From Mobula hypostoma (taxonomy: Eukaryota), in NCBI RefSeq assembly GCF_963921235.1, contig NC_086097.1, forward strand, positions 125,366,001 through 125,430,000: a stretch of DNA of 64,000 nucleotides, written 5' to 3'. Position numbers and translations under genes: made by a program. This document shows, one piece after another, positions 1 through 64,000 of the stretch (the first letter of the stretch is position 1; each line of letters begins with the position of its first letter). The notes below the pieces were generated by a model that was not told the DNA's origin, ran no database searches, and was given only the letters and a program-made list of their open reading frames with translations.

Positions 1-210
1 TGCTCCAGAAAATCTGCTGGACTAGAGATAATTTCCAAACTAGAAGCTTTTGGTATGATAGAACTCACAGATTTGTGAATGATGGGGTCTGTGTCTGCCC
101 TGAATTGAGTTGAGCTGGTTACTGGTTTGGTCACTGATTTAGAGCAAGGAGCCATAAATTACCGGTTGTGACTTGTGGAAAAGGGCAATAGATGGATGCT
201 GGCTTGGACT

Positions 211-302
211 AGAGCCAATAAGAGGGTGATATAGATCACTCAGATGACCCACAGCCAATGAGACAATGTGGAATTTGAACTGGTAAGAGAAGAATATAAA
301 AG
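211..302 (+). promoter_or_regulatory. Promoter-like arrangement: two CCAAT boxes followed by a TATA box
   Basis: AGCCAAT with CCAAT at 215-219 and 255-259, TATAAAAG at 295-302; possible donor CAG|GTATTA at 435. Confidence 0.3.
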
Positions 303-559
303 CGGAGGCTTCGAATGCAAAGCAGCAACACCTCTCCAGAGACCAACCGTTGCGGATGTGAAGAACCCCATGCACATGTTCAGGTCGGAGCGGGACCACG
401 AGGAACACTTGGCCAGCATTGTCTCCTTTTTCAGGTATTACCTTTTCTATTCTTTGACTGTTCGTGGAGGGTCTGGAAAACATTAGTAGGTGTGCACACC
501 GGTATTAGGTTGTGTTAATTCTTGTGAACTGAGCCAATGAAAGTAATTGTCAGTAAATA

Positions 560-1950
560 CAGATTTACCTCTCTAATCATCATTACTAAGGGGTAACAAC
601 ATATGTCACCATACACAACCCTGAGATTCATTTTCTTGCGGGCATACTCAATAAATCCATAATCCAATATCCATAATAGAACCAATGAAAAACCGCACCA
701 ACAGGGCTGACAACCACTAAAAAAAAATAATAAATGCAAAAATCCAAGAAGAAAGAAGAAAAAATAAATAAATAATATTAATAAAATAAGTAAGCAAAAT
801 TATTGAGAACATGAGATGAAGAGTCCCTGAAAGTGAGTCTATCAGTTGTGGGAACGGTTCAATGACGGGACAAGTGAGGTTGAGTAAGGTTATCCCCTCT
901 GGTTCAAGAGCCTAATGGATGAAGGGTAATAACTTGTTCCTGAGCCTGGTGGTATGAGTCCTGAGGCTCCTATACCACCGTTCTGATGGCAGCAACAAGA
1001 AGAGAGCATGATCTGAGTGGTGGCAGTCCCTCTTGATGGATGCTGCTTTCCTGCGATAACACTCCATATACTGTAGATGGGCTCAATGACGGGGAGAGCT
1101 TCACCCATGATGGAGTGGACTGAATCCACTACTTTTTTTTTGTAGGGTTTTCTGTTCAGGGCATTGATGTTTCCATACCAAGCTGTGATGCAGCCAATCA
1201 ATATACTCTGCACCATAGTTTGTCAAAGTTTTAGGCCATGCTGAATCTTTGCAAACTTCTAAGGAAGTAGACTCACTGCCGTGTTTTCTTTGCAATTGCA
1301 GTTACATGCTGGGACCAGGACATGGAATGATAACACCAAGGAATTTGAAGTTGCTGACCTTCTCCACTTCTGATCCTCTGATGAAAACTGGCTCAGGGAC
1401 CTCCAGTTTCCTCCTCCTGAAGTCAATAGTCAGTTCCTTGGTCTTGCTGACATTAAGGAAGAGGTTGTTGTTGTGGCACCAATCAGCCAGATTTTCATTG
1501 CCCCTCCTATGCTGACTCATCACCACCTTTAATTTGGCTTATGAAAGTGGTGATATCAGCAAACTTGAATATGGGATTGGAGCTGTGCTTAGCCTTGCAG
1601 TTATAAGTGTAAAGCGAGTAGAGCAGGGATCTAAGCAAACAGCCTTGTAGTTCACCTGTACTGATGGAGATTGTGGAGGAGATGTTGTTGCTAATCTGAA
1701 CTGACTGGGGTTTGTAAGTGAGGAAACTGAGAATCCAATTGCACAAGGAGGCCAAGGTCTTGCAACTTTGAGTCCATAGGTTGTGAAATCAATGCAGTGA
1801 CGAGGTAAGTGAAGTTATCCACACTGGTTCAGGAGCCTAATGTTTGAAGGGTAATCATTGTTCCCGAACCTGTTGGTGTGGGAGCAAAGGCTCCTGCACC
1901 TCCTTCCGATGGCAGGAGCGAGAAGGGAGCATGGCCTATTTTCTTCCTCT
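560..1950 (-). mobile_element. Degenerate Rex1/Babar-type LINE fragments
   Basis: Minus-strand ORFs with RT motif LLYSLYT...IFKFAD, WCHNNNLFLNVSKTKELTIDFRR and SILIGCITAWYGN, all typical of Rex1/Babar ORF2. Confidence 0.75.
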
Positions 1951-2353
1951 CTCTCCTCTCTCGTCATTCTTTATTTTAACCCCTACCTCCTTCCATCATC
2001 TCATTCCTCCCTTTGCCCTTCCTGTACCCCTTCTCCTTTCCTGTCTTCGCTCCCTATCCCAAGAGTTTTGGCTTGCAATGAACTGTATTTTGTTTGCTGT
2101 TTTTCTCCACATGAAGCATATATTTTTCGTTTCCTTCCTCTCAGATTGCTTTAATGAAGTTGTCTAAGTATTGCCTCTCACTACAAACTTTTAATGGCTT
2201 GTTTATTTTTAATATGAGGTATTATAAAGCACCAACACACCCAAATGGTTTGGATATTTCAGTGAATTGGAATCAGAATCATGTTTATTATCACTGATGA
2301 ATGTCGTGAACGTTGTTGTTTTGCAGCAGCAATATGGCGCCATACCTAAAATA

Positions 2354-4361
2354 CGATGGATTCCGGTTAATTGGGCCATTGGGTAATTGGGGCAGCTGCT
2401 TTTTGGGGCGACCCTTAAAGAACAAAAGCTAATCAAGAAAATAGCCAGGATTCCATTTGTTTATTTAGGACACTATGCTGCTAATTGGAACAGGAAACTG
2501 TTGCCGAACAGTTTCTAACTAGTATCAGTCGCATGCACATGTATGGCCATTAGACTCTACACTGTGCTTGGAGAGAATAGTTTTTAAACTGTGCCAGTTG
2601 TGTGTGTTTGTATTCAAAAAGCAGTGATTTTTGTCACTGATAGTTGGTGAGAAATAAGCAGTAAGACAATTCAGAACCGTTTTGCTCACTGTGGTTTCAA
2701 GCATTCAGGCTTGGAGATGCAAGAAACAGCCGGGAGTCGAAATGAAATGATTTCACTACTTCAGAAAGTTAGAAACTATGAAGAATTTGATGTTAATTGA
2801 TAATCATCTTGAATTTTACAATGAAAATGAAGATTTGGAGGATGCATTCGTCAAAAGCATTGCATGAATGCAGTTCATTATCTGCACAAGGTATCTGCAC
2901 TGATTTTGTTCATTTACAATCAATCAAAAGAACACTGTGTACACTGGATGAATGCCTCTACTGATAATTATTAGGATGTAATACACAGTTTTATAATACT
3001 GTAGAAGTATTAGTGTGCTAATTTGTTCTCGATTTCACTTAAATACATAATTTATTACTCAGCTGTCTTTTTTTTAAAGATTATTAGAACATTTATTAAT
3101 GATTCCTTACGATGTGACCAAATTACAGTCTCAGGAAAGTAAATAGTATGTAAAGAAATTTGGTCCAAATAAGTAAAAATTAGATAATGTGGTTAACTGG
3201 ATCAGCAAAATTGCAGATGAGACCAAGATTGGGGGTGTAGTGGATAGCGAGGAAATCTTTAATTTTTTTTTTACTTTCGTTTACTAAATTACTAGGCCCA
3301 AAAAAAATCCTAAGAACAAAACAAGGCTGAACCAATATATTATATCGAATACATTCATTAATGTCGTCAACTCCGCTCCTCTAATCATATATTCTAAGTT
3401 AATAAAAAGGATTCGGAAAAGGTCAAACTACATCATATGAAAATGTTGAATAAATGGCTTCCAAGTCTCTTCAAATTTAACTGAAGGATCAAAAATGACA
3501 CTTCTGATTTTTTTATCAATTTAAACATGATATAGTATGGGAAAACCATTGAAATGTAGTAGGGGGATTGGTCTCTTTCCAATTCAGCTGAAGAAGATAA
3601 AGACCTATGTTCCATCATTGGCAAACCAAAGATTGCCATAATAGGATGGGGTTGTAAATCAAAACGCAAAACTGTTGAAATAATATCAAAAATACCTTTC
3701 TAAAATTTTTCCAAAAGAGGGCAGGACCAGAACATATGAGTCAAAGAAGCCACCTCAGAGTGACATCTATCACAAATAGGATTTATATGGGAGTAAAAAC
3801 GAGCTAGTTTATCTTTAGAAATGTAGGCCCTTTGCACTACTTTAAATTGTATCAGCATATGTTTAGCGCATATAGAGGCAGAGCTAACTAATTGAAAATT
3901 TTTCTCCATTTCTCTATAGGTAAGTGAAGTTGAATTTCCCTTTCCCATTCATTTTTAATTTTATCAGATATACTTGGCTGTATTTTCATAATTATATCAT
4001 AAATAGTTGCTATTAATCCCTTCTGATAAGGATTTAAACCTAAAATTTTTTCCATGATATCAGTTGAGTATGAAATTGGAAAGGTAGGTAGCGTGGTATT
4101 TTAAAAGTTTCTTATTTGTAAATATCTTTAAAAATGGGATTTGGGCAAGTTATATTTGTTAGACAACTGTTCAAAAGACATGAAACAGTTATTCAAAAAT
4201 AAATCACGGAAACATGTTATACCCTTCATTTTCCATATCAAAAAGGCTTGATCCATAACAGAGGGTTGAAAAAAAATTAGATATAATAGGGCTTGATAAT
4301 ATAAATTTATTCAAACCAAAAAATTTACGAAATTGGAACCATATTTAACTGGAATCCACTG
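2354..4361 (+). mobile_element. Tigger/pogo-like DNA transposon derivative interrupted by LINE fragments
   Basis: Terminal inverted repeats TA|CGATGGATTCCGGTTAA (2352) and TTAACTGGAATCCACTG|TA (ends 4363); internal peptide TIQNRFAHCGF resembles the Tigger C-terminus. Confidence 0.6.
3290..4325 (-). mobile_element. L1/Tx1-clade LINE 3' fragment
   Basis: LIQFKVVQRAY...PICDRCHSEVASLTHMFWSCPLLEKF is the CCHC zinc-knuckle C-terminus of L1-clade ORF2. Confidence 0.75.
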
Positions 4362-4377
4362 TATGCTAGTATACAGT

Positions 4378-4875
4378 AAGAGTCTGTGGTGGCCAGTGCA
4401 ATCATGTTTGCTGTTGTGTGCTGGGGCAGCAGATTGAGGGTAGCAGACACCAACAGAATCAACAAACTCATTCGTGAGGCCAGTGATGTTGTGGGGATGG
4501 AACTGGACTCTCTGACGGTGGTGTCTGAAAAGAGGATGCTGTCCAAGTTGCATGCCATCTTGGACAATGTCTCCCATCCACTACATAATGTACTGGTTGG
4601 GCACAGGAGTACATTCAGCCAGAGACTCATTCCACCAAGATGCAACACAGATCGTCATAGGAAGTCATTCCTGCCTGTGGCCATCAAACTTTACAACTCC
4701 TCCCTTGGAGGGTCAGACACCCTGACCTAATAGGCTGGTCACGGACTTATTTCCTGGCATAATTTACATATTTACATATTACTATTTAACTATTTATGGT
4801 TTTATTACTATTTAATTATGGTGCAACTGTAACAAAAACCAATTTCCCACGGGATCAATAAAGTATGACTATGTC
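4378..4875 (+). mobile_element. Rex1/Babar-type LINE, 5'-truncated 3' end
   Basis: VASAIMFAVVCWGS...HPLH...RCNTDRHRKSFLPVAIKLYN; ends GGGATCAATAAAGTATGACTATG. Near-identical copy at 9071-9650. Confidence 0.8.
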
Positions 4876-4892
4876 TGTGACTACTATAAATA

Positions 4893-5140
4893 TACTCAGT
4901 GGCCACTTTATTAGGTTCACCTGTACACCTGCTCCTCAATGCAAATATCTAATCAACCAATCATGCGGCAGCAATTCAATTCATAAAATCATGCAGACAT
5001 GGTTGAGGCGTTCAGTTGTTTTTCAGAGCAAACATCAGAATGGGGAAGGAATGTGATCTAAGTGGCCTTTACTGTGGAGTGATTGTTTGAGATGGGATGG
5101 TTTGAGTATCTCAGAAACTGCTGACTTCCTGGGATTTCAC
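4893..5140 (+). mobile_element. Non-autonomous Tc1-like element, partial
   Basis: Starts with the TIR ACTCAGTGGCCACTTTATTAGGT-CAC shared with copies at 32085, 51747 and 63921. Confidence 0.7.
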
Positions 5141-5243
5141 ACTCAACTTGGACTTCTTGAAAGTGGCTGCAAAGGTTGATATGGTGGAAGGAAGGCATAT
5201 TGCATGTTTGCCTTTGTTGGTTGAGGCATTGAGTTCAGGAAAC

Positions 5244-5560
5244 ATATAGGCATCCTGTTAGTCTTATGAGACCATGGATTTGCGCCTTAGAAAGTTTCCA
5301 GGGCACAGGCCTGAGCAAGGTTGTATAGAAGACCAGTAGTTGCCCATGCTGCAAGTCTCCGCTCTCCACGCCACCAATGTTGTCCAAGGGAAGGGCATTA
5401 GGACCCATACAGCTTGACACCGGTGTCGTCACAGAGCGATGTGTGGTTAAGTGCCTTGCTCAAGGACACAACACGCTGCCTCAGCCAAGGCTCGAACTAG
5501 CGACCTTCATTTTACTAGACAAACGCCTTAACTACTTGGCCATGCGCCAACACTTTGCTG
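5244..5560 (-). mobile_element. tRNA-derived CORE-type SINE inserted in a CR1 fragment
   Basis: Minus strand shows A-box TGGCCAAGTAG, B-box AGTTCGAGCC and CORE-like GTGTCCTTGAGCAAGGCACTTAACC; flanked by direct repeat CAGGAAAC (5236-5243 and 5561-5568). Confidence 0.75.
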
Positions 5561-7260
5561 CAGGAAACTATGCTGCAGCTTAATGAAGCTCTGGTTAGGC
5601 CTCATCTGGAGTACTGTATTCAACTCTGGTTGCCTGATATGGAGGTGTGGGAGACAACACAGCAGAGGTTTACTGGGATTAAAAGGTCATGTGCTAGGAA
5701 GGAGATGTTGGACAAATGTGAGTTGTTTTCTCTGGAGCAGCAGATGCTGATGGGAGACCTGATAGAAGTCTGTAGGATTATGGGAGGCATAAAGAGTAGA
5801 CAGCGGTATCTTTTCCTACAGTGAAATTTCTAATACTAGATCGCGTGTTTAAGGATGGAATGGTTGAGTTCAAAAGAGATGTATGGGGCAAGTTTACTTT
5901 ATGTTTACAGGGAGTGGTGGGAACCTGGAGTGTGTTGCTGGGGTGGCAGAGGGACTAAATTAAAACATAGATCCAAAAAGCCAACAAGCTTTGGGTCGCT
6001 TCCTGAACCACATGCAAATTGGCACAGGGTCAATAAGATTAGAGAGTTACAGACACAAAATGCTGGAGGAACTTCGCAGGCCAGGCAGCTATGGAAAAGA
6101 GTACAGTCGGTGTTTTGGGCTCAAGGATTCATGTGGGAGAAGTGGGTTTGAATTTGTGGGCTATTGGTGCCAGAATTGAGGAAAGAGGGAGCTATTCTGA
6201 TGGGAAAAGTATGGATATTGAAAAATGGTTAAGAGAGGGCAGGAGAGGTCACTGAATTCCCCAGAATAATAAAATACTAACTTTTAACCTACTCAATCTA
6301 ACCCTTCCATCCCACATAACCCTCCATTTTTCTATCATTTGAAAGTCTCTTAAATGCCCCCAATGTATCTGCCTCTACCACCACTCCCTGTGTAAAAAAA
6401 CTTACCCTGACATCTCTCCTACACTTTCCTCCAACCACTTCAAAATTATGCTCTCTTGTAGTAGCCATTTCTACCCTGGGAAAATGTACTTAGCTACTCA
6501 CTCGATCTGTACCTCATACAATCGTGTACACCTGTATCGTCACCCCTCCCCCTTCTTCTATCCAAAGAAAAAAGCCCTTGCTCACTCAACCTGTATTCAT
6601 AAGATATCCTCTCTAATGCAGGCAGCGACCTGATAAACCTCCTCTGTACTAAAGGATCCTTTCTAAAGCTTCAACATCCTTTCTATAATGAGGTCACCAA
6701 TCCATTTATGGCTCCTTTATTTATTTACTTAGCGACACAGCGCAGTGCATTCCCTTCAGGGGCTTTGAACCACACCACCCCATCAAACTCCAACAGTCTC
6801 GATTGACCCTAACTTATTCACGGGACAAGTTACAATGAGCAATTAACCTGTCTGGTACATCTTTAGACTGTGGCAGGAAACTGCAGCACCCGGGGAAGAC
6901 TCGCACATTCCACTGGAAGGGTGTACAGAGAATTCTTACAGACAGTGCTGGAATTGAACTCCAATCTCAGCCGAGCTAACCGCTACGCTACTGTGGGACC
7001 CTCTTAAACCCATTCTCCTGCCTTCTCTTTGCAACCTTTGATGCCCTTACTAGTCAAGAACTCTGCTTTAAGTATACTCAATGACTTGGACTCCACAACC
7101 GTCTGTGGCAATGAATTCCATAGATTCACCACCCTCAGGCTAAAGAAATTCTTTCCTTAAGATTACTGAAAGGGACATCCTTGTATTCTGAGGCTGTGCC
7201 CTCTGATTCTAGACTCTCCCACTATAGGAAACAACCTCTCCACATCCACTCCATCTGGGC

Positions 7261-9925
7261 ATTTCAAAGGTGAAATTTTGAGAGTACAGAATCTTTATGT
7301 ACCTGTTAGGTTGAAAGGAAAGGTTAAAAGTTTGAGAGAGCCATGGTTTTCAAGGGATATTGGAAACTTGGTTCGGAAAAAGAGAGATATCTACAATAAA
7401 TATAGGCAGCATGTAGTAAATGAGGTGCTAGAGGAATTTAAAGAATGTAAAAAGAATCTTAAGAAAGAAATTAGAAAAGCTAAAAGAAGATATGAGGTTG
7501 CTTTGGCAAGTAAGGTGAAAATAAATCCCAAGGGTTTCTATCATTTTATTAATAGCAAGGCGATAGTGAGGGATAAAATTGGTCCCTTAGAGAATCAGAG
7601 TGGACAGCTATGTGTGGAACTAAAGAGATGGGGGAGATCCTGAACAATTTCTTTTCACTAAGGAGAAGGATATTGAATTGTGTAAGATAAGGGAAACAGG
7701 TAAGGGAGTTATGGAAGCTATGATGATTAAAGAAGAGGAAGTACTGGAACTTTTAAGGAATATACAGGTGGATAAGTCTCCGGGTCCTGACAGGATATTC
7801 CCTCGGACCTTGAGGGAAGTTAGTGCGGAAATAACAGGGGCTCTGACAGAAATATTTCAAATGTCATTAAAAACGGGGATGGTGGTGGAGGATTGGCGTA
7901 TTGATCATGTTGTTCCATTGTTTAAAAAGGGTTCTATAACTACACCTAGCAATTATCGGCCTGTGAGTTTGATGTCAGTGGTGAGTAAATAGATGGAAAG
8001 TATTCTTAGAGATGGTATATATAATTATCTGGATAGACAGGGTCTGATTAGGAACAGTCAACATGGATTTGTGCGTGGAAGGTCATGTTTGACAAATCTT
8101 ATTGAATTTTTTGAAGAGGTTACTAGGAAAGTTGACGAGGGTAAAGCAGTGGATGTTGTCTATATGGACTTCAGTAAAGCCTTTGACATGGTCCCACATG
8201 GAAGGTTGGCTAGGAAGGTTCAATCGTTGGTATTAATATTGAAGTAGTAAAATGGATTCAGCAGTGACTGGATGGGAGACGCCAGAGAGTGGTGGTGGAT
8301 AACTGTTTGTCAGATTGGAGGCCGGTGATTAGTGGTGTGCCTCAGGGATCTGTACTGGGTCCAATGTTGTTTGTCATATATATTAATGATCTGGATGATG
8401 GGGTAGTAAATTGAATGAGTAAGTATGCAAATGATACTAAGATAGGTGGAGTTGTGGATAATGAAGTAGGTTTTCAAAGCTTGCAGAGAGATTTAGGCCA
8501 GTTAGAAGAGCGGGCTGAAAGATGGCAGGTGGAGTTTAATGCAGATAAATGTGAGGTGCTACATTTTGGTAGGACTAATCAAAATAGGACATACATGATA
8601 AATGGTAGGGCATTGAAGAATGCAGTAGAACAGAGGGATCTAGGAATAATGGTGCATAGTTCCCTGAAGGTGGAATCTCATGTGGATAGGGTGGTGGAGA
8701 AAGCTTTTGGTATGCTGGCCTTTATAAATCAGAGCATTGAGTACAGGAGTTGGGATGTAATGTTGAAATTGTACAAGGCATTGGTGAGGCCAAATTTGGA
8801 GTATTGTGTACAGTTTTGGTCACCGAATTATAGGAAAGATGTCAACAAAATAGAGAGAGTACAGAGAAGATTTACTAGTATGTTACCTGGGTTTCATCAC
8901 CTAAGTTACAGAGAAAGGTTGAACAAGTTGGGTCTTTATTCTTTGGAACGTAGAAGGTTGAGGGGAGACTTGATAGAGGTGTTTAAAATTATGAGGGGGA
9001 TAGATAGAGTTAATGTGGATAGGCTTTTTCCATTGAGAGTGGGGGAGATTCAAACAAGAGGACATGAGTTATAGTCATAGTCATACTTTATTGATCCCGG
9101 GGGAAACTGGTTTTCGTTACAGTTGCACCATAAATAATAAATAGTAATAGAACCATAAATAGTTAAATAGTGATATGTAATTTATGCCAGTAAATTATGA
9201 AATAAATCCAGGACCAGCCTATTGGCTCAGGGTGTCTGACCCTCCAAGGGAGGAGTTGTAAAGTTTGATGGCCACAGGCAGGAATGACTTCCTATGACGC
9301 TCTGTGCTGCATCTCGGTGGAGTGAGTCTCTGGCTGAATGTAATCCTGTGCCCACCCAGTACATTATGTAGTGGATGGGAGACATTGACCAAGATGGCAT
9401 GCAACTTGGACAGCATCCTCTTTTCAGACACCACCATCAGAGAGTCCAATTCCATCCCCACAACATCACTGGCCTTATAAATGAGTTTGTTGATTCTGTT
9501 GGTGTCTGCTACCCTTAGCCTGCTGCCCCAGCACACAACAGCAAACATGATAGCACTGGCCACCACAGACTCTAGAATATCCTCAGCATCGTCCGGCAGA
9601 TGTTAAAGGGCCTCAGTCTCCTCAGGAAATAGAGGAGACTATTTCCTAATAGTTGAGAGTTAAAGGGCAAAAGTTTAGGGGTAACATGAGGGGGAACTTC
9701 TTTACTCAGAGAGTGGTAGCTGTGTGGAACGAGTTTCCAGCAGAAGTGGTTGAGGCAGGTTCGATGTTGTCATTTAAAGTTAAATTGGACAGCTATATGG
9801 ACAGGAAAGGAATGGAGGGTTATGGGCTGAGTGCAGGTCGGTGGGACTAGGTGAGAGTAAGAGTTCGGCACGGACTAGAAGGGCTGAGATGGCCTGTTTC
9901 CATGCTGTAATTGTTAGATGGTTAT
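7261..9925 (+). mobile_element. CR1-clade LINE (family B), 5'-truncated, disrupted, with nested Rex1 insertion
   Basis: ORF pieces DKSPGPD...NYRPVSL, QHGFVRGRSCLTNL...YMDFSKAFD, LEYCVQFWSP; tail TTGTTAGATGGTTATA. Same family as 49470-51612. Confidence 0.9.
9071..9650 (-). mobile_element. Rex1/Babar-type LINE 3' fragment nested in CR1
   Basis: ORF 9219-9566 nearly identical to 4386-4730; (CTATGA)n tail; splits the CR1 motif RGHEL/RVKG with AGTT duplicated at 9067-9070 and 9651-9654. Confidence 0.85.
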
Positions 9926-11305
9926 ATATGAATAAGTTTCAATGAAATCCCACCTCCTCCACCTCCCCCCACCCCAACAGTTCTTCTAAACTCCAGCGAG
10001 TACAGGCCCAGAGCCATCAAACACTGGTCATACGTGAACCTTTTCATTCCTGGGATCAACCTCGTGAACCTCCTTTGGACCCTCTCCATTGCCGGCATAT
10101 CATTTCTTAGATAAGGGGCCCAAAACTGCTCACCATATCGAGGATAAGCCTGGTACATAGAAAAGTATTGGTTCTTCATTTTTTTCAGTGAATGACCTTG
10201 CACTTGCTTTAGCCAAGCAACACACGCAAAATGCTGGAGGAACTCAGCAGGTCAGGCAGCGTCTACAGAAAAGAGTAAACAATCGACATTTTGGACCGAG
10301 ACCCTTTATCACGACTCTTTATCCACATATCTCAGTTTAACGAAGAATCACACCATATGCCACTCAATGTCTTTTCTTCTCCAACATTTTAATCAAATAG
10401 AACATTTTTTTTCTTTTACAAATGCTTATTTTGTGAAGAGGTTTTTCTTTCAATAGTTTTCACAACATCAAAAAGTAGAATGCTTAACTGCAAAATGCAC
10501 AAAAAATTAAATTAAAATGCATTAAAAAACAATAATCACAGCTTAAACACACTTGACACCATAAAGTATTACTAGTACCTATCTGCTAAAAAATTATGGA
10601 CTCAGTTATCACAAACTAAGCTGCCCTCCTTACAACATCCACAAGGAAACAATCAGATTTAAATGGCACAAAGCATGCAACATACAGAGAATGGCAACCA
10701 AACATGAATTGGAATCCATATGTCTATTTGTAGAGGCAAAAAAAACATAACAAAGGAAGAGAAGGCTCAGTTGCTAAACATGCTAATATTGGAAAAATAA
10801 TCTTTGTGGCCTGTTAGACATTTCCAATTATGAATAGTCGTTTCTCCTAAAACCATTTATTTGGCTTCAGATAATAAAGGGTTAAATGAGTGCTCCTATC
10901 GATGCGTTTCTTCCTACCAGTGCACAGGAATGATTTTGTTGAATTTTTTACCAGTATATTACCTGGGTACACAGTGTAAATTAGATTAGTATCAATGTGA
11001 AAATTTCATTTCCTGAATTGACTGAGCTAATGAAACGTGAAGCTGAAATTCAAAACCAGTTTAACTGAGCCTACTGAGAAACCAGTTTCTGAAGCAAGAC
11101 CAGGTTTCCAAATGGAAGCAAGTGGACTAACTAATGTGGGCACATGGGTCAGCATAGACGAGTTGGGCTGAAGGATCTCCACAAAATTGTTTTATCTTAA
11201 ATGTGATCACTCAGAACTTCTTTTGGTTTGATTGCCACAAATCTATTTACCAAATGGAAGAATTGTTATTAACAGGACCATTAAGTTTGATTACTCAGAG
11301 TAACA

Positions 11306-11542
11306 TACATAAAATGCAGGAGGAACCCAGCAGGTAAGGCAGCGTCTATGGAGAGGAATAAACAGTTGACGTGTGTGTGTGTGTGTGTGTGTGTGAGTGT
11401 GTGTTTGTGTGTGTTTGTGTGTGTGAGTGTTTGTGTGTGAGTGTGTGTGTGTGTGTGTTTGTGTGTGTGAGTGTGTGTGTGTGTGTGTTTGTGTGTGTGA
11501 GTGTGTGTGTTTGTGTGTGTGAGTGTGTGTGTGTGTTTGTGT

Positions 11543-11597
<55 letters not shown>

Positions 11598-11628
11598 AGT
11601 GTGTGTTTGTGTGTGAGTGTGTGTTTGA

Positions 11629-11660
<32 letters not shown>

Positions 11661-11679
11661 TTGTGTGTGAGTGTGTGTT

Positions 11680-11749
<70 letters not shown>

Positions 11750-11950
11750 TGTGTGCTGCCGGAGGAACTCAGTGAGTCAGGCAGCACCTGTGCAGGCTAA
11801 GTGATAGTCAACGTTTCAGGTCAGGACCTTGCATCATGATTCCAGCCCAGCCTTACTCCTCCACTGGCAGCTACATCCTCAGCTGACTGTTTGTTCCTCT
11901 CCATAGATGCTGCCTGACCTCCTGAGTTCTGTCAGCATTTTGTGTGTGTT
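11306..11950. mobile_element. Penelope-like terminal-repeat fragments in inverted arrangement around the microsatellite
   Basis: AAAATGCAGGAGGAACCCAGCAGG...GCAGCGTCTATGGAGAGGAA on the left and the reverse-complement form TTCCTCTCCATAGATGCTGCCTGACC...CAGCATTTTGTG on the right. Confidence 0.6.
11371..11755. repeat. Compound (GT)n microsatellite with TTTG and GAG interruptions
   Basis: About 385 nt of GT dinucleotide repeat; accounts for the spurious CV and HT ORFs. Confidence 0.98.
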
Positions 11951-14900
11951 ACTCTGGGTTTCCTTGTGTTTATAGTTTGATTGCTCATTTTGTGTTTGCT
12001 TCTCGTGTTATGGTCTTGAGATTCATCTTAAGGAACAATGGTTTTCTAAACAAACAGCAAGTGGAATTTGTTCTTAGCCACCCCTTAAAGAAAGTCTACT
12101 GGAATGAAGTCCATCACTACAAGTAGTTTAAAAACGATTAGAGTTGTTTCTGTAATGTCAGTTTGATGCGCCTTTTAAAAAGAAGGTCATTCGGTAAAAC
12201 TACTCAGTATAACAGGAAAAGAATACAAGCAATTTTAAAAGCATTAACACCAGTTGGAATTTAGAACATAGAACAGTACGTGTCCTTTTAGACATTTTAA
12301 CCTACTCTAAGCTCAATCTAATCCTCCACTCCTACATATCCTTACATTTTTCTATAATCTATGTACCCATCTAAGACTTTCTTAAATATCCCTAATGTAT
12401 CCCTCTGTCATCACCCCGGCAGTGTGTTCCATAAACTCAGCAGTCTCTGTGTTTAAAAAAAAACTTACTTGTGACATCCCCTACAGCTCCTTCAAATCAC
12501 CTTAAAATTATGCCCTGATATTAGCCATTTCCACCCTGGAAAAAAGTCTCCGCCTATCCTCTCGCTCTATGTGTCTTCCTTTTTTTAAAGCATTTTTGCA
12601 AGGTTTTGTTGTAATTGGGGTCATGGTGGCAACACGTGGTAAATTCCCGGTAATGACAGCTTGACAAGGAGAAAATGTGATCGTGAGAAATCGCATCCTT
12701 TAATCTACTGCAAGGAAGCTACTCTTAGAATAGCACATGGATAAAAGAAAAATGGACAGCTATGTGGTATGGAAGGGTTAGATTGATCTTCAAGTAAGTT
12801 AAAAGGTTGGCACAATACCAGGGCCAAAGGGCCTGTACTGTGCTGTACTGTTCTATGTTCGGCAGGCACTAGATGGGCCAAAGGTCCTGTTTCCATGCTG
12901 TATTGTTCTATGACTCCATAACAATGAGTAGTAGAAAAGGATAGTGTTCAGTGAGTAGAAATGATCCCAAGAACTGAAACAACCTGCCATACAGACATGG
13001 ATGCAGAAAGATCTACCAGTAAAACTAATTGAACATTGTTGGGTATCTGAATAGGAGTTGCTTCTTAGTTACTAAAATCATCTACACTGTAAATATATTG
13101 ACATTTTTTTCACAGCACGTATTTTAACATTTTCTTGTATACACACACACACACACACAGGATTATCATTAGGTTCAGAGAACATACTTAGCACATTCAA
13201 ACAAGGTTAAAAACATTAATACATTAATCCTATCTGCTTTACTTCACTGGAGAGATTTCAAGGCTAATTTTAATTTGGCCAGTATTTGAATCCTATATCT
13301 TAATTTGAAATGTCGCCAAAGTGATAATGAATTCAGCTTTAAATAATCTACTGAATTATTTTAGCTATGGTGGATAAAGGCTAAGTAAATAGCATCATCT
13401 AATTGCTGAAATGAGGTAGATTAGTGAAAGGAGTGGAAGCTGAAGATCTGAAATAAAAACAAAAAGCTTCAAACACATTTTGACCTGAACACCATTTTGT
13501 GTATAACATGTTTAAAATTATTTAAAATATCAGAAATATCATATTTGGAAGGGTTGAGCACACTGACATATTCCCCACAAAAACTAATCTCTAACCTCAA
13601 TTTCAAATTCAGTTTCTTAAAATGTTTGATTGTATCATGTAACAGAAAGAAGAGTTTTGATAAGTAGCAAGTGGAGAGTAGAGTCATAGAGCACAGATAT
13701 AGCCTTTCAGCCCATCTAGTCCATGCCAAACTGTTATTCTGCTTAGTCCCATCAATCTGCACCCAGACCATATCCCTCCAAAGTCCTCCCATCCATGTAC
13801 TTGTCCAAACTTCTCTTCGATGTTGTAATTGAACCTGCATGCTGGCGTTCCACACTCGCACAATCGTCTGCGTTGAGAAGATTCCCGTCAGGTTCCCCTT
13901 AAATATTTCACCTTTCACTCTTTAGTGCTAGTCTCACCCAACTCAATTGAAAAAGCCTGCTTGCTTTTAGCCTATCTACACACCTCTTAACTTTGTATGC
14001 CTCTATCAAATCTCCCCTCATTCTCCTACGCCCCAGGGAATGAAGTCCGAAACTACTCAACCTTTCCCTGTAACTTGGGTCCTCAAATCTGTACTCCTTC
14101 GATCTCATTCATGTATTTCCTGTAGATACTAGTTGACCAGAACTGCACACAACACTCCAAATTAAGCCTCAGCAATATCGTCAACATAACATCCCAACTC
14201 CTGGACTCAATACTTTGATTTTTGAAGACCAATGTGCTAAAAGCTCTCTCTACAGCCATATCTACCTGTGATGCAAGGAATTATAGATAGTTAAAGATTT
14301 CTTCAGAAAGTGGCATTTTCCATTGCTCCTTAGATTATTAAAAGCATAAAGAGCAACATGGACAATAAAAGCCCGGACCCATTACTGATAACTCACCAGT
14401 CAAAATACAGCGGGCTGGGACAGATCATCAATAGATCACAAGTAGGAACCATCAATCTATTTCCTCGTTACTACCTCCCACAGGGATTTCAAAGCAAACT
14501 TATTCAAGGTCAGTAAGAATTGCCATTAAAGAGTTGAGTTGAAATGAACGGTAAAATGAATTTACCATTAAAAAAAAGAACACGAAGAATGAAGAGATGG
14601 TTTGATAGGATTAAGTTAAGATTGCCAAAAGGAGAGTTGGATGGAAATTAAACACCAATTTCTGCGCAAATGAAGTACCAGGACAAAATGCTTCTGAACT
14701 AGAGCGGCATGCGGTCTCAGCGATGTAATAACAGCTACTGCAGCTGCAGCAACGATCTCTACTGTTTCTTTTTAAAGATTAACTTGCTTTATGTGTCACA
14801 TACATCGAAACATATAGTGAAGCGTGTCAAATCAAATCAGCGAGGGTGCATCCAGCAAGTATCGCCAAGCTTCAGGCAAAAATATAGCATACCGACAATT

Positions 14901-15135
14901 CATTAATCCTAATCGGTATGTCTCTGGAATGTGGAAGGAAATTGGAGAACTAGGAGGAAATTAACACATTATCGGGGAAAGTGTTGTACAAACTCTTTAC
15001 AGTGGCGGATGTCGAACTCTGTAAATCGATTGCACTAACCGCTACGCTACTGCGCTGTTCTGTTTAGTTTATAATTAGTCCTCATAATAAAAAAAATATT
15101 TAGTTTATTTAGTCCACATGAGACGATAAGAATTA

Positions 15136-15258
15136 TCCTGATGAAGGTTCTCGGTCCGAAAGGTCGACTGTACTCTTTTCCATAGATGCTGCCTGGCCTG
15201 CCGAGTTCCTCCAGCATTTTGTGTGTGTGTTGCTTGGATTTCCAGTACCTGCAGCCAG
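15136..15258 (+). mobile_element. Penelope-like 3' terminal repeat starting with a degenerate hammerhead motif
   Basis: CTGATGA(15138-15144)-AGGTTCTCGGTCC-GAAA-GGTC-GACTG followed by GATGCTGCCTGGCCTGCCGAGTTCCTCCAGCATTTTGTG. Confidence 0.7.
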
Positions 15259-16037
15259 ATTGTCCCTTGTTCATGATAAGAATTAACTTATTTTTTGTTT
15301 TAATTTTATATCTAACTTTCTTTCCCATCATGCAGCGGTACATGAGGCAGAAGAGAAAAATAAAGCATTTTCAAGCTTTGCAACTAAGCTTGTTCACTTC
15401 CTGAAATGATGTTCAGCTATCCGGGGCACTGATCTACAGTCGTGCCTCTGTGCCTAAGTACGCGTTCCAATTGCTGCATTGACGAATCTTGGCAACCCCA
15501 GCAAGGGCTGAAAACACATAGCACCAAAGGTGAATTTCCTGCCCACTGTACATTTTGTGGTGTCAAATTAAAGGTGTCCACTTAGATACCAACCCCCCCC
15601 CCCACTGCTTGATGAGAGAGAAAGTTAAGGGTGAAATTTTTTAAAAATCATTCTTATGGTCTCATGATAATTAAATAATTAGTCCCCTTCCTTCTATTCT
15701 CCACTCCCCATTCTTTTTACTTCTCACCTGCATATTACTTTCCGTTCGGTCCCCTCCTCGATCCCTTTCTCCCATGGTTCACTTGCCTCTGCTATCAGAT
15801 TCTTTCTTCTCCAGCCCTTTACCACCTGGCTTCACCTATCACCTTCCAGCCAGCCTCTTTCCCCTCCCCGCACCTTTTTATTCTGGCATCTTCCCCACCC
15901 CCCTTTCCTTCTCAGTCCTAAAGAAGAGTCTTGGCCAGAAATGTCGGCAGTTTAGTCTCTTCCATGGATGCTAGCTGACCTGCTGAGTGGTTCCAGCATC
16001 TGCAGACTACCTTATGTTTGCAATCAGTTCCATTGGG

Positions 16038-16250
16038 GTGGCGTGCTAGGGGTAGCGGTTAGCATAATGCTATTACAGCGCCTGCCACCCAGGTTCAATC
16101 CCACCGCTGGCTCTAAGGAGTTTGTACGTTTCCTCTGTGACCGTATGGGTTTCCTCCCACATTCCAAAAAGACATACAGGTTAGTAGGTTATCTGGCTAC
16201 GTGGGTGTAAGCGGGCTCACTGGGCCGGATGGGTCTCTAGGTAAATAAAA
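16038..16250 (+). mobile_element. tRNA-derived V-SINE (one of several copies: also about 6830-6995, 14900-15055, 17350-17560, 18450-18620, 35650-35790)
   Basis: A-box-like GTAGCGGTTAGC, B-box GGTTCAATCC, V-domain-like GGAGTTTGTACG...GGGTTTCCTCCCACATTCCAAA. Confidence 0.65.
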
Positions 16251-16838
16251 TAAAGATCAAATATATATCCTGTTGAGAATATATATTCCAGACTGGCAGG
16301 AATTTAATACATCAAAGATACAATGGATCAGTGGATGAATCATTGGGACCGGAGTGGTAGATGCCATTCTGTGAAGGAAGCACAAATTAAGCATCATAAT
16401 TGGATATTGGTGATGTTATGCAGGAAAGCTTAAGAAGACTGGTTGTCTCTTTTTGAAAGAGCTGAACTTTATAGATGCTGCCAGGAAAGTATGGATTCCC
16501 AATACTATTTTTATCATGAAAACAGTGAAGCAGTAATCAATATCAGAATTAAATGCAAGGATAATTCAGGGTCATTAAGAGCAGCCAACATTAGAAAATC
16601 GGTTAAGTACTGTAATCTGGAAGAAGCAACTTTTTCTTTGCACATTCCACATCTTACCACAAGTTCTTGCATTTTTGTTAAGGTAGAAATCTATTCTTTT
16701 TCAGGCTACAAATATTAGGGAATTAAACAGATCTATGACTTAAGAGGCCACCAATCTGGGCCAGATGGAAAATGGCTACCCTTCCTAATTCCACCTGTCA
16801 GCATTTGAGCAAATTCACTTCCAAGTACTTCTGACGTG

Positions 16839-17066
16839 TGTGGTAAACCATGTATATATGTTGTAACTCGGTTACCTGTCTGGACACACCCCTCTGCTGA
16901 CTGCCCCTGTGGCTCCTCCCACAGAGTCCTGTATAAAGGTGTCACCTTGCCCCTCCCCCTCAGTCCGGGGGCAGACACTCACTGTGGAGGTCGTATTGTA
17001 CAGTGAATAAAAGCCTTTCAGTATTTTAACAAACCTCAGTCTTTTGGAGTAATTGAAGGTGCTTCA
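16839..17066 (+). mobile_element. Solo LTR (228 bp), probably Gypsy- or ERV-derived
   Basis: TG...CA termini, perfect 5-bp TSD ACGTG (16834-16838 and 17067-17071), TATAAA at 16932-16937, AATAAA at 17006-17011. Confidence 0.85.
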
Positions 17067-18839
17067 ACGTGTGATGTAGATTTCTGCCTCTACCACCTCA
17101 TCTAGGTGGAAACAAATTTTTATCTTTACTCCTCCAACCCTTCTGTCAATTATTTAAAGTCTATGGCATTTAGTTTTTTGACTTTTCAAGTGAAAAAGTT
17201 CCAACTATTTACTATATTTAAATCTCTCAATGTTACACTTAATTAAGTCTCCCTTTGATGTCCTCTTATTCAAGGGAAGTAATCCCAACCAATCTAATCT
17301 ATCCACATAGTCAAATGTTTCCACTCCTAGCAACATCCTTATATGGTTATGTAGCAGTCAGTGTAACGTTATTACAGCGCCAGGTTCCATTCCTGCCGCC
17401 GTTTGCACATTTTCCCTGTGACTGCATGGATTTCCTCCAGTTCTCCCCCTACATCCCCAAGACATGTGGGATAATAGGTTAATTGGTCATATGAATGTGA
17501 TTGGTCAGTGTGGATTTATTAGGCCAGAAGGGTCTGTTACCATGCAGTTTCCTTAAATAAAATTTAAAAAATTAAAAACACTGTGCACCTTTCAAACTGT
17601 CATCTAGCTAGCACTGTATACATTTCTAGCAAAAGGTATCTGTTCTTATGTTCTACACTTAATAAAGAAAAGCAGCCTATTTTCCTTTGTAACACTTTAT
17701 CAAGCTGGTTTGTTATCTTTAAGGATAAGTACAGATGAACTCCAAAGTCCTTCTGTTGCACCAGTATCTTCCCAGTTGTGCATTTCCCTGCCCTGTTGCA
17801 CCTTCCCAAACATATTACTACTGCACGTTTTTCTGCATTAAATTCCATTTACCACTTTCCTGCAGAACATGTTTTTCCAGCTTAAATCTTTCCACCTCAC
17901 TGTCGACTACTCAGCCTATTTTTGTATCACCGTTTAGCACAAACTAGATGTCACTGTGCTGTAGTGCTCTAAGACTCTATATGCTGGCTACTCATCGCAG
18001 CTGGAATGGATTTTAAAGGATCAACAACAGCTCTTGCATAATCCACATCTTGCAATCCACATTACCAACTCATCCAATATACTTAAAACTTGAGCATTAA
18101 TGCTATTTGATGAAGGAGATAGTGAGCAGAAAAAATTCTAAAGTTTCCACTTTAGATATTATGTAAAGTTCTTCTCTATTGACATCGTTTAAATTTTTCC
18201 CCTGTTCCATTAATGCATATCTCAATCCCCACTCTGCTGATCCAAAAAAAAGCCACCTGCTTCCAGTGAGTGTCCCATTAGAGTGGAGAGGCACTGTAGG
18301 TCCTCTTAGCAGGGAGCTCAGTAACCAGGAGAAAAACTTATAACAATTTGTAGAGATGAATGAGGAGAATGATTTTCACTCATAGGATGATAGAGGCAGA
18401 AAGAGTCTTAATCCAAAAGGCCATTACGCAGGAACTGACGTGGTGTTACAGTGGCTTGCCTCATACCTCCAGGGATCCTGATCTTAAACACTGCTTGTGA
18501 AGTTTCTACAGTCTCCCCATGACCACGTGGGTTACCTCTGACATCCCAAATGCTTGCAGGCTAACCGGTAACCGGAAATTGTCCCTGGTGGTAGGAAAAT
18601 CACAGGGAGTTGAAAGACATGTGAGAGAGAACAGGTTACAGGGAAGTAAGTGGGGGAATGGGACTGCTCAGAGTTGGCTGTGATCAAATGGCTCCTTCGA
18701 TGAGAGAATTAGGGAAGAAGGTGGGAGTGGTACGTGGCAGGTGTGACAGAAGCTCTCAGATAAGCATATGGATATACAGCTATTACTGGGGTAGAGCAGT
18801 GCTGCAGATAAATGATTCTTGAGAAACAGTGAGCAGACT

Positions 18840-20261
18840 GTTTAGCAATTAAACTTTTATACACATTGTGAACTGCTTAATTTCACCTGGCAAATGAGAC
18901 TCAAAAGATACAATAATAAAGATTTCTATAGAACCAAGATACACTTGTGATTATTTTACTACAATTTAAATTGTTATAATAAGGCCTGCAGACCTGCAAG
19001 TGCTCCAGAAAACGTATTTTTTAAAAATGTCAACATGCACTTCTTGTACACTCGTGTTCCTATTATCAATTCTTATGTCTATAATTGCAATGGACCCTGG
19101 ATACATATGCTTGTCCAATTCCAATTAGACGTCCCACAAATGGCAGTGCTGTAGTGTCTCAGTTTCGATACACTTAGCTCTCCAGTACCTACTGGTACTC
19201 TTATGCTCCAACTATTGTAACTCTACTTCCAAATTTGACTCACTTTGTTAATTATTTAAACTATAAATTACAAGGTAATTTAATAAAAGGACATAACTTT
19301 CAAATGAATTGCACCTAAGTGCCCCGTCCAATTATCTCTTGTTCTTTTCATCTGAAGGCTAACAGTCGTTCTCAACTCCCGGGCCATCATTTGCAGCAGT
19401 CGATGGGAAAAAAAAGACACCAAGATATATAAACCGTGGCTGCCACCGGCCCTGTTTCTTGTCTCTGCCAAAGTTGAAGATTTTGTTTCAAAGGCAGTGA
19501 AGTGTTACATGAAAACACTGGCAGTGAATTTCCGACAACCTCGTGCGAGGGTGCTATAAAATAGGATGAGAAGCAATTCTGCTCGTTTTCCTTTGTATCC
19601 CCTAAACTAAATATTTGTCAGACTATGACTTGCAATTTGTTTTGCAGACAGCAATTCCAACACTAATTCATGGGGACTCCCATAATCAACTTTACACTCT
19701 ATAGGAATTGAATCTCAGTAGATCAGTTCTCAATTTTAACCACATTGGCTTTAACTAACATGAATATACAGTGAATATCAGTATCATTCATTTTCACAGG
19801 GTACAAACATCCACCTGACTGACTTATGCTTGTTTTCACATCATTGATAATTTTTCCATATAAAGAAAGAGATCACTGACTGATTGGTGAACATGTATCT
19901 CCCACATACATAAATATTGGTTCTTGTTAAACTCTGCAACCAAGAGGCACAAGGCCTTCATGAACAGAAATAAAATTAAAGCCTCTTTCTATTTCCAATT
20001 TAAAAAAAGAACGTTAAGATTTTTTGATTAATGTAGATATAAGTATAGTAACAATGCCTTCACACAGCCAAAAACGCTGTGTAATATATTTTCAGACAGC
20101 ATTTAAATAAACAGCCAGTTACAAATTGAGAATTATAAAAAAAAACAGATAGGCTGAACAATGTCAGATGTTGGCCATGAAGATGTGACTGAGTCGCCAA
20201 TGACACAATGGCAGGAAGCCGAAACACAGCCACACCGACTGTCGTTTTCTTCACTTTTGAA
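18840..20261 (-). other. NCALD: Putative NCALD 3'UTR (proximal part)
   Basis: About 1.4 kb directly after the stop codon with no repeat that I recognise, in an otherwise TE-dense window. A variant poly(A) signal TATAAA lies on the minus strand at 18856-18861. The 3' end is not established. Confidence 0.5.
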
Positions 20262-20405
<144 letters not shown>

Positions 20406-20454
20406 TCAAATGGACTAGAGGAGTGAGGAGTACAGGTGAACAGGCCAGTGCTCG

Positions 20455-21003
20455 TACAAGAAAATCTGCGGATGCTAGAAATCCAATCAACAGACACAAA
20501 ATGTTGGAGGAATTCAGCAGGCCAGGCAGCATCTATGGAAAAGAGTATAGCCAATGTTTTGGACCAAGACCCTTCATCAGGACTGGAGAGAAAAAGATAA
20601 GAAGTCAGAGTAAGAAGGTGGGCAAAGGGGAGGAGGAAATACAAGGTAGTGGGTGAAAGTGGGAAAGGGGGAAGAGGTGAAGTAAAGAGCTGGAAAGTCG
20701 ATTGGTGATAGAGATAGCGGTCTGGAGAAGGGGGACTCTGATAGAAGGGGATAGAAGGCCAGGGAAGAAAGGGAAGGGGAGAAACACCAGAGGGAGGTGA
20801 TGGGCTGGTAAGGAGATAAGGTGAGAGAGGGAAATGAGAATGGGGAATGGTGAAGTGGGGGGGCATCACTGGAAGTTCGAGAAATTGATGTTCATGCCAT
20901 CAGGCTGGAGGGCAGCATTGATGGTGGAGGAAGGGAAGCCCCTTTCTTTGAAGAAAGAGGACATCTCCTTAGTTCTGGAATGAAAAGCCTCATCCTGAGA
21001 GCA
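20455..21003 (-). mobile_element. Penelope-like element, internally deleted
   Basis: CSQDEAFHSRTKEMSSFFKERGFPSSTINAAL joined directly to QPDGMNINFSNF, then a pyrimidine-rich 3' region and a degenerate hammerhead CTGATGAAGGGTCTTGGTCCAAAAC. Confidence 0.8.
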
Positions 21004-21984
21004 AAAGGAGTGTTCCTTGATTTGAAGAAATTGAAATGCTAACTGTATTATTAGTTGTTTGAAAAATGATGGAGTGAACATAGAATGGTGCCTTAAAAGG
21101 CACATTACACACTGCTCCTTCAGGGTGAGAGTGAGAGTGACCCTGCCAGCTTTGCATGCAAATGCCCATGAGCAAAACACTGTCACACAGAAGACCCGAG
21201 GTCTTGTGCATGATACATCAGACCTTGTGCAGTTCTGTGCATTGTGAGGGAAAACAATCGGATTAACGAGGAATCTGCAAGAAGTGGCTAAAAATGTTAA
21301 GGGAGGATACCAAAATGGATGAAGGAATGAAAAGAATGAGGTGAAAATATAAGTCATTCAGGCAAGGATAGTGTTAGCCGCAGGCTATTAGGAATCAGTT
21401 CAGAGAAGGGGTGGGAAGCAGAGGTTGGGGAAGGGAGTGGAAAATAAAGAGTTTAAATGAACACTAAGAAAACCACTAAAATAAAGACTTCCCCGAAAGA
21501 CTATGAAAACCTCAAAACTCTGGTATCCTGCCCATAGGCTCAAAAAAATTTAAGTTCTGGTAAGTGATGTCAAAGAGTTTACCATACATTGAATGTCACC
21601 GTGTAAACCAGGCCACGCTTTTAGTAGAGCATGACTTTTGCACTAAATACATTATGTAAACCTTAGGTCAACTGACAATATTTTATGTATAGATTCTGAA
21701 TCATCCCAGGCAGGCTTTTGTTGCTGAGAAAAGGTAAATTTTGTAAATTTACAGGTAAATACATAATTTAAAATTGCTGAAGCAAAGATATCTTAGATCA
21801 GCTGTGATTGTTTAAAATAATGGTCTTGCAGAGTGGGTCACATTAACAATCTAAATCATTACCTTGAATACCTTCAAGGTGAATGGATAGTCTGTGCAAT
21901 CATCCTTCCTAAGGAAGGGGAAAACAAGTGGGGCAACCTGGCCAAACTGGGAATTGCACTAGAGTGCTTAAAGGAGATAAGTTT

Positions 21985-22372
21985 TGGTGCTGGGACACAT
22001 CATCAGTGATGTAATCTGGGGTCATCGGGTGTTCTGGGTCTTTCAAGATCAGACACCCTCACCCAGGCAACCCGGCCAAGACTGATCAGACCCTGTCTAG
22101 TGTCCGAGCAGCATTGATCCATGGGTCACACCTCTTGATCTACAGCCATCCGGAGGCTCCCTCAGAAGCCTTGTGTTGGACCTGATGGCTCTTTTCTTTG
22201 CAACCCCTGTAATGCCCAGGAGAGAGTAGGTTCTGCACAGTGAGCAGCCAGCAAAACCTCCACACCCCTCGCTCGCATCGTGCCCTCCACCTGTGTCTGG
22301 CACTGCTCGACCAGCTCCTGGTATTTGGCTTTCTTCCATTCAAATTCAAACCAGTCTTCCCAAGCAATTGCC
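21985..22372 (-). mobile_element. HERO/NeSL-like non-LTR retrotransposon 3' fragment (restriction-like endonuclease C-terminus)
   Basis: Frameshifted WED..FEWKKAKYQELVEQC / GCGGFAGCSLCRTYSLLGITGVAKKRAIRSNT / EGASGWL matches the KxxKY and GCRGFA motifs of RLE-type elements. Confidence 0.7.
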
Positions 22373-23021
22373 AATTCTACCATTTGCAACTTATTTTTAA
22401 AACAAGGAAGAAAGAAAGAAAGGCTGAAAACGATAGGACGGGATACCATTAGGGCCAACAAGAGTTGGGAACATGCTCAAGTTATATTAAACATATGTTC
22501 AGCTCTATTGTGTCTAATTCTGGAACCACAGTTTTGGAAGAATTGATGCTTCTTTCAAGTAATGAAGTAATCATTAGAATGATTCCAGAGATAAAATACT
22601 GCAGTGAGATGGAGCTGAAGCTAACAGAGAAGAAAACACACAAAACACTTCCAGAAGAAAATTGGAGAACTCTCCTTACATTTTTTTCCATTCTGATTGT
22701 TTTTTTCAGTTACTAAGTTCCTTGAAAGAGTACAATGGAAGACTATATTTAACTGTTCCCCAGGGCTGTCTAGCATGCCATTCCTCAAGGATCTATAATT
22801 GATTAACAGTGTACTCAGTCTGTCACTGTAAGGGTTTTGCAGCACTGCCCTCTACAGAAACTGGAGGGAATAAGAAAATGATTTGGGTATTGCCTCATGC
22901 AGAAAGAATCAGTGGGTAATCTACCTGCCATAAATGTCACAGAATGAGTCAGTGTCATCTGATAAAATTGGGATAAATATATATTTAATAAGATATTCTT
23001 TCAACTAGGTTCCAAGGTTGT

Positions 23022-23595
23022 CAAGCCGAGGAGTGTTCGTGGGGATAAGCTCCCACTACCTAAAAGTGCTCCTCACGGCATGCACCTCAAATAGCCTCTG
23101 ACAACCAAGTCCAACTCCTGGCCTTCTTGTGTGGCTTAGCCTCGCAGCCCGGTGGAACTGTTTCTACTGACAGGAGAAGGGGCGAAGGTGGGTCCTGGTG
23201 CCTTAAAACCAGTGCTTCAGGTAGGTGGAGCTCGTCAGCCTGGGAAAGCAGTCCATCTAAGAGAGGGAAAACTCTGATTTCAAACCTCCGCTGCCTTGCG
23301 GCCATACCCACTCATTGGAAAGGCTTCAGGAGTAAACCCTGAGGACAAATCCGGAGCTGGAGCCCCTAAGGCAGTCCGACGTTGCCTTCAACCTCGTTCT
23401 GACAACTCCTGCGACGACACTGGTGCCAAGTTGTATCGGCCCTTGCCCTTCCCTTGGACAGCATCGGTGTTGTGGAGAGGGGAGACTTGCTGCATGGACA
23501 ACTGCCGGTCTTCCATACAACCTTGCCCAGGCCTGCGCTCTGGAGAGGACTTTCCAGGCGCAGATCCATGGTCTCGCGAGACTAACGGATGCCAC
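23022..23595 (+). mobile_element. Non-autonomous RTE-related retroposon
   Basis: Contains CTAAGAGAGGGAAAACTCTGATTTCAAACC, which resembles an RTE 5'UTR motif; its last approximately 190 nt match the tail of the SINE at 5244-5560. Confidence 0.5.
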
Positions 23596-24301
23596 CACCG
23601 TCTTTCAACTCAAAGCAATATAAAAGGTCTTCACAGTACAGAAAACTTTAATTTGTAATTTTAAGTTATCCATATGGAATTTAACTTCGACAAATTTGGA
23701 GTGATGCATTTTGGGAAGGAAGGCTCAGTTAATGTCAGGGCTGTGGGGAGTGTTGTAAAACAGACAGACCCCCAGGGGTACAAGTACACAGTACTTCTGA
23801 AAGTGGTGACACAGGTAGACGGGGTGTGAAGGCAGGTTATGACAAATTAAAATGTGAGCTAACAATAAAATACAGAACAACTTGATCAATACCTATGGAA
23901 GAAAAATCTCAGTTAACATAGTATACTTACCGTTTGTTAACTGAACGTGTTGGTAATAAAGCTGCCATTCAACATATGTTGAACTTTACTTAAATGCAAC
24001 TATCCTTTCAAGAAGCTTTTCATAAAATACTATTATAAGGTATAAACACCATGAGGAAAACAAGATCAGAGACAATGGGATATAGCTGTCAACTAGCAAT
24101 GCTTCTATTCAAATGCTGAAAATGGCTGTATTACTCTCCATTAGTTACAATCTCCAGTATAAAGTTACAGCATTAAAATATTCTGAAAGTTGGAGCCTAT
24201 ACATTTTTGATTCAGTACTTGAGTGAATATTATAAATTGGCCATGACATGAAGGTAGTAAGGATGGAGGTGCTTAGCGCTCAAAGGAATTTATTGACTCA
24301 C

Positions 24302-24407
24302 CATCACGGTTGGTGTCCATCTGTCTGAAAATTTTTTCTGTCCTTTTCTCAGGTGTAGACTCATCTTCAGGCATTCTCATCACCGAAGAAACCATTTTAT
24401 AGATTGC
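24302..24407 (-). CDS. NCALD: Neurocalcin-delta, second coding exon (106 nt)
   Basis: Read manually: ttttatatag|GCAATCTATAAAATG... encodes [36 protein letters not shown], then donor G|gtgagt. Not in the ORF track. Confidence 0.96.
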
Positions 24408-24884
24408 CTATATAAAAGGAAAGGTGTATCAAGCGGTTCTGCATCAAAATAGGTTCTGATAGGTTAACAAGTAGAGTTTAAATACAGTCTTGATTTTTGT
24501 GAACTTAGGTTAAGGAAGCAAAAATTGGTCAACTACTTTTCTTTTTTTCCCCCCGAGGCTAAGAAAACAATATCATCAATCTTCTACTACAATGTTATAG
24601 TTGCCTTGGATAGATGTAGTTCACAAGTCTTTAAATCATCTTATGTTCTTTTATTATTACATTATAACAAAATCTACAGCTACCATAAACGCACAATGAA
24701 TTCTTATACGTATATACTACACTATCTCCAAGCTTTTACCAATGCATTGAAACACTTTAATGCAAAGGTCATTTATAACTTACCAAGTTTATGGACAAAC
24801 TGTCCATGGGCAGAGTAGCAGAAATAATTAAATATAGCTTTTAACTCAGGCAGCTTCTGTAAAAAGGAGAGGTCCAGTTATACC

Positions 24885-26870
24885 ATAAGAGAAAGGAGCA
24901 GAATTAGGCCATTCAGCTCATCGAGTCTGCTCCACCATGGCTGATGTATCATCCCTCTCAACCACATTCTCCTGCCTTATCCCTGCAACCTTCGACCCTG
25001 ACTAATCAAGAACCTAACAGCTTTAAAAGTGCCTAATAATGTAGCCTCCACAGCCATACATGGCAACGAATTCCACAGACTCATCCCCTCTGGATAAAGA
25101 AATTCATCCTCATCTCGGTTCTAAATGGACGTCCCTCTATTCTGAAGCTGTGGCCTCTGGACCTCGACTCACTCACTATAGAAAAAATCCTCTCCACATA
25201 CACTCTATCTAAGCCTTTCACTATTCAGTAGGTTTCAATGAGATGCTCCCTCATTTTTCTAAACTCCAGCGAGTACGGGCACAAAGCCATCAAATGCTAA
25301 CCCTTTCGCTCCCAAAATCGTCCTTGTGAACCTTCTCTAGACACTCTCCAATGCCAGCACATCTTTTAGATAAGGGGCCCAAAATTGCTCACGATATTCC
25401 AAGTACAGTCTGACCAATGCCTTATAAAGCCCAGCATCATATCCTTGCTCTTATATTCTAGTCTCCTAAAAACGAATGCTAACATTGCATTGGCCTTCCT
25501 CCCACCAACTCAATCTGCAATTTAACCTTTATGGAATCCTGCATAAAGACTCCCAAAACCCTTTGCACCTCTGATTTTTGATTTTTCTCCCTGTTTTGAA
25601 AATAGTTTACACCTTTATTCCTTCTACCAAAGTGAATGACCATACACTTCCCTACACTACATTGCATCTGCCAGTTCTTTGCCCTTTCTCCCAAACCGTC
25701 TAGTTCCTTCTATAGATTCCCTGCTTCCTCAATATAACCTACCCCTCCACTTATCTTTGTAGCGTCTGCGAACTTGGCCAGAAAGCCATCAAATCAGCCA
25801 TCCAAATCATTGACGTATAATGTGAAAAGAAGCGGCCCCAATTCCACCCCTGCAGAAAATCACTATGTCATTGATAGCCAACCAAAATAGGCCCCCTTTA
25901 TTCCCACTTTTTGTCTCCTGCCAGTCAGCCTATCTTCTACCCATGTTATTCCAGCATTCTAATATCCACTCTTTTACTCTTAATACTGTATATATAAAAA
26001 ACTGTTTGGTATTTTCCTTTATATTATTAGTTAGCTTACCTTCATACTTCATCTTTTCTCTTCTTATGGCTTTTTTAGTTGCCTTTTATTGGTCTTTTAA
26101 AAACTTCCCAATCCTCTAACTTTCCACTAATTTTTGCTGTATTATATGAACTCTCTTTTGTTCTAATGCTGTCTTTGACTTTCCTTGTCAACCACAGTTG
26201 CCTCATCCTCCCTTTAGAAAACTTCTTCATCTTTGGTTTGGGATATACCATCTTCTGAATTAGCCCCAGAAACTCCAGCCAGTTCTTCTCTCATGCCCCT
26301 GTAGTTCCCTTTACTCCACTGCAATTCTGAAACATCTGACTTTATTCTTCAGCCTCTCAAACTGTAGGGTGAATTTTATTATATGATGATCACTGTCTCC
26401 TAAGGGTTTCTTTACCTTAAGCTCCTTACTCAAATCTGGTTCATTACACAACTCCCAATCCAAAGTTGCCTCTGCCCTAGTGGGCTCAACCACAAGTTGC
26501 TCTAGAAAGACATCTTGAAGGTATTCTACAAACTCTCTCCCTTGGGATACAGCACCTGCCTGGTTTTCCCAATCTACCTGCGTATTAATATCCTCCATCA
26601 TTATCGTTACACTGTCCTTATTTCATGCCTTTTCTATTCCCATTATAATTTGTAGCCCACATCCTGGCTACTGTTCGGAGGTCTTAATACAACTCCCATC
26701 AGGGTCACTTTATCCTTGCAGTTTCTTAACTCTAAACACAAGAATTCTACTTCTTCTGATCCTATGTACCTCTTTCTAAGGATTTGATTTCATTTTTTAC
26801 CAACAAAGCTACCACACCTCATCTGGCTACCTGCCTGTCCTTTCAATACAAGGGGTATCCTTGGATGTTA
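24885..26870 (-). mobile_element. Old degenerate CR1-clade LINE
   Basis: Fragments WQMQCSVGKCMVIHFGRRN and FLEQLVVEPTRAEATLDW...LGDSDH. Confidence 0.8.
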
Positions 26871-27149
26871 ACTATGATATTCTTTCAGTCATGAAGCAGT
26901 GATGCTCTCTACGTTATAATGGACACAATGTCTTGTCCATTCTGGGGCAGCTCACTCACCTTTGGTCTCCACCAGGCACTCAGTGCTCACCTCTGGTAGC
27001 TATTTGCATGAAGCAACGGCAAATCCCGATACACCACTTCGACAAGCAGGCTAAACAGGTGAGGGTAGCCGCTGGACCTCATATCCCAGTGAGATAGGGA
27101 CATGCCTGTCCTAGCATGCAAAGTCAGCACCAGTGGTCTGGGCAGATAA

Positions 27150-28090
27150 TAGAACGTAGAACATAGAATAGTACAGCACATTACAGGCCCTTCGGCCCAC
27201 AATGTTGTGCTGACCCTCAAACCCTGCCTCCCATATAACCCCCCACCTTAAATTCCTCCATATACCTGTCTAGTAGTCTCTTAAACTTCACTAGTGTATC
27301 TGCCTCCACCACTGACTCAGGCAGTGCATTCCATGCACCAACCACTCTCTGAGTAAAAAACCTTCCTCTAATATCCCCCTTGAACTTCCCACCCCTTACC
27401 TTAAAGCCATGTCCTCTTGTATTGAGCAGTGGTGCCCTGGGGAAGAGGCGCTGGCTATCCACTCTATCTATTCCTCTTATTATCTTGTACACCTTTATCA
27501 TGTCTCCTCTCATCCTCCTTCTCTCCAAAGAGTAAAAAGCCCTAGCTCCCTTAATCTCTGATCATAATGCATACTCTCTAAACCAGGCAGCATCCTGGTA
27601 AATCTCCTCTGTACCCTTTCCAATGCTTCCACATCCTTCCTATAGTGAGGTGACCAGAACTGGACACAGTACTCCAAGTGTGGCCTAACCAGAGTTTTAT
27701 AGAGCTGCATCATTACATCGCGACTCTTAAACTCTATCCCTCAACTTATAAAAGCTAACACCCCATAAACTTTCTTAACTACCCTATCTACCTGTGATGC
27801 AACTTTCAGGGATCTGTGGACATGTACCCCGAGATCCCTCTGCTCCTTCACACTACCAAGTACCCTGCCATGTACTTTGTACTCTGCCTTGGAGTTTGTC
27901 CTTCCAAAGTGTACCACCTCACACTTCTTCGGGTTGAACTCCATCTGCCACTTCTCAGCCCACTTCTGCATCCTATCAATGTCTCTCTGCAATCTTCGAC
28001 AATCCTCTACACTATCTACAACACCACCAACCTTTGTGTCGTCTGCAAGCTTGCCAACCCACCCTTCTACCCCCACATCCAGGTCGTTAA
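27150..28090 (-). mobile_element. CR1-clade LINE (family C), 5'-truncated
   Basis: INDLDVGVEGWVGKLADDTKVGG, RPHLEYCVQFWSP, FFTQRVVGAWNALP; (TTCTATG)-like tail. Confidence 0.9.
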
Positions 28091-30029
28091 TAAGATCAAC
28101 AGTGAGATCCAACAGCTACAGAGGTGGTTCTGCAATGCTTCACGGGGAGTGAAGGGCATGGTAAGGCAGAGAAGGAATCATGGTCATCCACTGTAACCCA
28201 GTTGTGATGACTATTTGTACCACTGGACCCTGACTTTCGAGGTCAAGAGAACTGCCACAGTGCAGAAGCTTTTCCATTTTCGTAACTGTCCCACACAGGT
28301 TTTCAAACTTCCATTGTTTGATACAACGGATAACCAACCATCCAGGTTCAAATGATAAACCTGAAATTAGGTTTGATGACTTCCAGTCAAGATGCCACCT
28401 ACGAACATCAATTCCTTGGGCGACATCTTCCAGATGGTCAATCTCTTCAATTATTTCACTTTCTCTACGTCCTCTACTTGTCCTTTTTATCTTGATTGTG
28501 TTTTGGAAACTGTTGGAGCCTGTGACAGGCCATTTGGAATTCGATCGAATGATCTAGCATTCTGCTGTCCCTGGAGAGGACCAAGAGCACGAGCTGCCTC
28601 ATGGAGAAGACAAGAGACGAGGCACAGGGCCAATTCAAAACATTAAGGAAGATCGAAGCATCGAGGCAAATGCAGAGGAGGCCATGGGATTGATGGCAGT
28701 TGGTAGCTGGGTTGGCGTCGTTTGGACCTGGCATAGCGATCACTCTTCATGGAAGGACTGAGTTTGTGCAGCCGCTCTCCTCGATGCTGAGCTAAGGACG
28801 TTTTTGAAATTCCGAGATTATTGATTATTGGACTGTTGTTCATATTGGTCCCCTTCAGTTTTTTGTGTTTTCTTTCTTGTTGCCAATTGGCCAGTGGGCG
28901 GTACGTTACCTTCTGTACGAGGGAGGGGTTTGATGTTCTTGTTGGTGTTTTTCTGTATGGGTGATCTGTTAGCTTTTGTGTGTGAGAGAGGGGGTTGGGG
29001 TTTGATGCTGCTGTCGCTGTTTTTTTTTGCGAGGGAGGGGGTTGGAGTTTGGGGTTTGGTGTTGTAGCTGCCATTTCCGTGTGGGTGATCTGTTGGCTAT
29101 TGTGTGAGGGAGGGGTGGGGTGGTTGGGGTTAGCAAGCTTTGTTTCTTTTTCTTTTCCCTGAGGGGGGATATTGATGTCTTTTTTTCTTTCAACAACCCC
29201 CATACACCCATGGTTTTTCTGTTTTTCATTGCTTCCTGGAGAACAGGAATATCAGAGTTGTATTGCAGATAAATACTTTACCAATAAAATGAACCTTCGA
29301 ATTTCAGATTTTTCTTGTAAATACATGCTGGCATTTTTGTATTTATGCATATTTTCTTCCATATCTGTACATAAACCTCCATCTGCCTTTATTTTTAAAA
29401 TAATTCTTTATTCCTCATGATTGTTGAATGTTGTTTTCTGTTGGATGTCATGCCAACACACCACAGCAAATACCTAATACGATTAAATGTGTATGACAAA
29501 TAAAGTTAATCCTAATATCATTAAGCTACTTACACTTGATGATTCATAGCACAAAATGGATTCTGGGTATATTTAATCATCTTAACATTGAAATTCTGTG
29601 TATATGTGTTAATGAATTAATTGCAGTCATTGATGTAAGGAGATTGGAGGTTGCCAGTAAACAAGTAGATTTAGTCAAGGTCAGCATCATAATTCCACTG
29701 GGTTGCTCATAGCACAGCAAATAAATGAGTACCATTTAATTTAACTAAGGAAATAAAACATTTCCCCCTACACCACCATGAAGTTTTCCTCTTCAATCAA
29801 CACTTTGCCATTTTTAAAGGAAAATCTGAAATTAATTATGCATTGTTACTTTCCTCATCAACTAGGCAAAACTGTCAAGTGAAGATGGTAAAACTTTGAC
29901 CATATTCACTTTAATCACTAAAGCAATCTCTTCAAATTGTTTATAGGCAGCGATTTTCATATAAACATTTCTATGTGTTTTCCTTTGAAGGCATTACAAA
30001 TTGAAAGAAAAGACAAGGTACGACTGTAA

Positions 30030-30630
30030 ACATGAGAAAGTCTGCAGAAGCTGGAAATCTAAAGCAACACACACAAAGTGCTGGAGGAATTCAGCAGGTC
30101 AGGCAACACCTATGGAAATGAATAAACAGTCGATGCTTCAGACCGAGACACTTCTTCAGAACTGAGAAGGAATGGGGAAGATGCCAGAATAAAAAGGTGG
30201 GGAGAAAGGATGAAGGATAGCTGGAAGGTGATAGGTGAAGCCAGGTGGGTTGGAAAGATAAAGGGCTGGAGAGGAAGGAATCTGATAGGGGCGGAGAGTG
30301 GACCATAGGAAAAAGAGAATGAGGAGGGGATCCAGGGGGAAGTGATCGGCAGGTGAGGTAAGGAGCCTAAAGTAGGGAATAGAGGAAAAGGGGAGGGAGG
30401 AAGGATTTTTATCTTCCAGAAGAAGAAATCAATATTCATGCCATCAGGTGAAGGCTACCCAGCCAGAATATAAGGTGTTGTTCCTCCACCCTCAGGGTGT
30501 CACAACTTAGCACAAGAGCAGACCATGGACTGACATATCGGAAGGGGAATGGGAATTGAAATGTTTGGCCACCGTGAAGTTCCGCTTTTGGCAGATAGTG
30601 CGGAGACACTCAACAAAGCAGTCCCCCAAT
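30030..30630 (-). mobile_element. Penelope-like element 3' fragment
   Basis: EEQHLIFWLGS / PDGMNIDF C-terminus, pyrimidine-rich UTR, degenerate hammerhead and terminal repeat. Confidence 0.75.
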
Positions 30631-31088
30631 TTATGATGGACACAATATCCACTGGTTAACAAGACATCAACAGTACCTGTTTAAAAGATTAGCTTAATAT
30701 TCTGTATAATATCTCTAGGGACATCTACTTTCAAATGCCTGTTGCCCTAGCAACCAATATCCCATCCCTTGTCTATTTATAGAGTAGTATACTATTCCAT
30801 CCATCATCTATATCATGGCAATGGCACTGGGGAATTCTCTATCATACTGGCTTCACCAATGGACAAAGGGCAGCACGTAAACTAATATTTAATTCATCCA
30901 AGCACAGAGAAACAGACTATCATCCTTGGACTCTACTATCTGTCTGTCAATGTGCTCATGTGCAGATTTTAAGTTCCAGGCCCTCACGAATTTGGTTGGT
31001 AACTTCGGACCTGGGAAGGGGAGAGGAAATAGTTATCATGAATGGGAGTAACTTTTTTTTGCAAGGATACAGGAGTTAAGGGTGGCCT

Positions 31089-31916
31089 AATTTAATGTGG
31101 ATAAATGTGAAGTTATCCACTTTGGTGGCAAAAATAGGAAAACAGATTATTATCTGAATGGTGGCCGATTAGGAAAAGGGGAGGTGCAACGAGACCTGGG
31201 TGTCATTATACACCAGTCATTGAAAGTGGGCATGCAGGTACAGCAGGCGGTGAAAAAGGTGAATGGTATGCTGGCATTTATAGCGAGAGGATTCGAGTAC
31301 AGGAGCAGGGAGGTACTACTGCAGTTGTACAAGGCCTTGGTGAGACCACACCTGGAGTATTGTGTGCAGTTTTGGTCCCCTAATCTGAGGAAAGACATCT
31401 TTGCCATAGAGGGAGTACAAAGAAGGTTCACCAGATTGATTCCTGGGATGGCAGGACTTTCATATGAAGAAAGACTGGATGAATTGGGCTTGTACTCATT
31501 GGAATTTAGAAGATTGAAGGGGGGATCTGATTGAAACATATAAGATACTAAAGGGATTGGACAGGTTAGATGCAGGAAGATTGTTCCCGATGTGGGGAAG
31601 TCCAGAACGAGGGGTCACAGTTTGAGGATAGAGGGGAAGCCTTTTAGGACCGAGATTAGGAAAAATTTCTTCACACAGAGAGTGGTGAATCTGTGGAATT
31701 CTCTGCCACAGGAAACTGTTGAGGCCAGTTCATTGGCTATATTTAAGAGGGAGTTAGATATGGCCCTTGTGGCTACGGGGGTCAGGGGGTATGGAGGGAA
31801 GGCTGGGGCGGGGTTCTGAGTTGGATGATCAGCCATGATCATAATAAATGGCAGTGCAGGCTCAAAGGGCCGAATGGCCTACTCCTGCACCTATTTTCTA
31901 TGTTTCTACGTTTCTA
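31089..31916 (+). mobile_element. CR1-clade LINE (family A), 5'-truncated
   Basis: Nearly identical to 34007-34834; tail TTCTATGTTTCTACGTTTCTA. Confidence 0.93.
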
Positions 31917-32084
31917 ATGATAGCGGTTTGGGAAAGATAAACTTGCCAGGTTAAGAAATCCATTTACAATATCTGTGTCAGAATCAAGTTTATAATCACT
32001 GACATATGTTGTGAAATATGTTATTCTGCAGCAGCATTAAGGTGCAACACATGAAATAAGCTATAAATTACAATAAGAAATCTA

Positions 32085-32561
32085 CACTCAGTAGCCTCTT
32101 TAATAGGTACACCTGTACACCTCGAAAATGCAAACATCTAATCAGCCAATCATGTAGCAGCAACAATACATAAAAGTATGCAGACATGGTCAAGAGGTTC
32201 AGTTGTTGTTCAGACCAAACATCAGAATGGGGAAGAAATGTGATCTAAGTGACTTTGACTGTGGAATGATTGTTGGTGCCAGATGACGTAGTTTGAGTAT
32301 CCTAGAAGTTGCTGATCACCTGAGATTTTCACAAACAACAGTATTTAGAGAGAGAAAAACAAAAAAAATCCAGTGAGCTGCAGTTCTGTGGGCATAAACA
32401 CCCTGTTGATGAGAGAGGTTAGCGGAGAATGGTCAGACTGCTTCAAGCTGCCAGGAAGGGAACAGTAACTCAAATAACCACGTGTTATAACAGCGGTGTG
32501 TAGAAGAGCATCTCAGAAGACATAACACATCAAAGAACCTGATAAAGTGGCCCACTGAGTC
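32085..32561 (+). mobile_element. Non-autonomous Tc1-like element
   Basis: TA|CACTCAGTAGCCTCTTTAATAGG ... CCTGATAAAGTGGCCCACTGAGT imperfect TIRs. Confidence 0.75.
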
Positions 32562-32915
32562 CATATTAAAAAAAAACTAAGTTAGGAATGCAAAAAACGG
32601 AACAAAATTAGTAAGGTAGTCTTCACAGGACCGTTCAGAGATCTGTTGGCAGAGGGGAAGAAGCTGTTCCTGAAACATTGAGTGTATGTCTTCGGGCTCC
32701 TGTACGTCCTACCCTGATGGTAGCATTGAGAATGAACTCTGGTAACTGAGGATATGGACTCCGTGGGCCACTTTATTAGGTTTTTCTCTACAGCGTGAAA
32801 AACAGCAAGGAAACAGATGCATCCCAAGCAGTGGCTTCTTTGGGACAGAGTTGTTTATCTGAATCTCTACTTTGTGACAGCCAGTAAAGAGAGACTAAAT
32901 GTACTGCTGGTCCTG

Positions 32916-34834
32916 TAATTAGGAAGGGGAAAAAAGATTATGAGAGAAAACTGGCAGGGAACATAAAAACTGACTGTAAAAGCTTTTATAGATATGTAAA
33001 AAGGAAAAGACTGGCAAAGACAAATGTAGGTCCCCTACAGACAGAAACAGGTGAATTGATTATGGGGAGCAAGGACATGGCAGACCAATTGAATAATTAC
33101 TTTGGTTCTGTCTTCACTAAGGAGGACATAAATAATCTTCCAGAAATCGTAGGGGACAGAGGGTCCAGTGAGATGGAGGAACTGAGCGAAATACATGTTA
33201 GTAGGGAAGTGGTGTTAGGTAAATTGAAGGGATTAAAGGCAGATAAATCCCCAGGGCCAGATGGTCTGCATCCCAGAGTGCTTAAGGAAGTAGCCCAAGA
33301 AATAGTGGATGCTTTAGTGATAATTTTTCAAAACTCGTCAGATTCTGGACTAGTTCCTGAGGATTGGAGGGTGGCTAATATAACCCCACTTTTTAAAAAA
33401 GGAGGGAGAGAGAAACCGGGGAATTATAGACCGGTTAGCCTAACGTCGGTGGTGGGGAAACTGCTGGAGTCAGTTATCAAAGATGTGATAACAGCACATT
33501 TGGAAAGCAGTGAAATGATCGGACAAAGTCAGCATGGATTTGTGAAAGGAAAATCATGTCTGACGAATCTCATAGAATTTTTTGAGGATGTAACTAGTAG
33601 AGTGGATAGGGGAGAACCAGTGGATGTGGTATATTTGGATTTTCAAAAGGCTTTTGACAAGGTCCCACACAGGAGATTAGTGTGCAAACTTAAAACACAC
33701 AGTATTGGGGGTAAGGTATTGATGTGGATAGAGAATTGGTTAGCAGACAGGAAGCAAAGACTGGGAATAAACGGGACCTTTTCAGAATGGCAGGCAGTGA
33801 CTAGTGGGGTACGGCAAGGCTCAGTGCTGGGACCCCAGTTGTTTACAATATATATTAATGACTTGGATGAGGGAATTAAATGCAGCATCTCCAAGTTTGC
33901 GGATGACACGAAGCTGGGCGGCAGTGTTAACTGCGAGGAGGATGCTAAGAGGATGCAGGGTGACTTGGATAGGTTGGGTGAGTGGGCAAATTCATGGCAG
34001 ATGCAATTTAATGTGGATAAATGTGAAGTTATCCACTTTGGTGGCAAAAATAGGAAAACAGATTATTATCTGAATGGTGGCCGATTAGGAAAAGGGGAGG
34101 TGCAACGAGACCTGGGTGTCATTATACACCGGTCATTGAAAGTGGGTATGCAGGTACAGCAGGCGGTGAAAAAGGCGAATGGTATGCTGGCATTTATAGC
34201 GAGAGGATTTGAGTACAGGAGCAGGGAGGTACTACCGCAGTTGTACAAGGCCTTGGTGAGACCACACCTGGAGTATTGTGTGCAGTTTTGGTCCCCTAAT
34301 CTGAGGAAAGACATCCTTGCCATAGAGGGAGTACAAAGAAGGTTCACCAGATTGATTCCTGGGATGGCAGGACTTTCATATGAAGAAAGAGTGGATGAAC
34401 TAGGCTTGTACTCGTTGGAATTTAGAAGATTGAGGGGGGATCTGATTGAAACGTATAAAATCCTAAAGGGATTGGACAGGCTAGATGCAGGAAGATTGTT
34501 CCCGATGTTGGGGAAGTCCAGAACGAGGGGTCACAGTTTGAGGATAAAGGGGAAGCCTTTTAGGACTGAGATTAGGAAAAACTTCTTCACACAGAGAGTG
34601 GTGAATCTGTGGAATTCTCTGCCACAGGAAACAGTTGAGGCCGGTTCATTGGCTATATTTAAGAGGGAGTTAGATATGGCCCTTGTGGCTACAGGGATCA
34701 GGGGGTATGGAGGGAAGGCTGGTGCAGGATTCTGAGTTGGATGATCAGCCATGATCATAATAAATGGTGGTGCAGGCTCGAAGGGCCGAATGGCCTACTC
34801 CTGCACCTATTTTCTATGTTTCTATGTTTCTATG
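32916..34834 (+). mobile_element. CR1-clade LINE (family A), 5'-truncated, open RT frame (ORF 33056-34735)
   Basis: 559-aa ORF with QHGF, YLDFQKAFD, FADDTK; (TTCTATGT)n tail. Confidence 0.95.
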
Positions 34835-35062
34835 AAATGTGAATCGGTGGCAGTGACAATATGATAAATATGATAACCAATGATAAATATTTTTCGATAT
34901 AATACATCAGAAAACGAAGTAGAAATATCAGACCATCCTAAATCCTATACTTTCACATTTTGCTCAGTCTTTGCCCTGAATAGGATTTGTTTGGACAGAC
35001 AGCCGGTAAGAATGTGGCAATACACACAAAGTGCTGGAGAAAATCAGCAGGTCAGGCATGAA

Positions 35063-35100
35063 TAGTCGACATTTCGGGTCGAGACCCTTCTTCAGGACTA
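35063..35100 (-). ncRNA. Minimal type I hammerhead ribozyme motif in a Penelope-derived short element
   Basis: TAGTC-CTGAAGA-A-GGGTCTCGACCC-GAAA-TGTC-GACTA: stem I TAGTC/GACTA, stem II GGG/CCC, conserved core. Confidence 0.6.
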
Positions 35101-36958
35101 TGTGTGTCTGTGTTGCTTTGGATATCCAGCGTCGGCAGACTTTCTTGTGTTTATAGTAAGAACGTAGATTCTTTTCAAATATACAAAGCACTTCAGAACA
35201 GTATGCTGGTGAAATTTCTGCCTTGCTGTTATCGTCTCTTGGAAAACTAAGAAATCAAGTGATAGTTTTAACTACCTTCACACAATTTATCCAAGACATT
35301 TATTACTTTATCTGAAGTACCCTTGGTAAAGGTTTGGCCATGATATTAAATAGACTTTTACTTGTAAAAAGATAGGCTTGGCGTATTGCAAGACTCAAAT
35401 TAAATGAGGAAAATAGATTATTTGCACAACTCTGTATCATTCATTAGAATCAGAAAAGGGGGCCTTTTCAATTAATTAAGTATTAAGCTAAAACTTGCTG
35501 CTAACCGAAGAGTTAACAAGAGATGAACTTTGTCACATGTGCATCGAAACATACAGTGAAATGCATAACTTGCATCAAATCAAATCAGTGAGGATTGTGG
35601 TGGGCAGCCCCCCCACGGTGTCGCCACGCTGCCAGCACCACAACTCACTGTATGCCTTTGGAATGTGGGAGGAAACTGGAGCACCCAGAGGAAACCCACA
35701 CAGTCACAGGGGGAACATACAAACTCCTTACAGACACCAATGGAAAATGAACCCTGATCTCACAGCCGGCACTGTAAAGTGCTCTGATAACTGCCAAGTG
35801 CTGTATGTGGACACAAACTTAAATGATCTTTTCTTCACAGCTTGGGTTTGGAGAAAAGGACATCAAAACAGCAGTGAGTTGGAATACCAGTTTGGAATGT
35901 TGGAACGCCAGGACTTGTAGTTCACACAAACGGCTTGGGCTGGGGGCGTTTGGGAAAGCCAGGACACAGAAAGGCAAATGGGAAGAAAAAAATAATCATT
36001 ATTTATCCCAGTTAAACTGTATCAGAAAAATATAAATGAAAACACTAAGTATTGATCCTTTGTTGCTCAGCTGGGGGAATAGAATTTTAAAAAGCAGCAC
36101 TATCTTGAGTATTTTACACAGTGAACATGATCAAATAACATCTGAGTTTATCACTGACAAAGCTTTAATGAACAACTGGATATTGCTTTGTTATTGTCAC
36201 GTGTACCAAGATACAGTGAAAATCTTGTCATGCAAACTGTATATACAGGTCAAATCATTACAGCATTCAGCTAGAATAAGGTAAAACAATAATAATACAG
36301 AATAAAGTGTAAAGCTACTGAAAAAGTGCAGTGCAGATAAATAATAAAGCGCAAGATCATGAGTTAGATTGTGAAGCCAAGAGTCCATCTTATTGTACAA
36401 GAGGCATGTTGAAGAGTCTGATAGCTGTGGGAGCGTAGCTGTCCTTTAGCCCGATGATATGTGCTTTCAGGCTTTTGTATCTTCTGCCTGATGGGAGAAG
36501 AGAGAAAAAGCATGTCCTAGGGAGTGGAGTCTTTGATTATGCTGGATGTTTTAAGATTCAAAGATTCAAAGTACATTTATTATCAAAGTATGTATGGAGT
36601 GTACAGCTCCAAGATTTGTCTTCCCACAGACAGCCATGAAAGAAAAAAAACATGAAACCTACTCAAAGAAAAATATCAAACCCCCAATGCGCAAAAAAAG
36701 AGCAAATTATGCAAACGGGAAAAAGACGAGTGAGAAACACAGAATATAAAACTCCAAACCACAGTTATCAAAAGAGGCAGCGAGAAATCTAGGGAGAGTT
36801 CACAGAGGGGAGGCCGATTACTGTGATGTACTCAGCTGTGTCCACAATGTTTCGTAAGATCTTGCGGTCATGAGTAAAGCAGCTGCCATCCCAGACTGTT
36901 ATACATCCAGACAAATACTTTCTATGGTGCATCAATAAAAAGTGGTAATAGTCAACTG

Positions 36959-38220
36959 AGCAAACAAGAGGAATTCTGCAGATAATGGAAATTCAAGCAA
37001 CACACATCAAAGTTGCTGGTGAACGCAGCAGGCCAGGCAGCATCGCTAGTAAGAGGTACAGTCGACGTTTCAGGCTGAGACCCTTCGTCAGGACTAACTG
37101 AAGGAAGAGTTAGTAAGAGATTTGAAAGTGGGAGGGGGAGGGGGAGATCCAAAATGATAGGAGAAGACAGGAGGGGGAGGGATGGAGCCAAGAGCTGGAC
37201 AGGTGATAGGCAAAGGGGATATGAGAGGATCATGGGACAGGAGGCCCAGGGAGAAGGAAAAGGGGCAGGGGGGAAAAACCCAGAGGATGGGCAAGGGGTA
37301 TGGTTAGAGGGACAGAGGGAGAAAAAGGAGAGTGAGAGAAAGAATGTGTGTATAAAAATAAATAACAGATGGGGTACAAGGGGGAGGTGGGGCATTAGCG
37401 GAAGTTAGAGAAGTCGATGTTCATGCCATCAGGTTGGAGGCTACCCAGACGGAATATAAGGTGTTGTTCCTCCAACTTGAGTGTGGCTTCAACTTTACAG
37501 TAGAGGAGGCTGTGGATAGACATGTCAGAATGGGAATGGGATGTGGAATTAAAATGTGTGGCCACTGGGAGATCCTGCTTTCTCTGGTGGACAGAGCGTA
37601 GGTGTTCAGCAAAGCGGTCTCCCAGTCTGCGTCGGGTCTCGCCAATATATAGAAGGCCACATCGGGAGCACCGGACGTAGTATATCACCTCAGCCGACTC
37701 ACAGGTGAAGTGTCGCCTCACCTAGAAGGACTGTTTGGGGCCCTGAATGGTGGTAAGGGAGGAAGTGTAAGGGCATGTGTAGCACTTGTTCCGCTTACAA
37801 GGATAAGTGCCAGGAGGGAGATCAGTGGGGAGGGATGGGGGGGACAAGTGAACAAGGGAGTTGTGTAGGGAGCGATCCCTGCGGAAAGCAAAGGGGGGGG
37901 GGGAGGGAAGGATGTGCTTAGTGGTGGGATCCCGTTGGAGGTGGCGGAAGTTACGGAGAATAATATGTTGGACCCGGAGGCTGGTGGAGTGGTAGGTGAG
38001 GACCAGGGGAACCCTATTCCTAGTGGGGTGGCGGGAGGATGGAGTGAGAGCAGATGTGAAATGGGGGCAATGCATTTGAGAGCAGAGTTGATAGTGGAGG
38101 AAGGGAAGCCCCTTTCTTTAAAAAAGGAGGACATCTCCCTCGTCCTGGAATGAAAAGTCTCATCCTGAGAGCAGATGCGGCGGAGACGGAGGAATTGCGA
38201 GAAGGGGATGGCATTTTTGC
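36959..38220 (-). mobile_element. Penelope-like retroelement, 5'-truncated: RT C-terminus, GIY-YIG endonuclease and 3' terminal repeat
   Basis: IPFSQFLRLRRICS; linker CKRNKCYTC; FTCESAEVIYYVRCSRCGLLYIGETRRRLGDRFAEH...EEQHLIFRLGSLQPDGMN. Flanked by 12-bp direct repeat AATAGTCAACTG (36947-36958 and 38221-38232). Confidence 0.92.
37060..37095 (-). ncRNA. Minimal type I hammerhead ribozyme motif in the Penelope-like terminal repeat
   Basis: AGTC-CTGACGA-AGGGTCTCAGCCT-GAAA-CGTC-GACT: intact CUGANGA/GAAA core, GUC cleavage triplet, palindromic ACGT in place of stem III. Confidence 0.72.
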
Positions 38221-39554
38221 AATAGTCAACTGGGATATGCTTCACAGGGGTGGTTTCATCTGCAAACTTGTAGATGGAGTTAGAATAAAATCTGGCCACA
38301 CAGTCATGAATGTACAGGGAGTAGAGCAGAGGGCTAAGGATGCAACCCTGTGCAGCACCAGTGTTTAGAATAATCATGATGGAGGTTTGGCTGCCTATCC
38401 CTACTGATTGTGGTCAGAAAGTCGAGGATCAAGTTGCAGATGGATGCATTAACTCATGGTTCAGAGTTTATTGACACATTTGCTTGGAATTATAGTTAAT
38501 AAACACCAGTCTGACATATGTGTCTTTACTGTCCAAATGCTCCAGAGATGAGCGTAGGGCCAGGGAAATGGCATCCGCCGCAGACCTGTTTTGGCAGTGG
38601 GTCGAGGTTGTCTGGAAAGCAGGAATTGATGCGTTGCATGACCAGTCTCTCAAAGCACTCCATGATGGTAGATGCTGGACTCACTGGGCAATAGTCATTA
38701 AGGCGCGTTATCTTGTTTTTCTTCGGTACCAGAATGATAGTGATCTTCTTAAATCAGGAGGGAACTGCAGTCTAGAGCCGAGAGAGGTTTAAAAACTCTC
38801 CAATACAACATGAGACAAATTGGTGGAACAAAACTATTCCCTGGATTGCAATCTTCTGAGGCTGTAATTTCCAGTTTGGGAAGCCTGAAGAGAAGCCACA
38901 GCTCGATGATAAGAGGCATAGATTGAGTAGACAGCCAAAGTCTTTTTCCAGGGTGGAAATGGCTAATGGAAAGGGACATAATTTTAAGGTGATTGGAGGA
39001 AAGTATGGGGAGATGTCAGAGGTAAGCTCTTAACTTTCCAGAGGTAGTGATAGAGACAGATACATTAGGGACATTTAAGAAACTCCTAGATAGGCACATG
39101 GATGACAGAAAAATGGAGGACTATGTAAGAGGGAAGGATTAGATTGATTTTAGAGTAACTTAAAAGGTCGGCACAACATTGTGGGCCGAAGGGCCTGTAC
39201 TGTGTAGTATGTTCTATGTTGTATGTCACCTCCAATGCCATGCAGGTTTTCTGAGCATCTCATGCCCAATACTGCAGTTTGATATTTATATAAGGAAAGG
39301 AAAACAGACAGTAAAAGTCTTCAGTGTGAGCGTCTTCAGTTTTAGTACCTTAATCTATTGTTAATAACAGTTGAGATAATATCTCAGTCAGATGAATAGG
39401 ACTGATCCAAATGTATCATCATGATGTGCACAGTTAAATGACAATTTTGGCAAATGCTTCATCACATATAAAGCCTGAATAAATCATGCCTTGTCATCTA
39501 CCTCACTATCACCTCTTCCCCAGTGAAGATAATGCAAATAATGGAAACATTCTC

Positions 39555-40110
39555 AACATAATTGTGGACTTCAGGAAGGGTAAGATGAGGTTACACAAAC
39601 CAACCTTCAGAGGATCAGATGTGGAAAGAGTGAGCAATTTCAAGTTCCTAGGTGTCAAAATCTATAAAGATCTACCCTGGACACAACATATCGATGCAGT
39701 TAAAAAGAAGGCACAACAGCGGCAATATTTCATTAGCAGTTCGAAGAGCATCCAGGACATCTTCAAACAGCGGTGCCTCAGAAAGGCAGCGCCCATCATT
39801 AAAGACCCCCATCACCTAGAACATGCCCTCTTCTCATTACTACAATCAGGGAGGAGGTACTGGAACCTGAAGGCACACTCTCAATGATTCAGGACCAGCT
39901 ACTTCCCCTCCGCCATCAGATTTCTGAATGGACATTGAACTCATGAACACCTCATCACTAATTTTTTTTTGCACTACTTATTTAATTTAACTATTATATT
40001 TTATTTATACAAACGTTTGTATATATATTCAGTTTTTATTATTATGTATTGCAATGTACAAATTTCACGACATATGCCAGTGATATTAAACTTGATTCTC
40101 ATTCTAATTT
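39555..40110 (+). mobile_element. Degenerate Rex1/Babar-type LINE 3' fragment
   Basis: IIVDFRKG...VERVSNFKFLGV...AAPIIKDPHHLEHALFSLLQSGRRY. Confidence 0.7.
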
Positions 40111-40407
40111 TGATCTCCTTCAAGCTCACAAGCACTTTGGTTTGGATATATACGTTTGCCATCACTGTGTTAATTTCCAAAAAAAAGCCACCATCAGCAT
40201 AAGGAATGCTACAATTCAAGTGATGTAGCCTTGTCAGCATTGTGCAGAACTCAACTTGCAAACAAAATTATAAATAAATTCTTTCCCAAGTTAATGGTCA
40301 AGGTCCCACCACAATCAAGTAAACAACTCAAATTGAAGACGTGATCTGTCAACAAAAGTCTAAATTGCTAGTAATATCATCAAGATTCAGGACGTATTTA
40401 GCTTACA

Positions 40408-40791
40408 AACGTATAAGATCCTAAAGGGATTGGACAGGCTAGATGCGGGAAGATTGTTCCCGATGTTGGGGAGGTCTAGAACGAGGGGTCACAGTTTGAG
40501 GATAGAGGGGAAGCCTTTTAGGACCGAGGTTAGGAAAAACTTCTTCACACAGAGAGTGGTGAATCTGTGGAATTCTCTGCCACAGCAAACTGTTGAGGCC
40601 AGTTCATTAGCTATGTTTAAAAGGAAGTTAGATATGGCCCTTGTGGCTACAGGGGTCACGGGGTATGGAGGGAAGGCTGGGTTCTGAGTTGGATGATCAG
40701 CCATGATCATAATAAATGGCGGTGCAGGCTCGAAGGGCCGAATGGCCTACTCCTGCACCTATTTTCTATGTTTCTATGTTTCTATGTTTCT
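40408..40791 (+). mobile_element. CR1-clade LINE (family A, short-tail subfamily), 3' 380 nt
   Basis: Near-identical to the 3' end of 44520-47590; (TTCTATGT)3 tail. Confidence 0.92.
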
Positions 40792-41454
40792 ACAAGAATG
40801 TTTGGGAAAATGATTCAATTTGGATATAATTACAGAAAGACCCAAATAATATAAACAATTATACCATCCTTGCAACATGTTAAATTTAGGAATAGAAGAA
40901 GGGAAAAATCAACCAATTTAATACCACTATATCACCACTGTAGCTATCATGGGCTCCAAGTCAAAATCCTTTGTCTACTGAGTGCAATGGGATTACTAAT
41001 TTCTTCCAAGATGAACCATGGCAATCTGTTGCGGGCTGTTTACAGAACTTCTCAATATACTTCTTCTGAGTTACTCTCAATGCAATCTAAGCCTGTAATT
41101 TCCCTTTAAGCAATGTACTTTTGAACCATCTTAATGAACTAGCAAATTCATGATCTTCTGAAGGACTTGGTGGTCTAGGCTCTCAAGTATGCAGGTATGG
41201 CACCTTTAAACTGATGAAGGTACATCGCCATGGAGGAGAGGGAGAACGGTAGGACTCCAAGGAAGACTGAAGTGTGGAAGAATGAGAGTTCCACTTCCCA
41301 TTGTCTTGTTAGCAGATGTACAGTTGCTGGAGAACAAGTGCGAGGAGTGGCGCCCCACACAGACTTCCAATCTGCGCCTTGTAAGGCATGAAAATGCCCA
41401 ATGCAGGCCTCTCATGGTCTGAGTCAATGTTCCCTCCCCTCCCCCCCTCCCCCG

Positions 41455-42866
41455 GTAGCATTGCCTTTAAATTGTTTAACTTGGGTCCTTGGATCAAACA
41501 TTTTGGGTTACCTTCCACAAGCTTCTCACAGTAAGTTGCTGGAATTTTGTTCCATTCCTCCAGACAGAACTGATGTAACTGAGTCAGGTTTGTAGGCCTC
41601 CTTGCTTGCACATGCTTTTTCAGTTCTGTCCACAAATTTTCTATCGGATTGAGGTGAGGGCTTTGTGATGGCCACTCCAATACCTTGACTTTGTTGTCCT
41701 TAAGCAATTTTGCCACAACTTTGGAGGTATGCTTGGGGTCATTGTCCATTTGGAAGACCCATTTGCAACGGAGTTTTAACTTCCTGGCTAATGTCTTGAG
41801 ATGTTGCTTCAATATATCCACATCATTTTCCTTCCTCATGATGCCATCTATTTTGTGAAGTGCACCAGTCCCTCCTGCAGCAAAGCACCCCCACAACATG
41901 ATGCTGCCACCCCATGCTTCACGGTTGGAATGGTGTTCTTCAGCTTGTAAGCCTCACCCTTTTTCCTCCAAACATAACAATGGTCATTATGGCCAAACAG
42001 TTCAATTTTTGTTTCATCAGACCAGAGGATATTTCTCCAAAAAGTAAGATCTTTGTCCCCATGTGCACTTGCAAAGTGTAGTCTGGCTTTTTTATGGCGG
42101 TTTTGGAGCAGTGGCTTCTTCCTTGCTGAGCAGCCTTTCAGGTTATGTCGATATAGGACTCGTTTTACTGTGGCTATAGATACTTGTCTACCTGTTTCCT
42201 CCAGCATCTTCACAAGGTCCTTTGCTGTTGTTCTGGGATTGATTTGCACTTTTCGCGCCAAAGTACGTTCATCTCTAGGAGACAGAATGCGTCTCCTTCC
42301 TGAGCGGTATGACGGCTGCGTGGTCCCATGGTGTTTATACTTGCGTACTATTGTTTGTTACAGATGAACGTGGTACCTTCAGGCGTTTGGAAATTGCTCC
42401 CAAGGATGAACCAGACTTGACATCATTTTTTGACTTCAATCCGATAGAAAATTTGCGGTCAGAACTGAAAAACCATGTGCGAGCAAGAAGGCCTACAAAC
42501 CTGACTCAGTTACACCAGTTCTGTCTGGAGGAATGGAACAAAATTCCAGCAACTTACTGGGAGAAGCTTGTGGAAGGCCACCCAAAACATTTGACCCAAG
42601 TTAAACAATTTAAAGGCAATGCTACCAAATACTAACAAAGTGTTATGTAAACTTCTGACCCACTGGGAAAGTGATGAAAGAAATAAAAGCTGAAATAAAT
42701 CATTCTCTCTACTATTATTCTGACATTTCACATTCTTAAAATAAAGTAGTGATCCTAACTGACCTAAGACAGGGAATGTTTTCTAGGATTAAATGTCAGG
42801 AATTGTGAAAAACTGAGTTTAAATGTATTTGGCTAAGGTGTATGTAAACTCCTGACTTCATCTGTA
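41455..42866 (-). mobile_element. Sleeping Beauty-like Tc1 transposon, frameshifted and rearranged as a fold-back
   Basis: Minus strand 41455-42419 encodes KVQINPRTTAKDLVKMLEETG...WSDETKIELFGHNDH...FQMDNDPKHTSK...WPSQSPHLNPIENLW. Plus strand 42432-42635 repeats the C-terminus ...QVKQFKGNATKY*, followed by an IR/DR (about 42640-42864) ending GTGTATGTAAACTCCTGACTTCATCTG|TA. Confidence 0.93.
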
Positions 42867-42919
42867 ACTTGCAACACCAGAGACCCCAACATTCTCAACT
42901 ACTGCTATACTACAATCAG

Positions 42920-44225
42920 GAATGTCTACTGTTCCATGCCTAGACCGTATTTCCGCAAACTGAACCACTTGACAACAAAGAGGTGGTCGTGAGAGCAGAG
43001 GAGCAGCCAGAGGATTGCTTTGAGTCAGTGGAATGGGGCATGTTCAAGGGCTCAAGGATCTGAGCGAATGCACGACGTTTGTCATGCACTTTATAGAAAC
43101 AGTCATAGATGAATGCATCCCCCAAAATTATTCAGAGCTTTCCAAAAGCAGAAGTACTGGATGAACTATGAAATCCGCAGTCTGCTAAGGGCCAGATCAG
43201 TGGCATTCGGGAAGGGCAAGCATGTCAGATATAAGAGGTCCAGGTAAGAGCTCCAGAAAGCCATCTCACGTGTGAAGTGGCAACTCTGGACCTAACCTGG
43301 ATCACTGAAGGATACAAAATGGCTGTGGCAGGGCTTGACTGCCTTCAGTTCTTACAAAGAGGAACCAAGCAAAACAGATGACAACGAGGCTTTGCTCCCA
43401 GATGAGCTCAATGCCTTCTATGCTCACTTTGACCTTCAAAACATGGAGAAATCTTCATGAATTTTCACAGCCCCTGATGATCCTGTGATTTAAGACTCTG
43501 AGGCTAATGTGAGAGCATCGTTCAGAGGGCGAACCCAGGGAAAGCATCCATCCCAGATGGGGTACCTGGCCGAGTACTAAAGACCTGTGCTGATCAAAAG
43601 GCTGGGTGTTCACTGACATCTTTAACCTCTCATTTCGGCAGTCTAAGGTACCCACTTGTTTCAAGCAGGCTTAATTATACCGGTGCCCAGGAAGACCATG
43701 GTAACCTGCCTCAATGATTATCATCCAGTAGCACTTACATCCACATTGATGAAGTGCTTTGAGAGGCTGGTGATGAAACATAGCAACTCCTCCCTGAGAG
43801 CGACTTGGATCCACTCCAATTTGCCTACCAGCACAAGAAGTCCGCAGCAGATAGTACAGAAGCCTCAGGACCTACACCACCAGGTTCAGGAACAGATATT
43901 ATCCCTCAACCATCAGGCTCTTGAACCAGAGGAGGTAACTTCACTCAATTTCACCTGCCCCATCACTGAACTGTTCCCACAACCTCTGGACTCACATTCG
44001 AGGACTCTTCATCACATGTTCTCAATATTTATTGCTTACTTATTTGTTTGTTTGTTTTACTTTTGTATTTTCAGTTCGCTCTCCCATCGAAATTGTTTGT
44101 TTACCCTGTTGGGTGTGTTCTTCCATTGCATTTCTTGGATTTACTTTGTATGCCCACAAGAAACTGAATCTCAGGCTTGTATATGACATACTCGTATTTT
44201 CAAAATAAATTTGCCTTGAACTTTA
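42920..44225 (+). mobile_element. Degenerate Rex1/Babar-type LINE
   Basis: PDELNAFYAHF and [33 protein letters not shown]. Confidence 0.75.
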
Positions 44226-44519
44226 ATGGGTCACAGAAACATCTCCCGACAATTTTTGAAATTACTGCCTCCTGAAATAATGCTCTCCTCCAGCCATGAC
44301 TATTTAACCATGTTACCATGGCATTTATGATAAAAATATCACAATAATAATTAGGTTCTTAGCAAATCCTGATACACTATATAACTTGGCAATAACATGC
44401 ACCTTTCAATAACACTGGACAACAAATTTTTTTTTAAGTGTTGCTTTCTTGGATTTTTTTTTGTTTATGAAGCAAACACAAGTGCTTGAAGCTAAACACA
44501 AATATATTATCAGACTACT

Positions 44520-47500
44520 TAGAAACATAGAAACATAGAAAATAGGTGCAGGAGTAGGCCATTCGGCCCTTCGAGCCTGCACCGCCATTTATTATGATCA
44601 TGGCTGATCATCCAACTCAGAACCCAGCCTTCCCTCCATACCCCCTGACCCCTGAAGCCACAAGGGCCATATCTAACTTCCTTTTAAACATAGCTAATGA
44701 ACTGGCCTCAACAGTTTGCTGTGGCAGAGAATTCCACAGATTCACCACTCTCTGTGTGAAGAAGTTTTTCCTAACCTCGGTCCTAAAAGGCTTCCCCTCT
44801 ATCCTCAAACTGTGACCCCTCGTTCTAGACCTCCCCAACATCGGGAACAATCTTCCTGCATCTAGCCTGTCCAATCCCTTTAGGATCTTATACGTTTCAA
44901 TCAGATCCCCCCTCAATCTTCTAAATTCCAACGAGTACAAGCCCAGTTCATCCAGTCTTTCTTCATATGAAAGACCTGCCATCCCAGGAATCAATCTGGT
45001 GAACCTTCTTTGTACTCCCTCTATGGCAAAGATGTCTTTCCTCAGATTAGGGGACCAAAACTGCACACAATACTCCAGGTGTGGTCTCACCAAGGCCTTG
45101 TACAACTGCAGTAGTACCTCCCTGCTCCTGTACTCGAATCCTCTCGCTATAAATGCCAGCATACCGTTCGCCTTTTTCACCGCCTGCTGTACCTGCATGC
45201 CCACTTTCAATGACTGGTGTATAATGACACCCAGGTCTCGTTGCACCTCCCCTTTTCCTAATCGGCCACCATTCAGATAATAATCTGTTTTCCTATTTTT
45301 GCCACCAAAGTGGATAACTTCACATTTATCCACATTAAATTGCATCTGCCATGAGTTTGCCCACTCACCCAACCTATCCAAGTCACCCTGCATCCTCTTA
45401 GCATCCTCCTCACTGCTAACACTGCCACCCAGCTTCGTGTCATCCGCAAACTTGGAGATGCTGCATTTAATTCCCTCATCCAAGTCATTAATATATATTG
45501 TAAACAACTGGGGTCCCAGCACTGAGCCTTGCGGTACCCCACTAGTCACCGCCTGCCATTCTGAAAAGGTCCCGTTTATTCCCACTCTTTGCTTCCTGTC
45601 TGCTAACCAATTCTCCACCCACACCAATACCTTACCCCCAATACCGTGTGCTTTAAGTTTGCACACTAATCTCCTATGTGGGACCTTGTCAAAAGCCTTT
45701 TGAAAATCCAAATATACCACATCCACTGGTTCTCCCCTATCCACTCTACTAGTTACATCCTCAAAAAATTCTATGAGATTCGTCAGACATGATTTTCCTT
45801 TCACAAATCCATGCTGACTTTGTCCGATCATTTCACCGCTTTCCAAATGTGCTGTTATCACATCCTTGATAACTGACTCCAGCAGTTTCCCCACCACCGA
45901 CGTTAGGCTAACCGGCCTATAATTCCCCGGTTTCTCTCTCCCTCCTTTTTTAAAAAGTGGGGTTACATTAGCCACCCTCCAATCCTCAGGAACTAGTCCA
46001 GAATCTAACGAGTTTTGAAAAATTATCACTAATGCATCCACTATTTCTTGGGCCACTTCCTTAAGCACTCTGGGATGCAGACCATCTGGCCCTGGGGATT
46101 TATCTGCCTTCAATCCCTTCAATTTACCTAACACCACTTCCCTACTAACATGTATTTCGCTCAGTTCCTCCATCTCACTGGACCCTCTGTCCCTTACTAT
46201 TTCTGGAAGATTATTTATGTCCTCCTTAGTGAAGACAGAACCAAAGTAATTATTCAATTGGTCTGCCATGTCCTTGCTCCCCATAATCAATTCACCTGTT
46301 TCTGTTTGCAGGGGACCTACATTTGTCTTTATCAGTCTTTTCCTTTTTACATATCTATAAAAGCTTTTACAGTCCGTTTTTATGTTCTCTGCCAGTTTTC
46401 TCTCATAATCTTTTTTCCCCTTCCTAATTAAGCCCTTTGTCCTCCTCTGCTGAACTCTGAATTTCTCCCAGTCCTCAGGTGAGCCACTTTCTCTGGCTAA
46501 TTTGTATGCTACTTCTTTGGAATTGATACTATCCCTAATTTCTCTTGTCAGCCACGGGTGCACTACCTTCCTTGATTTATTCTTTTGCCAAACTGGGATG
46601 AACAATTGTTGTAGTTCATCCATGCAACCTTTAAATGCCTGCCATTGCATATCCACCGTCAATCCTTGAAGTGTCATTTGCCAGTCTATCTTAGCTAATT
46701 CATGTCTCATACCTTCAAAGTTACCCCTCTTTAAGTTCAGAACCTTTGTTTCTGAATTAACTACGTCACTCTCCATGTTAATGAAGAATTCCACCATATT
46801 ATGGTCACTCTTACCCAAGGGGCCTCTCACGACAAGATCGCTAATTAACCCTTCCTCATTGCTCAAAACCCAGTCCAGAATAGCCTGCTCTCTAGTCGGT
46901 TCCTCGACATGTTGGTTCAAAAAACCATCCCGCATACATTCCAAGAAATCCTCTTCCTCAGCACCTTTACCAATTTGGTTCACCCAGTCTACATGTAGAT
47001 TGAAGTCACCCATTATAACTGCTGTTCCTTTATTGCACACATTTCTAATTTCCTGTTTAATACCATCTCCGACCTCACTACTACTGTTAGGTGGCCTGTA
47101 CACAACTCCCACCAGCGTCTTCTGCCCCTTAGTGTTACGCAGCTCTACCCATATCGATTCCACATCTTCCCGGCTTATGTCCTTCCTTTCTATTGCGTTA
47201 ATCTCTTTTTTAACCAGCAACGCCACCCCACCTCCCCTTCCTTCGTGTCTATCCCTCCTGAATATTGAATATCCCTGAACGTTGAGCTCCCATCCCTGGT
47301 CACCCTGGAGCCATGTCTCTGTGATCCCAACTATATCATAATCATTAATAACAATCTGCACTTTCAATTCATCCACCTTATTACGAATGCTCCTTGCATT
47401 GACACATAAAGCCTTCAGGCACTCTTTTACAACTCTCTTAGCCCTTTTTAATGCTTGCCCTGGATTTGTCGGCCTGCCACTTTTACTTTTCCCCTTTGTA

Positions 47501-47590
47501 CTTTTTGCTTCTACGCTCACTTTACACCCCTCTGTCTCTCTGCACTGGTTCCCATCCCTCTGTTGTGAACTAACCCCCTCACACCTAGCC
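44520..47590 (-). mobile_element. CR1-clade LINE (family A), long young copy lacking most of ORF1
   Basis: Contains an uninterrupted ORF2 and the (TTCTATGT)n 3' tail at 44520-44542. Confidence 0.95.
44617..47520 (-). CDS. CR1 ORF2: apurinic-like endonuclease plus reverse transcriptase (967 codons, no stops)
   Basis: APE motifs NARSI, ITETW, MGDFN, SDH; RT motifs [25 protein letters not shown]. Confidence 0.93.
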   Translation of the reverse strand: MSVEAKSTKGKSKSGRPTNPGQALKRAKRVVKECLKALCVNARSIRNKVDELKVQIVINDYDIVGITETWLQGDQGWELNVQGYSIFRRDRHEGRGGGVALLVKKEINAIERKDISREDVESIWVELRNTKGQKTLVGVVYRPPNSSSEVGDGIKQEIRNVCNKGTAVIMGDFNLHVDWVNQIGKGAEEEDFLECMRDGFLNQHVEEPTREQAILDWVLSNEEGLISDLVVRGPLGKSDHNMVEFFINMESDVVNSETKVLNLKRGNFEGMRHELAKIDWQMTLQGLTVDMQWQAFKGCMDELQQLFIPVWQKNKSRKVVHPWLTREIRDSINSKEVAYKLARESGSPEDWEKFRVQQRRTKGLIRKGKKDYERKLAENIKTDCKSFYRYVKRKRLIKTNVGPLQTETGELIMGSKDMADQLNNYFGSVFTKEDINNLPEIVRDRGSSEMEELSEIHVSREVVLGKLKGLKADKSPGPDGLHPRVLKEVAQEIVDALVIIFQNSLDSGLVPEDWRVANVTPLFKKGGREKPGNYRPVSLTSVVGKLLESVIKDVITAHLESGEMIGQSQHGFVKGKSCLTNLIEFFEDVTSRVDRGEPVDVVYLDFQKAFDKVPHRRLVCKLKAHGIGGKVLVWVENWLADRKQRVGINGTFSEWQAVTSGVPQGSVLGPQLFTIYINDLDEGIKCSISKFADDTKLGGSVSSEEDAKRMQGDLDRLGEWANSWQMQFNVDKCEVIHFGGKNRKTDYYLNGGRLGKGEVQRDLGVIIHQSLKVGMQVQQAVKKANGMLAFIARGFEYRSREVLLQLYKALVRPHLEYCVQFWSPNLRKDIFAIEGVQRRFTRLIPGMAGLSYEERLDELGLYSLEFRRLRGDLIETYKILKGLDRLDAGRLFPMLGRSRTRGHSLRIEGKPFRTEVRKNFFTQRVVNLWNSLPQQTVEASSLAMFKRKLDMALVASGVRGYGGKAGF

Positions 47591-48406
47591 GCTTTATCAC
47601 ATAGGAATTTGGAGAAACAAGAAATTAACTTTTATTGAATATAATGCATTTCATTGCATAATGTGCTGATGCTTTACAATACGTAGTTCAATTAGGCTAA
47701 AAATGTTTTGTTGATGATTATCATTTGTTTTCTGTCTGAGGCTTCTTGCTTAAGTGTCCAACAATAATCAGTCAGCATTGATGGATTCTAGTTGCCCTGA
47801 TACCGTTTCTCCATAACCACAATGTCCTGGTGAAACGTTTCACCATGTTCGTCACTGACAGCACCATGATTTGCAGGGAAGAAATCTTAATGGGAACACA
47901 GAAAAAGTATCTTTAATGACAAGTTGCACTTCAGGGTTTTGAATGCTCAAAGCATGTTGTCAACCAGCTGCACCTAGTTTGGTGCTCTGTAGTTGCCAAG
48001 AAAATTTTCAACAACATCCTTGAATGCCTTCCGTGCGATTTTCTCCAATCGCACTGGAAGTTCTTCAAACTGCCTGTCATTAATGACCTGATTGATTTGT
48101 GGACCAACAAAAATGCCTCCCTTCATCTTTGCATCAGTTATTCTGACTTGAATTATAAATTGAAATAGGTGATTTTTTAAAAATGGTGTGTGATAGGGAA
48201 ATTTCATGGTGATTTTCATGATCAGCAGCCCAAAATCCATAAGATACACCCAAAAGTATTCAGGAAGTAAAATCCTTGGTGTCCAGTGTGATTCAACACA
48301 GACCCAGTGAGATTATAGATTCACAAATTCTAAACAGAACTCACAATGAGAATATAAGAAAAAGCCAAGGAGTACCAGATTATCAAAACATTTTAAGGTT
48401 ACGCTA

Positions 48407-48877
<471 letters not shown>

Positions 48878-49469
48878 TTACAGTGAATACAAGCCAACAT
48901 GCCAAGTATTTGACAGCAGCAACAACATCATTTCAAAATATCAAACACATCAAAATTGTGCAAGACTTTAACAACAGAAATGTCTGCACATATAATTGAA
49001 GATAACTCCAAAATCCTGGTCAGATCCACATTCAGAAGCTTTTTTAAGAACATGTATTATTATCATGATCCATCATAATCAGCTCAGAAAGGAGGGCTTT
49101 CTGCATATGAAATAGATCCTGAATTAATAAGGCTTTATTGGTCAGACACATTTTGAGTATTTTGGGCAGTGTTAGGCACATTATCTAAGGAAGGATGAGC
49201 TGATAATGGAGAGGCTCCAGAGGAAGTTCACAAGAACGGAAAGGATGTTTCCTACAGTGGGGGAAACTAGGACTGAGGGCACAGCTTCAGAATATAAATA
49301 TGTCTCTTTAGAACAGAAATGAAGGGGAATCTCTTTAGCTAGCGGGTGTTAATCTGTGGAATTTATTGCCACAGATGGAGTGTGGGCCAAGTCTTTGGGT
49401 ATATTTAGAAAGGCAATTAGCAGGTACTTCAAAGTAAGGCCATCAAAGGTTTCAGGGAGATGGCACAAG

Positions 49470-51612
49470 ATTGGGAAAATTTGTTTTATGGGAAGGATGT
49501 AACAGAGAAATGGAGGTCATTTAAAGGTGAAATTTTGAGGGTTCAGAATCTTTATGTTCCTGTTAGGTTGAAAGGAAAGGTTAAATGTTTGAGAGAGCCG
49601 TGGTTTTCAAGAGATATTAGAAACTTGGTTCAGAAAAAGAGAGAGATCTTCAATAAATATAGGCAGCTTGGAGTTAATGAGGTACTTGAGGAATATAAAG
49701 AATGTAAAAAGAATCTTAAGAAAGAAATTAGGAAAGCTAAAAGAAGATACGAGGCTGCTTTGGCAAGTAAGGTGAAAATAAATCCAAAGGGTTTCTACAG
49801 TTATGTTAGTGGCAAAAGGATAGTGAGGGATAAAATTGGTCCCTTGGAGAATCAGAGTGGACGGCTATGTGCGGAGCCAAAAGAGATGGGGGAGATTTTG
49901 AACAATTTCTTTTCTTCGGTATTCACTAAGGAGAAGGATATTGAATGGTGTAAGGTAAAGGAAACAAGTAGGGTGGTTATGGAAAGTATGATAATTACAG
50001 AAGAGGAAGTACTGACACTTTTAAGGAATATAAAAGTGGATAAGTCTCCGGGTCCGGACGAGATATTCCCTAGGACTTTGAGGGAAGTTAGCATAGAAAT
50101 AACAGGGGCTCTGACAGAAATATTTCAAATGTCATTAGAAACGGGAATGGTGCCGGAGGATTGGCGTATTGCTCATGTGGTTCTTTTATTTAAAAAGGGT
50201 TCTAAGAGTAAACCTGGCAATTATCCGTCTGTGAGTTTGACATCAGTGGTGGGTAAATTGATGGAAAGTATTCTTAGAGATGGTATATATAATTTTCTGG
50301 AGAGACAGGGTCTGATTAGGAACAGTCAACATGGATTTGTGTGTGGAAGGTCATGTTTGACAAATCTTATTGAATTTTTTGATGAGGTTACTAAGAAAGT
50401 TGACGAGGGTAAAACGGTGGATGTTGTCTATATGGACTTCAGTAAGGCCTTTGACAAGGTTCTACACGGAAGGTTAGTGCGGAAGGTTCAATCGTTAGGC
50501 ATTAATATGGAAGCAGTAAAATGGATTCAGCAGTGGCTAGATGGGAGATGTAGAGAGTAGTGGTGGATAACTGTGTGTCAAATTGGAGGACGGTGTGTAG
50601 CGGTGTGCCTCAAGGATCTGTACTGGGTCCAATGTTGTTTGTAATATATATTAATGATCTAGATGATGGGGTGGTAAATTGGATTAGTAAGGATGCAGAT
50701 GATACTAAGATAGGTGGTGTTGTGGATGATGAGGTAGGTTTTCAAAACTTGCAGAGAGATTTAGGACAGTTAGAAGAGTGGGCTGAAAGATGGCAGATGG
50801 AGTTTAATGCTGAAAAATGTGAGGTGCTACATTTTGGTAAAACTAATCAAAATAGGACATACATGGCAAATGGTAGGGCATTAAAGAATGCTTTAGAACA
50901 GAGGGATCTAGGAATAATGGTGCATAGTTCCCTGAAGATGGAATCTCATGTGGATAGGGTGGTGAAGAAAGCTTTTGGTTTGCTGGCCTTTATTAATCAG
51001 AGCATTGAGTATAGGAGTTGGGATGTAATGTTGAATTTGTATAAAGCATTGGTAAGTCCAAATCTGGAGTATTGTGTACAGTTCTGGTCACCGAATTATA
51101 GGAAGGATGTCAATAAAATTGAGAGAGTACAGAGGAGGTTTACTAAAATCTTGCCTGGGTTTCATCTCCTAAGTTACAGAGAAAGGTTGAACAAGTTGGG
51201 TCTTTATTCTTTGGAGCGTAGAGGGTTGAGGGGAGACTTGATAGAGGTGTTCAAAATTATGAGGGGGATTGATAGAGTTGACGTGGTTAGACTTTTTCCA
51301 TTGAGAGTGGGGAAGATTCAAACAAGAGGGCATGGGTTGAGAATTAGAGGACAAAAGTTTAGGGGTAACATGAGGGGTAACTTCTTTACTCAGAGAGTGG
51401 TAGCTGTGTGGAACGAGTTTCCAGCAGAAGTGGTTGAGGCAGGTTCGATGTTGTCATTTAAAGTTAAATTGGATAGATATATGGACAGGAAAGGAATGGA
51501 GGGTTATGGGCTGAGTGCAGATTGGTGGAATAGGATAGGGTAAGAGTTCGGCACGGACTAGAAGGGCCAAGATGGCCTGTTTCCATGCTGTAATTGTTAT
51601 ATGGTTATATGG
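49470..51612 (+). mobile_element. CR1-clade LINE (family B), 5'-truncated, one frameshift, inserted in the tail of an older CR1
   Basis: ORFs 49460-50560 and 50560-51543; RT motif mutated to DADD; tail GTTATATGGTTATATGG. Confidence 0.93.
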
Positions 51613-51746
51613 AATAGGGTTGAGAGGGATAGTAAATCAGACATGATTGAAAGGTGGAGCTGACTCGATGGGCTGAATGACCTAATTCTGCTCCCATGTC
51701 TTATGATCTGATGGTCTTCATGAGAAATAAATTGCCTTTCATTCTA

Positions 51747-52271
51747 CACTCAGTGGCCATTTTATTAGGTACACCTGCACACCAGCTCGTTAATGCAAAT
51801 ATCTAATCAGCCAATCACGTGGCAGCAACTCTGTGCACCAAGAAGTTTAATTGTTTTTCAGACCAAACATCAGAAAGAGGAAGAAACATGATCTAAGTGA
51901 CTTTGACTGTGAAATGATTGTTGGTACCAGATGGGGGTGGTTTGAGTATCTTAGAAACTGCTGGTCTCCTAGGATTTTCATGTACAACAGTCTCTAGAGT
52001 TTACAGAGAATGGTGCGAAAAACAAAAACATACAGTGAGCAGCAGTTCTGTGGGCAAGAGTGCCTTGTTATTGAGAGAGGTCAGAGGAGAATGGCCAGAC
52101 TGGTTCAAGCTGACAGGAAGGTGACAGGAACTCAAATAACTACATGTTACAACTGTGGTGAGAGGAGAATTTCTGAAAACACAACATGTTGAACCTTGAA
52201 ATGGATGGGCTACAGCAGCAGAAGACCACACCAGGTTCCACTCCTGTACCCAATCAAGTGGCCACTGAGCG
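51747..52271 (+). mobile_element. Non-autonomous Tc1-like element, complete
   Basis: TA|CACTCAGTGGCCATTTTATTAGGTACA ... TGTACCCAATCAAGTGGCCACTGAGCG|TA; internal helix-turn-helix remnant SILETAGLLGFSCTTVSRVYREW. Confidence 0.85.
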
Positions 52272-53589
52272 TACTATGCAGCACAAAACTGTTCCGAGAA
52301 AGGCCAGAGTTAAATCAAGCAAATATAATAGTGTATTTATAACACAAATTAGAAAAATTAAAACTTTTACTTCTGTTTAATGAGATATACTTACTAATAA
52401 ATATGATCAACTATCTCAAGAATCCTGATGTCTGATGAATGATGGCTAACACGAGAGGGCACAGCTGTAAGGTGCTTAGAAGTAGGTACAGAGGGTGGTG
52501 AGTGAGTGGAATGGGCTGCTGATGACTGTGGTGGAAGCGGATACAATAGGGTCTTTTAAGAGACTCCTGACAGGTACATGGAGCTTAGAAGAATAGAGGA
52601 CTAAGGGTAACCCTAGGCAATTTCTAAAGTAAGTAAGTATTCGGCACAGCGTTGTGGGCTGAAGGGCCTGTATTGTGCTATAGGTTTTCTATGTTTCTAT
52701 GAATGCTCCAGAAACGCTTATTACCAATCAGCACTGCCAGTAATTCCTCAATCTGCATGTTCTGATTTATGAATTTTCTCTACAATAATTCTGACCTTTT
52801 GCGTTACGCACTTTTGATTTATAAAAGTATTTTCACCATAAATTAATACTGCACCATAGTTGATGCATCAGAATAATGAACAAAAACAGCCACAATGTGT
52901 TCTGTCAAGTTTTTTCAATTGATGAAATGTTTTTCTTAAAATTCCCTTTTGTAAATCAACAAGTTACAACGGAGGTTCTCGGAATACAGCACTTGCTATT
53001 AATCTGTTACAGTCAATTATACAACTTATACAACTCCCACAACTTCCATCATCCTGCTTCAGCCTCCTCTAATCCGGCAAACAAATGTCAAAGGTGTCAC
53101 GGAGTCAAACGCGCAGAAACAGGTGCTTCTGACTCTAATTCAGCTTTATGACATGTTCTATTCCTGGTTGCTCTTTTTTGTTACTACTTTTGGGCGATCT
53201 TTGAATTGGGACTGCCTGCACGTAATGAACTGAACTGAAATACACCTTTTGATTTTGTGTTTTATATGCTGTGTTTTTGCTTGGTTTTTATTTGTTGCTG
53301 TTTGCACGATTTTTTTGTGCGCGGGGGGGTTGCTGTTTGATGTTTTTCTTTGAACAGGTTAGTTCCACGGTTCTTTGTTTCATGACTGTATGTGGGGAGG
53401 ACAAACTTTGGGATTGTATACTGCATATATACTTTGATAATAAATGTACATTGAATCTTTGTGTGCACGCTGTCCATCAAGCGCCCACTTTACAATAATC
53501 CTAAACTAACCTCATTTATTTCTCCCCACATTCCCATCAAATGCCCCCAGATCTAGCACTCACCCACACGAGGAACAACCACCAATCAC

Positions 53590-54430
53590 ATCCTTACCTC
53601 CCTCCCCACTCTCCACTTTCCACAAGGATCACACTGTCTGAGATTCCCTTGTTCAGTCGTCCCTCCCCACTGATCTCCCTCCTAGAAGTTATCCCTGCCA
53701 ATGGAATTTCCACACCTACCCATTCACCTCCTTCCTCACCAGCATTCAGGCCCCCAGACAGTCCTTCCAGATGAGGCAACCCTTCACCTGCAAGTCTACT
53801 GTATCCAATACTCCTGATGTGGCCTCCTCTATTCTGCTTTGAAGATCATCTTAGCTCCATCTGCAAGAAGCAGGATTTCTTAATTTTAGTTCTAATCCAG
53901 ATACCCATTCCAACATGTCAGTCCATTGTCTCCTCTACTGCCACAATGAGGCCACTCTCAAATTGGAGGAGCAAAACCTCATATTCCCTCTGGGTAGCCT
54001 CCAACCTGAACATCAATCATGTCTCCCCTCTCTCACTTCTCTCCATTTCCATTCCCCAATCTGGCTGCCCTCTTACTCCTCTTCTCGTAAGCTGCTCATC
54101 ATTTCCCCCTTGGGTCCCTCTACCTTCTCTTTCTCCCATGGTCCACACTTCGCTCCTATCAAATTCCTACTTCTTCATCCACCGATCTTTCCTCCTTATC
54201 ACCTCCCAGCTTCTCACTTCAACCCCTCCCCCCCCACAATCTACATTCCCCCACACCTGGCTTCACCTATCACCCTCTAGCTTGTACTCCTTCTCCCCCT
54301 CCCACCTTGTTATTCTGGCTTCTTCCTGCTTCCTCATGAAGAGTATCAGCTCCATGTATTGACTTTTTATTCCTTTCCACAGATGCTGTCCGACCTGCCG
54401 AGTTCCTCCAGCACTTTGTGTGTGTTACTG
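53590..54430 (+). mobile_element. Old Penelope-like element fragment
   Basis: MSVHCLLYCHNEATLKLEEQNLIFPLGSLQP plus the same 3' repeat as the other copies. Confidence 0.75.
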
Positions 54431-55340
54431 AGAACAATTTACCAGCCTACCAATCTGCATATCCTTCTAATGAGGAAGGCAACCCATGTGGTCACAGGGA
54501 GAATATGCCATTTTGTTGAGTTTTGAGGAAAACACAGACAAAGGTTCAGGAATACTGGGTGCCATTGACCTAACACCACTTCACCAACCCATCCACCCTC
54601 ATCCCAACAGTACAGAAATAAATCCAGTGATTCTCTGTTGCACTCTCTTTATTATGAACATATCCTTCCCGGGCGGGGAGACCAGGCCTGTAGTAGGCTC
54701 ACCAAGAAGCAACATGAAGGCTTTTTCACTCTTGTACTCAAAATGCTCTTGCAATCAAAGTCAATGTACCACCATTTATCCTCCTGAACTCCTGTCTGAT
54801 TCTGCATCAATATTCGGATTCAAGCCTAATTTGGAGTATTGTGGTCATCTATCTACAGGAAAGATATTGAGAAGATTAAAGGAGTAATGACAAAATATAC
54901 AAGGACTTGAGGACCTGAGTTATAGAGAAAGGATGAATAGGTTAGGATGTTATTCTCTGGACTGTAGGAGAATGAGGGGAAATTTGATAGAGCTATACAA
55001 AATATTGAGCGATAGAGATAGGTTAAATGCGAGCTCAGGGTTTTGCCACTGAGGTTGGGTGAGCCTAGAACTAGAGGTCACAGGTTGAGGGTGAAAGGTA
55101 AAATATTTAAAGGTGAATTTCTTCACTCAGAGGGCGGTAAGAGTGTGGAATGAGCTGCCAGCGGGTTTTGTTTTAAAGTTTGTAGGGATGGTTTTGGGGA
55201 TAGAGAGGAGTTAGAGGTCAGGTTGGATTTTGGATCAGGGATGTAGGAGAGCTAGAGGTCAGGCCGGAGTCTAGACATCTGCTCTGCACTCCACGTTCAA
55301 AGGCCAGTGATGTAGACTGGTGACAAAGGACACCAGGAGT

Positions 55341-55733
55341 CCAGGCCTCCACTATGTGTCCAAAGGCCAGGCCTCCACTCCGTGTCCAAAGGCCAGGCCT
55401 CCACTCCGTGTCAATAGGCCAGGCCTCCACTCCGTGTCAATAGGCCAGGCCTCCACTCCGTGTCCATAGGCCAGGCCTCCACTCCGTGTCCAAAGGCTAG
55501 GCCTCCACTCCGTGTCAATAGGTCAGGCTTCCACTCCGTGTCCAAAGGCCAGACCTCCACTCCGTGTCCAAAGGCCAGGCCTCCACTCCGCGTCCAAAGG
55601 CCAGGCCTCCACTCCGTGTCAATAGGCCAGTCCTCCACTCCATGTCCAAAGGCTAGGCCTCCACTCCGTGTCCAAAGGCCAGGCCTCCACTCTGTGTCCA
55701 TAGGCCAGGCCTCCACTCCGTGTCCATAGGCCA
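55341..55733. repeat. 26-bp minisatellite, about 15 copies
   Basis: Unit AGGCCAGGCCTCCACTCCGTGTC followed by CAA, AAT or CAT. Confidence 0.95.
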
Positions 55734-56064
55734 GCGATGTGGATGTGTGATGAAGGATATCTGTGGATATTGGGCAGTTCCAGGTCAGTGGGTCCCAGGA
55801 TTGGATGTCCATGTGAGCAGGAGGCCTGAGGCGAGCCTGGAGTTCAAGGGCTAGAGTTAGGAATCCCATCATCGGCTAGTCCGGGAATCAATACCAAAGA
55901 TCAAAGCCTGAGATCGATCATAAGGCTGGAAGTTGAAATTTGATGGACGAAGCTTTGAGGTCTGTCCTGGGTTAGGAGGACTGACCATGACTGTGGATTG
56001 ATGGGAGGGAGGAAAGAGACTTTTTTTTTGCTGTTGCTTGTTATGTTCTGTATTGTTCTACCCT

Positions 56065-56745
56065 AAAGGTTAACCTCCAGGTTGAGTCAGTGGTGAAGAA
56101 GGCAAATGCAACATTGGCATTCATTTCTAGAGGTATACAATATAAGAGCAGGGATGTGATGTTGAGGCTCTGTAAGGCATTCATGAGTCCACACATTGAG
56201 TATTGTGTTCAGATTTTTGCTCCTTATTTTGGAAAGGATATACTGACATTAGAGAGGGTTCAGAGAAGATTCACGAGAATGATTCCAGGAATGAAAGGGT
56301 GAGGGACGTCTGGCAGCTCTTGGGCTGTATTCCCTGGAGTTCAGGAGAATGAGGGGGGAATCACATTACGAATGTTAAAAGCCCTGAACAGATGAGATAT
56401 GGCAACGTTATTTTCCATGGTAGGGGAGTCCAGGACAAGACGGTACAACTTCAGGATTGAAGGACGTCCATTTAGAACCGAGATGTGGAGAAATTACCTT
56501 AGTCAGGGGGTGGTAAATCTGTGGAATTTGCTGCCACGAGCGGCTGTGGAGGCCAAGTCATTGTGTGCACTTAAGGCAGAGATAGATAGGTTCTTGATTA
56601 GCCAGGGCATCAAAGGGTATGGGGAGAAGGCAGGGGAGTGGGAATGACCAGAAGAGTTGGATCTGGAAGACTGGAAGAACTGATTGAATGGCGGAACAGA
56701 CTCGATGGGCCGAACGGCCTACTGCAGCTCCTAATCTTATGGTCT
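56065..56745 (+). mobile_element. Older CR1 3' fragment
   Basis: VKKANATLAFISRGIQYKSRDVML...RVQRRFTRMIPG. Confidence 0.8.
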
Positions 56746-56799
56746 TTGATTTAAAAAATCATATTACGTGGCTGTTACTTCTTGTGAGAAGTTAACCAT

Positions 56800-57895
56800 G
56801 AGAACATAAGATATAGGAGCAGAAACAGGCCATTCAACCCATCAAGTCTACTCCACCATTCGTTCACAGCTGATTTATTTTCTCTCTCAACCCTATTCTC
56901 CTGCCTTCCCCCATAACCTTTGATGTCCTTATTAATCAAGAACTCATCAATTTCCACATAAAATATACCCAATCACGGCCTCTCCAGTTGTCTGTGGCAA
57001 TGAATTCCACATATTCTCCACCCTCTGGCTGAAGAAATACCTTCTCATTTCTGTTCTTATAGGACCTTCTTTATTCTGAGGCTGTGCCCTCTGATCCTCG
57101 ACTCCTTCCCTATGGGAAACATCCTCTCCATATCTACTCAATCTAGGCCTTTCAATATTTGATATGTTTTAATGAGCCAACCCCTCATGCTTCTAAACTC
57201 ATGCGAGTACAGGCCCTGAGACATTAAATGCTCCTCATTTTCATTACTAGGATCATTCTCGTGAACTTCTTCTCCAGCGCCAGAACATCCTTTCTTAGAC
57301 GTGGGGCCTAAAACTGCTCACAATACTCCAAACGTCGTCTGACCAATGCCTTATAAAGTCTCAGCATTACACCCTTGCTTTTAGATTCTGGTCTCTCAAA
57401 ACAAATGCTAACATTGAATTTACCTTCCTTACCACTGAGTCAACCTGCAAGATGACCTTTAGGAAATTCAGGACTAGGATTCCCAAGTCTCTTTGCACCT
57501 GAGATTTCTGAATTTTCAGAAAATAATCTACACTTTTATTTCTTCTACTAAAGTACATGACTATACCCTTCCCTGCACTGCATTCCATCTGCCACTGCTT
57601 TGCCCACTTCTCCTAATATGTCCAAGTGCTCCCGCAGATTCCCTGCTTCCTCAACACTACCTGCGCCCCCCCCACTCCATCTATCTTTGTATTGCCCTCA
57701 AACTTGGCCACAAAGCCATCAATTCCCTCATCCAATTCATTGATATTGATGTGAAAATAAGCAGTCCAATGCAGAACCCTGTGGAACACCACTAGTCACC
57801 AGTAGCCAACCAGAAAAGGCCCCCTTTGTTCACTTTATCCCTGCCAGTCAGTCGATCTTCGGTCCGTGCTAGTATCTTTCCTGTAATATTATCCT
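56800..57895 (-). mobile_element. Older CR1 3' fragment in opposite orientation
   Basis: QVQRDLGILV...VVRKVNSMLAF and FFSQRVENMWNSLPQ. Confidence 0.8.
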
Positions 57896-57897
57896 CA

Positions 57898-58177
57898 TGT
57901 GCTGCTAAACAAGAGTATAAATCTAAAATGCACCCAGTCTCGTTTTTGCTCTCTGGAACACCGACAGACTGGGGTTACGGCCGCTGCAATGAGAACAGTG
58001 GAAGTGTGCTGCAGTGAGAGAAGATCGAAGTGCACACTTTGCAGAAGGTATTTGTAACTTGATGTAACTTGAAGGGTTTACTGAATGTTTAGCATTTGTC
58101 TTAAATAGTTAACTTACTTACTGGTAGTGAGTGTCTTGTGTCCCCACTCACCGAACCCATGAACCTAATTTCACACA
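57898..58177 (+). repeat. ERV 5' LTR (start uncertain)
   Basis: Shares GTAACTTGAAGGGTTT, GTGTCTT-TGTCCCCAC and AACCT-ATTTCACACA with the 3' LTR. Confidence 0.7.
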
Positions 58178-58179
58178 AT

Positions 58180-58200
58180 TGGCACTGCAAGTAGGGTTCG
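58180..58200 (+). other. Primer-binding site, tRNA-Ser-like
   Basis: TGGCACTGCAAGTAGGGTTCG two nt after the LTR end; resembles the recalled complement of the tRNA-Ser(TGA) 3' end, TGGCGCAGCGAGCAGGGTTCG. Confidence 0.65.
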
Positions 58201-58569
58201 GTGATTGAACGGAAGTGTGAGGAGCACTGAGTCCCAGGGTGGACTGACGACGGTGCAGATTTGGGGGTCTCCCCAGCCTACAGGCGGGCCACAGTGCACC
58301 AGTGGACTGGTCAGACCAGATGGACACCCACTGGGTGAAAATAGGACAGCACATTGTGTCTGTGCTTAATGAGGAAGGGTTCCCTGAGAGAAAAGGGAGC
58401 CAGGGAGGTGCTTTCTGGCTGCAGGGGTAGTGGCATCAGCACATCCCCTGCTGCTGCTGATGCTGTGCCTCCAGTACCAAGTCTCCCAGAAAAAGACTGC
58501 TTACCAACGGGGTCCTGAGCAGAAGGCAGGCTTTGAAATTGCCACGTCTAACAATTCAACCTACAGAGA

Positions 58570-59800
58570 GGACTGTGCTCAGCAGTCTTCTATTTTCAAG
58601 AAGAAGTGGTACATTGCAGACAGGGTAGAGAAGGGTCCCAATAGGGTGGGCTGCCTCCGTGAGCAGGTCATATCTCTCCCTGGTAACGACCACTACACTC
58701 CGATGAAGTTCCCACCATCAACCCCTCATCCATTAGAGTGGGGTAAACCCTAAAATGACCATACTGCTGAGTAGAAACAGCAAGTCTGGTTTACTGACGG
58801 CTCCAGCGATTGATGGAGTGGCAAGGACTGGTGGAAGGATGCTGCTCTCCACCCTGTGTCAAGGAGGGGTGTTACCCAGAAGAGTGAGGGGGATCTAGCC
58901 AACTGGCTGAGCTGGTGGCCCCTCCAGGAGGCAATGAAGCTATGAGGATCTACACCAATTCCTGGGCAATGACTAATGGCATGGCAGTGTAAATACCTCA
59001 TTGGCTTGGGCGGAACTGAGAGGTGCACAGGCGACCTCTCTGGGAGCATTCCTATTGGGAACGCACCTGGAAGGATGTGCATCAACGTCCAATCATAGTC
59101 TACCATGAGATGCCCACAGCACTCAGGACACTGAGGCCATACATTATGCTGCTGTCGACCGAGCTCCGCAGATTATGACAGCCACAGTGTTTTCCAAGGA
59201 GGAGAACATGTGCCTTGCGGTATGGGCACACCAGAAGAGTGGGCATCTATGGGAGGGTAAGCGGCAAGGAAATGGGCAAAAGCCCAAGGGGTGGTGTTGA
59301 TTTTTTGATGAGACCAGGGCAGCAGTTGCGAGCTGCCCTACCTGTCAGCAGGTTATGCTTGGGGGGTAGCCAAAGGGTCCCCGGGAAGCATCCGAAGGGC
59401 ACGGGGACTAGTCAGGTATGGCAAGTAGATAGGTTGGGCCTCTGCCATCACAGAACAAGAGACAATATGTGCTCACAATGGTGGACACATATTCCGGTGT
59501 CCTACTGGTGGTGCGGTGCAGCCACGCTGACCAGGAAAGCACACTAAAAGGCTTGCGGCACTGGTCATCCATGTATAGGATCCCCTGCGAGATCCAGTCG
59601 GACAATGGCTCACATTCTGCAGGAGCCAAAATCCAGGGGTGGGCTGCGGAATCCAGCGTTCTGTGGATGTTCCACATCCCATACTACCCACAGGGGGCAG
59701 GGCTGATCCAGTGTATGAACGGGCTGTTGAAACAACAGATTAAGTTGTGACCCCCATCCGCACCTTTCAGGGGTGGCTACCTGTGCTGTAACAGGCAGTG
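58570..59800 (+). pseudogene. ERV pol remnant (connection, RNase H and integrase)
   Basis: AQQSSIFKKKWYIADR..GP...LREQV; QVWFTDGS (58781); SQLAELVA; IYTNSWAMTNG; WQVD (59419); LTMVDTYSG...IQSDNGSH...WMFHIPYYPQGAGLIQCMNGLLK. Confidence 0.88.
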
Positions 59801-59816
59801 GATGACCAGTGCAATA

Positions 59817-60110
59817 AAACACACAAAATGCTGGAGGAATTCAGCAGTTTTAGGCAGCATTTATGGAAATGGAAAATTGGGTGTTGATGCACATTCTCCC
59901 AGATACGTTCCCAATAGGAGTGCTCCCATTCGCATATTCTTGCTTCTTGCTCTGACTTCTCATCTTTTTTTCTAGTCCTGGTCAAGAGTCTCAGCCTGAA
60001 ATACCAACTGTTTGTTCATTTCCATAGATGCTGCCTAGCCTGCTGAGTTCCTCCAGCATTTTGTGTGTTTTGCATTGAATTTCTAGCATCTGCAGATTTT
60101 TCTCATGCTT
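59817..60110. mobile_element. Short Penelope-derived fold-back element inserted between ERV pol and env
   Basis: About 55-nt inverted repeat AAAACACACAAAATGCTGGAGGAATTCAGCAG / CTGCTGAGTTCCTCCAGCATTTTGTGTGTTTT around a decayed hammerhead. Confidence 0.7.
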
Positions 60111-60399
60111 GTGACAACCAGTGGGCCCACGAGGATCCGCTATGTCCTGGCACTCAGCAGTGTCGTATTCTCCAGAGGTGGAATCGGAGGAGGAACTGGG
60201 GATGGTTTGGGTTCAACACCCACAGGGGCTACCAGAGCAAGGGGAGATTATGGCACATGGATCAGGGAATAAGCGATGTGTGATTTTACCAGAGGAATGG
60301 GAGATAATCTGTCTAGATACCCAGTGACTAACCAGGTGGGAGTGAGTTTGTGTCTCCCTACATTACAGAATGGAAAAGTGGTGGAAGCTGACGGCAATG

Positions 60400-61400
60400 G
60401 TGATGTGTTGATCGGTGTGAGATCCTACAACACATTCCTACGGATGACATATGAGCACGCAAACCACATCAAAGCTTTGGACTGTTGGATCTGCATGAGG
60501 ACACAACCCACGCTGCAGAAGGGGTGCCTCTCTTTAACTCAGAAGAACAGCTCAGCTTCTCGGGATTTGCATTCCGTTCTGGGGAAAGCCGAGAGCGAAC
60601 AGTCGATTCTATCCATAGTATGGGAATGGCCTTAAAGAACTGGAGTCACAGTAACCCCGGGTGGAGTAAGGGCTGGTTCTTCCCTATTTAAGATTTGACT
60701 AATCCCAAGAGTAATCCCTCTGCCAAGAGAGAAGTGGAAGAAGTGTTGGTGCAGGCAATATGATGAGCACGGGTCCAGTCAGTCAGTGGAGCACAGTGAG
60801 TGCGAGCAGAAACAGTATCCTGGGAAGCAGTGAAGATAGGTGCTCCCTGGACGCTAAAAGGTTCTTCCTGGATATGCAGCTCCCAGGCTTCCCACAGCTA
60901 CTGCAATCCGGGGTACGTAGTACCATATATCACCTTAATAGCCTGGACGAGCACCCTGCCCATGACGGTCAGCACAGTAAGAAGCAGAAAGGTGCTGGAT
61001 GATAGCTTTTCTCTCTAACTGCTACGCATGGCCCTTGTGATGGAAGCACTGCACAACAAGACGGCCGCAGCGCTCAAGCATACGGTGGCCTCACAAAATC
61101 AGACGACCTTGGACTACCTGCGCGCAGAGAAAGGTGGCATCTGTGCTGCAATTGGACAAGAGCGCTGCACCTACATCCCCGACGAGTCTGGGAACATTAC
61201 TCATCTGGCTGATCATATCCCGTAATCAATAAATGAGATCAGAAAAGAAGAGAGCCCTGGGGGTGGGGCGGTTGAGCTGATGGCCTTTTGGGAGGCCGGT
61301 GGGCTGCTGCAAAACACTGGGTAGCAACTAGTGGGTTAATAATTCTGGGTATCATAGTGTGACATTTTCTGTGTAGTATAGTGGGGCGTCCCAAGGGTTT
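60400..61400 (+). pseudogene. ERV env remnant, gamma-type (covalent SU-TM)
   Basis: SU CxxC motif CWIC (60483-60494); TM immunosuppressive-like QNQTTLDYLRAEKGGICAAIGQERCTYIPD; hydrophobic anchor WVATSGLIILGIIV. Confidence 0.85.
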
Positions 61401-61451
61401 TGCTAGCCTACAGGACGAGTACCACAGTCTTGCATCTTTCGAGGGGTGAAA

Positions 61452-61821
61452 TGTTGTGGTAAGTATTAATCTTATCTGTTCACGGAAAGCCACTCCGCTC
61501 TGCTAGCTTGGGATTGGTCCGTTTAAGGAGCGTTGCAGCCCTTCAACTGGCCGCTGGTTGGCGCCACGATGCCAGTGGATGAGTCACAGTGCAGCTAGAG
61601 TATGAATCTAGCACGGTGAAAGCACCAGGTTTCCTATTAGCTCTCTGGGTCACCAACGGGCTGGTGCTTGCAACCAGTGCTGCAGCAAGAGAGGGCCAGG
61701 ACGCGGATGAGCTGAGCATTTGTAATTGGGCGTAACTTGAAGGGTTTGCTGAATATTTGGTTAAGTTTCTTACAGTGTGTCTTTTGTCCCCACACTGAAC
61801 CTGCAAACCTGATTTCACACA
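61452..61821 (+). repeat. ERV 3' LTR (about 370 bp)
   Basis: TG...CA, preceded by a purine tract; 3' part homologous to the 5' LTR. Confidence 0.8.
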
Positions 61822-62549
61822 AGAACTGCTACTCAACTGTCCACGCATTGAGGTGAAACATCAAAGTACACTGCACACAAATTATGTAATGGTGAATACC
61901 AGTCAGCATAGTGGTTTGCCATCATGTAATGAAGACAAAGATGAAGGAAATTGTAATCATGAACCTCTCACGTACCATGGTGAAAGCACCAGTTGGTTAA
62001 CAGAAGTCAATACTCTTAAATTTCACTTCTGAAAAATTGATGGTGGCATTAAAACAAATGTGTTGCTTCTTATATTTCTGGCAGGAGACAAGGATGCTAA
62101 AATGATAGCAAAGGAATTTGGGGAGATTTTATAACAAGGAACTCTGCAGATCATAGTTTTTATGGGCTTGGATGTACTGAGCTCTCATTTTTCACATGAC
62201 TGGCCTGACATCAGGATGGGCAACTATGCAAAGATTCAAGTTACTTCTTGAATAGTCAGAGCATCAATGGTTATGGGGAGCAGGCAGGAGAATGGGGTTG
62301 AGAGGAAAAATAAAATGTAGTGGTTAGCACAACCCATTACAGCACCAGCACAACCCGTTACAGTACCAGCAACCTGGATTCAATTCCCTCACATTTGTCT
62401 GGATGGAGTTCAGCTGCCATTTTTCACCAAACCACTGGATGAGCTTTATTTATCACACGTACATCGAAAGATACAGCGGAATGCACAACAACCTAAAGAT
62501 GTTGTAATGCCCTGCCACAGGTGGTGTAGAGACAAGTACATAAGAAACT

Positions 62550-62835
62550 AGAATGGTGTAGCGATTAGTGTGATGCTATTCCAGCTCGGGGTGTCCGAGT
62601 TTGGAGTTCAGTTCCTGCTGCTGCCTGTAAGGAGTTTGCACATTCTCTCCGTGACTGAGCGGGTTTCCTCCGGGTGCCCCGGTTTTCTCCCACGTTCCAA
62701 AGACGCACCGCTTGGTAGGTTAACTGGTCATTGTAAATTGTCCTGTGATTGGGCTAGGATTAAATCGGGGATTGTGGGCCAGCACGATTCAAAGGGTCAG
62801 AGGGGCCTACTCTGCGCTCTCTCTCAATAAATAAC
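62550..62835 (+). mobile_element. V-SINE
   Basis: GTGTAGCGATTAG head, GAGTTCAGTTCC B-box-like, GGGTTTCCTCCGGGTGCCCCGGTTTTCTCCCAC V-domain, AATAAA tail. Confidence 0.75.
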
Positions 62836-63920
62836 ATAAAATCAGCGATTATGGAATGGTGGGCCAGACATGACGGACCGAATGGCCTAATTCTGCTCCT
62901 CCATGCTATTGGCAAAGTAAAACAGTGAATCAGTGTTCTTCACTGATTGCTGGGGAAACAGTTCAGCAGTGTAAATTCAGAAAGTCACAATAAAGTCAAG
63001 CTACTTGTCTGAAACTCATTTCACACTGACTGTCACTAAACACTTCACTTGGGTTTACAGCTCCAGGTGAGAAAATTAGTTACCACATTTCCTCTCTGAC
63101 TGATGTTACCAGAGGTGTTAACTCACTTCAAATCCACTAACCCCTTTTAAAATGTATTGCACCCATTTTCCATACAAATGCATTATTACAATGTACAGCA
63201 CCTCTTTTCCCAGAAAAGTTACCAGTACATTTTTGTATGTGAAATGTTTTCAGAACCTGCCGTACGTTTAAGAGAATTAATGATTTCTAATTAATCTAAA
63301 GCCACACATCATATTAAACAGTTGGCTACTTAAGATTCAGTTAGCATGGCAACACATTTGTACTACTTTAAAATATATTCTTGCAACATGTATAAATATG
63401 CTCTTGGCTCAGTAGGCAAGAATGCCACTTGGAAAGTTGGATCCAATGCAGTATCTAGGTGTCCTGACCTTAAGCAATAAAACACGCTGAACATAGTATC
63501 TCGCTGTCTAATCTCCCATTGTGTTGCATATCCAGCACCACTTGTTCCTTGCTGACATTTATAATATTTATAAGCTGTTCCATTTTAAACAGTGCAACAG
63601 CCTTTCACACTGAAATATTTAGGTTTTAAATGCCAATCATAACAGTTAGCAGGACACCATTTCCAAACTTTGATTCCATTTTCCATCCAAGTTTGTGGAA
63701 TAAACCTTAGCTTGCAAGTCATCAGGACTTGTAGATGTATCACTTTTCAGTTCCATTAATTTCTCCAATACTAAATTTTCACTAACTTTTTTTTTGGAGT
63801 TCCTCAATCACAGGAGACCTGTAGCCTCCTCTAAAGATCCTGACCTGGACAGACTCCAGCCCGTACAGGCGAGGCAAGATGCATCACCGCTTCCCCATCA
63901 CACACACACACACACACACG

Positions 63921-64000
63921 CACTCAATCAGTGGCCACTTTATTAGGTACAGCTGCTCATTATGCAAGTATCTAATCAGCCAATCATATGGCAGTAACTC
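63921..64000 (+). mobile_element. Start of another Tc1-like non-autonomous element, running off the window
   Basis: CAGTGGCCACTTTATTAGGTACA TIR. Confidence 0.7.

Follow-up and report, generated by a model that had tools for sequence, protein, structure and literature searches.

Sleeping Beauty in a devil ray: a dead intronic copy and the very probable horizontal origin of its family

The stretch of DNA analysed here (64,000 nucleotides, hereafter the window) carries, in an intron of a devil ray, a dead and truncated Tc1 transposon of the Sleeping Beauty (SB) clade. There is little doubt in our reading that the family to which this copy belongs was acquired horizontally, from or together with the ray-finned fishes, long after the two lineages had split.

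The host and the window copy

The host was identified by protein comparison of the single-exon RAG1 gene of its 3.48-Gb genome. RAG1 was 100% identical to that of Mobula hypostoma over 955 aa and 98.7% to that of M. birostris; the values were 95% for the stingrays Hemitrygon and Hypanus, 82-84% for skate and electric ray, 78% for whale shark and 59-63% for ray-finned fishes (Salvelinus 60%). The host is thus a myliobatiform devil ray and not a teleost, in agreement with the cartilaginous fish proposed in the preliminary description. Globin exons had been tried as a host test, the best single-domain match being 1cg5, which we take to be a stingray globin, for one exon and cytoglobin for another, and RAG1 took over; at least 21 globin exon matches are clustered in about 0.9 Mb of the genome (G000:C36:102.3-103.2 Mb; L021, L023-L030).

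The SB copy lies between the first coding exon of an EF-hand calcium-sensor gene, presumably of the neurocalcin-delta type, and the next exon (about 24300-24407). The same intron holds a CR1/L2-type LINE (44620-47631, minus strand) with an uninterrupted 1004-residue endonuclease and reverse transcriptase frame. The last 381 bases of this LINE match an inverted fragment (40407-40787) at 99% identity, so its family is young. A decayed remnant of an LTR retroelement or endogenous retrovirus occupies 59433-59750 and 60273-60635, both on the plus strand, with an integrase core (Pfam rve, E=6.6e-11); the frame with a CWIC motif downstream of this core gave no Pfam match. The features of the SB copy and of its host gene are the following.

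41454..42419, minus strand: SB transposase coding remnant, codons 20-338 (94.2% identical to positions 445-1402 of the reference element L061; Pfam HTH_Tnp_Tc3_2 and DDE_3; structures 5CR4 and 5UNK)
42420..42430, minus strand: 11-base 5' UTR remnant at the rearrangement joint (3-4-nt microhomologies at its borders)
42431..42635, plus strand: inverted duplicate of the final ~205 coding bases, as far as the stop codon (L061 1207-1411; inverted repeat)
42636..42864, plus strand: right-type IR/DR of 229 bp on the 5' side of the element (218/228 bases identical to the right end of L061)
42865..42866, plus strand: TA target-site dinucleotide (sequence)
48440..48817, minus strand: EF-hand calcium-sensor gene of the host, coding exon 1 (exon peptides and Pfam EF-hand)

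All five transposase peptides announced beforehand were located in the window. Four are on the minus strand, namely those beginning RKVQ (42255-42190), LWSDETK (42027-41980), MLWGCF (41899-41828) and WVFQMDN (41761-41708), and the fifth, QVKQFKGNATKY, is on the plus strand at 42597-42632. Coding part and IR/DR therefore lie on opposite strands, and the segment 41454-41655 repeats 42433-42626 in inverted orientation at 90% identity; both facts were absent from the preliminary description. Its terminal repeat of about 225 bp with inner and outer direct repeats (DRs) and a TA end was measured as the 229-bp block listed above, with the inner DR at about 42638-42668 (carrying a 1-nt insertion) and the outer DR at about 42833-42864, 197 bp apart. 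The designation "right IR/DR" was correct for the sequence, which resembles the left end of L061 at only 67%, but not for the position, as the block sits 5' of the element in place of the left end. Read in the coding sense, the order is a mirrored right IR/DR with the last 205 coding bases (42864-42431), the UTR remnant (42430-42420) and codons 20-338 (42419-41454); the segment 42431..42635 represents the inner part of a 434-bp arm standing in for the left end.

The coding remnant contains three frame breaks (insertions of 1 nt at 42358 and of 8 nt at 41488-41495, and loss of 1 nt near 41915). Together with the missing left IR, UTR and codons 1-19, they set the copy apart from the canonical autonomous SB layout, which comprises a right IR and an intact ORF of 340 codons in addition to a 5' UTR and a left IR containing the half-DR. 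The copy breaks off at 41454, with loss of both the native stop codon and the native right IR/DR. A C-run tract (41430-41453; G4-like, minus strand) adjoins this truncated end, at the edge of a high-copy repeat (41338-41437). The sequence of the UTR remnant is present in the 5' UTR of L061 and of the two canonical ray elements described below, and the joint is common to most of 31 right-right loci compared. The window copy is a member of the right-right class which lost its native right end later.

Its membership of the SB clade was assessed at several levels. Fragments of the window match the SB structures 5CR4 (E=2.7e-42 and 3.5e-69) and 5UNK (E=3.6e-27), and HTH_Tnp_Tc3_2 and DDE_3 score above the Pfam cut-off, which indicates a Tc1/mariner element. 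The ends agree with this assignment: inverted repeats flanked by TA are typical of the superfamily, and ends of about 230 bp that contain both an inner and an outer DR, of the IR/DR subgroup. The DD34E triad (D153, D244, E279) is intact in the ray family consensus. Under the definition of Jia et al. 2022, SB-clade elements group with SB100X, share more than 80% coding identity within the clade and stand apart from SB-like elements (~61%); the ray family, with 97.3% coding identity to L061 and its place in the tree, belongs to the clade in the strict sense. The ray protein is 94.1% identical to vector SB, against 80-85% for other SB-clade proteins and 67% for SB-like proteins. When the alignments of the coding sequence and the IR/DR were run, the near letter-for-letter match to SB put forward in the preliminary description, non-coding part included, was recovered in the window copy (against L061, 94.2% over 967 coding bases and 218/228 in the right IR/DR). 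A 73-residue protein recorded under 'Edwardsiella tarda' (P0377; 222-base contig) also clusters with SB transposase and is likely fish DNA in a bacterial record.

The reference L061 comes from a metagenome scan (3 loci out of 130 candidate stretches), and its source being a metagenome contig, it is termed salmonid-type by identity alone. It is an intact, TA-flanked element of 1639 bp at contig positions 1113-2751, its terminal sequence is that of the SB end in a published primer, and it diverges from L062 by about 1%. Its frame is fully open and its protein differs from the SB transposase of the pT2/Gene-Trap vector at 4/340 residues; we take these four differences to be the SB11 changes, in which case L061 would encode SB10. 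Judged from its sequence, L061 is possibly an active wild Sleeping Beauty. A search of a plasmid collection with the SB vector ends gave no match. In the accessible part of the Jia 2022 supplement, the first 400 coding bases of L061 show about 3 differences, counted by eye, from the Coregonus SB row.

Structure and decay of the ray family

Ray loci collected by DNA and protein searches were sorted into three structural classes. The right-right class consists of L061 positions 445-1639 plus an inverted arm of positions 1206-1639, which gives terminal inverted repeats (TIRs) of 434 bp. In the deletion class, the left IR (1-223) is fused to position 394 and both the UTR and the start codon are missing. 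The canonical layout was found only in L064 and L081, two 1.63-kb fossils. Both class joints are fixed across copies, and the right-right joint bears microhomologies of 3-4 bases. Exact 22-mer counts over the genome gave 390 occurrences of the right-right joint, 86 of the deletion joint and 89 of a left-IR motif, and a shared coding motif was found 480 times with the ray alleles and 0 times with the salmonid alleles (reversed controls, 0). Since the exact joint is kept in 20/32 and 14/24 of the sampled copies, the family would number about 800-1,000 copies; the 58,801 first-look candidates were not taken as a copy number. The 5' UTR occurs at least 3 times according to the DNA search.

Twenty right-right copies were picked by their junction on one contig and carry the inverted arm by construction; in 20/20 of them the arm starts at L061 position 1206, and 24/31 of their termini are flanked by TA. 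One breakpoint shared by many insertions, with long TIRs that contain coding sequence, is the signature of a lineage in which the 5' part has been replaced by the 3' part. These copies lie on average 4.2% (K2P) from their consensus, or 3.4% when CpG sites are removed, and individual decay ranges from 2 to 5%. In the tree the ray copies form a star lacking supported structure (bootstrap not settled), each at 0.019-0.045 from the centre, and the branch from the star to the salmonid type measures 0.026. The copies radiate from a single founder. Decay is nearly neutral, with pN/pS of 0.79 and 0.85, values biased down by the choice of the best protein matches; 88 stops were counted across 56 ray copies, and all sampled copies are broken or devoid of a start.

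The class consensus omitted duplicates (L018, L038, L072) and short or double-ended loci. Among the latter, L002 and L004 are MITE-like elements of about 620 bp with two right ends facing each other, and L005, L011 and L019 each consist of one right arm of about 400 bp. In L043 a deletion-class copy is accompanied by a further right IR next to its left end. L082 has a shorter inverted right arm (from 1291) and 60 bases of left DR and UTR, and is a possible intermediate or an independent right-right event. The M. hypostoma gene model LACTB2 isoform X2 (XP_062921089.1) consists mostly of SB transposase (about codons 52-262) followed by a short host tail, as the result of either exonisation or an annotation error.

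These structures are compatible with the following course of events. One autonomous invader, of which the two canonical fossils would be the remains, may have founded the ray family. In an early derivative the 5' UTR and the start codon would have been deleted with the left and right ends kept; in another, microhomology repair would have swapped the left IR for a 434-bp mirror image of the 3' end, with loss of the beginning of the gene. The autonomous transposase could then have moved both derivatives in trans, by cut and paste, into TA sites. The right-right form would have out-multiplied the left-right form about 4:1 before the family presumably died.

The right-right form, which outnumbers left-end copies 390 to 89 (about 4:1), keeps four DRs and a normal length and is devoid of the left IR, the half-DR and the start codon. 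Right-right SB is specifically weak. According to the parts of the papers available to us, SB transposase binds four DRs and synapsis begins at the left inner DR (PMC5224488, PMC7827188, PMC8151067), duplication of the left end raises activity (same three papers), and laboratory SB prefers the left end (PMC5224488, PMC8151067, PMC7827188, PMC4505599). The excess could be due to chance, that is to an early origin and a founder effect rather than to the suitability of the ends to the ray transposase, and we lean slightly towards this explanation. The right-right and left-right consensus sequences are near-identical (4 differences in 1195) with overlapping ages, and the left half-DR is an enhancer which is not essential (PMC7827188, in the part seen). 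Against chance, the form reached its excess without being clearly older, and the left IR is the most diverged part of the ray element (8% vs 3.5% for the right IR), with a fixed T-to-A change in the core of its inner DR. This change is a possible cause of the right-right excess, no more likely than a founder effect. More speculatively, and we regard it as doubtful, an SB variant from a freshwater-fish sublineage of the Heterotis/Pangasianodon type, its left inner DR already weak, would have had its end preference reversed in the ray, so that the form with two right ends would have become the best substrate. Such a reversal would amount to a natural experiment that speaks against the left-end-first model of SB synapsis, and it would supply right-right vector ends selected in nature.

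Origin of the ray family

Between the ray consensus and L061, 28/1018 coding bases, 8/228 bases of the right IR (96.5% identical) and 18/223 bases of the left IR differ, with dS of 0.043 and dN of 0.024; this distance is smaller than the decay of most ray copies since their insertion. As a host-gene control we used, instead of NCALD, one RPL3 exon (64 codons, 192 bases) counted by eye from supplement rows. Between the ray and the Salmo row 26/62 same-residue codons differ, with 29 synonymous changes over about 45 sites (pS ~0.64), and between the ray and the Heterotis row 29/61 differ, against 9/321 same-residue codons for the transposase of the ray consensus and L061. If the lineages split at 473 Myr and vertebrate synonymous sites change at a rate of 3.1e-9, the values given in the part of PMC7070016 consulted, vertical descent would predict a synonymous distance of about 2.9. 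The dS of the element is thus far from saturated and far below the pS of the host exon, and horizontal transfer, first proposed from the non-coding conservation, is borne out by a right end at 96.5% identity beside a near-saturated RPL3. In the protein tree the ray copies fall inside ray-finned SB diversity, the ray and salmonid groups being sisters at a key node with a support of only 82/77 in a tree of few taxa which holds no Heterotis or catfish row.

The salmonid connection drawn in the preliminary description stands as far as near-identity to the salmonid-type SB is concerned, but a salmonid donor does not fit the alleles. Seven of the 17 residue differences between the ray and L061 are ancestral states common to outgroup SB-clade proteins (Sparus, Prochilodus), so salmonids would be cousins and are unlikely to have been the donor. 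The ray-type AGA CAA at codons 96-97 was found once in the readable text of the supplement, in the row SB-Hetnil, and was recognised by eye in the row SB-Panhyp; we read these abbreviations as Heterotis niloticus and Pangasianodon hypophthalmus. The ray-type ATT, TGC and CAG at codons 63, 115 and 133 are also in both rows. Over their first 400 bases, the rows for eel, tarpon, tuna, Beryx, milkfish and salmonids in the accessible text lack AGA CAA. This link, drawn over the first 400 bases of each row, consists of two changes outside CpG, in neighbouring codons, together with CpG-prone sites. It suggests that the nearest known carriers are the Heterotis and Pangasianodon elements and not those of salmonids. 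Since, among the rows compared, these derived alleles are common to two teleost rows only, the ray element appears nested inside fish diversity, and transfer from fish to ray is likely the more parsimonious reading. Its age would be 11-14 Myr at the vertebrate mean rate, or several-fold more at elasmobranch rates.

Transfer from ray to bony fish, or into both from an unknown third carrier (parasite, virus or invertebrate), is less probable, though not to be neglected. The ray copies (mean K2P 4.2%) are more decayed than the gap between L061 and L062 (~1%), so that the ray burst may predate the salmonid burst, and one mollusc with SB is recorded in the part of PMC9777934 seen. The same text records SB-clade diversity in 107 ray-finned species, and the ray-type derived alleles occur in two teleost rows and are absent from the eel, tarpon, tuna, Beryx and salmonid rows, both of which argue for the fish-to-ray direction.

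Vertical descent from the jawed-vertebrate common ancestor, with extreme conservation or domestication, is highly improbable. The very low elasmobranch mutation rate (7e-10 per generation in the epaulette shark, PMC10587355) means that a 3-4% decay of ray copies could be old. Descent would nonetheless need almost no synonymous and non-coding change over 473 Myr on the teleost branch alone, which rules it out even with very slow mutation in rays. The dS of 0.043 and the 3.5% divergence of the right IR stand against the RPL3 pS of ~0.64, and the broken or start-less state of all sampled ray copies speaks against conservation or domestication.

Sequencing runs bear on the purity of the assembly: 17/24 run rows contain half of the query words, and among 4 runs examined one has flanks and ray alleles and three, the top ones, have salmonid-type alleles and no flank. 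In protein searches for the ray-type alleles in other sharks or rays, 1/232 scorable proteins carried them, that one from M. hypostoma, in a protein set where gene models mask transposons and lengths are limited. Contamination or misassembly, by which teleost DNA or an SB vector would lie within the ray assembly, might be suspected from these three runs and from the closest named relatives, which are salmonid proteins and a cloning vector, but its probability is negligible given the 480 ray-allele against 0 salmonid-allele matches, the many large contigs carrying copies with distinct flanks, TA ends and individual decay of 2-5%, the independent run which spans the right end and its flank over 366 bases with zero differences, and the M. 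hypostoma gene model with the same alleles as the ray copies.

Comparison with known systems

The open-access literature searched yielded no report of SB in rays, and it is not mentioned in the manta preprint, the Squalomix preprint, PMC13320814 or the 2024 HTT preprint. In the part available, Jia et al. 2022 (PMC9777934) list SB in 107 ray-finned species and one mollusc and no chondrichthyan; their Table 1 gives SB TIRs of up to 415 bp, and their supplement may bear on novelty. As far as their accessible text goes, Kuraku et al. 2012 (PMC3516227) describe Tc1 transfers between teleosts and lampreys and no Group 1 elements in cartilaginous fish, and the only chondrichthyans in Zhang et al. 2020 (PMC7070016) are Callorhinchus and Rhincodon, with no batoid among five names searched; neither reports the ray SB case. 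PMC12361510 (2025), in the part seen, describes how TcMar elements expanded in skates and rays and does not analyse transfer. New here are the host group, cartilaginous fish, and the rearranged variant with two right ends; Tc1 transfer among fishes and replacement of 5' by 3' sequence are of already known kinds, and no new mechanism is involved. Cartilaginous fish, a group with few recorded transfers, are added to the hosts of the best-studied vertebrate transposon, the family offers a datable marker of contact between rays and bony fishes, and right-right dominance makes the enhancer role of the left end directly testable with standard SB assays.

The ray family resembles SB itself (SB10/SB11/SB100X; 5CR4, 5UNK) and the salmonid-type elements in a DD34E transposase 94-95% identical at the consensus level, with D153/D244/E279, ends with inner and outer DRs, a TA target and canonical fossils of 1.63 kb. 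It differs in its chondrichthyan host and in a dominant form with two right ends, devoid of left IR, half-DR and start codon. SB-Hetnil and SB-Panhyp share with it codons 63, 96-97, 115 and 133, but over the first 400 bases seen both rows are more decayed. Like the cases of Kuraku and Zhang, as far as these could be consulted, it is a Tc1 element crossing a deep vertebrate split in water and detected by a low synonymous distance. The closest structural parallels are Rpmar49 and Rpmar17 of Rhodnius prolixus, in which 3' sequence has taken the place of the 5' part (Filee et al. 2015, PMC4678618, in the text available). As in these, a non-autonomous lineage with very long, coding-containing TIRs would have been amplified in trans in the ray; the insect elements are mariners with short simple TIRs and 13 and 205 copies, whereas the ray right-right form is an IR/DR element whose laboratory version favours the left end and which carries an extra 5' UTR remnant at its joint.

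Follow-up and report, generated by a model that had tools for sequence, protein, structure and literature searches.

A probable inert, envelope-bearing class III provirus in the NCALD 5'UTR intron of Mobula hypostoma

Overview

The element at positions 57899-61821 of the window, i.e., the 64-kb stretch of Mobula hypostoma DNA that was analyzed as a whole, is very probably a decayed and internally deleted provirus of an env-bearing class III (HERV-S/ERV-L-like, clade Huo) family, which occupies the 5'UTR intron of NCALD in antisense orientation and is likely inert. This reading is built on the layout and coding breaks of the element, its multi-copy family, its position in trees, the match of its primer-binding site (PBS) to host tRNAs, its intron position and its presence in two other sampled organisms. 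Taken alone, the locus is an unremarkable dead provirus. The family to which it belongs is more informative: it is an abundant, env-bearing branch of the HERV-S/ERV-L group in cartilaginous fish, has old and younger sub-lineages and includes an insertion common to species.

Structure and Coding Decay of the Element

On the plus strand, the element consists of, in order, an LTR, a PBS for a serine tRNA, a gag stub, RNase H/integrase, a gamma-type env, a polypurine tract (PPT) and an LTR. The 3' LTR (61452-61821), defined by LTR alignment, is 370 nt long with TGT...ACA ends, and the PPT (61442-61451) is found directly before its TGT at 61452. Only the 3' part of the 5' LTR remains (57899-58177), which aligns to 61589-61821 over 224 columns with many indels and a K2P divergence of 0.24. 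It has no counterpart of the ~137 nt with which the 3' LTR begins; a multi-copy host repeat lies directly upstream, and no copy of this missing U3 part was found elsewhere in the 64-kb window. No target-site duplication (of 5 bp, as in class III ERVs) was readable at the element, whose outer 5' LTR end is lost, or resolved in 10 relatives.

Behind the PBS (58180-58197), a broken N-terminal stub of gag (58219-58421) corresponds to residues 13-80 of P0001, a stingray Gag-Pol of 1520 residues, and has relatives at L023, L025, L026, L028, and L037. The RefSeq name of the stingray Gag relatives is "Friend virus susceptibility protein 1-like." Downstream of the stub, a deletion of ~3 kb removed the remainder of gag, the protease and most of RT. 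A short RT piece (~58417-58544) that matches RT-region DNA of L032, L033, L034, L092, and L095 is followed on its 3' side by the second of the two internal deletions (~0.3 kb). The pol remnant at 58547-59803 comprises the RT connection/tether, RNase H and integrase (HHCC and core); in a frameshift-aware alignment it equals residues 1021-1451 of P0001, with 45% identity over 414 residues. P0001 is also the best match of the integrase (55% identity), and Pfam rve was identified at 59433-59747 (E 6.6e-11). When 10 segments were searched with Pfam, rve and TLV_coat passed, and none of the 8 others reached the curated cut-off.

A secondary insertion (59810-60112) made up of host repeat fragments in either orientation, which flank a 53-nt inverted copy of pol positions 59041-59093, separates the integrase core from the integrase C-terminal tail (60113-60345, plus strand); this ~0.3-kb insertion is later than the provirus. 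No dUTPase is found in the core-to-tail interval, where tblastn with dUTPase-bearing Pol ends matched the tail only. The segment at 60205-60345 is part of the integrase C-terminal tail and does not belong to env. The broken gamma-type env was placed at approximately 60330-61400 by Pfam, motifs and the colinear env of relatives; CWIC occurs near the SU start at position 60483, and a TM with ISD-like and CX6CC-like motifs corresponds to Pfam TLV_coat at 61019-61222 (E 3.2e-6).

An earlier, sequence-only reading of this DNA had proposed the order LTR-PBS-pol-env-PPT-LTR, which is confirmed by the LTR alignment, the PBS, the Pfam rve and TLV_coat matches and the PPT before TGT. Its five quoted pol motifs, CWIC and a CX6CC-like motif with Arg replacing one Cys are all present in the translations. 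Its list of parts was right in order; the gag stub, the RT piece, both deletions, the loss within the 5' LTR and the repeat insertion had been overlooked or needed correction. The remaining pol contains 6 stops and 8 frameshifts (i.e., 14 breaks) and has changes at certain catalytic positions, and the env reading is spread over several frames. As judged from these translations, the window copy has no capacity for any complete protein.

Relatives in the Host Genome and the Linkage of env to pol

A genome search with the integrase core returned at least 150 matches (the best 150 of 5982 candidates were scored), a few of them from unrelated elements, and a search with the 3' LTR returned at least 44 matches from the 40 of 66 candidates that were scored. 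We examined 20 loci chosen by integrase and 13 chosen by LTR. RT, whose active site is deleted from the window copy, is retained by some of these relatives: by pattern, YIDD was found in five and YMDD in one of the 20 integrase-selected loci. A check for relatives with RT in the same genome, which had been suggested together with the sequence-only reading, thus revealed a multi-copy family. No Cys-His zinc knuckle pattern was found inside any gag region of the 20 relatives (2 matches fell outside gag). A single in-frame stop occurs at an identical gag-pro position in L030 and L027, and the situation is unclear in three more-decayed copies. Three weak integrase matches (L114-L116), whose open frames are long and which show 25-32% similarity to the family, probably belong to Gypsy and were set aside.

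The earlier observation that no dUTPase is recognizable was upheld across the family. None of 34 stretches matched a dUTPase core query at E ≤ 1, and dUTPase was absent by Pfam from P0001 and P0002. The dUTPase-bearing Pol ends, when used as queries, matched only the integrase tail that, in other class III viruses, comes after the dUTPase, save for weak matches with E values of 0.39-0.95.

Env-like DNA was found downstream of integrase in nine of the 20 relatives picked by integrase. Among the 13 LTR-selected loci, four showed pol, then env, then the same LTR, and one had pol followed by the LTR without env. The recurrence of env after integrase in both sets indicates that env is intrinsic to the family and not a separate insertion; env is colinear across relatives. 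In L025, env begins at the pol end, with CWIC ~50 residues in and a TM containing ISD and CX6CC motifs, and a furin-like site was found in the env of L028. In the PDB, part of the L040 TM matched syncytin-1 and filovirus GP2, a resemblance that is known for gamma-type TMs. When the 68-residue TM was used as a protein query, none of 37 candidates matched, and the genome search with TM gave at least 150 matches (the best 150 of 1342 candidates were scored). There was no full-length env frame among those TM matches, the longest open frame being 316 residues. L113, located 1.6 Mb away, has a TM match of 91%, and was considered as a recent local duplicate; it was rejected as such because its DNA is only 71-78% alike.

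The Primer-Binding Site

The PBS is complementary at 15 of 18 positions to host tRNA-Ser(CGA) and tRNA-Ser(UGA) genes, and two of the three mismatches are of CpG type. Allowing up to 3 mismatches, the genome contained 23 matches (6 for the reversed control), which included 13 Ser tRNAs, three genes called Leu(CAA) and seven sites without a tRNA. One Leu(CAA)-called gene ties with the Ser genes at 3 mismatches. L045, a Leu-called gene, differs from Ser(CGA) at 13 of 82 sites, the anticodon among them, and is thus regarded as a decayed Ser gene; the two Leu-called genes that were compared, out of three (L059 being the third), look like decayed Ser(CGA) genes. These results bear out the Ser-type PBS that had been proposed from the sequence. 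Five relatives have the same type of PBS, and two carry a different one, putatively of the Ser(AGA) type. No tRNA genes were found within the 64-kb window.

Phylogenetic Position

The RNase H-integrase (RH-IN) tree was built with a single-matrix model from 33 of 63 rows, after short, redundant and very long-branched rows were removed; a quick tree was built from all 63 rows as well. In the RH-IN tree, the window copy groups with L032 and L037 (support 100/98) within a 10-row ray clade (98/93) that also holds Hemitrygon and Narcine proteins. This clade sits in a 26-row class III group (96/98) containing MuERV-L, XtERV-S and amphibian, fish, bird, and turtle sequences, where its placement has support of 87-89. 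In the RT tree of relatives (51 rows), the ray clade (98/93) is sister to the MuERV-L/XtERV-S group at 95/89. It should be noted that the G000 rows were extracted with the stingray protein as the guide, which may favor their grouping with that protein. P0023 was taken as MuERV-L on the basis of a mouse member of its cluster and of its dUTPase, and P0131/P0024 were taken as XtERV-S, as four motif positions and the length are all offset by exactly 14 from the table in PMC8278194.

By this Pol phylogeny, in panels that contained no HERV-S, foamy or snakehead retrovirus (SnRV) sequence, the family is assigned to class III and is HERV-S/ERV-L-like (clade Huo). That pol instead belongs to class I (epsilon/gamma) or Gypsy, or that env is a separate insertion, is extremely unlikely. 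The TM is indeed of class I type (TLV_coat), and the RT of L027 scored higher against an MLV-type RT (110 bits) than against a foamy RT (92 bits) in the PDB, where no ERV-L RT was shown. However, the AU tests rejected both placements of pol, i.e., beside a pair of class I-like Pols (p 4.6e-7; the class I label of these, P0105 and P0106, was inferred from the MLVIN_C domain) and beside three Gypsy Pols (p 3e-95), and env lies downstream of integrase in many copies, including copies with the same LTR. The integrase clustering with epsilon/gamma viruses or Gypsy that the sequence-only reading had named as evidence against itself was thus found neither in the RH-IN tree nor by the AU tests.

Within class III, the element is built like HERV-S, as judged from its sequence features, and membership in HERV-S proper is not claimed. 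The features of the HERV-S-type layout were all found, i.e., a Ser primer site, no dUTPase after the integrase and a gamma-type env linked to pol. The layout differs from that of ERV-L proper, in which a dUTPase follows integrase and env is absent; the ray family shows the reverse, with an env and no dUTPase, although its Gag and Pol are homologous to those of MuERV-L and HERV-L. Foamy-like viruses (clade Tu) are also a poor fit, with an env of the TLV_coat type and a Pol that, judged by pairwise scores only, gave 38.6 bits with foamy virus vs. 93-118 bits with ERV-L-like proteins (from different databases). Neither HERV-S nor PRIMA41 proteins were among the matches of the protein searches. 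The earlier label "ERV-S-like" holds for layout; as a statement of kinship it is weaker, since the tree is without HERV-S and the ray clade is as near to MuERV-L/XtERV-S as to any other sequence sampled.

Comparison with Known Retroviruses

HERV-S uses a serine primer. The ray family also resembles it in the combination of a class III pol with an env of class I, without dUTPase or Gag zinc fingers. According to passages of Vargiu (2016; PMC4724089), HERVS (HSERVIII supergroup) has this same combination, with no dUTPase at the pol 3' end, and class III ERVs repeatedly acquired class I envelopes. The hosts belong to different classes, and common descent need not follow from a similar layout, as env was captured repeatedly (PMC4724089, the same passages).

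A second counterpart is XtERV-S of Xenopus tropicalis, which, in the text of Yedavalli (2021; PMC8278194) on this element, joins a class III pol with a class I env. Shared features are the Ser PBS, TGT...ACA ends, YIDD, a gag-pol in-frame stop, the absence of a Cys-His box, CWIC near the SU start and ISD plus CX6CC, and the HX4HX28CX2C spacing is seen in the stingray relative P0001. In contrast to the dUTPase-free ray family and its old, deleted window copy, XtERV-S is intact and recent, and that text reports a dUTPase-like segment after its integrase. XtERV-S sits on a branch apart from the ray clade in the RT and RH-IN trees.

Among cartilaginous fishes, the whale-shark consensus Rh_ty_ERV3 heads clade Huo beside HERVL, MuERV-L and HERVS in the tip order of a figure by Xu (2018; PMC6001957), and its Gag, as given in part there and compared by eye, has several long motifs in common with stingray P0001. 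By Gag and tip order, Rh_ty_ERV3 is probably of the same elasmobranch lineage as the ray family or of a close one. The CmiERV lineages of elephant shark are also env-bearing; unlike the ray family, they group, in the relevant parts of Han (2015; PMC4422223), with snakehead retrovirus or epsilonretroviruses and not with ERV-L/S. Other partial accounts include a count of 2843 clade III RT loci across 6 genomes of cartilaginous fishes, where clade III makes up the majority of the ERV RT loci (Blanco-Melo, 2024; PMC11089739), a foamy-like catshark ERV (Song, 2023; PMC10699275) and a screen of 13 cartilaginous fishes, which may include the ray lineage (PMC12287698). A search of an open-access library found no account of a ray ERV-L/S family that carries env (subscription papers and Repbase were outside the search). 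The earlier description of a little-described lineage is borne out to that extent and is tempered by the whale-shark consensus and the clade III counts in those passages. The kind of virus is already known from XtERV-S, HERVS and the shark relative; the element adds the layout and relative age for the ray branch.

Judging from motifs in the fuller copies, a host serine tRNA would have served the parent virus as primer for reverse transcription, Pol would have been produced by readthrough of one in-frame stop after a Gag free of zinc knuckles, dUTPase would have been lacking, and cell entry would have relied on a gamma-type SU-TM env joined via CWIC and CX6CC. The window copy was already in the germ line when the two other sampled organisms split off, and it has since lost most of gag, the protease and RT, gained host repeats and drifted.

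With this family one can test whether env is ancestral in the group and missing from ERV-L through loss, and at what point dUTPase was acquired. A broader proposal, which we consider rather doubtful, is that elasmobranchs hold their own long-lived clade of env-bearing, dUTPase-free and serine-primed class III viruses, which arrived in several waves of invasion and co-diverged with their hosts. If so, the ancestral HERV-S/ERV-L state would be env present and dUTPase absent, and orthologous insertions like the NCALD-intron copy would set the minimum age of the clade well above 100 million years.

Age and Shared Insertion

Among the pieces listed, contigs of two other organisms (G and H) differ by ~5-8% over the element, and the flanks differ by 4-6% in organism G. 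Organism G has contigs across both host junctions (upstream and 3') and across the internal deletions, and the contigs of organism H likewise cross the deletions as well as the secondary insertion's edge. Thus, the insertion and the deletions predate the splits from both organisms. Divergence of the element at about the level of its flanks gives no sign of constraint, and the element is old and probably neutral. Such a shared insertion can be used for calibration in a host lineage that evolves slowly.

Comparison of the LTR-pair divergence (0.24, over 224 columns only) with that between organisms (~0.06) suggests that the insertion has roughly four times the age of the splits. LTR-pair divergences are 0.29-0.31 in three further copies of its sub-lineage (L038, L091, and L093) and 0.10-0.13 in four copies of other sub-lineages; the differing divergences indicate that the family invaded more than once. 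The values for L025 (0.037), in which the repeat begins inside env, and L040 (0.056), in which no PBS follows the upstream copy, were set aside for dating. The LTR divergence would overstate the insertion age if the two LTRs derive from different proviruses of the family in a recombinant or chimeric element, to which the truncated 5' LTR, the unreadable target-site duplication and the indel-rich LTR pair could point. We regard this as improbable, given that the divergences in L038, L091, and L093 are similar and that other copies of this LTR at unrelated loci are 64-82% alike over long matches, which argues that the whole sub-lineage is old, and given that organism G has the same structure at both junctions. 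An absolute date was rejected, as a K2P of 0.24 corresponds to ~54 My at a mammalian rate vs. ~540 My at the shark rate assumed in PMC4422223. The shark mutation rate of 7e-10 per generation, as given in part of Sendell-Price (2023; PMC10587355), argues for an older insertion.

Position in NCALD

The first coding exon of NCALD lies outside the element on the minus strand (48440-48838, ATG at 48817) and matches neurocalcin delta (1bjf, E 1.4e-85). In three of four runs from two studies, presumed to be RNA, this exon was joined to a non-viral upstream exon, and the contig of the fourth run ends at the exon edge. The upstream non-coding exon lies ~67 kb from the coding exon, past the window edge, maps once in the genome and has GT-AG ends. 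Because the transcript continues into unique sequence 67 kb upstream, the element is located within the 5'UTR intron, antisense to NCALD and 9 kb from the first coding exon. The proposal of an antisense position upstream of this exon, probably in a 5'UTR intron, is thus substantiated by the 1bjf match and the exon joins. Read cover over the unique parts of the element was lacking in the runs presumed to be RNA and was given no evidential weight.

The element may have an LTR or splice effect on NCALD. We consider it very unlikely that the remnant was retained for the regulation of NCALD, with an LTR acting as promoter or enhancer. Its place within the 5'UTR intron, at a distance of 9 kb from the first coding exon, and its presence in other organisms would suit such a role; against it, the element is antisense to NCALD, the coding exon is joined to a non-viral exon in three of the four runs, and the divergence of the element (~5-8%) is no lower than that of the flanks (4-6%).

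Inside the host-repeat insertion that separates the integrase core of the element from its C-terminal tail (window 59810–60112), the 53 nt at 59876–59928 duplicate positions 59041–59093 of the element's own pol in inverted orientation (87%). This inverted copy is flanked on both sides by repeat arms in opposite orientations, and template switching, at the time of insertion or in the course of repair, is a possible origin. Elsewhere in the window, a 26-nt unit forms a tandem array of about 20 copies at 55260–55812.

Near-identical integrase matches to the family were present on several small contigs (i.e., C122, C135, C137, C140, C148, C162, and C163), which suggests that the family copies on such contigs were amplified as part of a larger repeat. 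The family copy L117, which is also on a small contig (G000:C123:196500-206400), carries the RT active-site segment six times in one 404-residue frame. In the locus L094 (G000:C5:153847000-153856500), which has the same LTR as the element, the LTR comes almost immediately after the integrase, and env is absent. The loci L114–L116 contain open frames of 479–1163 residues with weak similarity to the family, and zinc knuckles are found in two of the three; these loci are probably young Gypsy elements.

The three tRNA genes that were called Leu(CAA) by ARAGORN in the primer binding site search (L045, L046, and L059) appear to be decayed copies of tRNA-Ser(CGA), two of the three having been compared. 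The cluster of P0001, the stingray Gag-Pol that best matches the element's integrase, includes at least 13 related RefSeq models in Hemitrygon akajei; any gag-only genes among them would be candidates for co-option of the kind known from mouse Fv1, and several of the models are named "Friend virus susceptibility protein 1-like."
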